Assembly: GCA_000708835.1 (NCBI GenBank)
Contig: DF237157.1
Span: 62,001-126,000 of the forward strand
Direction: 5' to 3'
Source: Klebsormidium nitens
Taxonomy: Eukaryota > Plantae > Klebsormidiophyceae
Length of the DNA: 64,000 nucleotides
Each line of letters opens with the position of its first letter. The stretch's first letter is position 1. Positions 1 through 64,000 of this stretch are shown here, one piece after another. The notes beneath the pieces were generated by a model. That model had not been told where the DNA came from. It saw only the letters and a list, made by a program, of their open reading frames with translations, and did not search any database. A program made the position numbers and the translations under genes.

Positions 1-615
1 ATTATCTTTGGCTCATGATTTGCAAGTGACCTGCGACATGGGACAGTCGGCTGCCTAGCCAGAATGAAGCTATACCGCTTTTCTATCACTTGCAAATCAA
101 GGTACATTCGCAAGTAAGAAGAAGCTGCCAGGACAAGATTTAAAAATGTGCCCATCAAAAGAGCGGTCACTAGATTCATTCACTTCAATGCCACGATGAG
201 TCAAATTTGGCTACGTTTTCACTCCGTACCTTCCGGGACTACTGGCACTAGCTTTACTTCAAGGCTCAGTCTAATGTACGGTTCGTTTCACAGGTGCACA
301 ATTCTGGAGGGCGTCAATGCTATATTTCCTTCCGGGGGTGACTACATGTACACACAAAGCAGTCTCTCTTCTTACATGGAACAAAGCCGTGCCGGGGCAA
401 CCCGCAGCTGCAACCCTCCCGCGTCAACACAACCTACAGGTCCCCGTGTCTAAAGCTACCATACATCAAGCGGGCAATAAGGCCCTCCAATGAGAGTATT
501 CTACAATGGCTAGCAATCGCTGCGCCAATGCGCACCAGCAACCTACGAATCAAATGGGGTGTCGCCAGAGCCCCCCGCTAATCATATACAAACGGGCAGT
601 TGTCGCTCAACCCCC

Positions 616-3600
616 TCACATGAAATGCGTGACGACCAAGGTGATCAGCCGAACCGACGTGTATGCGAGACACACGTCCTCCACCGACTTTGCCACGCGC
701 GTGATCCGCCCCACGTGCCGCAGGAACCCGAAGCACCGCATGATGCCCCGCTTCTTCCGCGGTTTCGCGCTCACATCTTCCGACGGCAACCCGACCAGCC
801 CCCGGCACTTGAAGCTGACCGTACACGTGGCACGAAGGCGCATTTTCCGGCGGGTCGCTGGGGTTACGACCTTAACCCGGGGGCTCGGAGTCATGACCGG
901 GAGGGCGTCAAAGTCTGACATCGCATGCACCATTCCGTCCAGCTCCTCCTCGGTATCAAACAACCGTTCGAGACACAGGCTGCTGTTGCTCGGCTTGAGC
1001 TTCGGCCGTTGCATCTGAACCCGGCAGTCCAAGTCGAGACCCAACTCACACCCGGGAATCCGTGACCCGGTTCTTAACCCCATTCCGAAACCCATCCCGG
1101 GGGAGTGCGCGCCCGCACTCCCGATGCCCACCGACGCCTCGATCGACCCCACCCGGTTCAAGGGGCGTATTCCCACCCCCGCCGAGGGGCGTGTTCCCAC
1201 CCCCGCTGAGACGCACCCAAACTTCTCAAGCCACGGCTGCGTGGATTGACCCACGTGGGTTACGTAGTAACTGATCTCGTGCTCCCGCAACAAACCCGGG
1301 TTGGTCATCCCAAGCGCAAATCCGAGCTGACACTTGATCGACTTGAGCTCGCTGTAGAAGGGGAGAAACGCCTTGGAGTCCCTGTCCAAAACCACCATAT
1401 GCCCGGCCGCCGCGTAAATTGCGGAGAAGGGGGGAAACGCCACCCGGATGAGCCCCTTCAGCACCCCCCTGAGACGGGGCGGAATCAAACCCCCCGCGCC
1501 GCTGAGCAAAGCTTTTGCGCCAAGGACGAGGGGCCCGAGGGGAGAGGGACGGAGGAAGCGCGCGGCGAGATCGACGGCCGCGAGCGCGTCCAACGGGTGG
1601 TCGCCACGTGTCGAGCCCATGGCGAGGTTGAAGAGGCCAGCGACAAGCGGAACCATGCGCGGGACAGCGTCGTGCTTGGATAGGATGTGCACAAACAGCT
1701 CCTTGTACTCGGTGTTAATGTGGTCGGCCAGGTCGCCTGCACAAGAAATTGACACCATCAGAATGTTGACAACAGTGACGCATGGAACAACTTAATACCT
1801 GGCAAGCAACGTGCCTGGCATTGCATCGCACCCGCATTACAATCAAGAGCAGATGTAAAAACCCTTTAACAGCAAGGATATTACAGAGTGCTGACAAACT
1901 CGAGCGTGATGTTTGCTTGTGAAGATCAATCTCTCGTCCACACAAGCAGTACTCCTACTGCAAAGCGCGCTGCCAACCCGCCAACTGAGAGGGATTCTTC
2001 AGACCATCTGGATTTTGCCCCCAAATCAGGAGGGGACCCCGGAACACATGCAACGTGACGGACAAACTTCGATTCAAAGCTCACCGTTGGCGAACAGCGG
2101 GCACCCGAACGTGATGCACTGCAGCTGCGAGCGGACCTCCCCGTGCGTCGCCTCCATCACGCGCAGCGTAAGAAGCGCCGCGACCGCCCCCCCCATCGAG
2201 TGGCCCGTCAGAACGATGTGCTCCCCCGCCGCCAGCAGATCGAGCATCGGCTGAATGTCGATCGAGTGCGCGCGCTGCACGAAGCCCCAGTGCGCGGCGC
2301 CGAGTCCGAGAAAGCGCTTGTGGACGAGTTGCAAGTCCTGCAAAGATTGGGTTGGGATTTGGGTTAGCACTCCTGAAGTCAGTCTATGACATGAGGAGAG
2401 AACGGTCGACAGGAGAGAAAGTGAAGATTGAAATGTGTGAGCTGCACAAAGCCCCAGTGCGAGAAGCCGAGACCGAGAAAGCGCTTGTGGACGAGTTGCG
2501 AATCCTGCGAGCATTAAATTGGGATCTGAGTCAGTACTTCTGAAACTCATTCATCGAGGAGGGAGAACGGGCAACAGAGAGACAGAGAAGGTACCAGTAG
2601 AATGTGTGCGCAGCCAGGGTGCGGCGCCGAGACCCAGGAAGCGCTTGTGGACGAGTTGCAGGTCCTGCGAACTTGCGTCAAGAAACTCGAATGATGTTCG
2701 TTATGCCTGCTGAATTTAAGATGACAGGAAAAGGATCGGAGCACTCAGACAGCCACAAAGAAGAAGGAGGGAATGCGTGCCTCGCACGAAGCCCGAGTGT
2801 CTGGCGCCATTCCAGAAAGGGCTCGTTGGCGAGTTGCAAATTCTGGTCAAGGGATTGGGATAATCTGTCTTGACGAATATACTGGGCTGGAATGGCTTGA
2901 CAATCAGATCAAACGAGGATCTTGCAAACAGATGAAGGAGGCAGGTAATATGTGTGAACTCGTCGGCACCTAAGACAAACCAGCTCCAACGGCACCTAGT
3001 GAGTGACTTGAAACACATGCCATGGGCATCTGAAGAAACTCTGACTGGCAGATAGTGCTTAGAAGGCAATATCTCCGAGCCGCGTGCCATATCCAGATTG
3101 GTACCGGGTCAAGTTTTAAGGAATGCAACCACATCCATTCTCAAGAAAACACCAATCTCTGAAGAATAGAAGGAGTAGCACTGTTCACTGCTTGAATGCC
3201 GTCAGTTGCTCTCAAACGCTTCCACTTCGCAGCCATCCCACAAGGACTACTCAAACCCTTCCTCAAACCCACCTGCATGCCGAAACACTTGCTCAACCTT
3301 TTTTCACTCACCTGCTTGCCCAAACCCGTTTTCACACCCATCAGGAAAACCCGCTCTCAAACCAGTCCTTAAACCCCTTTTTAAACCCACCTGGATCATA
3401 TCCTGGAAGCAGTCCGTCCCCCGGCAGGCCACCAAGTAGTGCCCGTGACTGCTCTTCACAATCACGTACGGTTGCGCCGACAGCCTCCGGCGCACCTTCT
3501 TCCCGTCGCGCACTTTCTCCATGTTCCCGTGCTTCACCACCTCAACAGAACCGCACGGAAGCTCCGCGCGGCTCAGCTCCATGTAGAACAACATGTCCTG

Positions 3601-6373
3601 TTGGAAAAGGGTTCTTGGAAAGGGTCAGAAGATTGCTCAAAAATCCTACATGAAAATATGGATTAGTATGAGGGAGAATAATGTCAGATCAGCACCTGGT
3701 TGAGCTCAGTGCGGCTAAACATGACACGGGTCAGCTCCATGTAAGAAAGCATGACGAAGCATGATAAATGACCCCGTTCTGTCTCAGCAAGAGAAAGAAC
3801 AGAGCCTGCCAATCACATTTGATAGCATGCTTCTGTCCTTGTTAGCATCTCTGGATTCATATGCCCGTGCATAGAGCTGGCAAATTGGAACTTCATATGC
3901 CCGTGCATAGAGCTGGCAAATTGGAACGTCAGACAGAGTAATAAAAGCACACTCTGCACTACATGAAACATCCAGCATCATGGACTGTCCATTCCTGCTC
4001 TTTGAAACGAGCTTGCAGAGCAACACAAATCCAAAGCATCGGTCACGCAAGGTTTGCATGCGCGCTTGAGTGGGAGATCTTGCATCAGCTGGACCAGGGT
4101 GGTGTGCGAAGATTCGAAAAAGGAATACAGAGCCATTCTTGTGTCCACTTCTAGCCACATGCCTGCCTGATCTAGACCAGAAGGAACTGTCCACTAAACC
4201 CTGAGGTCTTGAGAAAGACAGAGAGGACAGAAACAAGACAAATCACCAAAAACCTTCTGAACTCCCAATCATATTAGACACCAAAGCTGTAGCTAGGCTC
4301 ACTTAGAAGCAGGAAGACGAAAGAGGAAACCCTTGGCCAACAAGCTGGCGCTTTCATGCAACTACGTGCTTGATGCATGCACCTCAGACTCCCTGCCGGA
4401 ATCAACGCTTGAAAAGCTCCACACACTTGGCGACAACCCAAAGACCTGAGGGGACATTGAAGCATCCACAGGATCACACTGCCCCTAGCCAGAAGCGAAA
4501 CAAACAACTCCAATTGGAAACCCACGAATGATAGTCTCGTAAATGATCCAGCTATTAGCACCGCATATGGTGAACAAACGTCAAGAAATGTGTAGATGTA
4601 TAAGACTATTTATGACCTTCTCTGATCACAATCTGTTAAACTGGGCTTGATCAGCATTGAATGATGTCCGTCCTCATAAATAACCACTGCATAATATGCC
4701 TCGACTACTGCCAAAATAAGGCACAACCTCTTTGGCGGCTTTATCAACACGATCGAGTGAAGGGTTTGCGTTAAATTCCTTATATCAAGAAGAGAAGCAA
4801 GTGAGACAGGATATGAACACGGAGGAGAGCAAGCGGCGCAACTCACCGCCAGCTTGGTCTCATACACCGCCCTTGACAGCACAAGCGCGTCGATCATTTG
4901 TGACGAGAAGCACGGCCCCTCATGCGGCTCCTGACACGCTGACAAACTGGTCGCCCTCAGCAGCTCTCTTGCAAACGTCGGCGCCTCGCTAAACGACCTC
5001 CTGAGTAGGTTTGATGGCCGGGGGGTGTCGGACAGGGAGTGCCTACGGCGCAGGGGGGAGGTTTGCTGCTGTAAGCCCGGATGGAGATGGGTTTTTGGAC
5101 TGTTTGGACAGCTGGCAGGGTCCTCGGGGATCTCGGACAGCTGTCGGCGCAGGAGCGGAGGGTGGGGGCTGTAACTAGCAGCGGTGTCAAAATTGGCGGT
5201 GATGGGGAGTACAGTGACCTTTGGCAGGCTTCTGATGCGGTCTAAGCACAGTTTGGGGGGGGGCGACAGCACGGCCCCATGATCAGTGGTGGCAGTATAT
5301 GACGGTGTGCTGAATGGGAACGGCTCTGTCAGTCGCGAGCTTCCTAAATTGTGGAGAGGAGCATCCTGCTTCGAATTATTGCGGCGCAGCTCTTCAAACA
5401 CTGAGGTCGTACTCCGCAGTAGGCCCCCAGCCTGCAGCGGCATTTCGATGCTATCCAATGGCCCTAATGAGCACTCAGAGCTGTCTGACGGTGTCCATAC
5501 ACCATCTGACGGCGATTGGAAAGTATCCGACAGAGTTTGAGAGGCGTCCAACCCCGCCTCCGGCCTGCGAGCATCGAGAAACCCCGCCTCCTCTACATCA
5601 TCCACCAGAAACCCGCTCAGCTGGATGCTGCGCATGGTCCTCAAAAGCTCCCTCTCTGCCCCCACCGTCTGTTTGATCGCGGGCGTCTCGCAGTGAAACC
5701 CGCTCACGGTGCGGGCAATCCTTGCCCTGTCTGCCGGTGCAACCTCCCCAAAAGGTGCACTGCTGACGAGCTCCGAGGGTTTGTCCGAGACAGCTGCCTG
5801 GAACCCCCCAAAAACTGCGCGCTGACCTTCACTGTACAATGTCCTCTCCAGCCCTCCCCAGACTGCCTCACTGGATGAGACGGGGCTTCCTGGCACAAAC
5901 CCACCCTCTCCGATCCCCCCATCTGATGATCCAAGTGACAACAGACTGGGGGTTTTCGTCCCTTCCAACCCCGGACCAACCCCACCTTTGGCATGTGTTC
6001 TTGACTGAGGTCCAGACGCCACAGTGCGTTCAACCCCTCTCAAACTGCCCCCCGAATGCGCGGAGCCTTGGACAACATTGGTCACGTTGTTGAACGCAGG
6101 TCTGTCCTGATGCTCACGAGATCCTGCCTTGAACCCCTCCCCTCCATCATTCTCACGCAGAGAAGGGTCTGCAATGGACGCCGGTTCAACAAAGACGCTG
6201 TGTGAAACCTTGACTTGCCTGGTCCCTTGACTCTGACGGCCTTGGTTTTTAGCGTCAGTTTCTGAGAGAGGGCCCATCATTCTGACGGGGTTCAGAACCC
6301 TCTGTCCACCATCTCCTTCTATCCCAACATCTGTCTGTTCAGGATACAGACTTGCACCCTCCAACCGCCATGC
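616..6373 (-). CDS. Class 3 lipase (Lipase_3, alpha/beta hydrolase) with long low-complexity N-terminal region; multi-exon, 5' end unresolved
   Basis: Phase-consistent GT-AG exons: ~6373-4847 (ends ..MIDALVLSRAVYETKLA), 3597-3391 (DMLFYMELS..HYLVACRGTDCFQDMIQ), 2337-2085 (DLQLVHKRF..AHWGFVQRA..IVLTGHSMGGAVA..ITFGCPLFAN), 1736-616 (..HILSKHDAVPR..REHEISYY..). Shows the RGT motif, the GxSxG nucleophile elbow, and candidate catalytic Asp (HDAVP) and His (EHEISYY). The start codon lies upstream of 6373 and was not located. Confidence 0.85.
2270..2870 (-). repeat. Four degenerate tandem copies (160-178 bp period) of a lipase splice acceptor plus exon start
   Basis: Minus strand: cag|GACTTGCAACTCGTCCACAAGCGC (real, 2337), cag|GATTCGCAACTCGTCCACAAGCGC (2504), cag|GACCTGCAACTCGTCCACAAGCGC (2664), cag|AATTTGCAACTCGCCAACGAGCCC (2842). 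Confidence 0.9.
3857..3927. repeat. 36-bp-period tandem duplication inside a lipase intron
   Basis: tcatatgcccgtgcatagagctggcaaattggaac occurs at 3857 and again at 3893. Confidence 0.9.
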
Positions 6374-7111
6374 CTGATCAAAAGGTGAGGAGATCAGAAG
6401 GTGAAGGCAGTCCTTCTTCCACCCCTTCCAAAGGCGCGAGTTGAACCCTCTCCTTCAGGAGAAGAAACTTCTCTCCCAAGCAAAGCTGTGGCTGCATTGG
6501 ATTGGGAAATGATGACCGCCATGATCCAAGTTGGTCTAGTGCTCGTTCACACCCTCTGACTGTTTCTCTAGCCCTGCTTCTCGAAAGCGCCGAAGTACAC
6601 GCTGACCGCATCTGAGCCGTCCGATCTTCTGATCGGAGGGCTTTCATGTCAAGCAAGGCTGAGTGTGCTTGAACATGACTGGACATGTGAATACATTCCG
6701 CATCCAACCTGCATCTTGCAAGACTGCAGTTCGTGACGCGTCATCTGGACCGTCCGATGTGGATGTAGCATGCGTGTCAGCGCGCGGACATAGTTGGAGC
6801 CTTGGAGGGGACATCAGGGGGTTTACGTGGCAGAATCTGAGTGGCAACTGTCAGAGGTCAACTGTTCAAACCGCGGCAGTTCGCAACTCCCCTGCTGATG
6901 TCAGCGCCATGAGATCTGAAAGTCCTTGTCACACGTGTGTAAAGTTGCATGATATTTCTACCCAGCAGACTAGGTATAGGACACAAATCCTAGATCACAG
7001 TATCATGCAGGCGGATGGGTTGGGCAGTGGCTCACACACACGAGCCCGGTATAAATGGGTCGGCAAAGCCAACAGTCCGAAAATATACAAGTCGAGCCTC
7101 GATCTCGGTCT

Positions 7112-8075
7112 CTAGGATCCTCCTACCCTAGAAAGAGTATGCAAGTCTGCACTGCGAACTCGGGCGTCCTGGACTACCTGAGCTCTGAGACCTACCGACC
7201 TCTCAATCGCGCGGGCCGCTCTATGGTGAACTGCCCGGGCCTGGCTACGCTGGAGGCTAACCGAAACTCGCTGACGGAAGTAGCAGAGTAACCTAGATGC
7301 CATGGGTGCCGAATCTAGGCCACCCATCCTAAGCTCTGCTGCACGTCTAGCACAAGTGCCTAGGAACTCATCGAAGGAGGAGTCCAAACACCCGTATGTC
7401 TCGACCGCAAGGGGGATGAAGGTGTCGTCAGCGGGGTGATCGCCGTACTTCACCGTCTTCGCTTGCGCCGCATCCCGTGCTGCCCGCCCGCGCTCAACCG
7501 CGGCCTCCGGAAGCATCCCGTCTCTCAAAGGGTCCGCGACCGTCACGTCGGCTAGAATCCGGGAACCACCCCGGGGGTCTGCTCCGACTAAATCCATCCG
7601 CCGGCCCTCGGCGTCTCCCTCACGAATGGGCATCACCCCGTACTGCTCCATGCGCACACTATACCCAGACTCCCGCATGATGCCGGCTACCGTGTCCCTG
7701 AGGCTGTCGTGCGTGTCGTTGCGCTCGCTCCCGCGAGCGCAACGCAACAGGTGCTGTCCCCCCAAAGGACCCTGAAGGGACTGCCCGCACTCGCACAACG
7801 CAATGCCCGCTACCATCGGGTGCCGCAAACCAAGCCAACTCCGCAAAGCCGTCCGGAAGCACTCATCCTCAATCGTCAGTGCCTGAAACAGCGGGGCCGT
7901 CGACAGCCAGGCTGCCGCCCCCGGCCCGGTCTCGCTCACCAGCCGCGCTCGCTGAGCGGGGTCCCCCGTCTGGTCTCGGAGCCCCTGCACCGCTCCCAGC
8001 TCGATGGCTGCAGTCAGCCTCTCCTGCACGCCTCTCTCCGCCTCCCGACCGAATCTGGCTAAAGCGCCAAGCGCC
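7112..8075 (-). mobile_element. 5'-truncated non-LTR retrotransposon fragment, CRE-like (zinc-knuckle plus restriction-like endonuclease C-terminus)
   Basis: ORF 7112..8221 contains AAAWLSTAP..FRTALRSWLGL, the CCHC-type C-E-C..HLLRC..HDSLRD, RRMDLV..LADVTV (PD-(D/E)xK-like), AKTVKY, FIPLAVETYG and RQRVSVSLQRSQA, typical of the C-terminus of RLE-bearing CRE-clade elements. No RT motif (YxDD) is present; no introns; no obvious TSD or poly(A). Confidence 0.75.
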
Positions 8076-9019
8076 TGTCCAAGGCTTGAAGGTATCAGTA
8101 CAGGTCTTCCCGACACAACCTGATCATGTGTGCATGTTGAACTAGTTTCTGGATCACTGCGCCCCGAACGCAGCCGCCCGAAGGAGCAACACCTGAGGCT
8201 CCGATATCGATCGGCCGGCATTTCAATGGAACCGTACTTCTATGATCAAACCATTGTTGAAAAGCCCCAGATGCGTCCAGAACACCTTCGTTTCCGGAAG
8301 CCTGCCCGCTGCAGTCTGCCAGACTTGAAATACGTAAGTTCAGTTCAAGGATATTACAAACGAAGTGCGCTGAGCTTTCTAAAAGATAACTGTCATGCAT
8401 GATTGCTTGAAAGAGAAACGATGTCAAAATTAATGCAGTACGGGAGTCTACCGTACGTCCATCATGATCCTGATATCGCGACAACAATGTACATCATTGT
8501 ATGTCGTCAAGAATGGGCCAGCAATTGACGATCGAAGATGACTGAATCGCACAACGTACAACTGGCAATGCCTATTAGGGACATGTTGAGGACAAAAGTG
8601 TTTTCAGATCTTATTGGTTCTGTTTATATCTCCAAAAATTTGCAATCAACTTTTTGATGCGTGCACTATTTCTCACAAAACTTCGATGGTATGATTCAAA
8701 TTTAGTACTGTTACAAAACTGCAAAACTAGCATCACATTTGGACCGCGTTCACTGACTCGAACATTCATCAAGGAAACGAGAACTTGTACACTCCCTATT
8801 TTCCGCCTGTCAGCCTCGCTCTACCTGACTGCTGACGCTTCGTCCAATGCCACAATGGTGCCAAAGGATCAATCCTGATCTGTACCCAACGTTGGCTTTC
8901 CATTCAGAACAACAGTACCACTTCATAGGAGAGATCCCTTTCCAACCCGCCAATTTCCCACCACGTTCAAGCCCCTTTGAACCTCTGAACCGCCGGAAAA
9001 GGAACGAAATCTTCGCTCT

Positions 9020-12000
9020 TTAGACCGGCACTGCCTCTGCGATCGCCTGCTTCGACACGCTGACAATGTTATCCACCGAGAACCCGAACTTGGCAAACAG
9101 CGTATCATAGTCTGCGCTTGCGCCAAATCTGTCGACTGCGATAATCTTGCCCCGGGGGCCGACCCACTCCCGCCATCCTAGTTTGCTCCCGGCCTCGACT
9201 GAGACCCGGGCTTGGCACTCGAGAGGAAGAACGTCGTTCCGGTAGGACTCGGGCTGAGCTTCGAACAGCTCCCAGCACACCATGGAAACCAAACGGACCT
9301 GCAAAACATAGGGCCGGTGTAAACAACGGTCGTGAAACCAACAAAAGTAAAGCCCACCGTAGTATTTATTGCCCTTTGTTTCTCGATACAGATCAGATGT
9401 GACTCGAACTTCCCTATGTTTTTGTAGCGGAATTGACAAACAACGAAGTTTCACGTTTGAAGCTGCAACCTCGTTGTCAGAGATCTGTGCGCTTTTGATT
9501 CGTGAATCTTTAAAAAATGAACAAATCAACGCTTTCAAAGCAAATAAGCGCTTCCAGAATGACTATTTCTTTTGTCGTTCCAACAAAACCACGGACTTGA
9601 AGTTTGAGATTCGAAGGACCACGAGATTATCTTTTCTGTGGCTTTTCTGTATCAGTTTGTATCTGTCGATACCTCCACTACCGACCTTCTCTTCGTGACA
9701 GGTCAAGTGCCTCGGCTACTGAAGAGCATATCGTCAAGAACCTGTGAATTCTGTCCTTCGCTGAACCGCACGAGAACTGTCACAAGCTACATTTAATGAA
9801 CAATAAAAAGGAATAGCGGATGGAACATCGCACAGAGACTCCTACATGCGTGCGCTCCTCAAAATCTGCCCCTCGTGTGTAAGAAGAAGTAAGCAGCTAC
9901 ATTGTCAGTCCACAAAACTTCCTAAGCAAAGACTCAAACAGAGCCTTAAACTAAAGAAAGCTCACAATCTCGCACCTCTAACTCCAAGCTCCTCATACTG
10001 CCCCCAACTCCCCATTGTGAATAAACATTGACACCCGCCTCAACCAGTCAAATCAAGAAGCATAACAAGGATAAATTCAACAGCCACGCACCTTAAAGCC
10101 GGCCTCCTCGCGCATTTTCGTGGCGGCCTTCTCACTCAGCTCCAGCTCTGCGCCGGTCGCCAGAAGGATCAGGTCGGGGACCTTGCCCGGCTCCGAGTTG
10201 TCGCTGACGACATACCCGCCCTTCTCCACGTTGTCCGCTGACGTGCCGCTGACGACAGCGCTCGACAGCTTCTGGCGCGAGAGGACGATCATGGTGGGGC
10301 CGCTGCGGTTCTTGATGGCCACCTGCAGGAATGACGTCACGGATGCGTAAGCATAAAGGACGAAATCTCTAGACCGCTCGCTCAATAAAGCGAGTAAGAC
10401 AACTAAACAAAGATTCAATTTGCGGAGGAAACGCGTTGAATCGGCACCTTGCGGACCAAATGCCTTCAGAAGACCAGCTTGACAATTGGGCGGCAAAGAT
10501 TGGTTCACACAATTTATGAAGGCTGCATACTGGATCACTTGATGACACCTATTCTTTCTGCCTCCAAGCTTCTTTCGACTTGAGCCTTTTCGAATCTCCA
10601 CAAACAAAGAGACTTAAACGCAGATGCTCTGCATCGTTACGAGGCGTGCGGCGAGTGCTTGGACTGAAAAGCATTCATGGCTTTTGTGCCCAGATTGTTT
10701 GCTAAATATTCTCAAATCACCTGCTCTGACATTCAACCAGAGGAGTATTAATTGAGGGGCACAACAAGATAAATAAAGCAACCCGCTGGACGAAAAGCGA
10801 GGATTACCGTCTGACAAACGCAAAGACACGCTCGACGAGCAAAAGACGAGCAAAAACAAAAGTCTATCGATGTTTTTTCAACTCGTTTGGGTCTTCAGAC
10901 CTGGTATCAACCCGCCGACGAAACATTGAAGCCGATGAAGTCCTTCTCAACGTCTAACAATCATATTCGAGATCCACGTTCTGAGAACGCTGAGGGAGTA
11001 TGTTAGTTAAGGGACAATTCAAGGCGTCACAACCTCTTCTCGTGCCCTCATATATCACCACGACCATCAAGCAACCAGAACAAGCGAAATGCTCGTTACG
11101 TAAACCCACCTTGTATGCCCCGGCCACCTCAATGGCATCCCCCGGTCGCACCACCGTCATGTTGGGCATAGCCCTCAGACTCGCCAGGTGTTCCACCGGT
11201 TGGTGGGTCGGGCCGTCTTCTCCGAGGCCGATGGAATCATGGGTGACGACATAAATGACGCCAGCGTCGCTCAGCGCGCTTATTCTCACCGCCCCGCGCA
11301 TGTAGTCCGTGAAGACGAAGAACGTGCCGGCGAAGGGGATAAGCCCGCTGCGGTGCAGCGCGAGGCCGTTGGAGATCGCAGCCATTGCGTGCTCGCGCAC
11401 ACCTGCGACAGAGAATTTCAAGTTTCCCTTGCTTCAATTCCAATCTTCCAATATTTAATCTCTTGTTTTTCTGCGTTCTCTATGCACTTTTCCCTAAATG
11501 TTTGCAGGCTCCGCTGCACACTTTCGCATTACTGACTAACTTCAAAAGGTTTCGCAGGAGGATTTTGAAGGTTTAGGGTGAGGTTAATGTGTAAAAATGA
11601 GCGCGCACAGGCCGGCGGAAATTAGGGCCATCGCGTGCTCGCGCATCCCTGCGCCAGGCATAACGATTTTTGAGGGTTACGTATATTTGACTGACGTCAC
11701 ATTATTCGCAGGTTTAGGGGAATTTGGAGCTTAAGAAAAGAGCGCGCGCAGGTGGAGCGCGAGGCCGTTGGAGATGGCGGCCATTGCGTGCTCGCGCACA
11801 CCTGCGCGAGAGATTCTTACAGATCTGGTTTCTCTAGTTTTCATCCTGTCCTTTTTCGTTCTCTCTTTTTTTTTCTTCTGAAATTTCTAAGCATTTTCCC
11901 TTTATAGTTTTGCAGGCTCCGCTGTGGTGCAGCGCGAGGCCGTTGAACTGGCGGCCATCATGCTCACGCACACCTGCGCCAGGGTTTCCAGAGTTTTAAT

Positions 12001-15000
12001 CTTCGAGTTTTAAACATTCTTCGTCATTGTTTTCCACTTTCTATGCCACTTCCTCTTTCCGATCTGCATGGATTCCTGCGGTGCAGCGCAAGGTCATTGA
12101 GAGCGCGCCGTCAACGCGTGCTCGCGCACACCTGCGCCCGTATTCCGAAGTTCAAGAAGCTTTGTACGAGAGGTTTCCTCTGCGCTTCTCTGCCTTGCAT
12201 TCCTAGTTGCGAACCAGCTACGTGAGGCCGTCGAAGATGGCGGCCAGCGCATGCTCGCGCACACCTGCTCCAAGAAACGAGGGTACCCTTTCGCTTCGTA
12301 TTTCCGAACCCCAAATGTAAAGCCCAGATTAAAGCCCAGACCAAATTTAAAACCCAGATCAAAGTCCAGACAAAATTCGCTCACCGTATCGGATGTTTCT
12401 TTCGGCGGGCGCGTCTTTCTCAAAGTCGCCCCACGCCTTGAGGTACAGCTTGTTCGACGTCGCCAGGTCGGCGCTGCCGCCGATGAGCCCCGGCACGCGG
12501 CCGGCCAGCGCGTTGATCACCTTCTCGCTCCAGCCGCGCGTCGCGTCGCCCTTGGTCTCGCCGGAAAAGTCCTGGAGCGAAACAGCGGAATGGTTTCTGC
12601 CAAAGCCCCGCTGACTTCTGTTTCGACTGCGAGTCGCTTTCAAGGACGGGAGTGATTTTGAACATACCAGCGACTGCTGGAATCTTCGAGTAGGTAGGAC
12701 TGCCTTTGCTTTTGTATTTTGGATCCTTGGAAAACAGCTGGCGGCAAGGAGAATGGAACACCGACAATTCGTAATTTTCAACCCAAGAAACATGTCACTA
12801 TATCCTTTTCATACCTCTCAACTCTGTGATCCTGACCCCTAGTAACAAGCTCCTTCCAGTTCCCCTTCCGACCCCTGAACCGCAAAGATAATCTCCTTGT
12901 GTAATTTGCAAGGACTAAAACAAACCACCAACAGAAGCACGAGAAACAAGAGGCCCTGTTCCTCACCGGGATGACGCTCTCCCAGTCATCCGGCAGTCTC
13001 TGGTTGACGAGGTTGTCCAGCTCCCGGGCCTCCTCGGGGTACTCCCGCTGATACCGCTCCCACTCCTGCTTCCATTCGCCCTCTGCCTGCTCGCCACGTG
13101 TCACGTTCTGGCGCCAGTGGCTGCACAAAAAGGGAACCGATAAGCATCAAAGTGTGTCCCAATCCTTGCTTAAATGCTGGGGAGCAGTACTTTTTCCGAG
13201 GCAGTACTTTGGGTAACACTGACCCGATCTCGAAGCTTTCACAAGCAGCCACGTGTCGATCAGTGGAAGTAACTCAAAAACAGATTTGGCCCTGATTGAA
13301 TGGCGATGACACGCAAGCTGTATCCGGATAAAGAAAGCGCTTGGAGTCGAGGAGAAGCGACCTTTACTGAAGGAATGGATATGGGGCTCGGTTGCGAGTG
13401 GTGCGCAAATGCCGGCCGACAAGAGCCAGATTGCTTTCCACTCTTCGACCCTTTACGAAACCTCTGAGAAAAAAGTCAGACTTGTAGGACATAAGGAAAC
13501 TAAAGCACTGCTCGCAAAAACCAGACTCTCTCCTTCATTGAAACTGCAAGCCAAAACGGAAAGCCGAAGAACAGGCCCGTAAAAGGGGGGTCAGACAATT
13601 AGAAAGGACAATCCTACTCGTGCACATTTTGAAAACCGGTAAGGGGATCCTTGCACCCGGCACGCAATGAACTCGCATATCCAGTCATTCGGATTCAACC
13701 ACCAATGAGAATAGAAGAAAACTTCAAAAGCTGCTAACATCTGCATGTCGCCGAATCCTTGCTTGCCATCCATTGCGGTCTGGTTGTCAAATGAGGATCT
13801 TCTCGATCATCGTCCCTCCAGTGAAAGGCTAGAATCAAGCTCATTCAACAGAGGATTGTGTTAAACGAACGACAAAGGTGCACTGACAAGCTGGACGTCG
13901 CTATGCCAACCCGCACACGGTGATTGGAGAACTGGATGGAGAAAGAGGTTGGTTCCTTCCTTTGAAATAGCATCTTGCACTAGCTTAAAACCACGTCATC
14001 ATCATAACTCGCTACGTCAGAAGCGGCACTCACTCGAGCACGTCCTGTGGGACGGTGAAGGGCTCCTTGTAATCGGCGTGCAGCGTCTCGCGGATCTTCT
14101 CGACCTCCTCCGGGCCGAACGTGCCGTGGTGCGCCTTAGCGGTGCCCTGCTTGCTTGGGGATCCGTACCCGATCGTCGTGTCCACCTGAGAAGAAAGAAC
14201 CCAAGCACTCTTCATTAGCGCTTCCTTCGTACGGTGTTGTCGTTCCCGTGTTCAATCGTCAATCAGCAGACAAATCGGCCAGTTTCTGTTGGCCTTAAAC
14301 CTCGCCGTCCGATATCATCTTTTCCCCTTTTCTGACTGTCCTGTTGCCCCATTTCGTCACTCTGCCGACGAAACATAGGGTGTCCGCTTTGTACCTGGTC
14401 CTTGCCTCTTCTCTTTTTCGTTGATCCGCAGCTGACGTATGCTGCTTTCCGCTTCTAACTTACCCTCCGAAGCTTCTGGGCCAATCTTGTAGTGTCCGCA
14501 AATCGGGATTGATGCACGTTGTCATCTAGTTTTCCAGTAAAGTAGTTCACGTTGTTGTAGACCTTCTTGCTTCAAAAGAGGACCTCCAAACTTCGACGTC
14601 CGTGCAACGGCGGCATGAACGCCTTGGCAAACTCGTCTTGCAACGGGTTCATCAGCAAGCGACGCTTCAAACTTCGGTCCTGCAGCCCCGAACGAAATAT
14701 TGCGGACGTCCGGCGGTCACCTGGATGAAGGACGGCTTGTCCGTGACGCTCTTGGCGCGAACGATCGCCTGGCGCAGATCGTCCAAATGGCTGTCCGGAT
14801 CACCCACCCTCTGGACATGCCAGCCGAGGGCCTCGTACCTGCGTATACAGATCTGTATCGTCAATGAGCGCAGTGGATGGCAGAGCAGCAGATGCAAAAG
14901 TGAGAGTTGCAACCTTTGCGTTTCGGTTTTTTGAGTTTGCCCTTTTTGGACTTCTGATTTTGTCCTTGCCCTGTACTTGCCACCCCAGGGCCTCGCAGTT

Positions 15001-18000
15001 GGTATCCGCTTTCCTGCAAGTGCGGATAGCGGAGCTCCGAGGGATTTTGAAACTCGTGGGTTAAGGTGCTTCAGGTGTTTTCCCATGGCTGCACATTGCC
15101 ATATCGGGGCCTGCAAGGATGCTTGGTTCCTCAGGAAGTGAAGACGGATCTGACGGATTTGTAGCGTGAGTTGTCAAAACCGTGCGGTTTGTACAAATTT
15201 GACTTTGGACTCGAACACCAAGAATGAACGATATCAAGCGGCCGGCACACGTGCTGCGATGGCCCTAAAGTTGTTACAGTTGTCTATGCACCGTCAACAA
15301 AAGCAGTCTGAACGTGCTTGATTTAGCTGCGGCCTCCGGGACCTCCGCTTCGAAGTTCAGCAGGATAAGCAATCGGGACCGTCCGATCTGTCAACATCAA
15401 CATCGACGGACGGTGGTGCCAGCAATGTGGTCTGCGGTCATCCTGGATCGTGAGGACACGTTACCGACACATCAAAAGCACATCCGAATCGGCTTTCGTC
15501 ACCAACCGATCGACGTGGCACAGTAGTCCCGTTCTATGGGAACAATGAAGCGCGCTTTTTCGGATGCAACTAAAACCACACTCCAGATCGATCTAGAAAA
15601 TCCTCGGCCCCTCACCCTTTGCAGACGTCCTCATCAAAGGTGATGGACGTCGACCCGTCATGATTCTTATGCTTCTTTCGAAACTTGTAATTGAGTTGAA
15701 AGGTTGGGAAGCAACCACACACTTAGGATGAACGCACTTCGACACTTCTGATGCTCACCTTTTGCAGACGTCCTCGTCAAAGGTGATGCACGTGGGCCCG
15801 TCGAGGCCGTTATTGTTGTTGTCGTAGAACATCACATTGACTTTGGAGTTTGAAAGTTTGGGGGAACGAGAACACAATCAAGAAAAGTTTACAGCGGGTT
15901 TTATCGAAGTCCCACCTTTTGCAGACGTCCTCATCGAAAGTGATGGACGTGGGCCCGTCGATGCTGTTGTTGTTGTTGTCGTAGAACATGATGAGCTTGC
16001 CTAGCCCCAAGTGACCGGCCATCGAACCCGCCTCGTTGCTAATGCCCTCCATCAAACAGCCGTCGCCAGCCAAGCAGTACCTGAATACAACAGGGGAAGT
16101 CAGTAAAGCCGCCCGTTAGCATCCCTTGTTACCTCAAACTGTCAAATCGTTTCTTCCCACAGGAGCCAGTGAGAAATTGGGTTTCCCTATTGCCGTCCAT
16201 CATTCTGTCGGAGCAATGGTCCGCAGCTAGACGGTGCAGTGAAATGACGCCCCTGATCCCTCTGCCCTTCAAAACGAGCCCGCAATTGCAGAAGAGATCG
16301 AAGTAAAAGAGATCTGGATTGCTTGAGGTTCGGAAAGCGCTCAAGAGGTTGCGACGCTCTCCAACCTCATGTCAAAAGCCTCTTGGGAGTATAGAATGGA
16401 TGTCCGATTACCAACGCCCCACACCATGCGACCACCGCCTCCCAGCCAGGCTGAAAAGTGCGCACCTGACGTGAGAGGTAGTTTTAAGCAACGCCATTTC
16501 AATGTGTTCCCTGCATTTGCATAACTTTTTCTGCAAAGGGTGGCCAATGAAGGCTCACGTGTAGTGGTTCACGATCTCGTGCCCCGGGCGATTGAACCGG
16601 GCGGCGAGGTGCTTCTCGGCCATGGCGAAACCGACGGCGTTGGCGGTTCCTTGGCCGAGGGGACCTGCACACGAACATTCATCATCATCATACAAATCTT
16701 CGTCAAGAGTTTCCTATGCGAATTTTCGAAGTGTGATCTATTCGTTCGTATTCGCTCGTTAAGTACACGGTTCTAAAGACAGAAAAAACGACAGAGAATG
16801 AGCTCAAGACCAGACAGGGAAGACGTAGCTTCAATTGCCGATGACTGAGACTCCGCTGAAAGTGGCGTCAGTATTTGCTTGTTCAAGTAGGTGCTCAACT
16901 ACAGACAATCAATTATCTTCTCAAGCGGTGTTCAAGTTCAAGCGAGTTCAAGCGGTCACAAGTTTGGCAGAGGACCGGGGGATAAACGGGACAGCCGAAC
17001 AAGTGTGGCTGGAAGCAGGTGTTATCGCTTCCAGACTAAGCAAAGGGAAAAGATCCAGCAGTTGAGTGCCTCTGCAAGCCGCACTCGGCTAGTCTACAAG
17101 AATAAGCACACTCACCCAAGAAAAAACAAAAGCCTCAACAAACACTTAAAAAGGGAACATCCCTGCTCCGTACTCCTGTCCATTCTATGATATCGGCTGT
17201 ACGTACCAGTGGTGAGCTCGATGCCCCCGGTCAGCAGATTCTCCGGGTGACCAGGGCAGCGGGAGCCCCACTTGCAGAGGCTCTTCAAGTCGTCAACCTG
17301 AGCCAACAAGAAAAACGGGTTCGACTGAGCAAAGAACTGGGTCCAACGTAATTAGTCTCAAGGAGCCACCAACATCTTCGTCCACTTTGCTTTCTTCCAT
17401 TTTGCTTCTTCCAGATTGCTTCCTAACAACATTGGCGGAACTGTTCAGTGTAACCTGACAGTACACCGTCAGATGATGGGCGTTGGCCTGGCAAAGGTCG
17501 TCATATATGTGGCTCGAACATTGCTTCGCTTCAGAGAGATTTTTCAAAGCTAGCGGTTGATCACATCTTCAAAGGGCCGAAATTATCTGGCCTACTCATC
17601 CTGGATTTCAAAAATGGTGAAAAGAAAGGGAAGTGATTTGGGACCTGAATCCTGCACGAACGAGAGCCTTGAGGCATTTGCTGGCAAGCCTTGAGCATCC
17701 CCTCAAAGATGATGAAAGGGTCTAAGCAACTCAATCAGCAACCAACTCTGGCCTAATTTTACGTCAAAAAACCGCCGTTGCAAGGTCCAACTCATGAAAG
17801 AGAATTCTGCAGAGCAGGGTGCGCTCAGAACAAGTCTCGAGGAACACCGACTGTGTTTGCAATGCAAGCCCTCCCCCTTGACTTCTTCATGGCCCGCTGA
17901 CCAGTCCAGGGCCGCTTTTGTGAAACAAAGCATTCTGGCTTCAAATCTTGCCAACTGGTTGTTGGCACCGCTACCAATGATCCTCTCACCATAGGTTTCG

Positions 18001-19553
18001 ATTATGTAAGCTTATGGTAAGATACGTACAATGCTAAGACATTAACCCTCGACCGCCTGCTCCGCAATTGCACATACTTTGAGCTCCCAAGCCAACCCCA
18101 ACCGTCCCATACTGTCTAAGTCTACCATACTTAGTGCCTATTATACCGACTTTACTACATAACTGTTTTTCTTCTCACCTGCACACTGTCGTAGCCCACC
18201 AGGTGCAGCAGGATGTACTGCAGCAGCACGCCGTGCCCCGCGCTGAGCACAAAGCGGTCGCGGTTGAACCACTGCGGGTTCTTGGGGTTGTACTTCATGA
18301 CCTCGTCAAACAGCACATAGCCGATTGGCGCACAGCCCATAGGGAGGCCTGGGTGGCCAGCCTGTGGATTTGTAAGAATCACATAAGCTGTCAATGAGTT
18401 TGTCAAAGTTCAAAATTTCGTCAAACAGGTTCGGTGTGATTGGCATTTAGCCCATGAGGATGTCCGAATGGCCCATCAGTTCAGAAAAGACCGCATAGAT
18501 TGTTCGACTCAAAGAGTCAGCTTCTATTATAGAGCACTTAGGCTTTTGCACCAAGAGGCATGTGGCCGGCGAGATATATCTTAGGCTGTAGGTATCACTT
18601 CATTTGGACTTCTTTCAAGACCCTGATTCTGGCCGACAGTCTATTGCTCGAAGCCCTCACATCATGGAAAAGTAGCAACACAGGCTTATCTTGTTTAGAT
18701 CAGACACAAAGGAAAAAAAGGACAGCTTTCACGATCTCAACTGTCATGAGTCCCGTGTTAACCACCATTAAGAAATAATTGCACTACTGAAAAATTCAAT
18801 CTAGGTGCCTGACTTTGACCTCTGACTTTGATCTCACCAACCTTTGTGCCATATCAGCAACTGAACCACTGATGCATGCAGCATCCTCTTGAGCATTTAC
18901 ATGGGGAATCCTCCTTGCATCTATCCCACTGATAGTGCGTTTCCTCACATGCCCTGGTTGCCCACATAAGCGCCACAATCCGCATCTATACCACGCTAGA
19001 AGCCAACCGCAAGCTGAAGTTGGAACCAGGCTGCCTCTGTCCCCCGCTTGATCAATGCATGCAGCTAGATCTTCCATGGCTCCACCTCTTTAGCGACACT
19101 CCGCATAGATTGATGAGCCGACCACCCCAGCTGACCCACATTACTCCCCTTCCTCACCTGTGCGTTTTCGACGGAGTCCACAGTAAGCGTCCTGATCGCC
19201 GTTATGCACCGCTGTGATAACTTCGGATCGACCTTCTTCAGCGTCTGCGCATCAGTCCCGACCGTTGCAGTCGCTCGCGCTGCCCCGTTTCTGTTCCTTC
19301 TCTCTGATCTGGGCGGCTGCGCACCGCTTGTGGAACACCCCGCCGAAGAATCCAAGCGCAAACCGGAGAACTCAGACGCCAAAACTTTGGAGCTCACATG
19401 CTGTTTCACGGTTCGATCCCTGGGCAGTGCTGACAGCTGTACAGGCAGCGGTGACAGCTGTACGTGCGCGGAGGCAGCTGACTGAGCTGAGCAGCTGCTC
19501 AAGGGCAATGCTGCGCTTTGGGTAAGACCTCTGATTACCTGGGACGACGCCAT
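9020..19553 (-). CDS. TKL: Transketolase, plastid-type (N-terminal transit peptide), 12 exons, ~784 aa
   Basis: Phase-consistent exons: 19553-19158, 18361-18179, 17297-17207, 16664-16559, 16080-15916, 14838-14721, 14185-14034, 13120-12967, 12571-12385, 11402-11110, 10322-10092, 9298-9020 (2355 nt). Motifs: [34 protein letters not shown] motif [53 protein letters not shown]-rich N-terminus [10 protein letters not shown].. Confidence 0.97.
11560..12275 (-). repeat. Five degenerate intronic copies of the transketolase exon-10 acceptor junction
   Basis: Real junction cgcag|GTGTGCGCGAGCACGCAATGGC at 11402. Copies begin at 11648, 11801, 11973, 12131 and 12264, each preceded by CAG; spacing 133-246 bp. 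Confidence 0.9.
15611..15965 (-). repeat. Two intronic copies of the transketolase exon-5 3' end plus donor
   Basis: Real ..GAGGACGTCTGCAAAAG|gtggg (15916). Copies ..GAGGACGTCTGCAAAAG|gtgagc (15759) and ..GAGGACGTCTGCAAAGG|gtgagg (15616); spacing 157 and 143 bp. Confidence 0.9.
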
Positions 19554-19800
19554 TGTCACCACTAAGCTTAACTTCCAGCAGTGCTTCGAGATCAACAATC
19601 GATGACGTAGGACACCCTTTGAAACGCAGGAGAAGCTACGACAGCATTCTGAACTTTTCAGATTGGCAAGCTCTTACAGCGGACAGCAAAGCCGGTCGGA
19701 TTGAAGGTTCGAACTTAGCTTCTGTGACAGTTGATACATGAAACTGAGGCTGAATGCAGTGTGACAGCAGGCTGCAGCACATGCGAGGAGTTTGAGGGAA

Positions 19801-19853
19801 GGAGCAAGGATGTAGGAGCAAGGAGCAAGGGGCGAGGAGCAAGGAGCAAGGGG
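19801..19853. repeat. Short GGAGCAA(G) heptamer-type repeat ~250 bp upstream of the transketolase ATG
   Basis: ggagcaaggatgtaggagcaaggagcaaggggcgaggagcaaggagcaagggg (five GGAGCAA units). Confidence 0.7.
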
Positions 19854-21831
19854 CACACCTTCAGGCTCGAGCTCGCATTTCGACTTCATGCACTCTGCTG
19901 CGGCCAAGTGTCACGAATACAGCCCCAATGGTGTCTGGCCGTCGATCATGCGGTAATACTCACAGCCGTAGGATTCAGCAGGTTGCCTTCTACGAAGACA
20001 TTTGGACCGTCGACTGGGGATTCTTATGTAGTCAGTCATCTGGGTAATATTACCGTACTCGAGCGCCAACATGACTCCAGTGAGGTCACGTGCGGAACAA
20101 GGGGATCTCCCATTCTGGGCGTCCCAACCAATTGCGTTCAGTAACGCTATCAAAGGTTCAGCAGGTTGGTAGAGGTTGGCTGCGGGGAACGTTACTGATG
20201 CAAGGCTGGCTTTGTTCAGTACCTGGCACAGGATCAATCAAGGGAACCCCCAAGTACCTACTTGGCTGGTGCTAGGGAGCCTTTAGGCTCTACTGTACCA
20301 GTACTAAAACCTACTTCTACGGTCTGCCATTTCAAAAGGAGGCTTGACTTGCTGCGTTCAGACGCTGACATTCCGCTGTGGACCAGGACCAAAGCAACCG
20401 ATCCGCGCTCATTGTCCCTTTCTAAGTGCGGCAGGGCGCAGGGGCCGCCGCTACTAGCTCTCTGGTCAATCCATACGGGTCAATCCTTGGATCCTGAACC
20501 GTGAAGGGGAGGAAGGAAGGGCGGAGCCAAGCTCAAGTCAAGCTCCAACCACTTCCGAAGGGTGATCTGGGGACCTGGCTGTTCTAGTGCAACTTCCCCC
20601 AGTACTCCGCTTACAGCGTGTCTCCAGAAGACGGCATCTTCATCTTCGGACTCGACTTCCCTTGGCTTCACTCTCTGAGTTTGTCTGGACGCCGCTCACC
20701 TACTGGTAAGCTCAACATCCGAAAGCTTGTCTTGATGCTTGAGAATTCTGGTCCGATTATGTTTTGAAGAAAGTGGTCAGACAAATGAAAGATAAGGTGT
20801 TAGTTCCATACTTTCCATACTAACTATCTGCTGCGCAAGAACAACTGACGAGGTTAAGGATACTCAGTATCAACACATGACCAGAACCAGTGCAAAAGGA
20901 TGAAAAATTCGTCTGCAAGAAGGTGTGTAGAAGGTGACGACATTCACTAGGGCCTTGGTTTGACTTGGTTCAGCAAGGTTCTTCAGCAAGGTTGTTTAGA
21001 TATAAGGATCACGAGTTTCTTTGTCTGCAATTACTTCTTGCTTGGATGTACTGAGCTATCTATATACGAAGGGAGCTCCAAGGTGGAAATCCGGAAAAAG
21101 TTCTTGAGTGCCATCCCAGAATCTCTGTAAACATGTAACACAAATGCAATTTTTGAGATTTGTAAGCTGTGAATATTTGTCTCACTCCTTGGTTCAGTTG
21201 GATAGAATCCGTACTTGGCATCTCTGAATAGCTTGTTCTGGAATTCTCAGATTTTGAAAGGAAAAGCAGTCACCCTGCTTCCTTTCAGGCCTCTCTTGCA
21301 GAGTCTGAAGGCTTTTGATTGACTTTTACTCTTACAGCTTTGCATCACCTGTTCACCAAGAAAATAATACAATCACACCAAACCACATCTCAGTACTAAG
21401 TGGTAAAGTTTGAGGGTTGCCCTACGAACACTGACGGGTCGGAATATTCAGGTTCTGGTGACAAGGTGTTGTTCACTTGCTCTTAATTGTCATGCAGCAC
21501 CAACGTCGACAACCTGGTTGTCTCTGGTTTTTCTCTGCAAAGATTTTTTCAGCACAAGCAGGCTGTCGGTGTTAGTATGCTTGCAAGCCCCTTGTTCAAT
21601 CGAGTAGTTTGTTTTGTAGCACTACCTGCATGGCGATTGACCTTTTGGCTCACGGAATGAGGAGCTGTTGATTATCTAGGTTAGACCCGTTCATTAGTCA
21701 CGCGTGTCGAAGTAAGCACTGAAGAGGTTCGACAAGTATGTTATAACCTTCCGTAGCTTCTCATCAGTTGTGGGACAAGTCAAATTCTGTTTCTTTTGCA
21801 GGCAAGAAACTGAGACTCGAAAGTCCTCACG

Positions 21832-24800
21832 ATGGGTGCTTGCTTGGCCAAGCCTGCTGCCGCCGATCGTAAGAGCGGCTCAACCCCAGAAGGGAAGAAG
21901 GATGGAGCGACGTTGGAGAAGATCGTCGAAGAGGAAGACACTCTGGCACCACTCCCGTAAGCAACTCGATCATTTCCTTCCAATATAGTTGATTTTGCTG
22001 AGGTTTAATGGAGAACTACTTGAGTTCTGCAAGTGCGTACAATATCGAAACTGTTCGTCCCATTTTGGACCATCCAGTCCGTCGAAGATGTGCCAATCTG
22101 TTTCCAACACAGCCTGCTTCAAGCTGCCCCAGTCCGCGACAGCTAATTGAGGTCAAAAATTCTCAAATTCGCCTGGCTTGCACCTTTGTCTGTAAGAAGT
22201 TTAGACCGGACAAGTTCTCTTGTGATAACCCATGACATGATGTCGATCTCATCGCCGTAACCAGCAAGTCAGACAACTTTCTACGTTATGCTTCATCCCA
22301 TGTCACTCTGTTGAGAATACCACGGACACAGGAGAGTTTGGCCTGTAACCATGGAAGGTTATGGGCTGGCTATGGGCTGGTTTAAAACTGGTTGATTGTT
22401 CCGTTAACCAGGATTGGGCGGTAAGCAGCCTCGGAAACAGGTTAAAGCCCAGTTATTTGTCTAATAACCAGAGAGTCGGTCTGGTAATCAGCCTGGTTAG
22501 CAGCCAAAATTTTCTGTGGGAGGTGCCGTATATGTTCTCCTGCACCACCACAGGCCGCCACGTCTACCTCAGGCCGGGCCTTTCAGTCCGTCAACGCACC
22601 CAAGATAAGCTTACTAACGCAAAGGGCTGGGACTTTCACGTTGATCAGAAGACGCGACGCGGACCTTCACGCGATCAGAAAAGAAGCTGCGAGAGCTTGG
22701 AGGTTCGCAGCTAGCCCCTTTGGCGCAACTGCAGGTCTAAGAGAATTAGGACCGTTCGGTGGCCCTCGATAAATCTGACAGACACCCAATGGACAGCTCG
22801 ATTTTTCCGATGCAGGAGCGACTCCCTGGACTCCGTTTCCACCGCCAAGAAGAAGGCCCAGCAGGCCTGGCAGGAGTACGCGCGCGCGCGCGACCGCCGC
22901 AGCGCGCCGCGCCTGAGCGCGCTACGGAGCGCGCAGGAGCTCGACGTCGCTTTCGTCGTCGACGCGACCGGCAGTATGGGCTGCCACGTGGCGCTCGTAA
23001 AGGAGAAGATCAGCGCGACGATCGCAGCGGTGAAAGCGCGCTTCCCGTCGGCGAAGGTCCGGGTCGCCTTCATTGGGTACCGCGATTACGGGGAGACGAT
23101 CAACAAGATTGGGTTTACAGCTGATGTGAAGGCGTTTGAAACCGCGTTAGCGCGGGTTAAGGTCAGCGGGGGAGGTGACCTTCCGGAGGACGTCTTCTCC
23201 GGACTGGAGGCGGCGGCAAAGCTGGAGTGGAGTTCCGCAGGTGAGTCAGTACACTGCGGAATCAAGTTGCAACGGGCGTTGCTGGTTTCGAACGTTCAGG
23301 CTGATGCGCCGCTTGTGCCTGAATCATGGAAGTATCATGCTTCGCAACTTTCCGACGAGACAAAGAAACGAGTCTGGCAACAAAACATTCCCCGACGATC
23401 CTTCTTCTGAGCAGCAGCTCTCGTCGTTCTGCCTTGCTTTCGAAGCTTTTCTAAGAACATCTAAGCGCCTCGTCTCAGCTTCCACCGCAACGACATGTAC
23501 AGATATGCTTTCGCGCAGACAAGCACCGTTCTGAAGGACCGTCCTTGGTTCTCAAATGAATCGTCGACCCGGTGCGTCTCTAGAAGACACGCAAAGGAGA
23601 TCGATCAAGGACTGAAAACACCGCCTGATCCTTGTCTTTGTTGTCCATCTCACCATCAAACTATTCAATTCCAGTCAACCAAAAGCAGGTCAAACGGCAA
23701 TCTGTGGACCAGCTTAACTTCGGACCCAAAATCAAAAGCCCCAAAAATTCGAATCTCTGAATCCCTTCGACGCTACAATCCTGAAACCCTGGATTAACCC
23801 CGTATTGGAAACCCGCAGTTCGTCTGGTCATCCACATCGCGGACGCCCCGTGCCACGGCCGCGAGTTTTACGACCGGGCAAAGCACACCAACATCGACGA
23901 CAAGTACCCCGACGGCGACAAGCACAAGCGCGAGCTCGCAACGGTTCTGCGCGCGCTGCACGCGGGCGCGCGCGTGCAGACGTACCACTTTTACCACCTC
24001 AACGACTACACCAAGCAGATGTTGGCGCAGTTCCGGCAGGCGACGGGCGTTCCGGCGGGCTGGATACAGGTGAGCGAAACGCCCTGCGGATGTGCTACAG
24101 GCTTCTCGTCTTCCGGTCCAAGAATGACGCCACATTGCGTATCCTTGCTTTGGGCAAGACCTTCGGGGGAAGCCTCAAATATCAACTTGTCTTTGCAAGT
24201 GATGAATCGAACGACCAGAACAAACACACAAAGCACAAATGTGCTCGGCTCTTCATGCTTGCTCCTAGATACCGCACATACATTTTTACATACAACCAGA
24301 ATTCGATGTCTTCTGGCCCGGCTCAAAATAAGCGAGCTTCAGACATTTTCTGTAGAATGAACACCTTTCAAGCTTCTCGGGTCCACTGCCGAGGATCGGG
24401 ATCTGTACGCAGACTGATGGGCTTTTGACTTTCTTTTCCAGGAGGACACCTTTTCGAACATCGAAGGCATCCCTTCCCGCATCAGCCAGCACTCGCAAAC
24501 CGCGATCAGTTCTAGCCTGTTGCGCGAGAGCGGCGGCAGCAGCGAGGGCTTTGCCGCTCTGGCAGTGGACACAGCGGAACCGGACTGGGACGGAATTGGC
24601 GAGCGGAAAGCGGAGGAGTACGCGATCATGTAAGCGGCTTGCCGCCAGTACTTCTCATGAAGTTTCCTTCGTTGCAGTCATTGCACTAAAGCTGATGCCG
24701 AAACCACAGGACTGAAACGCTTAATTGGAAATAAGGCTCCGGGTGACGCCATAGGATTTGCCGTACCGTGAAACTCGTTATTTCGTACAATCTCTAGGCC

Positions 24801-26864
24801 TCCCACTTGCTAGGCTTCGCTTGACCTTTCCCAATTCCCCCTCTAGTCGAGCAATATTAACCCCCTTTTCACCGTTGTAAGCCCACTTTAAGAAGGGATT
24901 ACTCACTCAGAAGTTTTGAACTTTGTTAAAAACAAACCGTCTCAACCATGTCTCCAGGCCTATGTCCGCGGAAGACGTTGTCGAACGCGTCAAGTTCGGC
25001 AAGCGTCTCAAGTTCGCGACCCAGGGCGCGCGTGCTCTCAAGATCGCGCCCGCGCCGTTCAGCGCCGACGGCGCCCTCCGTTGGCCGTACTACACGCTGA
25101 TTGGCCCGGAAGACGGCGCGGAAGACGACCCGGAGGACGGCGCGCGCGCGGCGACCACGAAGCGCGTCCTCAAGCGCTTCAAGACGCCGCTGGACGCCCG
25201 AGTCGCGGCACTGCGGCAATCTGAGGCGAGCTATAAGGAGCAGGTGGGCGGATGCGGATCGTCCCACGATCGACACAAATTACGCCAAGATCAGAAGTTG
25301 GATCATTTCCGATGGCAGACACTGTAGATGTTGTTGTGGGCTCATCTGCACCGCTTCGTATCTCGTCTGAATATTGCTTAGAGGTTTTGGCTTCGACGGC
25401 TTGCAATACAAACTTTCAGGCGCACGGATTAGGAATTTCCCCAAGTCTGTGCCGTTCGAGTCACCATAGTCTGGCCCCGCGCGCTAGCTGAAACGCCCAC
25501 GCACACTCCCCCCGGGGGATACGACAAAGAATAACGGCTCGTTATTATGGTACCTCTCTGCTTTCCGGTTCAGGAGAAGGCTGATGTTGTTTACTGACCG
25601 TCATTGACGTCACCACAGGCCGAGGAGCAGTTTGTGGCGTCGGTTCTGGTGGAGCGCTTCAACCAGCTGTACCCCGGTGCGGTGCGCGAGCGCCTCGTCT
25701 TCCTGCAGCTGAACCTGGTCAAGGTGGCGTTCGGAGAATCGTGAGTCTTCGCTCGCGCGTGCGCGCGCGTCTCCATCCATTTTCTGCTTTGACATTTTGC
25801 GGTGCCGTACTAATCTGTGCCCTCGGTGCGGCTCGTCTTTCCTGCCTCTCAACCTGGTCAAGGTGGCGTTCGGGGAAGCGTAAGTCTTCGCACGGGCCCG
25901 CGCGCCTTCTTCCGTTTTCCGAACCTTTCCCTGTACTGATTGCCTGTGCAGCCCTTGCGCGCGCGGTGCGCAAGCGGGTAGTCCTTCTGCAACTGAATCT
26001 GGTCAAGGTGGCAACTGGGAACGTGAGTTTTTTGCGTGTGCGGGCACCATCTCCTAGTGTGCGGACCTTGAGACAAACTCAAGTCTGGTGTTGATAAAGG
26101 GAACCGCAAATTGTTCCTGGGTCTCGAACTATTCGATTCCGTTGAAAAGAGGAGCGGCGAAGCGACACGGAAAACTGTTAATCTTTTCTATTTTGATATG
26201 GAGGGAACGCTTCTAGCTCGCTACCATCCGATGCTTCGGAGAACTGTGCTAACGTTAGCCAGGCCCAAAAAAGGTGACGTCAGAAATCCACCCCGACGGG
26301 ACATTCGTTTCTTACATTGAGGCAATCTTGGTACAAGTCCTGATTCTGGCTTCTGAATTCACGTGGTTGGGACTGTGGTATCAATTCACACTTTCTCCGA
26401 GTTCGTTCTTAGCACCTTCACGGCCCCGCTTCCGTTTAAGCCTCCTTTTCTGAAGATCAAAACGAGCTTCACTTCCCTGCAGGGCTATGAGGCATCAGTG
26501 GTATACGGTAGAGGACTTCCTCGACGGCCACTACAAGAAGTTCTCGTGCAACGTGGGCGACTTCTCGCCCGAGTATTCGGACATCCTCCAGGCGTTCACC
26601 CACTGGACGTACGAGTTCTCGGGGGGAGAGCTTATGATCACCGACCTCCAGGGGATCAAGGGCCCAGATGAAGACACGTACTACCTCACGGATCCGGCGA
26701 TCCACTGCCGCGACTTGGACCACTTTTCGCGGCTCAACTGGGGCGAGGAGGGCTTCGCCATGTTTTTCGCCGCGCACAAGTGCAATAAGATATGCGCCAA
26801 GCTGAAGCTGAAGCCGCGCACGGCGACCAGCCCCCGATCGCCTTTCGACTCGCCGTTCAAGTGA
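21832..26864 (+). CDS. vWA-domain alpha-kinase (eEF2K/MHCK-type atypical kinase; Dictyostelium VwkA-like architecture) with predicted N-myristoylation
   Basis: Exons: 21832-21956 (MGACLAKP..), ~22553-22701 (link to exon 1 unresolved), 22816-23240 (ELDVAFVVDATGSMG..GGGDLPED), 23819-24069 (VIHIADAPCHG), 24442-24629, 24958-25243 (IAPAPFSADGALRWPYY..VLKRF), 25619-25740, 26483-26864 (QAFTHWTY..LMITDLQG..LTDPAIH..NWGEEGFAMFFAAHKCNKIC). All alpha-kinase hallmark motifs and the C-terminal Zn ligands are visible. Confidence 0.9.
25680..26030 (+). repeat. Two intronic copies of an alpha-kinase exon 3' end plus donor
   Basis: Real AACCTGGTCAAGGTGGCGTTCGGAGAATC|gtgagt (donor 25741). Copies AACCTGGTCAAGGTGGCGTTCGGGGAAGC|gtaagt (25880) and AATCTGGTCAAGGTGGCAACTGGGAAC|gtgagt (26023). 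Confidence 0.9.
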
Positions 26865-28863
26865 AAGCTGGCTAAAGGATTGAGGTTTGAGGGAGAACGG
26901 GGAGAAATGAGTTGATTGGCAGCGAGTCGGTGAGATATTGTACTGTGTACAGGGATTGAAGATGCAAGCTAAGAGACGGCTGCAAGCTCACGTCCTGACA
27001 TTGATGGCGCGCAACTTGCCCCGCGGATGTCGAACGTGTACCCTTATTATTGGACTCAGACTTTGCTGGAACTTGGATTTAGCAAGGAAGGTATATGCAT
27101 AGTCGGACCAAAACAGGCGGTAGCTTCGGGCTTGTGCAGACAATTTGAGGAATGTTTCAAGGGGCCGGGATGCAGATGCGCAGTACTGGGAAGAAGCTGT
27201 ACATAGAGATAGTCAGTCCGGTCAAATTCGGTGGTGTCTTCTACATTCCTAGTAAACGTTTTTCTCATGCACGATCATCTTCAGTTGTTTTAAGAGCAAT
27301 ATTTGTGCCCGTTTTGCAACACTGATGCTCTATATATAGAGGTGTGCCACACCATCGCTGCTCGGACATATCCTGTGCTATCCGTTAAGACCTGCAATAG
27401 TCATCATGAGTCGTTTGAAACACGCCGCGCGGCCGACGCCCGGCTGATCCTGGCAAGGCGCGGAGACGCAATGATGATTGGCGGAAGTGCGACTCACGAG
27501 TTACTGGCTCGCCATGCGGCTGTCGAGTTAATGACGTACCGAAGCAGGTCGGGACACGATGACGAGGAGAGTACGCGAGCATATGAGTACACTTTAAAGG
27601 TACGTGCCGCGACATGCCCCAGTACTGTAATGGAGGAGCCGCGACGACAACCCAACCACCTTTATTACTATTAGAAGATGTCATCTTCTGATATTCTGCT
27701 CTCTGTGAATGAGAACGAATGCCAGCAGCTACTGGCGCTAGATTCCTCCCACGGTTTCGAGACCCGGACGCAGCTCCCCACACTGCTATAGGCCGAGATG
27801 GCGCTGCTTCCAGCTTGCAGCTATACATCGAAATGCATGCCGCCAGATCCTCTGCAATTTGGTATAATGTTGCCCTCGTCGATAACTCAGCAGAACTCTC
27901 GGCCGTAGGATTTCGGAAGATCGTTCAACGAAGATATTCGACCGTCGACTTGCGATTCTCTAATAGGCCGTCATGCAATAGCTTGGTAAAATGTAGCGGC
28001 TGAATCGCTAATCAGTTTGGCAACATGATGACATACAGAAAATCTAGGGTTTGAAATTTTGTGGCGCTGGAGGGTGAAACTCGCCGGTCAGCCTTTGGCA
28101 GGTGGTAGACGCAATCACCGGGGAGGATCTCTGTCCATTCCTATGTGCGCCAATCCTGGTTCAAAGTGCCCGGAATGCAGCAGTGAGCTGGATGTAAAAA
28201 GGCTGTTGCAAACCGCTGGCAGAAGCAAGAAAGAGAGACTAGTTTGTGCAATACGTGAACGTTGTGCTCGATCGCCTTTCTGCAGGCAGCTCATACTCGT
28301 ATGCAGGCCTCGAAAAGGCAAACTTAGCCGGACCAAAGATGTAAGCTTTGATTCTGAGAGCGCCAGACCTTTCTGTCAACATGGTCAAGCTCAGGTTCCA
28401 AATCGCTCTGCCAGAGGACCCTTTTCGGGAGCTGGAAGAGAACTGGAGCGCTGATAAAAGCAAAGCGCATACTATGGTGAGAACATCAATTCTCAAGAAG
28501 CTGGACTCTTTTCAAACAAGATACACTTGGAGAAGAAGTTCGTGAGTTCTGTGATCGAAGTATCTATAAGAAACTCTGTAACACCTGTTCAGTCCCCAAA
28601 CACTCTTGTCTTGACAGCTGTGAGCTGATGCCCAAGCACAATGCATGGGCTACAGCTAACAGTCTTCGATAAAAATCATTCACTTCTTTTGATGGTGGGA
28701 AAATCCCATGGGGCGGTCTGAAGCGTGTCTGCAAGAGCTGGAACAGGAGACCTGTTGAAATGCTGCAAGCAGCTGTCTCTTTCTTGGACCAGCTTAATCG
28801 GCATTTTGTGAGAATCACACATCACATGCACGTCCGGTTTCCAGACTCTTCATTGCCTTCCAG

Positions 28864-30813
28864 TGTTTCTTCGGTCTTGAGCAGAAAGCTCGAGCCAGGG
28901 CAAAAACCTCCTAAGTGTTGCGAAGCCCAATCCACCTTTAGGTGCGTTGTCCAATCGATTCGGCAACAAGAAGCCTCAGGTGAGAAGTAGAAATTGCTGG
29001 AAAAGTTTCCAATCGCAGCCTGAACCCAAGTTGTGATTTCATGACAAACCCCTTTCTAGTAGATTGCATATCTCACTCAATCCTGCTTCTCTCCAGGCAA
29101 GCCCCAAGCCGCTGAAATTCCTCAAATCGCGCTCGCGGGAACGCCGCCTAGATTGCCTCCAGTGGGCGCTGGAGACGCTGAGGAGCAGCAGGTCGCGTTG
29201 TTACAAGGGGCCCGCGCTCAGCAGGTGTGCGCACGCGCGCGCGCCGCGCACCTTGAGAGCCAGGTGAGAGCTGCGTGGTTTTAGTTACCTCTTTGGACAG
29301 ACCATGCGACCCAATTTTGCTAATATATAATCCAGAAGCTTCTGGCTCCGTTTCTAGCCCTTTAGAGGCACTGGGGTCTACATATGCTGCGCCAGTGCGA
29401 AGCAGGGACAGCTGGCAAATACCACAGAGTGCAGACATGCAGAGAGCAGCGAAAATCAGAGCGAGGTACGGGTTCTTGCCTTTGCATCCTTCTAGTGCAG
29501 TTTCTACTCTTTTTTCTTCCAGATATCATTTTTGCACCTTCTCTTTCCTTCTTCTTGCTTGTTCCTTCCTTAGCTTGGATTTTGAGTTCTCTAGACAAGT
29601 ACATAATTCAGCTGCCACTTCAGCTGGTCTCAAGAGGTTGTGTGCGTCCTGTGCTCTACAGCAGACGTGAATAGTGTTCGATTGTGGGTCTTGAAATCGC
29701 TATTAGACATTTGAAAGACCGGAGTCCGAGAGCCGATGCGTTCTCAGCTAATGTTCCAGCTGAAACCGAGGCTAAGCTCTCACAGTGTTTTCGACATGGA
29801 TTGTGCGGGCCTTGATCGCAACAAACGACTTCGCTTGGTTTCATATAGCTTGAGGTGTCCAGTCCGTTCTGACAGGTCCCGTTTAAACATGATTGTGGGA
29901 CGATTTTCGACAGACAATGCGTAATCCTCGTTCGTCCCTTCTCACCCAGGTTGCAAAGCTGCGATTGGAGAAGCTCGGTCTCACGCGTCAGAATGAGGTC
30001 CTCGCTGACCTGATCACCAGGCACGCCAAAGAGCACGAAGCGAAACTAGCAGGCCTCCTTCTAAAACATGATTCTGAGCGGGTAGAGCTCGTTAAAAGGC
30101 ATCACAAAGTCGAAGAGGCGCTGGTCAAACAAAATGGCGACGCTCTAGCGGAGGCGCAGCGCTGGAAGGTTGCCATGGAAGGTGTTTGGAAAGAGATCTG
30201 GGGATTGGACACGGAGCGTAAAGAGCTGCGGAAGAAAGGGCGGAGCTTGCGTAAAGAACGGGATGCCGCCCGGGCAGAGGCGCGCGGTTGGCAAGTGGAC
30301 CTCGCGAGGGCGCAGCAGCGTCTGAAGAGAGTGACGATAGCGGACCTCGAGGCGCCACGGACGAGCCTGGCTATATGTTGCGCGGAAGTGGAAAGCGTCC
30401 GTAAAGAGAACGAAAGCGTCCGGAAAGAAAATGAAAGCGTCCATAGAGAGAACGAAAACGTCCGGAAAGAGAACGAAAGCGTCCGGAAAGAGAGCGAGAG
30501 CGTCCGGAAAGAGAACGAAAGACTCCGAAAAGACGCAGAGAGCGTCCAAAAGGACGTCGAGAGCTTCGAAAAGGAAGCGGATGCTCTTTGGGAGGAACTA
30601 GAGCGGGTGGAAGGTGCGAAAAAGACGGCAATCGCGGAGGCGGAAACGGCGGAGGGCGCGCGGGCGCGTGCGCGCACAGAACTAGAGGCGGCTGTCACGC
30701 GGCTGGTGGAGTCGCAGCAAGCGCGCGCGGGGCTGCAGCGGGAGCTCGCGGACGCGCTTGCGGCTTTGGACGGTGTGAAAAGGCACCACGCAACGGGTGA
30801 GAACATGGACTGA
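28864..30813 (+). CDS. Hypothetical coiled-coil protein (3' exons); further upstream exons (~27500-28810) likely but unresolved
   Basis: Phase-consistent exons 28864-28979, 29097-29263 (..AHLESQ|gt) and 29950-30813 (ag|VAKLRLEKL..ENMD*). E/K/R/A-rich heptad pattern. Confidence 0.6.
30391..30579 (+). repeat. Coding 21-bp minisatellite (~9 units, ESVRKEN heptads)
   Basis: gaaagcgtccgtaaagagaac, gaaagcgtccggaaagaaaat, gaaagcgtccatagagagaac, gaaaacgtccggaaagagaac, gaaagcgtccggaaagagagc.. degenerating toward the 3' end. Confidence 0.9.
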
Positions 30814-33157
30814 GAGAAGCTGGCGGTACCGGAAGGGGAAGTGCGGCGGCTGACGTCAGTTGGGAGCTTGAAGGAGACGCCAGCATACGTGGAAACGACG
30901 TCAGCTGGTGGCGGGACTCTAGAGAGCCAAGCCGGGAACGGGGGGGCAGATTTGCGGCAGCGGTCTGCGGCGGGGCAGACTGTGATTGGAAGGGGCGATG
31001 ATTGCTCTGGTGTAGATTATCACCGCAAGGACCGAGGAGTTAAAGAAGGGGTTACTGTGTCAGCGCATGATTGGAGCCGAGGGCCGCTTTGCCTGCTTTC
31101 GAACCGGGCCCTGTCGGTTCTCAACCCGGGTCGAAGAGGATCCGGGTTGGTCCGCCTCTGCGTCTGTTCTCCCGACTGGTCGCCGCGCCACTCTAGTTTC
31201 CCTCCGGCTTGCTACATTGCCACTCGACGGCCGAACCAACCCGGAAGGTATCGGACTACCTGAGGGCCGTTAACCCGGAGGCGAAGGCGGGACCGGCGGG
31301 CTTCCAAGGCGGGCGGCTCAATCCCGGCAGGGTTGCAGGGTTTTGGGTGTCGGGTCGATCGTCGTTTTAAAACCAGCGGACGGGAAGATATTGGATTTGA
31401 TAGCAGCGAGGGTCTGTGCCGCTCGTCTGTGGGTGCAAAAAAGCTTTCCGGGAGCGGAAGGAAGCCAGAGCGACCGATCGTTCCTCTACACGTGTCAGGT
31501 GTCCAAGCGGGGAAAAGAAGCTTGCAGGCCCCAGAATCCAGAGCGAGAGCTTGAAAAGGAACGTTGCAGTAAAGTGGCGGGGTTGAGGGTCGTGGGCTGT
31601 CTCCGGAAGCAGATAGTAGCGACCGCGCTCCTCAAAGTGACGACTAGTCCACTTGAGACGCGGAGGGTCTGGGGACTTGCGCGGTCGAGTCGGAGCGCGA
31701 ACTGGCCGCAGCTAGGTGCGGAGGACGGGGCGCCTTCGGCGAGAGAATTACGCGGCGGCTCATAGCGGAAGTGCTACCCACTTTTGTAAGCGACAATCTA
31801 ACAAGAGCGAGTTGGGTGTTGATAAGCATCAAGCCTTAATATACTGAGAGAGGGATTGTGCACTCTTTGACCTGGACGCAAATAGCAACCCTCAGGTTGC
31901 GAGAAGCACCAGGGTTGCAGGCCGGCTTAGTAAGCAAGCACTGCAAACTGAGACTACTGCCGATCATGAATGCATGCGATGCAAGCTCTTACAAGGCATG
32001 CAGGCTCCTCTCGAGCTATTGAACTGACTGTTCACAGTGCAGGCAGACACGGTCAACAGTTTTAGCGGCGTTGATGCAAAGATTTGCGATTTGCAACGGG
32101 AGTTGTCCTACTGAAGAAGAGTCACAAGGAAAGAAAACCATGCTCTGCGAGTATGCATGAACCGTCGACGTGTACGTAGTCGACGTGCAACAAATAATAC
32201 ACTCTAGGAGATTGATCAAAGTTGGTGCTAAGACGGCATGTATATATGCAGTTTGCGTCGATCATCAGCTTCAGATAGCGTCTCGTCGACCCCGGATATA
32301 CATATACACCACCGTTACCTACCCATTTTGATGGGCCGCGCAAAGCAGGATTTATGAATAACGCGTTAGCCGGTTCGGGCGGCCGGGCCGCCTTTCATAG
32401 CCTGTGCTGCTCAGTGACGTCTGATAATCTGCAATTTAACCGGGCTGCTAGAAGTTTGCCCCCGACACATAACGGCCAATATACCCCAAAACCTAACATT
32501 ATGAGAATTTCAGGTCTGCTCTACCCGTGAACAAGCACTTACAAGTGCAGCTCGCAGGAGAGCACACACGTCGCTGAATTAACGAGCGCCCGATCGTCTG
32601 AGGATAAGTCTTGCTGGCGCCTAAGTGGTCGGCCGAATCCTTTTGAACAGTCGAGACGGTTGCTTCTCCCCATACGCTATCCCTTAGCGGGGAGCAACCG
32701 CCCCTCGCCTATGGTATAGCACACACTCGACGCGCCCGCGAGCCGCGCCAGAGTCTCGCGTGCCCGACCATGCCGAGCTGACTCGGACAGTCAGCAATCA
32801 GCTAGCTACGACGTACTCAAGTCCACTGTCTCAGACATGCTGTTGACGTGTCCGATCACAAGTAGCGACCTCGCGGAAGCCAGGCAGATGCGCAGTGGAA
32901 TATACAGAGGACACATTTGCTGAGTCTGCATCGTGCTTTTGAACAAAAGCGAGCATCTTAGTTTCGGCTTTTTCAAGCTCGCTGAAAGAGAGCGGGGGCG
33001 ATATCAGAAGGGCAGGCAGATGCGAAGCGCTGACAGAGTTCAGAGTGGAACGCACTGTTGTCACATCCGCTTAGCACCTTGACTTTGAACAATAGCGGGG
33101 GCAATGGCGAGAATCTTAGCTTCCGAATCCCCAAGCTCTTTGAACAAAAGTTCAAGA

Positions 33158-34401
33158 ATGGCGGCGCCCTTTCCATCTCTCAAGATGCGCTCCCCTCTGT
33201 TTCTGCTGCTTGCTCTCAGCAGTATCACCCACTCTGCACGCGGAGAACTCTCCAGCGGCTGCAACCCGCTTCCTGAGCCCAGCCTTGTTAACCAGTTTTT
33301 GCTAACAAACCACTCGGACCTGAGAAACCCCGCGTTCGGGGAAAGCGTTAACGGGCTGACCGCCGAGGAAGGGTTACGGTTTCCGCGGCAGCTACAGGTG
33401 GTCAAGTGCCATTCCTTTGGAAACCTTTCAACTGGAAACTCTTCCTTTGACTTTTACCAAGTGGAATCGCCCAGCCAGGTTTGCAAGGCGCCCCCGCCTT
33501 TGGAATTCGACTTGTCGCCAAACGTGCGTAGCGAAATGAAGGGTCCGGGGGGTCTGCTGTTCCTCGCGTTCTTGGCCTCGGTGATAATTACGGGTTTAAC
33601 GACGTGGGCTATTGTCTTCTCGCTGGGGGCGTTCCTTGTCAGGAGTATTGGTCGCCTCGTATGCTGGTTGTCGGGAAAGCTTTGCGTCTCTCCCGAAGCG
33701 GAAGCCAACATGAACAATACCAGTCTCGTGATACAAGAAAGTTTTGGCGCCGCCTTCTATGTGCAAACCAACGGCGTGTGGAGCCTCGACAAGAACGCGA
33801 AGCGAGCTGCGGACCCACTCAGCCAGACACACGACGTGGCGACCTGGGACACTGACTTTGGCGGTTCGTGGTCGCCTTCAAATGATTTCTCTTTCCCGGA
33901 GCCAAATCGCGCGGCTCCTGCACAAAAGACCTCTGCATTGCAGAGAAGCTGCACCTTTCTCAATGTTTAGCTGAGGTTTGCGCCTGCATCCTCGCTTATG
34001 CCGGCCTTTTCGCCGTCATCGGCTTCGTCGTTGTCGCCATGCTATGCCAGACGTCAGTAAATGACGTCACGCCCAAAGGTCCCATTGGTCTTCCCGACCC
34101 CGCAGGGGGCCTGAACCGGTTCCTTAATGACTCGGGAACAGGTTTAAACCTGACCCTGTGTGCGACGAAGACCATGACCTTTTACGTGAGCTGCCCGGTT
34201 CGCTGTGCCGGTTTGGGCGAGCCCTACGGGAACCGGGCGCCCGGGAAAGCGCAGCTCAAAGTTTGCCCCGACTACTTTGAACGGACACCTGTCAAGATGG
34301 CCCTAATCGAGAACGTCTGTGACGGGGTGGCAGGTGCGGTCGCCGTTCTGCTGACGTTTTGGTGTTGCCGATGCTGCTTGAGAAAGAAACGCGTTAATTG
34401 A
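33158..34401 (+). pseudogene. Intronless signal-peptide, multi-TM, Cys-rich protein of unknown family, split by one apparent frameshift near 33890
   Basis: ORF 33104..33970 has a signal peptide (MRSPLFLLLALSS..) and a hydrophobic stretch (LLFLAFLASVIITGLTTWAIVFSLGAFLV). The frame of ORF 34039..34401 is open from 33886 and adds ..CTKDLCIAEKLHLSQCLAEVCACILAYAGLFAVIGFVVVAML (TM) and a C-terminal TM followed by CCRCCLRKKR. Could be a pseudogene or a sequencing error. Confidence 0.5.
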
Positions 34402-35310
34402 GGCAGCTCGGTTGACTTCGACGGGCAAACATCAAAGCGGTTCATAAGGATCAAACAGGAGAGATAGGAGTTTGAATAAGGGTTTCCTGGATACGAAAGA
34501 AGCAGGAGACTATATTTGAGCCCACTGTTCGCGATTAAAGATAGCTAGGCGGATCTATGATCGAAATAATGATGTCCCGGTGTCGCGAGTCAGCCTAGTT
34601 TGATACCTTTGCAACGCAAAGTTGATGAAGCATGCAATCTCTAATAGCTTGTTTCAGAGCACGAGCAGGCTGGACGTACGTTGCGCACCCGACAATTAAT
34701 GAAGATTTCGACGGAGAATCAAAGCGAAGGAATGTGTTCAATAGTGATCGTACTAATGGTATACGCATGAGTCACCGCTTATACGTCCGTCATCGGGTTC
34801 ATATAGGCTGCTTCCGACGCCGACGTTACATGCATAGTATGGAGGAGATATCGTCGCATCCCGGACGATAAACTTTCATGCATTTGCAAGCATGTGTGCG
34901 TGGATCTATCTTGAAAATATCTTCCTCGACGATTGGCCGGGCCGATCGACCGAAATATAGCGGCTCGCGTTTGAGCGCCACTCTCGCAGACAGTAGGTGC
35001 ATCCAACCGTCGAGCCGCATTCATTCCAAACGAATCAGTGCTAAACGAAGGTTCGGTTGAATTGTGAAGTGAGGCCAACCGTCACCTTCAGTTCATGTCA
35101 AATGTTGAAGTAGACCGTCGAATGAGAGTCCAACCTAGCACCAAGCTTCAAGTGCAGGGTTATCGCGCGCCTATACAGGTTTCGACCTTCAAGAGGCTTT
35201 CTCTAAGCACAGCAAGCCGACCGTCTCGTCAACCGCCACTGGGCGGCTCGATAGGAGTAACGAAGGCGCAATAATACACTACCGCTAGCACGCACTGATC
35301 TCCACTAAGA

Positions 35311-38300
35311 TCAACGCTTCACCAGCAAGAACGCATCCTCTTTCAGCGCCGTGCATCCTTTCGCCACAAAATTCGGGTAATCCTTCAAAACGTCGTTTGC
35401 TGTTAGCAGTTGGGCATCGTAGCCGTTCCCAAACAGGCGATCTACCTCCTTGATGTCGATGCTATACGGGGGCCCAGACATCTCCTCCTGCAGAAACGTT
35501 CGGGAAAAAACGTGAGCATAAGCGGCCTTCTCCATCCGGTGAACAGACGAGGTGCGACTTTCTCTTTCAGGAAACAAGGACACCGAAATTCGTCCGCTTC
35601 ACAGGGTTCGACGGAGACGAGGTCTAACAGCCTTCATAATCGTTTGACGAACAAGGAAACATCCGGATGGCGAAGTGCCAAGCTCCGAGCTCTCTGATGC
35701 CATCATTCCGTGGACACTGATCAACATCTGCCGACGTCAGCAACTTCAACAGGCCACGAAACTACGAAGCTGGTAACAAAGCCCATTGGAAGGATATAAT
35801 CAAAAGAAACGTGCAAAAGCGGGTGCGACCGAGTCAAGGAGAAGTTCTCGCAATGTTTGTAGCCAATCAGATGCTCCCAGACTGACAGCTCAGACAGGCC
35901 CCCGAGCGGGATCAAAGCGAAACGCTTTCCTGTGACGGCATTCCTTTAGAGAAGATGGCGTCACAGGGACTGCACGTGCTTTTGTGAGACTCCTCATTCT
36001 CTTTACTTTCCCTTGACTTGCTTCATATTGATACAAGACGATCGAGTTCAGAACTCTCAAACCCAGAACCCAGAAACAGAATCCAGAACCCAGGACTCGA
36101 AACGAGAAAGGCGGGAATAGTCAGGACCGAAAGAGGGGACAACATTCCCACCTGGTTGTAGTTCATGCCCACTAGCAGGATGCGCGCCCCCGGCTTGAGC
36201 ACTCCGTCCAAAGCGGCGACGTACTTTCCTCTCAACGAAGGATGAACCGCCACCAATGCAGCACGGTCCAAGCACTGCCAAAACCAAGCTTCGTTGGAAA
36301 TCGAGTCAGCTTAGGTTTTAATGCAGTCATGGTGGATCATGTTGAGCAGGATCGATGTGCCAAGACAGGTGCGTATTAGAACACAAATCTGAGATGGTAT
36401 TGTCACCGACATGGTACGCTTTTGGCAAACATGGGCAAATTATGTCCGGCGTGGCGTTTTTGCAGGCACCGCGCACAAAGAGGCGATGATAGCCGCTCTT
36501 CCACCCCTTGCATTCTTTTGACTACGCCCTTTTCCGACCAGGCAGAATGCAACCCTTTGAAGGTCGCCGTTCTTTTCACCGATTGATTTCGACGTGCCAG
36601 GAAGACGCCTCACCAAGTCGAAGGTCCCCGCAGATGCTGACGTCAGCTCGAAGAAGTCGCCCCGCAAGATGCTCAGCCCGGGCCCTGCGTACACTTCGAA
36701 GCCGCCCTCGGACGTCCGGTCCAGCCTTTCGAGAGGAATGTCCGGATGCTCCTCCCTGAACTCGTCGATTGCGGTTTGGATACCTTCCACCCCGACCACA
36801 TCCAAACCCTGCACCAAAGCCACAGGGTTAGCAAGAGACATGCCTGCTTTGTTGGCTGCTTGAACCCAAGAAAGATGTGCTTTTTGATGTTTGCTAGATT
36901 ATATTAGAAGAGACTGTGAAAGGACTTTAGTGTTTTGAGGGCGTTGTGAACATGGAAGACAACTCGAGACAGGGAATGAGAAGGAAACCTAGTCAACAAG
37001 CGGGCTGAAGCTTGTAGGAAACAAGATAGAAACAGGCATTTGATGTACGCCAGCTGATATGCGGAGAATACTTCTTATCAGTGACATACATCCTTTCGAC
37101 TGCACTCAATCTACAGTTGAGCAAGACGGTAACAGCTGAAACCTATGAGCTTACACATCTGTTGCTGTGGAGCGACATGATAAAAGGTGGTGCAGCATCA
37201 AAGAGAAGCCCTGAATGGCGGGCGCCAGTGTAAGCGGCACCATTTGGCAAGTACTGAGAAATTCTTGATAGATGAACCTTGTGAGAACGATCAGGGTCTT
37301 GGACTAGCTGACGATGAAGAGCGTAACAGTTCCTAACACAGCGCTCTAAGTAGACCACCACAGCCGGAGACATGCAGTTTGTCGTCACCTATCAGATCTT
37401 GTCCTTAACAAAACCTGAGCTTTCTAGCCTCTGCACCAATCGACTCAATAATGCCTCCAATACTAAATGCCGAATGTCCAAAGTTCCGTCAAACTAAGAT
37501 GAAGTCCACTGTGTTTCTACCAAGCCTGAGCTCACATCTGGAGTCAGCTTTGCGTCTGACTGAGAGGAAGACTTTTCAAACAAAGAAGCTCAATGCGTAG
37601 AGAGCGCTTGAGCCTCTGAAAGGGATTTTGTGAGGCTGCTAATCAATGCTGCAAAAATACCCGCTTTCGATGGCAAGCGAACTGCAAGCCCACATCAAGT
37701 ACAGAAGAAATGTGAGAGAATCAAGGGGGATACCTATATTGAATATAAGTAAAGTGCTTACATAACGTAGAAATCGTTCGCATTCCATGTCTGCGCATCA
37801 GACTCAATCTGCGCTGCCCATTGCCTATTTACACCACCCCCAATCGACCAGCGTGCGACATCCTCATGTGTCAAAATTTCAAAAAGAATAAGAGAAAGAA
37901 ATTGCACTTACCTTGGAACTCAGAAATGGCATGTCTACTGTCTTCCCGCACAGCGGAACAAGCACCCGCCGGTTCTCCCCCGCTTCTTGCTCTGGCCCCA
38001 GAAACTTCTCTAGATTCTTCAGCAAGTTCGGATTCGGGTCCGCTTTATGGAACGCGATCCTCCCCGGCGCGTCCCGAGGTTTTGCCCAGCCTGCCACCCA
38101 CCGTGTGAGACGCTCTTGCGGGTCGTCAGGGCGGGAAGATTCTGATCCTGCAGCCACTGTGGGTTCTGAACTTTCCTCGTTGACATTCTTTGCGGGGTGG
38201 GAAGTTTCCGGTTGGGTCTTAGCTTCAGCGGCCATGTTGCTTCTAACCACCACCTGTCTTTGGTAACTGGAGGGGAGAGTAGCTCTGACAGAAGTGGAGT

Positions 38301-38427
38301 TTGCTGTTCTGAAGAAACGGTCCAGCGATAGAGACTTTCGACACTGATAATTGGGCTGATGTCGGGCAGATATTGGAAAAGAGGAGGGTTTTGCAATGCT
38401 GCCACTTTTTGCCAACGCTCTGCTCAT
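35311..38427 (-). CDS. TPMT: Thiopurine S-methyltransferase family SAM-dependent methyltransferase with N-terminal transit-peptide-like extension, 4 exons
   Basis: Exons 38427-37912 (..RWVAGW..FHKADPNPNL..RVLVPLCGKTVDM), 36808-36614 (GLDVVGVEG..GDFF), 36274-36152 (DRAALVAVHPSLRGKY..LKPGARILL), 35487-35311 (GPPYSI..). All phase 0 with GT-AG borders. Confidence 0.92.
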
Positions 38428-40022
38428 GGTTTAATAGCCAGATCAGAAAGTGAAACGGATAAATTCCATTAGCATTCAAGCTCAGAAAATTGCTTCGTTT
38501 TGAAGCTTCAATGTAGATCTACAAATATTGTAGTAGTGACGTACTGTAGTGGTCCAAAAATTGGCCACCTTTCCTCAGGGCTGCGGCTCCCCCAGCCACC
38601 ACAACTTTGCTTCGAACCAGATTTATATGAGGTGGGGCAGCGGCAGAGCGGTGCAGGGGGGCAGGCCGCAGCAGGGAGGGCTCAATGGGGGCTCAGTGGC
38701 TCGAACCTGGGTAGTATTAATAATACTGCATGGTAAACCCAAACTTCAACTGGCAGGTGCCATGTGCAAGTAGATTTGTTTTCAAGAAACCAACCCGGAA
38801 AACCCGGGTTGGATTTTGTATGCAATGCGCCCTGCGCAGTTCAGGCCTCCAGGGTAGTCGGTACTTGGCTTCACCGGCCGGCTGCACCTAGCAAGTGCGC
38901 GTGCATTACCTGCCGGCCAACCAGCTGGCGGGGTGCCTTCGAGTTCGGCACCGGCCGGGGTGCCGTTTCCGCCGGCCAGGCCCGTCGCCGGTAGTTTTCG
39001 GTGCGCCCAGTTGTCTGACACATGGCACAATGTTGATTTGCGTCTTGTTTACCTATGTCGACATACGTGAAGTTGAACAAGACGCCGCGCCAAGAGTCCA
39101 GTCAGCCGCCGCCTCAGGCTCAGGCTGTCTAGCTCCCCTTCGCTGCTTCACACAGGAAGCAAGCATTCTATTTACTGACACTGTAGCTAGGATAGGATGC
39201 AGGCACGGAATTAAGGACGGTGGCAGCGAGTGTGCGGCGAGATCGTCTTTGCGGGGATCGTCTTTTTGAAGAGAGCACCTTCTATTGCTTGCTTGCAGCT
39301 TGATTGCCAGTGGAGGTGAGGCTGGTCATCTCACACGCCTTCGCTTTTCCTGGGAAATGCTTCTTGGCGTGAGAATCCTCTCTTTGTTGACCTCTTGACC
39401 GCTCTTGATGACCATCGTAAAGTTTGCCTCGTCTAACTACCACTCATAGCTCAAAAGACTCGGTTGTAACAAAAGAGGGCTCGTCCGGCCATTGTAGGAC
39501 TTTGCGTGGACTCCGACTCTGATGTATTGTTGTCAGCTTTAGACGAGAGGGGGACTAGCAACCCACGTTGCTTTGCTTGACTAGGCATTGCTTAGGAAAA
39601 CCCACAACTGCAACAACGAAAGCTGTCTGCATGATGTGCAGATAGCGCAGATAAAAGTTGGCAAAATTTCGGGCGTCTCTTCAGGACACCAACCAGAAAC
39701 TTATCATGAATCATTACGAAGAACTGCTTGATTGAGCTAGAACCTGGATCAGCACATGAAGTTACAATGCATCAACGACGGGGACGCAAGATCTCCTCAA
39801 TGCTTCATTTGTCACGTTTTTCCTGGTTAGCCTGCCCTGTGCTTGCAGGTAGGTTCTTCTTTTATAATCTTGTTGCTGCTTTTTGCCCCAGTCACACAAA
39901 GCTGTTGCATTCCAGAATTTCTTCAAGGCCAATGCTGAATGATGATGATGCTATGATTTTGCAGGTGCCAACTTATACCAGCCTGTACCACGATTTCGGG
40001 AGGAGAAATAGCTGAGCCCACT

Positions 40023-42816
40023 ATGTTGCGCCTTGGGCTGCTGCTCTTGGTGAGCCTGTGGGGAAGCGGGTTTATAAGCGGGGTGTGCTCCTTCACTATG
40101 GAGGAGCTGACCAACATTGTTCAGGCTCCCCTCTCGAGTGTAACCTCCATAGAGAGCTCTAAGTATCTGCTCTCTGGCCCCATTCCTCCTGAACTTGGTG
40201 GCCTGACCAACCTCGTTCGGCTTAACCTTTCCAACAACTTCCTTTCAGGCCCCATTCCTCCCTGAGCTTGGTAAACTGACCCAGTTGACTCTACTCGATT
40301 TGGGTAGAAATTCACTTTCAGGCCCTATACCCCCCGAGCTCGGTGCGTTGCGGAGGCTCCAACAGCTCGGCCTCTATAATAACGACTTGTCAGGCCCCAT
40401 TCCGTCAAAGATTGGCAATCTTCTTGACCTCATATATCTTGGCCTCTTCGAAAACCAACTCTCCGGTCCAATTCCTCCTGAGCTAGGGGGTCTCCAAAAG
40501 CTTACATATCTCTACCTCTCTTCAAACCGCCTATCGGGTCCAATTCCACCTGAGCTTGCTGGTGCCCGATACCTTCAGTTCCTCGACCTTGCTTCCAACC
40601 GCCTATCTGGTACAATTCCCCCCGAGCTTGGTACTCTATATCTTCAATTGATCTACCTCTATTACAACGACCTATCTGGCCCTGTCCCCGTCGGTATTCT
40701 GCTGTCCAAGGGATAGAAGAACTTCTATTTAAACGATGGCCTTACTATACCCCCAGAGCTTGGTGACCAGGTACATCTGACAACCCTCAACTTGAGCTCT
40801 TTGTATCTTACCGGACGTATTCCGGAAACGCTTGGCAGGCTGTCCAAGTTAACCTCCCTTGACCTGGGCAATAACTGGCTTGATGGTCCGATCCCCCCGG
40901 AGCTAGGCAACCTAACCAGATTGGCCAACCTTTCATTGGAAAATAACAACCTCTCGGGCAGTATACCCCCTCCCCTTGGCAGCCTGACTGAGCTCACCTC
41001 CCTTTCATTAGGCAAGAACAAATTCTTTGGCCCCATCCCTGCCGAGCTTGGTAACCTAACCAAGCTCAAGTCCCTTTCGTTGGCTTGGAACAAGCTTTCA
41101 GGCCCCATTCCTGCCGCGCTTCGCAATCTGGTCAACCTTACTACACTTGACCTAAGCAATAATGGCCTCGTTGGCCCAATCCCTTCAGAGCTTAGCAGCC
41201 TGATCCACCTAGAAAGCCTCTCCCTCGCCTCCAACCAGATCTCGGGCCCCATCCTTCCGCAGCTCAGCAATCTTACCAACCTTACGTCCCTTGACTTGGG
41301 CAACAATAGCCTGTCGGGGCCCATTCTCCCAGAGCTCAGCAACCTGCGCAAACTCACCAAACTCGGCCTTCAGTCCAACAACCTTGTTGGAATCATCTCC
41401 CCTTCATTCAGCAGACTTACGCGTCTCAAGTATCTGTCCCTTGGAAACAACTACCTCTCGGGGTTCATCCCCTCTGAGTTCAGCAATTTGAGGGTCCTGT
41501 ATTACCTCAACTTTGAGGCGACAGCGATTTCATGCAGCTATGTGAGCTGGCCAGTAGTCTCTGTACAAGAACTGGGACTTCCCTGTTCCCCGCCACCTTG
41601 GGTGCACCAACTCGCTCTGATCAAACTCACTATAGGGTTCGGAGACGCCTCTACTCGAGTTCTCGACCTGACAACTGTGCCTGCGGGTCTCTGTAACCAA
41701 ATTAATGAGGGTGGCAGCGGTCTTGTGGAGGTTCGCAACTGCTCCGCTCTTACGAGCATCAAGTTTGGGCCAGCCTTCGACCAAACAAACGGTGGGTACT
41801 CCTGTGCGGTGGATATGAGCTGCAACATCGGAACATTGACTAGTGACACAAGGCGAGAGATTTGCCTTCACGATATCGACATTTTTACGAACACCACCTC
41901 CTTAAGCGAGTTCTGTGTAACTCCGGGGGCCACGAGGACTGTCATCACCGTCTACTCCATCCTTGGCGCCTTGGCTGCCGCGTTATGCTTTGCCTATTGG
42001 GCTATGACGCGTTTCAAGAAGGCGTTGACTCTGATTGGTGGGGGACTCGGCAAGCCGCACCCGCTAGTTACGTATGGGGTCTACCTAGGTGGCGTCGTTG
42101 GTGGAGCCGTTGTGTGGGCGGATCTTTACACCGACCTGCGCATCCTGGCTGAGGTCTGGGGGGGCTGGCCTCAGTGGGTGATCCTAGGATCCATCCTCGC
42201 ACCATACTTGGTCGGGGCCCTGTTTATTGCGGAAAGCTGTGTCGCCAGCGGTTTCGTCTTTGTACGTCCACCTCGTTTGCCGGGGTTGAGGTGGATTTGG
42301 CCCCCTCCACGTATGGACTCTGCCGCAGCCCTGCCACGGCTTCCTATGAGCCCGCTGAGGTGGGCGGTAGTGCTGGTTGTATGGCCGCTATTCCTCCCGG
42401 CGGTTGTCTTCCTCGACGTGGTGGCGTTTTTGGACAAGCTTGGCTTCCACCTTAAGCTGGGGGCACGTGTTTACGGCATGGAGCTCTGGTTCGACTCCCG
42501 CTCTTTAGTTGAGCTCGTACTGCGAACAGTGCCGCAGCTTGGGTTCCAGACGGTTGTGTTCATTGCGGGTAGCACGAAATACACGGCGCCAAATGTCTTT
42601 ATTGACAAGGGTATCTTCTTGCAATCTATTGCCCTGTCTTCGGCATCCATACTCAGCCAATTCGTGTACACGTTGTGGGGTGCCATGGTCGTCTCGGAAA
42701 ACCCTTTAGCAGTACTCTGGAGACGCATACGTTGTGTAGGCAGGTCGTGGGCGATCCAGATTCCCGTCCAACTTGATGAATATGAGGAGCAGAAGGGTGA
42801 CAACATTCACGTTTAG
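40023..42816 (+). CDS. Intronless LRR receptor-like protein (signal peptide, ~18 plant-type 24-aa LRRs, Cys-rich juxtamembrane region) fused to an XK/Xkr-like multi-pass membrane domain; carries a +1 frameshift (~40260) and an in-frame TAG (40714-40716)
   Basis: ORFs 40023..40265, 40285..40716 and 40792..42816 form one colinear LRR array (LxxLxLxxNxLSGPIPPELG). cccattcctCcctgag has one extra C relative to the other repeats. ORFs 40285 and 40792 share a frame separated only by the TAG. The C-terminal region has several TMs with ADLYTD, ELVLRTVPQLGFQ and LQSIALSSASI. Confidence 0.8.
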
Positions 42817-44088
42817 ACTCTAGTGCTGATTAGTGGAAAGCGAACCATGCACCGTCGATACCTGTGAGTTTAGTGATTTCTTCTAGGCACCAAGTGTCGC
42901 ATGCTTCCTCGTTTAGGACAGACGTCCCATGCTTTCAGTGTCATTGTTAGGTCCTAGCATTGCTAAAGCTTGACCACATGTGCACGTCACGAAATGGCAA
43001 CCAGTACGGTATAGGTTCATATGAATCGTCTCAATGTATGAATTCGATCAGCATAGACTTGAACTGTATAGGATCTGTAAGTTTGGAAAAATATGGCTTC
43101 GCGTAGACTCACATAGACGGACTCATACTTAACATTGAAGGTTACCGTACGCAGTATTTTGTATCACTGCATAAAATTTTGAGACCGTGCATGTGGGTTT
43201 CATTTATAGAAAGCTTTAGATATGGATGGTGCCCTTATAGCAGTAATATCGTACTTATGTCACTAGATATGACCCTATATTTTCTCGTTGGTATAGCACA
43301 AGCCTGATGGCTCGAACATTATTTGAATGATCATGCAATTGCATTGTATCTCCTGCGTGACATGACATGCTGTATGACGGTTTCAATTTTGTGCATGAGC
43401 TGCCATGTGCGAAATCGCCTGCGGATTAATGATGAACCTGGCCGAAAGCTCTTATAAGTGCTCGATCGCGTGCACTGAGGGCCACGATCGGGACTCGCGG
43501 TCTTCAGGACTGTCCCCTAACTCTCAATCCGATGCAAATCGCGGTTCACAGAGGGCCACGAACGTGGCCCGAGATTTGTAACCACCACACGCAATAGGTG
43601 GAATACCTAAAACGCAAAAGGCCGTTTGAGCATTGAGTAAAGTAGACTCTTGGGTGGCGGCGCACATGCAACAGTCCGGGCCGATTGCCTTTCGAAACAT
43701 TTTATGTCTATGGAGTCCCCGGACTAGCGACTGTCCTGATATGTGCTTTCTGATTGAACCATAACAAATGGATGCAACGTGCCTAATTTGAGACCAAAGA
43801 AGTGCACGGGTACATCATGCATGCACTGACCGAGTTAGTTTGGACGCTCGCAAACGTGTTCGCTTTTAGTCAGCGCGATTCAGTCCTACTGGCCGAGTCG
43901 TTTTTTCCTTGACGCAGGCTTAGTATTTGCGTGTTTGACATGTCTTTCTTTAGCACTGTAGGCACACGGTTATACCAGGGCTGCATTGGGTTATCAATCA
44001 GTGGCACCCTTGAAAAGGGAAACCCGTGGACCACATGTGAACTCTCCTCTTACGTTTTCTGGTCGCGTGCTACCGCCACTCCTTTACG

Positions 44089-47000
44089 TCACCTGAAATC
44101 AAGTGTGATGGAAGCCTTAGCCGGCTTGTGTTGACACATCTGCAAAAACGATGGTAAAGATCATGATCCTTTTTCACAGCTCATCCGTACTTCAGTACAT
44201 AAAATCAGTGAAAGAGCTCTGGACCGATCAAGGCAAACCTTTCAGAAAAGAGACTGAAAGGTAACTGATTGGCGAAGACATTTGCGGGCCTCAGATTTGT
44301 TTGTAAGGGCACAACCAGGGCAGGGAACCTCGCTGACAGAAAGTAGCTGGACTCCAGAGGTGTGCGAAATCATGAATCGAACGGCAAAGAGGGTAGATGG
44401 GAGAGGCGCAACGCAAATTGGATTGAACGGCTCACCTTCACTCCCGCCAGTTTCAACAACCGTTTCGATGCTGCGTACGCAATTTCCGGCCGGGGATCCC
44501 CCGGTCCAATATCCCGCTCGTGGCCGCCCTTGTCCGTGTAGTAGATCACTTCCGAGATGCCCGACTGTAGACGAAAACGGTCTGGATTAGTTTTTGGTTT
44601 GAGAGTCTGACTTCTTAAACCTCATTCTACTTGCAATGCCCCCAAGCGTAATGTGTTTCTGAATGCTCTCTCCCCGGCTCACATCGAAACGCAGGACACA
44701 ATTCCGTAAAAAAAATCCTGTGCGAACTTCCTTCGAGCCGCTGATCACTGCAAAGCCAGGATAAGAGGAGGCTGTGACACCTGGCACGTGTTTTATCCGT
44801 TATATTCCGGACGAATGCCCGAGCACGGGTCTACGACAGAAGCGTCAGCCGCCCAAAATGTGAAACCGCTTGCGTGGAAGTTGCTCACGAAAGCAGTGAC
44901 CCAGGTATGCACCATTCGACGAAAAGGTGGGTGGAAACGGACGAGTGGATGGCTAGTATCTCGCAGAAACAGTGTAGGGCCCTCTTTCATGAAATTTCGG
45001 CTGGAGTTGGCTCGGGATCGGCCAGGATGCTTCTGAGCGTACAGCTTGTTCAAGTTTATGGAAAGGATGGACGCTTTCAGTTACAGAAAGTACAAAGGGA
45101 ACGACGGAAAATAAAGCAGCAAACGACAACCGAATGTTCCAGAACTGAAGTTGACAAGCTCAACCAGGCTGGAAATTAGTGGAAGCCCATGTAAGCCTTC
45201 TGTGGCTTCTCTCGAGATGGAGCGGCTCATTCAAACGATAGAATATAAGGGAAAACGAAGGCTGACAGCAAGAGAGTGGACGTACCTGAATGATAAGCTT
45301 TGCGCACTCGTTGCACGGAAACATCGTGACGTACATCTTTTGGCCGGGGGCTGACGCGTGGTTCCGGTTCAGAATGGCGTTCAGCTCCGCGTGGCACACG
45401 TACCTGAGCGGAACGGAGAACAATGACGGACGTTGCGTTGATGAGAGGAGGTAACCATAGAACCGTAATTAGAAGGGAGAAGGACGCGCCATTTGCTCAA
45501 AAGACAATCGAAGTTTTAACTTCGAAGCTACGCACTGCGACAACCAAAAATAACAACATACCGGAGCTGATCCCTCCGAGGAGGAAAGGCTGACGGGGTT
45601 TTTCATGCCACTGTTCGACAGGCGTCCGGGAATTGTGCTCGTTATGCCAATCGACCCGAGTTTATCAGGAAGTGATTAGGGGGATTGGCCTTCCGTGTCA
45701 CGAGTCCACAAGAAGCTTTACAAATCTTCAGCTTTTCGAAGTTCAGTATCTCCGTTTGATCTACTCAACTTGCCAGCGCCTCTCCCATGCGTCAGCTTCT
45801 CGTAGCCATTTCGGATGATAGCCCTTTTCCTGACCGTTCAAATAAACATTGCATATGACTCTTTGCGGAAGGAGCGGCGATGTAAGCAGCTTCCGGGTCC
45901 CGCCCGAAACGATCGTGCCCTATTTGCAGAGCATAACTCTCCAGCTCGTGACTACGAATTGAAGCAAGAGCGACGCCTTACGGGTATTTTGTCTTGAGCA
46001 GGTCGCCATCTTTCGACGACTTGGCCCATGGCAGTTGGTCGTCCGAGCAGCCCCTGGGGAAACCATTGTACCCGATGCCTGTAGCGAAAAACGGAAGACT
46101 CTCGGTTGATCACTTAGGTTTCATGACTTGCAAAATCTGAGGTGTTAAATACGACGAGCAAGTTAGCACGAGCTGACGTCATCGGTCCCCAAAGCAGCGC
46201 CCCGGAAGCCGTTGTAAGCGATCCCTGCAGCAGGAACAAAAGCTGCTCGCTTACGTGCTTGTGAGACTGGAAGGTTTTGGGGGGAAAAGCAGGGGGCTTA
46301 ATAGCAGTGACGTCATGACTGTCGCAAGCAAGAGCGCACGTCGAGTTTGAGAACGGCAAGCGCTCCATAGACCCTACGACATTCCCTTACGTCTTCGCTC
46401 AGAAAGGGACGTGTAGAGAGCGTAACTTGAGCTGAGGGGACATTCGCTGAGAGAGTTGCAAGCACAGTTGAGGTCCGAAACGGATTCAAGAACGGACATG
46501 CTGGTCGAATATAATTCACACAATGTGGGCACAACTTTCCCCCTAAAATCTTAAGTAATCTTCTTCGAGTGTGCAGTTTTCTCGCTACAATATCTGGCTG
46601 CATGGTAAACTCTCTGCGTCCCGCTTTCTCCTCGAAATGTGGTGTCCAAAATGCAGAACCTCTCGAAAGTCTGTTCGAAGTACTAAATTGGCCCAACTCG
46701 CCGTCAGCCCCATCGTTCGTGGTCAGATTTATCAACTTAAAATGCTCAGAACTAACAGTCAGTCCGCGCGAAACAGATGTCCAGTAGGTACGGCATCGGA
46801 TGGCCTAGCGTTCTTTAAGGTTTGCAGGCTTAAACCTTGGTAGAGCTTCGGAATTATGCATAAGACGTCAAGAAGCTGAGATTAATAGCTCGGATCTGGA
46901 ACTTACCCAGGATGATGCGCTCCTGGCTTACGATGCACGCTCCAACCTGGGAAGAAAAAAACGAGCTGGGTTCAAAGCAGTTACCAAAGTCTCCAATTAC

Positions 47001-48948
47001 AAGCGGCCTGAATACGACTTGAAAAGTCCGCAGCTTGCCTGTAGATTGTCACTCGTATTGAAGAACGATGAGAACGAGATAGAAATACAGCGCTCGGATG
47101 TATAAGAAGGCAACAAGGAAGCCCAGGTCGTTTACTGCACACCTTTAACAATATGGGCACCCCTGCATAAAAACCAAATGAGTTGACTCCAAGTCCAAGA
47201 AGCGAACAAGAGCATCATACTTCACATGCAGAGAAACCAAGCTGCACTCACTTGCCGGTTTGGATCTTTTGATCTCTGGGCGCTCAGGAAAGCGACCGCC
47301 ATAAAGTAGTCGTCCCAAGAAAGATATCTGTAAGGAAACAACGAGCGGTTCAGCTGAATGAAAGACTGAACACGCTCTTCAGATTGACACGCCTCTGCTG
47401 CGAGTGTCCAGGTATCTGTAGGTGCTTTCGCCTCTTAGACAAGATGAGGAAGACAGCTGGGCAGCCTGCTTGAATCTCCAAGGCTGTTGTTGACGCTGTG
47501 TGTGGAATTACAGATACAGTGTTCCGATTATGACTCTGCGTCTGAAGACGCAAGTACCGGCTTAGACCTGCCACAAACCTGTATCTGCCCTGCAAGAATG
47601 ATGACATTCTAAACAGAACCCCCTGACCAATCTCTTCAGACAAGATTGACAACCCCAGGTCACTCAAGAGATGCCCAAGTTGCCACTTTCACAACTACCT
47701 GTATACAGACTACCTCAGCCTCTGCAGGCCTGACAACTGGGAACAGATTGCGAACACCGAACCGCTCACCCTTTCCGTTTTGAAGGGTCTTCTGGATCGG
47801 GCTTCCCTGGAAGTGCCGGCGAAGTTGCCCCAAGGCTCTGATCTAGCAATCGCGGCTGCTTCTCTGGTGTTCTCAAATCAATACTGCTAATGTCAGCAGA
47901 TTGGCCGCTTGGGGAAGCTTCTCCTGAGTCTTTTGCCCCCTCTAAAAGCTCATCCAGCCGTCTGGACACTCCTGTTTCAGGATCTTGGCTTGACTTCCAT
48001 GCATTCCGCTCTCTAGGGGGGTCCAGAGACTTGGTTTCAATGTGATCCGTCGCCAGGGGTTTGATATGGTGACTGCCTAAGGAGCCAGCCTCCTTGAAGC
48101 CGCTTTCCAAGGGCAGATCGTTCAATTTCTGTTTGGGAGGGTTTTGGGGCTGGTTCAATGATCTTTGATGTCCGCAGCAACATTGATGAGCAGAGTCACT
48201 TGCAGCCTGCAGGAATTGGGACGGGATGGATATGTGACCGGAGGATTTAATGTCGCTTGCGTCCCCAATCTGGACCCCATATCACCTTCCCAATGCCAAG
48301 GTCATTCTGTTTCGATGGGTTGCTTTACAACCCTTCAACCGTTTGAGCTCAGCAAGAAGACCTAGAACAACGTACGCAGCATCCAGTGAGGGAAAAGAAG
48401 CTCTGCGAGCATCAATGAACAAGCTTGCTTACCCTTTCACATGGTGTCTCACAGATGATAAGTGATTATAGGCTCTTCAGATTCCGCAGCATTGTGGGGG
48501 CTCATGCATGCTCGCACCTTCTAACACTCCTGGTGTGAAGCTTTTAGTGGCTGTTCCCCGAAATCATGTGCTCCTACAATTGCACAATCTGACCTACTAT
48601 AATGTTGATAGTTGTAAGACATTTTTGCTCAGTCAGGAAGCAAGAATGCAACGAGCACGGGTTGCAGTCTCACGCCAACCACGTGTCCCATTTTTCAACC
48701 TAGAGCTTGCTGTCATAGCTTGATACGTAAGGAGGATCCAATTCTTCATCTACCGAGAGTCCCACCTTTTCAACCCGTGAGTAATGGAAGCCCAGCCATC
48801 TCGACCACTTTTGTGCTTGCTCATGCACTTGATCATCGCCCACAACTTTCACCGCAAGGATGGTAGCAAGTGCGGCTGCGGCGCCACTGACAACTGCTAC
48901 AGACGCTATCAGAGGGAGCGAGCTGGAAAGAGAGTCTGCATGGGCCAT
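44089..48948 (-). CDS. DCTD: dCMP deaminase (cytidine/deoxycytidylate deaminase family) with N-terminal hydrophobic anchor, 8 exons
   Basis: Exons 48948-48766, 48128-47770, 47327-47252 ([25 protein letters not shown]), 46946-46907 (VGACIV), 46078-45982 ([18 protein letters not shown]), 45403-45286 ([25 protein letters not shown]; HAE and PCxxC Zn motifs), 44564-44436 (SGISEVIYY), 44139-44089. All phases are consistent; the start codon choice is less certain. Confidence 0.95.
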
Positions 48949-50284
48949 GGTAGGATGACCCAGCCCCCACCCTGCGAGCTGCAAGCTGGACTTTGTGCCC
49001 TTTTCACATGCGTAGCTGCTGTGAAGGCCACGCAAGCCCCACGGAACTGAAAATGTGGGGAGGTGAAAATGGCGTCTGGAGTGCGCGAAGCTCAAGTTGC
49101 TAGATGTTGATAGAGGGAGCGAGCTAAAGAGTTTGCAGAGCCATGCTACAAAACGTCAGCCACCAGCCCGCGAGTTGCAGATGCACACTGGGATTCTGGA
49201 GCAAGTCTCGTGCCCTTGCCAACAAACGAGTGGTGCTGCTCTGAGAGGTGCCTGACTGAAATACCGCGGCCCTCTACGGTTGGCCTTTTGAAAAGCTCGA
49301 GTCAATGGATGTGAGCTGAGGATGGACAGAATTGAAGAAGAAACTTGCTGCCACCTTTGCTGCAGGGTCCAGGGAGTCAGCAAAGTCGAAGGAGACAGAG
49401 TCGCTCAGTGGACACAGAGAAAGTCAGTGGCACTGGCAGCACTGCCACTGGCAGTGGGAGAGAACTGCTGGCACCAGATCACCATTCATGCAAGGGGGCG
49501 ACCGAGCCGGCAGTCAAAAGCGCGGGGAAGTTGCTAGAAAGCAGTTCCTTGAACCGTTGGATCTCCACCCTGTTCACGATCCGAGGTACAAAATCGCTCC
49601 CGAGCAGTGGCAATTCAAATTACGAAGCTGCGCAGTACAAATGTCAAAGCTCATTCATTGTTGATCAGAGATCTCCTGACATCAGGAATCAGGATGAGAT
49701 TCAGAACCAGACGGTGCATCCTTGCAGACATCCTGCAGAGCTTGTTTTGTGGCACCATACCGTAATCTTAGATCTAGGGAGATTTCTTGGTGGCGCTTCT
49801 CCTAAAGAGAAACTCGATACCTAGCTGAATCCATCAGTTCGTTGATTCCTAGCGGGAGGCTTGTTTTCCATAAGATCTATCATTCCCTGCTGGTGTCACG
49901 CAATTTAGCCTGGATGCCCGTTTGAAATTCCTGAACCATGGCGCAGGAAGGTCGAAAAGGTAGGAGGCCGGATCAGGTTTCAGTATATTGCCTGCTGCTT
50001 GCTTTCCTTGTGGTATTTGCCCTGATAGTCAAACAAGTGACGACCAATTTGCCAAAAAGAAATGCCAGCATACTCTGAGTCTTAGTGTGTTGAAAGAGCC
50101 TGAAAATGAGCCATGAATGCTCAATTGCCCAGGAGCTGTACCTATGTCTTGCCTACAGTATGATTCACAAAGTCTTACCTGATATGCTCCTGTGAAAGCC
50201 TCTCAAGTTTTGTGCACAAGCCAGGCAGCTGGGACTCAAACAAGCGAGTCCAACAAAATCAGTCCTGGTCAACCTGTAGGGCCA

Positions 50285-53200
50285 ATGGAGCAAGACCAGA
50301 ACCTCCCGCCCACGCCGCTGTCCAGAAAGCAACAGCTCGAGCAATGGCAGGCACAGAAGCGCATGAGCGTGGAGTCGAGCAAGATCATGAAGGGGACACC
50401 TGTGAAGGAGACCCCCACTTCTGTGAGGTGAGCGCTTGGGACGGCTGTTCGTTTCAACACCTTGCATGCATAGAAGAAGCTGGAGTAACCCTCTGGCCTT
50501 CTGGAATAGTTGTATGCACAGCGTCACAATGGAAAGGGAAGCTGAAGATTATCAGGATTGCTTTGGGCTGTGCATAGCACCAGGTGATTGAGGAAGCAGC
50601 AACATGAATCACAAGGAAGGTGTTTGTATTCTTCACAAGAAGGCCCAGTATCTGCTTCTTGGCAAATGTTTGCAGATGATTGCGGTTTGCTGAGTGGAAC
50701 CAGCCCTTTGGATCTTCCAATGTTGCAACCCACTTCCAGTGCCGCCTCAGGACAATCAAGGAGACATGCAGTTTGGAGCACACTGAAGCTCATCCTGAGA
50801 CAGACCTTAATCATGCTGGTGCCAAGGCCGGCGACTGGATGCCAGGCGGCTGACTGTACACTTTTGTTGCAGATTGGCCGTTACTCCTTTAGCAAGAGCC
50901 TCCCAACCTTTCATTACCCCCAGCACATCAAAAGCCGCACCGAGTGGGGCTCCTTTGGGCAACAACCCAGCACTTGTCAACTCAGAAGCAAACACGCCGC
51001 AAGCAGACCGGACAGCCAAGTACCTCCACAACGCCTCAGCCAAGCCCGCAGGCATCCTGTCCCCCGTCAAGATGGGCTACCCCCAGCGGACGCCTTCTAA
51101 AGTTGGGACTCCAAAAGCTGCTCGAGTGCCGCTTCCCGCCCCAGTAGAGAGTTCCAGACCAGCCCGGGTGGCCCTGCCTCGAACCCCCCTGCCCAGCAAC
51201 GGCTTTAAGTGCCCCCCATCATTTGAGCAGAAGAAGGCCAAGGAGTGGACGCCCTTCAAGGGAGTGATGACCGGGCCGCTTGAAGCCATTGCGGGGAGAG
51301 TGGCTGCCCTGAAGGGTTCGCTCACTCCTCAAGGGAAGGGGAAACAGGCAGGAGAAACCAGTGCCAAACCTGCAAGTGCTCTGGACAGTGAGGGAAGCCT
51401 TGGGGCAACTAGAGGTGTGGGGAAGGGCCAACTGCCGGCTATGAAGAATGAAGTAGAAGGAGTGGATGTCGAGCAGGCGGCGCACTCAAGCTACTGGCTG
51501 GGGAGGATCCGGGAGGCGGAGGTGCGGGGGGACCATGGTTCCGTGATCACTCTCTTTGAGCAGGCAGTGGAGTTCAACGCCCAGGTGGGGGGACCTGAAC
51601 CTCGTTTTGGTTCTACCAAGTTGCCATTGCGATGAAAGATGCAGATGGTGCTTTCTTTCAAGCAGGACATGCGGCTGGGGCCCTGTTACAGATACGACTA
51701 TAGTGGACAAGCAGGGCAAAGGTTGGAAGGCTGTCTGTGTGTTTGAAGTGAGGGCAATGCCTCTCAGCTCCACGATTGATCGCAGGACTGAATTGGCTAG
51801 TGGCTTCTCTTTCCTAGGCACTGATGCAAAGTTGCCTATGGGCCATGCCTTTCAGGCGGAAGCGACCGCATACTGCTTCTTGATGCTCAAACAGGGACTT
51901 GCTTGCTTGCTGCTCCTAATCTCTCCCCTTCCCTTCTACAAACGTCATGCTCAAAGCATGTTTGCCTGTGCAGCCTGCGGTTGACCTTGTCAAAGCACTC
52001 CAGCAGTACCGAGCAAAGCACATGGGGGGGCGCTCAACACAGCCTGATTCCCAGCTGGAGACAGGACTGCCCAAGGGGCAAACTTTTGACACCCCCACCG
52101 CAACACTGTCTCAGAGGCAGGGGAGCCAACCAGGGGCGGAGGCACAGGGCTCCAAAGCAGAGGGTCCGGTCACGAGAACACCCGCACCAAACGTGCTCGA
52201 CACTGCTTTACTGCCCGCTGTGGCTCCTGAAAAAGCCGTGGATGGTTCTGGGCAGATTGAGGAGACCGGGGACAAGCAGGTTGCCCAAGGAAATGGAAGC
52301 AGGGACAGTGGTACAGGCGCCGTTGTTCAGAGAGCTGCTTCTCCGCCTCTTACAATGGTAATCGTGACACCTGTCAGTCCGTCTGAGAGGGAGCGGCAGG
52401 CGAAGGGGGGAGTCCAGCGGGAAGGCTCACCTCCAGCCCAGGAGAAGGGAGAAGATTTCCAGGTACGCTCCAGTGTTTCAACCTTCGAAGAACTGCCGAG
52501 GATAGGTTCCTGTCCAGCAGAAAACCAGATTGCAGTTTTGTGAGTCCTCTGTGTGTGACGTGACTAGGTTTGAGAGGCACTTGCATGAACATTCAGCACT
52601 TGAAAGATGATGCAAATTGGACTCGAGGTTTTCTCAGGAAGATGACGACTGTGAGAAATGTGACCAGATGGTACTCAAGTGTTCAAACGGGATTTTGTTG
52701 TGGTGATCAACGGGGTCTTTGCTTGGTTCACTTTCCGTCACGATTATGTCACTTTCGCAACTCTGCAATCACGTCCATATCAAAGTTAACACTCCCCCTT
52801 ACAAGCAAAGAATGGTACTTTAAGCCTGTACTGAAGTTTTCTACATGCTTTTATCTGCAGTTCTACCTGACGCCCGTACGTCAGAGCCCAGCAAGCGCGA
52901 CCCTCATGGTAGAAGCAGCAGAAGGTCCAGAAGAAATTGGTGAGTGCACCCCTTGCCACTTTCTTCTTTCTAACGCGTTCCACAAAGCGTAGCTGGTCCC
53001 CCCTCGTCTGCAGACCAATGATATAGAGACCATTTGTTCAGTCAGGTAGCAGGGAAGGGTTGAACTTCGACAATGGATCTTGGACTGTTTTGCCTCTCCG
53101 ACGAGGCTCCTCTTCGTCCTCTTGGCATGTCCTGCAGATTTGCACGGCCTTTCGAGAGATGGGATGTCCGTCGGCTATACTTTTGTTCTCCTGCTAAAGC

Positions 53201-56200
53201 AAAGTGGCTGTTCAAATAGGCAAAAGGAGCGGGCTCCCGTCGGTTCATCATCCAGGGCAAACCCTGAGCATAAAGCTGCCGTTTGATTTTGTGACGGACA
53301 GAAACCTTCCGCAGACACGTACTCCTTTGCAACCCATTGCCTTTGGCAGCAGGACCTTATTATTTCGGCAGTTCAACAAGCGTATAGAAGAGTCGAACGG
53401 ACATACGCTGTTGCTTCAGAATGTTTGCTCGCCACCCTTGCGAGATGCCGTTCAAAACGCAGCTAAACAAAAATCTCACAGTTATCACTCACTATCCATT
53501 TCTGCCAATTGGACGCAGGTGTCGCCCATCAGGAGCCGAACCCCGTCACTTCCATCCCGACCGTCACTGCCCCGCGCTCGGACAAGCAAGATGGGTCCAC
53601 CAGCCCCGAGACCGAGACCGACAAAACGGACGAGCTCCCTCCCTTACCCCCCTTCTCGAACCCGATCTACGCCTCCCCCCCAGGCGAGAGCAGCCCAACG
53701 ACTCTGCTGCCGCAAAATGGGCTTCCGCTAACCCAACCCCAAAACTCCGGTTTCCAAACCCCCACCTCCGGCCTCAAGATTTCCAAAGCCTCCGGCCACC
53801 AAACCCCCAAAGCATCTGCTCTCCAAACCCCCAAGGTCTCCGGTCTCCAGATTCTCAAACCCTTCGGTCTCCATACCCCCGATTACTCTGCTCTCCAAAC
53901 CCCCACCCCCTCGCGCCTCCAGACTCCTAAAGCTTCCGGGAGCCCGATGTCCTTCCCAAGGTCGCAGTCCTCTCCCGAAACTCCCGAGGGACCCGACGCC
54001 GTCGACTTCAACCCAGCAGGGGGCTCCCCGCACACCCCCAGGACCCCCGCGTTCCGAGGTGCAGCGCCGGCCGCCGCTGACCTCATGCTGACGCCAGCGG
54101 TGTCCCCGCTTGGGTGGCAGCCGGACGCGGGCGGGCATGGGCCGCAGGAGCCGGGCTCGGGGCCGGGCCAGAGCACGCCAGCCGCGATCCAAATGCCGAG
54201 CGTCCAGCGGAGCGCGTCTCGCGTCACGCCTGACGTCATCCGGACGCCCGGGCTCTCGCGGCGGCTCCTTTTGGACGGGGAGGAGCCGGCTCGCACGCCG
54301 AACCGGACGCCGCTTTCACGGTTTGCTCTCAAGTCGCCAAACGGAGGGGCGAGGCGGGTGCCGCTGTTTGGCGGAGCGGAAAAGCTGACACCGGCAAAGG
54401 TTCCGGCACCGGGGAGCACAGTTAGGGCCGCGGGTGGTGTCAAAGAGGTGGCGGATGGGAGGCTGACACCAACAGTGCGGACTGAAGGGGGAGGCGTGAA
54501 TGGTGGCAACGCAGTAGCTTCAGAGAAGCTGACACCGGCGACAAAAGCGAAACCTGGTGCTGCAGTGGAACTTGCGGCTTGTGTCAACGCAATGGCTACT
54601 GAGGCGGCCAGCGAGAAGTCGCAAGCCGATTCTGAGGGCACTCTGACGTCACATCTTGACCAAGTCACCGAGTTCCCAGTCGTGCTGAACGGCGGAAAGA
54701 GCCTCAAACCCTCGCCTTTGAATCTTCCGGGGGCCGCTAAACCGGCATCGTCGCCCAAGAATGTTTCTGTTCCAATGGCGCACATGGCAGGAGTTGGGGC
54801 CGGTCATCAATCGGACTGTGCGGCTGACGCGAACCAGGGGGGCAAGAATGGAGTTGAAGTTGACCCCCCGGAAGGGGAGCACTCTGCTCTGAAGGGTTTC
54901 GTCCGCATGCTTGCGCACGTGGCGACTGAGACGGCTACTCAAAAGCGCTCAAAACAAATCGGGGCGTTGCAAGCTCGGTACGAGGCCGTTCTGAAGGGCG
55001 ACTTGGGGGCCGAGGAGAGAGGCCTTGTTCGGGGCACTGCAGGCGCGGGAAAGTCTTCACTCACAAATTACCAAGCGCTTGTGGAGCCACGTGACACTCG
55101 CAACTGGCGCAAGGGGGACGTCCATCACCAGGGCAGCGGGCACAATGTTGGTGAGCAGTTTGGAAAAAGGGAGGAGCGATGTAGCAATTTGTTTGTCAGG
55201 AACGGTATCTGTCTCGACGAACCTGATTTTGAGAAATGCTCCTTCGTCTAACTTCTGTGAGACCAGCGGCTGTGTATGGTTTTCGTAGCGTTTGGAAAGG
55301 TGCAGACAGGGTGGTTCAGCCCGCTGGTTGCTGCTCGAGCAGTTGAAAGATTCAGATATCTGCCATGACACTCTTTGCATTATGCTATTCTTCATTACTG
55401 GGAGTCAACGTAGGAACCACAAAATCAATGATGCTCATGTTCAACACGCAGTCTTGAAACACACCAGTATGTCTTTTGGCCTCCCATTACAAGATTCAAA
55501 GCAGGCTTGATTTAGATGTCCTCGTGAGCCCTAGAAAGACTCTTGGGACCAGGAAAGGTGGAGTGACGAACACCGATGACACTACAGCAATGGAAAGTAA
55601 ACGTACTTCCATTGGTAGATGACTAGAGCATCAACGGTTTGCAAGCCATTATGACTCAAGCCCATAGAAATATTGAGTGTGAATGATGTCCTTTCTCCTT
55701 TTTTGAGGTGAAGGCGGTTGCAGCTTTGATTCCTTGTGACGGCAGTCGATTATCGAAGTTGGCAGATCTCCTGAGAAAGGACCAAGACCCAGCGTAACGT
55801 CCGTCGTCCCCAATGGATGATGCAACTCTTCTGACCACACAAGCAACTCTGGGACAATCGCCTTCATTTGGTAAAAGGCGGATTCTTCACGCAGGCTTGT
55901 CCGATCATTTTGACCTCGATGCGGAGCAAGCGCAGGTAAAATCAAAACGGCCCCGCCGCAAAGTAGCCTCTCAAACAGATGGCTCACTGAATGGCATCTG
56001 TTCAATTCGCAGATCGCGTGGAGGATGCTGTGGCAGACACCATGCGCAGCCCGAAGAAAGGGGCCAGCGAGGTTGAGCGATGGCTCAGGCGAGCCCGGGG
56101 GCAAGCGTCGCCGGTAACGCCAGCAGACAGAACGGGTCTGAACGTTACACCCGTGAGCCAGGTTCGTGGAGTGGACAAAACGGGCCTGGTGCCGGTAACG

Positions 56201-59200
56201 CCAGCAGACAGAACGGGTCCAAACGTTACACCCGCGAGCCAGGTTCGTGGAGTGGAGAGAACGGGCCTGGTGCCGGTTGAGGAGAACCAGACGGTGGTCG
56301 ACTTTCCGGCTGTGGAAGACAACGGCGCAAGCCCTGATGCCGCCAGATCGACTGAGCCTGCGGCCGATGTAGATGCGGCGGGTGTGAATACGTCCGGAAA
56401 GGGACCCAGCGCCGGTGTGAAGACGCCCCGTTTCGGTGTGCGTACGCTCAGAAACGGACGGAGCCCGAGGGAGACGGTGGGGCGCAGCCGGGGAGCCACC
56501 GAAACAGGGGGCGTGAACACGCCCGTACGAGGTGGGAATCCGCTCGCGCAGGGTGTGAATACGCCCAAGAGCGGGTCGAAGGGCACGCCGATGCTGCGCC
56601 AGGAGAGGGCGCGGCTGCCGCACCTGGTCATCGACAACAGCAAGAGGACACCGGTAACTGGTGAGGACAATGGCACCCTCGAACTTCTGTCTTGCTTTTT
56701 GTTTCTCTGTCGAAAGACGATGATACCAAACCCTTTCAGGCTTAGAAGGCTGAGGACTCGGGCAAGAGATATTGGGACCTGGGCTTGCCTTCTTGGCATA
56801 ACCTTTCCGCTTAACGTTAAGGCGCGTCTTGCAGGTGGCCTAATATAGCACCCCTTATACATTCAGCGGACTTCGCGAATCAATTTCAACCCTTCAGACA
56901 CAAGAACACCAAAGATGTGCTGCCTCAACAAATTGACCGACGGTTTCACCTTCGAAAGTTCGCTGTATCCTTGCAACGCTCTTATTCCGAGTCGGATGCC
57001 ACCTTCTCTGGCCCAACCAGAACAATCTCCTTTCAGCAGGTCACATGCATATCTTGCTGACGGACATGCGTTTTGTAAGATGTGCCAGAATCGATTTTCT
57101 GTTGGTCGCTCAGTTTTTCCCCCGCTCTTTGTCGCCCATTTTCACGACCCACGTCATATAGGCAACGAGCGAATGCGAAGCGTGCTAACAGAGCGATCTC
57201 TCTCGCAGGGGGCCGCCCTGGCCGCGGTGGCAGGTTCAACAGCCTGGTGGAAACCCCCCCGAATGCGCGCTCGTCTTCACAGCCCGAGATTATAACGCCA
57301 GGTCCGTAAAGCTTGACGAGGTTCTCTATTCTTTGTCTTTCCAAGAAAGGGAAGCGCTTTGGCTTGTGGCGGTGCATTAAAGTGTAGTCGGGTGTGTGTT
57401 CGAGTTGGTGCGTCGAGGTCAGCGATCGCTTTGTTTGTGGAGCAGATGAAAGCAAGTTTTCCACTGCAGAGTTCGGGTAGGGCGCATGCGATCTGCAAAG
57501 TTCGGGTAGAGAGCATGTAATTTGCACAACGCGACGTCCTTTCTCTCTCTGTGAAGGGTTCGTTGCACGAGATTCTTAGAAGAACCGACCCTGATTAACT
57601 CGACAAATTACATCAATCCGGAGGAAATGATGCAGCAATCGGACCCAAACGAGACGAACATTCGCTGAACTTCATTGCGCTTTGCTTGAAGCACCACCTT
57701 AGCCGGCCGTGTGCTAGAGTGCGCTGATCCGATTCTATTTTCAAAATTCACAAGAACGATACCCTAGGTTTTGTTTTGTTCGGTTCAAAAGCTGACCATG
57801 CCCATAATTTGCAGGGGCCGCCACAGCCGAAGAGTGGGCCGCAGCAGCAGACCAGATCCACCAGAATCAGGTCGACCCCTCGGTTAGCCTTAACCCAGCC
57901 GCTTTCGGCTCTCCCGTGAGCCCGGTGAACGAGACCGGTTCGAGCCCCGAAACCCCTCCCCCTTCGGACACTTCCCCCGAGGTCTCCCCGAACCTTGCTC
58001 CGCTTCTCGAGAGGCTCAACCTGGTCTCACCACGTACCTGCGTTGGACTGATCACACATGGCGACCAAACCTTGTTGAGCGTCTCGAAAAGCACCCCAGC
58101 GCGCCAGCTGTCCTCGCGGTTCACGCCCAGCCGTCTGAGCCGGCCCGCAGCAAGCTCAAATTCTCCCCCGGTGGATACCCCCGATCAGAGTAAGTCCACC
58201 GTCGCTAGAATGGCGGGTGACCGGGGGCTGAACTCCGGGGGCAAGATGCTGGGGAGCCCTGCGCAGCGGACGCCCGGTTTGCACGGGGGGCGGAGTGCCG
58301 GGAAGACCGGCACCCGGGAGCTGCGCCAACTGGCAGGGGCGCCAAAGCTGCTCGGCCAAGGTAGGGTGCTTCTACTTCAGCGTGCTGGTCTTACGAGTTC
58401 CCTTACTCGAGTCAATGTGAGGGCTCTTCCTCTGGGCTCGTTCCCGAGAAGTGGCACCGAAGGTGATTAAGCCAGGGGCACAGCACGCCTTATTCGCGCC
58501 CTGATTTGAATGGGTAGGACATCACCGTTGGCATCGTCCAAAATACACTGTCCTTGGCCAGTTTTCCTTCGAAGAGTCTGGTCGTTGGTACCTTCGGAGC
58601 GCATCATTCCTCAAGACTCATATTTAAGACACAGCAACTGTTCTCTGCTTCTTTTCTGCGCAATTCCTTACTCTCTCTCGTCCAGGCGCCGCAGCCGCCC
58701 CGGCCGCGACAACGATTCTGTCGCCCGTGCGCGCGAGCAAGCACGACCGGGCGGCCCTCGGAGCGGACCGATTCGTGCTGTCGCCGGTGCGGCGGTCCGG
58801 CCGGAAGCCGGTCGGGGAGGGGGCCACCAAGCAGACCAAGAGCGAAGTGGAGGAGCTGCTCGAGATGACAGGTGAGGGCGCAACTGTCAGCAATCTCGTT
58901 TGGGGTAAACTATCTTTTAGGAAGAGAGGCCTTTGTGTTTCGAGCGGATCTCTCTAGGCGACGTCGCATTTACAACGAAAACGAGTCTTCCGCAATGGTA
59001 TCTGAATGGCCGGAAGGAAGCCGGCCGCGGAGGGGGCCGCTAAGCAGACCAAGCACGAGGTCGGAGAGCTGCTCGAAATGACGGGTAAGCGCCTGTTCAT
59101 AGTGATTACGATGATTAACAGTTCACTTCAGTGTCCTAAGGGTTCGGCAGGGTTGTCGAGTCGGTTAGGCTGGTGAAAATTTCAGTTGGAGGGGTTGGGA

Positions 59201-62200
59201 AGGTACGAGCTTCTCGGAGGTGGGGCCACGAACGAGGTCAAAGAGCTGGTCGACTTGACGGGTGAGGGCGCATTAACTGCGTTTTTTCGTGAGAGCTACC
59301 GTGACACTCGCTCTTATCATATAACTAAAGTGACATTTCTCAAAGCAGAACCTTAGTCAAGTTGCAGGTTATATGTATACATCCAAGAAGGCCCTCTCCG
59401 AGGCGACCAGTCTCTCCTAAATTGGTAGTGCTCCTAAGACGCCCTGTTCTTCCATCACGCTCTGCAGAGCCGAGCTGAAACCCCCGCTTGTCTTTTCTCT
59501 GCTTTTCCCAGGATACACCTACCCGCCAACAAGGCCCTCTCCGAGTTGACCAGCACGCAAAGTTTTTCAACATTTCTCCTTAAAATCGAGGCCTTGTCCG
59601 CTACATGCTCGCCACTCTGCATCTATTGCACGACTTGAAAGCAGAAGTTTGTCAATTTGCAGGATACACGTACCCGCCCAACAAGGCCCTCGCCGAGCCG
59701 ACCAGCGCGCAAACTCTTCCAACATTTACTTCCTGAAAGGGAGGCCTTGTCCGCTACTTTGCAAGACCTAAAAGCAGGACTTTTCTCCTTCTGCAGGTTA
59801 CACTTACACGCCCAACAAGGCCCTCTCCGAGCCGACCAGCGCGCGCAAGACCCCCGCCGCCCGCCGGATGGCGCAGCTCACCAGCGGAGGTAGCCCGCCG
59901 GAGCTCGCGGCGCTCGAGGACGCTGCCACGTGTCAGGACGAGGAAGACGCCACGTGGCATCATGTGGGTGCCGAAGAAGACGCTTATGCTGGGGACGAGG
60001 GCAACGGGATAGGGGGAGATGTGAACGGGGACTTGGAAGTTGGTGGAACGGCAGAGATTAATGCAGAAGCACAGGAAGCGCTTGTTGGTATGGAAAGCTT
60101 CAAGGGCGTCGGAAAGAAGGTCGGAATCTATGATCTGGCGAGCAGCCACGGAGAAAGGCCAGGGCAAGACGAGCGCATGCCAAGTGTGGCAGTGTCCGAC
60201 GGGGCACCGGAAAAGATGACGTCAGCGGAAGGTGCCCCAGTAGTGCTGGCTTTTGACACCCTGCCCAAGGAGACTGAGGCACTAAGTCAAGAAGATGGTG
60301 TGAATGCGGTCGGCGATGTGGAGAGCTTGCTAGTGAGAGAGGGCGGGGTAGCTGTTCACACCAAGAGGACGACTCGGCGGTCGGCAGCTGCTACTGTGAA
60401 GGCGCCCAAAACGCAGTGGGTTGTTCGGGAGGGTTCGGCGGAGGGGTTAGCGGCAAACCCTCGGCGGAAAGCATCTGAGCGGAAGTCGGTGGCTCTGGGA
60501 ACGAGTTCCGCTGGGCAGACCAAGCGGAAAGACTCCGTTCGAGAGGAAACTGGACTTCTTGAAAACAGTGCTTCAGAGAGTGCGGGAGACAAGCTTACGA
60601 GGAGCGAGGTTGATGTAACCGGAGGAGAGGGTTTGGCAGACGAAGGAGGGTTAACGACCGAGAGTTCCGGTGAGAGGGGGCTGCGTAGAGGCAAGGCGGG
60701 GATAAAGACGGTTAGCTTTGCGGCCAGGGTCGAGGCGGGGGTCAGTGATTCGTTTAAGTTGGCGGTTAGCGGGAAGGATGTCGGGTTGCAGGCTCACAAC
60801 GGGCAGGGTTTTAAGGAGAGGGTTACGAACGGAAGGGCTGGTAACCGCCGCAAGAGTTTGGGAGCCGGACTTTTGGCTGGACACGAAGTCGAGAAAGAGA
60901 CCGGCGATGTTGCTAGCGCCAACGGTGGTCAGGAACTAACCACCGAGGAAACCGGGGCCAAGCAGACTCGGAAGCAGGCTGGTGGCCGGAAGAGGGTTAG
61001 CTTTGCGGCTTCCCCTAACCCCATTGGTGCGAGTGAGACCGCAGAAACGGAACGGCGTTCGAAGAGTAAGGCGGCGCAGGCAGCCGCACGAAGGCAGAGC
61101 GTGGGCGCCGGAGTTCTGCCCCCCGGAAACGCTGACGTCAGCGAGGAAGTGCCTGCAGTTCACGGGTCCGTGCCTGCTGTCGTCAGCGTAGTCGTTACGG
61201 CGACTGACGTGGCGGGTGCGCCAACTTCGCAGTCTGCAAGCGAGCAAGAAGTTGCTGGGAATGGCGCGAGATCTGGCGTCAAAAAGGCACGTGGGCGGCG
61301 CGCTGTTGGAAAGAAGGTTGCGGCTAGCGAAGGCGAGTCGCACGGCGCGCTTGCGGACGGATCGAGTGATGTTCTCCAGAGTGTGGAGCCTGCGACGGCC
61401 TCGGCGACCGGAGCAAAGGGCCGCCCTGCGAGGAGCAAAGGGGCGGTGTCTGATGGGGCAGAAAAAGAGGGAGTGACGTCAGCAGGGAGGACACGTGGCA
61501 GCCGGGCGGGAGAGGGTGCGGAGTCTGCGGGAACAGGAGAGGAGAGTCCGCAGAAACGGGGCCGGGGGAGGAAGCGAGCGGTTGAGAAGGTTGATGGGCC
61601 GGTGAACGGGCACGGGAATGGGGAAGCTTTGCAGCCAGCGGCCATAACCGGTGAGACTGTGGAAACCATCGCGCGTCAGGTGCCGGTCGGTTCGAGCCGA
61701 ACCGGGCGCAAATCCACTGTACCGAGGTCTGAGGCCTCAGCAGCCCAGTCGGAAGCGGGCCCGGTCGGAAAGGCAGCGGTCGGGGGAGAACGCCGGGCAC
61801 TTGCTGACAGCACTAATTTCCAGGAAGGAAAGAAAGCGACTGGTACTCGGGGCCAGGGAGCGGTCAAGGGAAAAGCAAATGAAGGGGCCGGGCCCGGAAA
61901 AAGTGTGACTACGGGCGAGAGTGTAAAGGAACCCGCTGACGTGGCGGTTGGAACGCGCATCGAGGTATGGTGGCCGGACGACAAGAGGTGAGGCCCTTTT
62001 TCACCCCTCTTATTGACAAGATACCTAAAGTTGGTTGATTCAGGGTCAACATTTGCGACACCCGCTTTGCCTGATAAATCTGCAATTATAGGTAGCTGTC
62101 CCACATGTCTCGAGCGAAGAGACGGCCTTTGAATGGACACGCGGGGCATGCATTTGCAGTGACGAATATCGCCGCTCTCTGTGCCCAGCTAGTTCTTCAC

Positions 62201-63444
62201 GTATGCATTGACATGCATTACGATATCGGCTCCATTGTGTCAATCGTTTCGGGCACGCTAGACAAGCCAAACACTTCTCCGACCAGCAATTGGTGTGCAG
62301 AGCCTTCCGAAATGATTAACAAAAATTTGTAGCCTAATGTCAAATCTCGTGTAATAGCAGGATCTTCACTTTCAAGGAAAGTGGGATGAATTGGAGCTCC
62401 AGTTGTAGAGAATACCCACAGTTCCTGTGATTTCCCAGAATGCAAGCTCGATGTCAAAGCAGTTTCAGCATCACCGCTGGCCCACTTGACCTGAGTCGAA
62501 GTCAGGAAAGCTTTATCATCGTCCGTTTTCGTGTGACAGGTTTTATGGCGGAATTGTCACAGACTACAAGGCTCGCAACGGAAAGCACAAGGTAAGCGTT
62601 TCAAACGGCAATTGCTGGTCCCACTTGTTCGGCCTTTCGATTCTGGCGAACCTTAAACCCATCCACTGCAACGGGATCGCTGCGTTTGTGACGCAAGCCT
62701 CTACACAACCATTATACAAACCTACACAGCTCGCGCTTAACAATCCATTTGAGGTGTTGTCTTCATCGCTGTCAGGTTTGCTGGCTTGAGCTACCCTCGG
62801 TTTTCATCTACAATTTCCAGACCTTGTGGTCTCGACAACCACTTTTAATAACATTTTCGGAGCCAACAAGTCGACCTGGGCTTGAAAAGGAAACGGTGGT
62901 GGAGCGTGCTTGAGTAGAGATGGCGTCAGGACTGGTCGACCGCTTCTCTGTTCTTCGACGAAGCAGCTTTCAGTTGGAATGTCGCTCGAGAATGTTTTAT
63001 GTATATTTGCCAAATGATGTGCAAGGTCACCCAAACAGTGAACGTACTCTTTGCCCACGTTCTGGTGTTTGCTTCATTCTTCTTCGAGGAAGCAAGTTTA
63101 ATATTGCGATGTCGCTCAAGAACTCTTTGATAGTATGGTGCCGATTGATGTACAAGGTTACCCAAACAGTGGAACCTACCCTTTCGCCCACGTTCTAATG
63201 TTTAGGGCAGGACTAGAGCTAGAGGCTTCAGTATCGGAGTAGCGGTTCCGGCTTCTTCAGAGCGTAGGAGGTGTGACGTAGGAAGCTTTTCAAGCAATAT
63301 GCAGAAGCTGAGCCCCTCCTTCTGTACTCGGAACAGGTTCTGTACGACGATGGCGACTCAGAGGAGTTGCTTTTGTCAAGCGAGCTGTGGCGGCTGGAGA
63401 AAGGGCGCCCCGCAAGAGGGCGAGTTCTGGCTCGGGCAAAATGA
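50285..63444 (+). CDS. Very large (~2290 aa) CKAP2-like microtubule-associated protein with C-terminal Tudor domain, 12 exons
   Basis: Phase-consistent exons: 50285-50427, 50873-51584, 51974-52462, 52861-52939, 53519-55150, 56013-56660, 57209-57301, 57815-58360, 58686-58871, 59797-61987, 62540-62591, 63337-63444 (6879 nt, divisible by 3). CKAP2-like motifs: RKQQLEQWQAQK; YWLGRIREAEVRGDHGSVITLFEQAVEFNAQPAVDL; FVLSPVRRSGRK; LLEMTGYTYTPNKAL. Tudor: VGTRIEVWWPDDKRFYGGIVTDYKARNGKHKVLYDDGDSEELLL. Confidence 0.8.
53745..53933 (+). repeat. Coding 24-bp tandem repeat (~8 units, S-G/A-L-Q-T-P-K-A)
   Basis: Units start at 53745, 53766, 53790, 53814, 53838, 53862, 53886 and 53910, e.g. ctccggccaccaaacccccaaagc / atctgctctccaaacccccaaggt. 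Confidence 0.85.
56111..56278 (+). repeat. Coding 81-bp tandem duplication (27 aa, PVTPADRTGxNVTPxSQVRGVxxTGLV)
   Basis: ccggtaacgccagcagacagaacggg at 56111 and 56192. Confidence 0.9.
58810..59830 (+). repeat. Intron built from donor-junction copies (5' half) and acceptor-junction copies (3' half)
   Basis: Donors: GAGCTGCTCGAGATGACAG|gtgagg (58872, real), GAGCTGCTCGAAATGACGG|gtaagc (59085), GAGCTGGTCGACTTGACGG|gtgagg (59262). Acceptors: cag|GTTATATGTATACATCCAAGAAGGCCCTCTCCGAG (59368), cag|GATACACCTACCCGCCAACAAGGCCCTCTCCGAG (59512), cag|GATACACGTACCCGCCCAACAAGGCCCTCGCCGAG (59663), cag|GTTACACTTACACGCCCAACAAGGCCCTCTCCGAG (59797, real). Confidence 0.9.
62975..63195. repeat. Degenerate ~130-bp tandem duplication in the last intron of the CKAP2-like gene
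   Basis: atgtcgctcgagaa..gatgtgcaaggtcacccaaacagtgaacgtactctttgcccacgttct versus atgtcgctcaagaa..gatgtacaaggttacccaaacagtggaacctaccctttcgcccacgttct, 130-131 bp apart. Confidence 0.75.
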
Positions 63445-64000
63445 GTGAGTTTGATGCCACTGACGTGGATGCTCAGGTTGACTCAGATTTCGAAGGGGGA
63501 CAATGTCGCATCGTAAACCTGAAACACGAAATGAAGAGTGCCTTGAAGCCAGATGGTATTCATCTCTGTTGGACAGAAGACTATCTGTTCAGCGATAGGG
63601 ATTTTGGAGACCTCTACCTGAATGAGCTGCACTGCTTGATTGAGCTGCGTTACATTGCCAGGGTCAATACGAAAGGAAACTTCGATTCTATTGGAGTGCC
63701 CATTAGTGTTTACGAGAAGAGCTTTGCAAATTCCATGTAGTGCCAAGTCGATCATATCTGCAACGTAGCGGGCACCGATCTCAGAACGGTTCTGGGCATT
63801 ATTTTAACAATTCATCAATCTAGGCAACTTCGAAGGCCTACGACTTCGCCCTCTTCTGTTTGCTCTTTCTGCGAATCTGTTTTGCTTTCAAGAAAGCCAA
63901 GGCCCTGATACGAGGACTGGTCTGAAACCAGTTTTTGAGACATCATCTGCAGAACGTTGCACCATCGTTTTGTCTGTTCATGTACAAGTTCAGCATATGT

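Follow-up and report, generated by a model that had tools for sequence, protein, structure and literature searches.

A transcribed, broken-frame locus of Klebsormidium nitens and its family of LRR receptor-like proteins with an XK-like half module

Organization of the locus

The window analysed here is a stretch of 64,000 nucleotides from the forward strand of the Klebsormidium nitens scaffold DF237157.1 (assembly GCA_000708835.1; positions 62,001 to 126,000), and all positions below are counted from its first letter. The locus at 40023-42816 corresponds to the K. nitens gene KFL_002080190 with a 100% match, the C-terminal 290 residues of its long open reading frame (ORF) being 100% identical to the hypothetical protein of that name (734 aa). 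The features of the locus are collected in Table 1.

Table 1. Features of the KFL_002080190 locus, in window positions
Feature	Position	Strand	Basis
5' exon of the transcript (exon start lies further upstream)	39200..39313	+	joint 39313->39963 in RNA contigs of 4 runs
Real 5' intron, GT..AG, 649 nt	39314..39962	+	joint in 4/4 runs from 4 studies
Second exon, the unbroken transcript body; 3' ends at 43130-43190	39963..43190	+	single contigs, 0 other letters, 0 gaps
ORF piece 1: signal peptide (40023-40091), N-cap, 2 LRRs, TGA end	40023..40265	+	
Public-model 676-nt "intron" (LRR-coding, spans both defects)	40163..40838	+	public protein vs DNA; no joint in 4 runs
Site of 1-nt insertion, frame shift within a GPIPP-ELG unit	40261..40263	+	sequence reading; RNA contigs identical
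LRR piece 2, about 6 units	40267..40713	+	Pfam LRR_1 1.9e-24
In-frame TAG stop	40714..40716	+	sequence reading; RNA contigs identical
LRR piece 3, about 11 units	40717..41511	+	Pfam LRR_1 5.9e-30, LRR_8 9.8e-24; repeat spacing
Juxtamembrane spacer, 9 Cys	41512..41940	+	no Pfam match
Anchor transmembrane helix, then K/R-rich cytosolic loop	41941..42009	+	AF2 helix 2-31; direct reading
XK/XKR N-terminal-repeat-like core (model residues 41-251)	42061..42693	+	VIA-align
ADLYTD (D61, D65)	42118..42135	+	hXKR8 D26/D30 equivalents by alignment offset; PMC8500837
ELVLRTVPQLGFQ (E191, R195, P198, Q199, Q203)	42511..42549	+	E191 = E137 equivalent, R195 = E141 position
Short cytosolic tail, basic then acidic, and stop codon	42694..42816	+	

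The original prediction described a receptor with a signal peptide, about 18 plant-type extracellular leucine-rich repeats (LRRs), a Cys-rich spacer, a transmembrane helix and a polytopic domain, and this architecture was largely recovered. The ATG at 40023 opens a signal-peptide-like start (MLRLGLLLLVSLWGSGFISGVCS), and about 19 plant-type LRR units of 24 residues, with GPIPPELG spacing, could be counted when the sequence was read in three pieces, which Pfam assigns to LRR_1 and LRR_8. The spacer of approximately 140 residues shares a GLPCSPPP motif with the sister copy on contig L002 and is followed by the anchor helix and the polytopic C-terminal domain. As predicted, a Pfam scan of the locus pieces found no kinase or TIR domain, and Pkinase had no match in any locus piece or any paralog scanned. 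Two of the motifs that had been pointed out, ADLYTD and ELVLRTVPQLGFQ, lie exactly at the predicted coordinates, and the third, LQSIALSSASI, was located at 42619-42651.

In the flanks (L005; about 37055-38235 and from 42089 onwards), a TPMT-family methyltransferase gene lies upstream and a dCMP/cytidine deaminase-like gene lies downstream, both on the minus strand, and a separate transcript was observed at 43831-44141. An antisense ORF at 40725-41360 was rejected as a gene, being a by-product of the LRR repeat.

Frame interruptions and the transcript

The stretch 40023-42816 is not one open frame, and the two breaks in it had gone unmentioned. A 1-nt insertion near 40262, within a GPIPP-ELG unit, brings the first ORF to a stop at a TGA (40263-40265); the second piece (40285-40716) is closed by the in-frame TAG, and the third reaches 42816. 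RNA contigs from four runs of four different studies were compared with the region 39200-44200. All four contig sets contain the 39313/39963 GT..AG joint, and the contigs therefore represent RNA. In each of the four runs, one contig spans 39963 to 43130-43190 with no differing letters, gaps or joints, and both the frameshift and the TAG are unchanged in the RNA contigs of the four studies.

The public protein omits 40163-40838 as a GT..AG intron of 676 nt, a segment that is in-register LRR coding sequence with both defects inside. Because the RNA contigs are continuous over 39963 to about 43190, this "intron" is retained in the main transcript, which thus keeps both the frameshift and the TAG, so that only 80 residues are encodable from the ATG at 40023. 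The full fusion of LRRs and an XK-like domain, which had been attributed to this locus, is therefore not encoded by the main transcript of KFL_002080190.

It could be argued that the gene is intact as annotated, and that splicing of 40163-40838 yields a 734-residue protein with about 10 LRRs and the half-XK domain described below. The segment is bounded by GT..AG, and its length equals 1 mod 3, which exactly offsets the 1-nt insertion while the TAG is also removed; in addition, the transcript is well represented in RNA assemblies, whose contigs drop rare variants and can miss a rare isoform lacking 40163-40838. Against this, one contig runs over both proposed splice sites with no joint in all four runs from four studies, in each of which the upstream intron is spliced, and the segment itself is LRR coding sequence, as would be expected if a gene predictor had bridged the defects. 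Moreover, this copy departs from the consensus at 7 of the 33 family columns that are conserved at 80% or more (the sister copy P0002 departs at none), and its terminal branch measures 0.87 versus 0.64 in P0002. An intact gene of this kind is considered very improbable, and the public gene model of KFL_002080190 is probably wrong. Programmed frameshifting or readthrough was also set aside, since two different defects would need to be bypassed and neither had support.

Two further observations concern the 5' end. In the public model, the start codon lies in another exon farther upstream (window 39055-39313), with an acceptor near 39283 (cag|ctt), and the RNA contigs cross this site uninterrupted (39200-39313), which makes the 5' end of the public model doubtful as well. 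A low-depth contig (depth 3.7, run X1) at 39549-39992 includes some of the 5' intron and continues past the acceptor, resembling an unspliced precursor.

The locus is most likely a transcribed, decaying paralog, whose main mRNA would yield no more than a secreted stub of 80 residues, barring the existence of a rare spliced isoform. It is less important in itself than the family to which it belongs, and serves as an example of a public model that hides two defects in an unsupported intron.

Distribution and variation of the family

A phmmer search of 1.84 billion representatives with the 291-residue C-terminal part as the query revealed a family of 49 cluster representatives, 30 of them with E<1e-10. 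All organism-named matches belong to K. nitens (at least 9 genes) or to a K. subtile transcriptome, and the others come from JGI or Logan contigs. The original prediction had been staked on the recurrence of the fusion in paralogs, and the fusion does recur: LRRs were found N-terminal of the domain in every long member scanned, and at least 17 cluster representatives carry both parts. Among these, P0003 is a K. subtile Trinity ORF with the fusion of LRRs and the half-XK domain, and P0011 (GAQ78274) combines a signal peptide with an uninterrupted 2-kb LRR exon. A full-text literature search (Klebsormidium XK-related; XK-related and LRR in algae; Xkr evolution in plants/protists) found no description of such a fusion.

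Several members differ in gene structure or domain composition. At the intact GAQ78274 locus (L004:6938-7410), an intron splits the half-XK domain just after the DLxTD helix, and the KFL_002080190 copy has this domain in a single exon. The closest relative of the latter, the sister copy P0002 from the JGI metagenome 3300060284 (L002:4200-4240; the contig was found in two samples), also has a 1-nt insertion within an LRR unit (LTSLTF-g-LNLSY), at another site, which separates the ectodomain ORF 3659-4516 from the ORF 4227-6260 that encodes the remaining LRRs, the spacer and the domain. An LRR frameshift is thus present in both loci whose LRR region was read base by base, a hint of rapid birth and death among the family members. 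In P0018 (K. nitens KFL_010600020, 290 aa), an N-terminally cut half-XK domain (residues 1-211) is followed by Sel1 repeats (PF08238, 5e-18), a different fusion partner on the cytosolic side. P0047 (JGI, 997 aa) has LRRs and, at residues 390-472, weakly matches the first helices of the domain; approximately 330 further C-terminal residues come after this match.

Relationship of the C-terminal domain to XK/XKR proteins

An AlphaFold model of the C-terminal domain was built from a 22-sequence family alignment (pLDDT 84.9, pTM 0.81); a model from the single sequence was discarded (pLDDT 40.7). The helices at model residues 41-71, 77-102, 138-166, 181-209 and 223-251 correspond to TM1, TM2, the inserted helix IH1, TM3 and TM4, respectively. 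XKR9 is built from two related repeats, in each of which four transmembrane helices are accompanied by a partly inserted helix (PMC8298096). According to the model, the domain comprises one such repeat, the N-terminal one (ND), behind an extra anchor helix, in agreement with the earlier view that about half of the XK helices are present. The second XKR repeat is absent from the model, which thus does not have the two-repeat fold.

When the model was compared with all 48,161 PDB representatives by VIA-align, the first three ranks were occupied by XKR9 (7p16_A, Z 11.2, rmsd 3.8, 152 residues aligned, chain 2-190), XKR4 (9boj_B, Z 10.4) and XKR8 (8xej_X, Z 8.5, chain 7-180), with 14-18% identity in the XKR rows versus 10% or less in lower rows. 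VIA-align of Foldseek's top 1000 placed four XKR entries at Z 11.5, 11.1, 10.4 and 8.5, the next row having a Z of 6.9. The matched regions are the ND in both XKR8 (residues 7-201) and XKR9 (residues 2-190). The tool warns that Z below about 13 is possible between unrelated helical bundles, and the Z values alone are therefore no proof. Foldseek itself gave nothing significant against the PDB (E above 0.08), the XKR8 row having E 0.52 and the best TM-score (0.30).

Independent support came from sequence comparison. With members scanned singly, PF09815 was the sole Pfam family matched by more than one of them, namely P0026 (E 2.9e-4, 20.4 bits, HMM positions 3-174 of 337) and P0033 (E 2.6e-3, 17.2 bits, HMM positions 4-190). 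These matches map to model residues 51-235 and 52-251, respectively, so that register and N-terminal half both agree with the structural match. The two scores are the best among the scanned members, none of which reached the gathering score of 24.8 bits, and the protein of KFL_002080190 itself had no match to PF09815 at E up to 10. Searches of PDB sequences with the family profile and the motif block (hmmsearch) and with the two most XK-like members (phmmer) retrieved no XKR chain. A homologue search with the P0026 domain recovered the query alone, with no bridge to canonical XK proteins or other taxa. In a feature search of the ESM Atlas, the nearest neighbour clusters included a single Pfam family, XK-related. 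The XK-like character proposed for the domain is accordingly borne out by the XKR proteins at ranks 1-3 of 48,161 and by two sub-threshold PF09815 matches, and falls short of the curated Pfam threshold.

The conserved residues were then placed on the XKR fold. The family consensus reads DLxTD ... WGAWPxWV ... RxLxELLL[R/E]SxPQAxFQT ... LGSSRATRIYID, in which D61 is kept in 13 and D65 in 14 of 18 members. Among 22 members, position 191 is E or D in 19, R187 and Q199 are each present in 20, and P198 and Q203 are invariant, whereas position 195 is divided between R (11) and E (10). The spacing E191-x3-R195-x2-P198-Q199 equals what we take to be the spacing in XKR8, E137-x3-E141-x2-P-Q. The XKR family has as a hallmark a cluster of acidic residues in its N-terminal repeat, on TM1 and TM3 (PMC8298096), and scrambling by Xkr8 requires D26, D30, K/R134, E137, E141 and R183 (PMC8500837). 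By range offsets rather than by residue-by-residue alignment (7dce alignment, model 42 versus chain 7), D61 and D65 coincide with D26 and D30. The KFL_002080190 copy retains D61, D65 and E191 and has R195 at the E141 position, these equivalences being drawn from alignment offsets and motif spacing. The Arg that had been noted in place of the second motif Glu is present in this copy and confined to some members, Glu being found at this position in 10 of 22.

The loops after the anchor helix, TM2 and TM4 are rich in K/R. Under the positive-inside rule, they suggest an ectodomain outside the cell, an anchor helix, and an XK-like unit with a cytosolic N-terminus; the cytosolic tail comprises approximately 40 residues.

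Some of these results would also fit a lineage-specific helical membrane bundle that is unrelated to XK and resembles it by convergence or chance: Foldseek gave no significant match and HMMER no XKR chain, a Z of about 11 is within the range of unrelated helical bundles according to the tool, and the best shape matches in the ESM Atlas are unnamed clusters. Against this, the three XKR cluster representatives occupy the top three ranks among 48,161 chains and have the highest identities, and two divergent members independently match PF09815 with a common register and within one and the same half of the profile. Judged by alignment offsets and motif spacing, the charged and P-Q residues that are conserved lie at XKR hallmark positions, and the inferred topology agrees with that of the XKR ND. 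An unrelated bundle is thus regarded as quite unlikely, and the resemblance of the modelled C-terminal domain to an N-terminal XK repeat holds at the fold level. Taken together, the locus is probably a transcribed, broken-frame copy from a family so far found only in Klebsormidium, which consists of LRR receptor-like proteins with a module remotely homologous to the XK/XKR ND.

Possible mechanism and roles

XK/Xkr proteins are known to act as scramblases in animal apoptosis and to partner VPS13; XK pairs with VPS13A, a bridge-like lipid transfer protein. Surface receptors of the plant lineage are known to signal via kinases or kinase partners. The plan of the family comprises a signal peptide, a plant-type LRR ectodomain, a Cys-containing spacer, one anchor helix and a polytopic module of approximately 210 residues. 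In intact members, the anchor helix would leave the XK-like module with a cytosolic N-terminus, like that of XKR proteins. Since one repeat is half of an XKR protein, an XKR-like unit would probably require the pairing of two receptors. Ligand binding to the LRRs might drive such pairing and thereby lead to lipid scrambling or to some other perturbation of the membrane. A role of the family as a scramblase or channel, in immunity or in cell death may be proposed by analogy only. The specific idea that intact members are ligand-gated membrane effectors, in which LRR-driven pairing of half-XK modules directly scrambles lipids or leaks ions, is a speculative one and appears unlikely at present.

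A somewhat better chance, still below even, is given to the possibility that the domain is XK-like and does not scramble, serving instead as a membrane scaffold (e.g., one that partners a bridge-like lipid transfer protein), a module for trafficking or anchoring, or an ion-binding site. No scrambling was seen with purified XKR9 in vitro, and the acidic cluster of XKR9 was likened to a cation site (PMC8298096); this result, together with the Arg at the E141 position in half of the family, makes a scaffold or partner role a serious rival, and the presence of only half of an XKR protein is also in its favor. On the other hand, the retained residues correspond, by alignment offsets and motif spacing, to those that Xkr8 scrambling requires (PMC8500837), and nothing was found in favor of any specific alternative partner.

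If the ligand-gated effector reading were true, the family would represent a kinase-free class of receptor output in an alga close to the base of the lineage of land plants, and the two-repeat XK fold would have arisen by duplication of such a half unit. A recurrent, expressed fusion of an LRR ectodomain and one XK repeat would mean that the XK fold reaches into streptophyte algae and would suggest a direct route from ligand to membrane, and the family would offer a natural single-repeat form for studying the origin of the XK fold.

Comparison with known systems

The family combines an LRR receptor-like protein with an XK fold, and both parts are of known kinds. With the XK-related proteins (PF09815; XKR8, XKR9, XKR4, XK and CED-8), it has in common the fold of the N-terminal repeat (TM1, TM2, a partly inserted helix, TM3 and TM4) and, by its inferred topology, the cytosolic N-terminus of this repeat. 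Judged by alignment offsets and motif spacing, the acidic pair D-x-x-T-D on TM1 and the motif E-x-x-x-[E/R]-S-x-P-Q-x-x-x-Q on TM3 appear to be retained as well. In contrast to these proteins, the Klebsormidium domain has one of the two repeats, lies behind a large LRR ectodomain and an additional anchor helix, shows no evident caspase site or phospho-regulated tail, and has sequence scores under the Pfam threshold. Whereas the named members come from streptophyte algae (Klebsormidium), the XKR proteins described in PMC8500837 and PMC8298096 are all from animals.

The best shape and feature neighbours in the ESM Atlas are eukaryotic clusters of 194-270 residues (Bacillariophyta (diatoms), Mucoromycota and Foraminifera), the shape match to Bacillariophyta having TM 0.49/0.69 over 176 residues and the feature score for these neighbours being 0.89. 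These clusters were compared by shape and features rather than by sequence; they have a single-repeat size like that of the half-XK domain, with no LRRs reported, and may be free-standing single-repeat XK-like proteins.

The N-terminal part resembles the plant LRR-RLP and LRR-RLK receptors, for example those with FLS2-type ectodomains, with which it shares a signal peptide, plant-specific LRRs of 24 residues (LxxLxLxxNxLSGxIPxxLG), a juxtamembrane spacer and a single helix, and two of the paralogs have been automatically named "FLS2". Unlike LRR-RLKs, the Klebsormidium receptors have no kinase. They also differ from LRR-RLPs, in which a single-pass transmembrane helix ends in a short tail: the KFL_002080190 ORF is interrupted twice, and the anchor helix continues into a polytopic module of four transmembrane helices.
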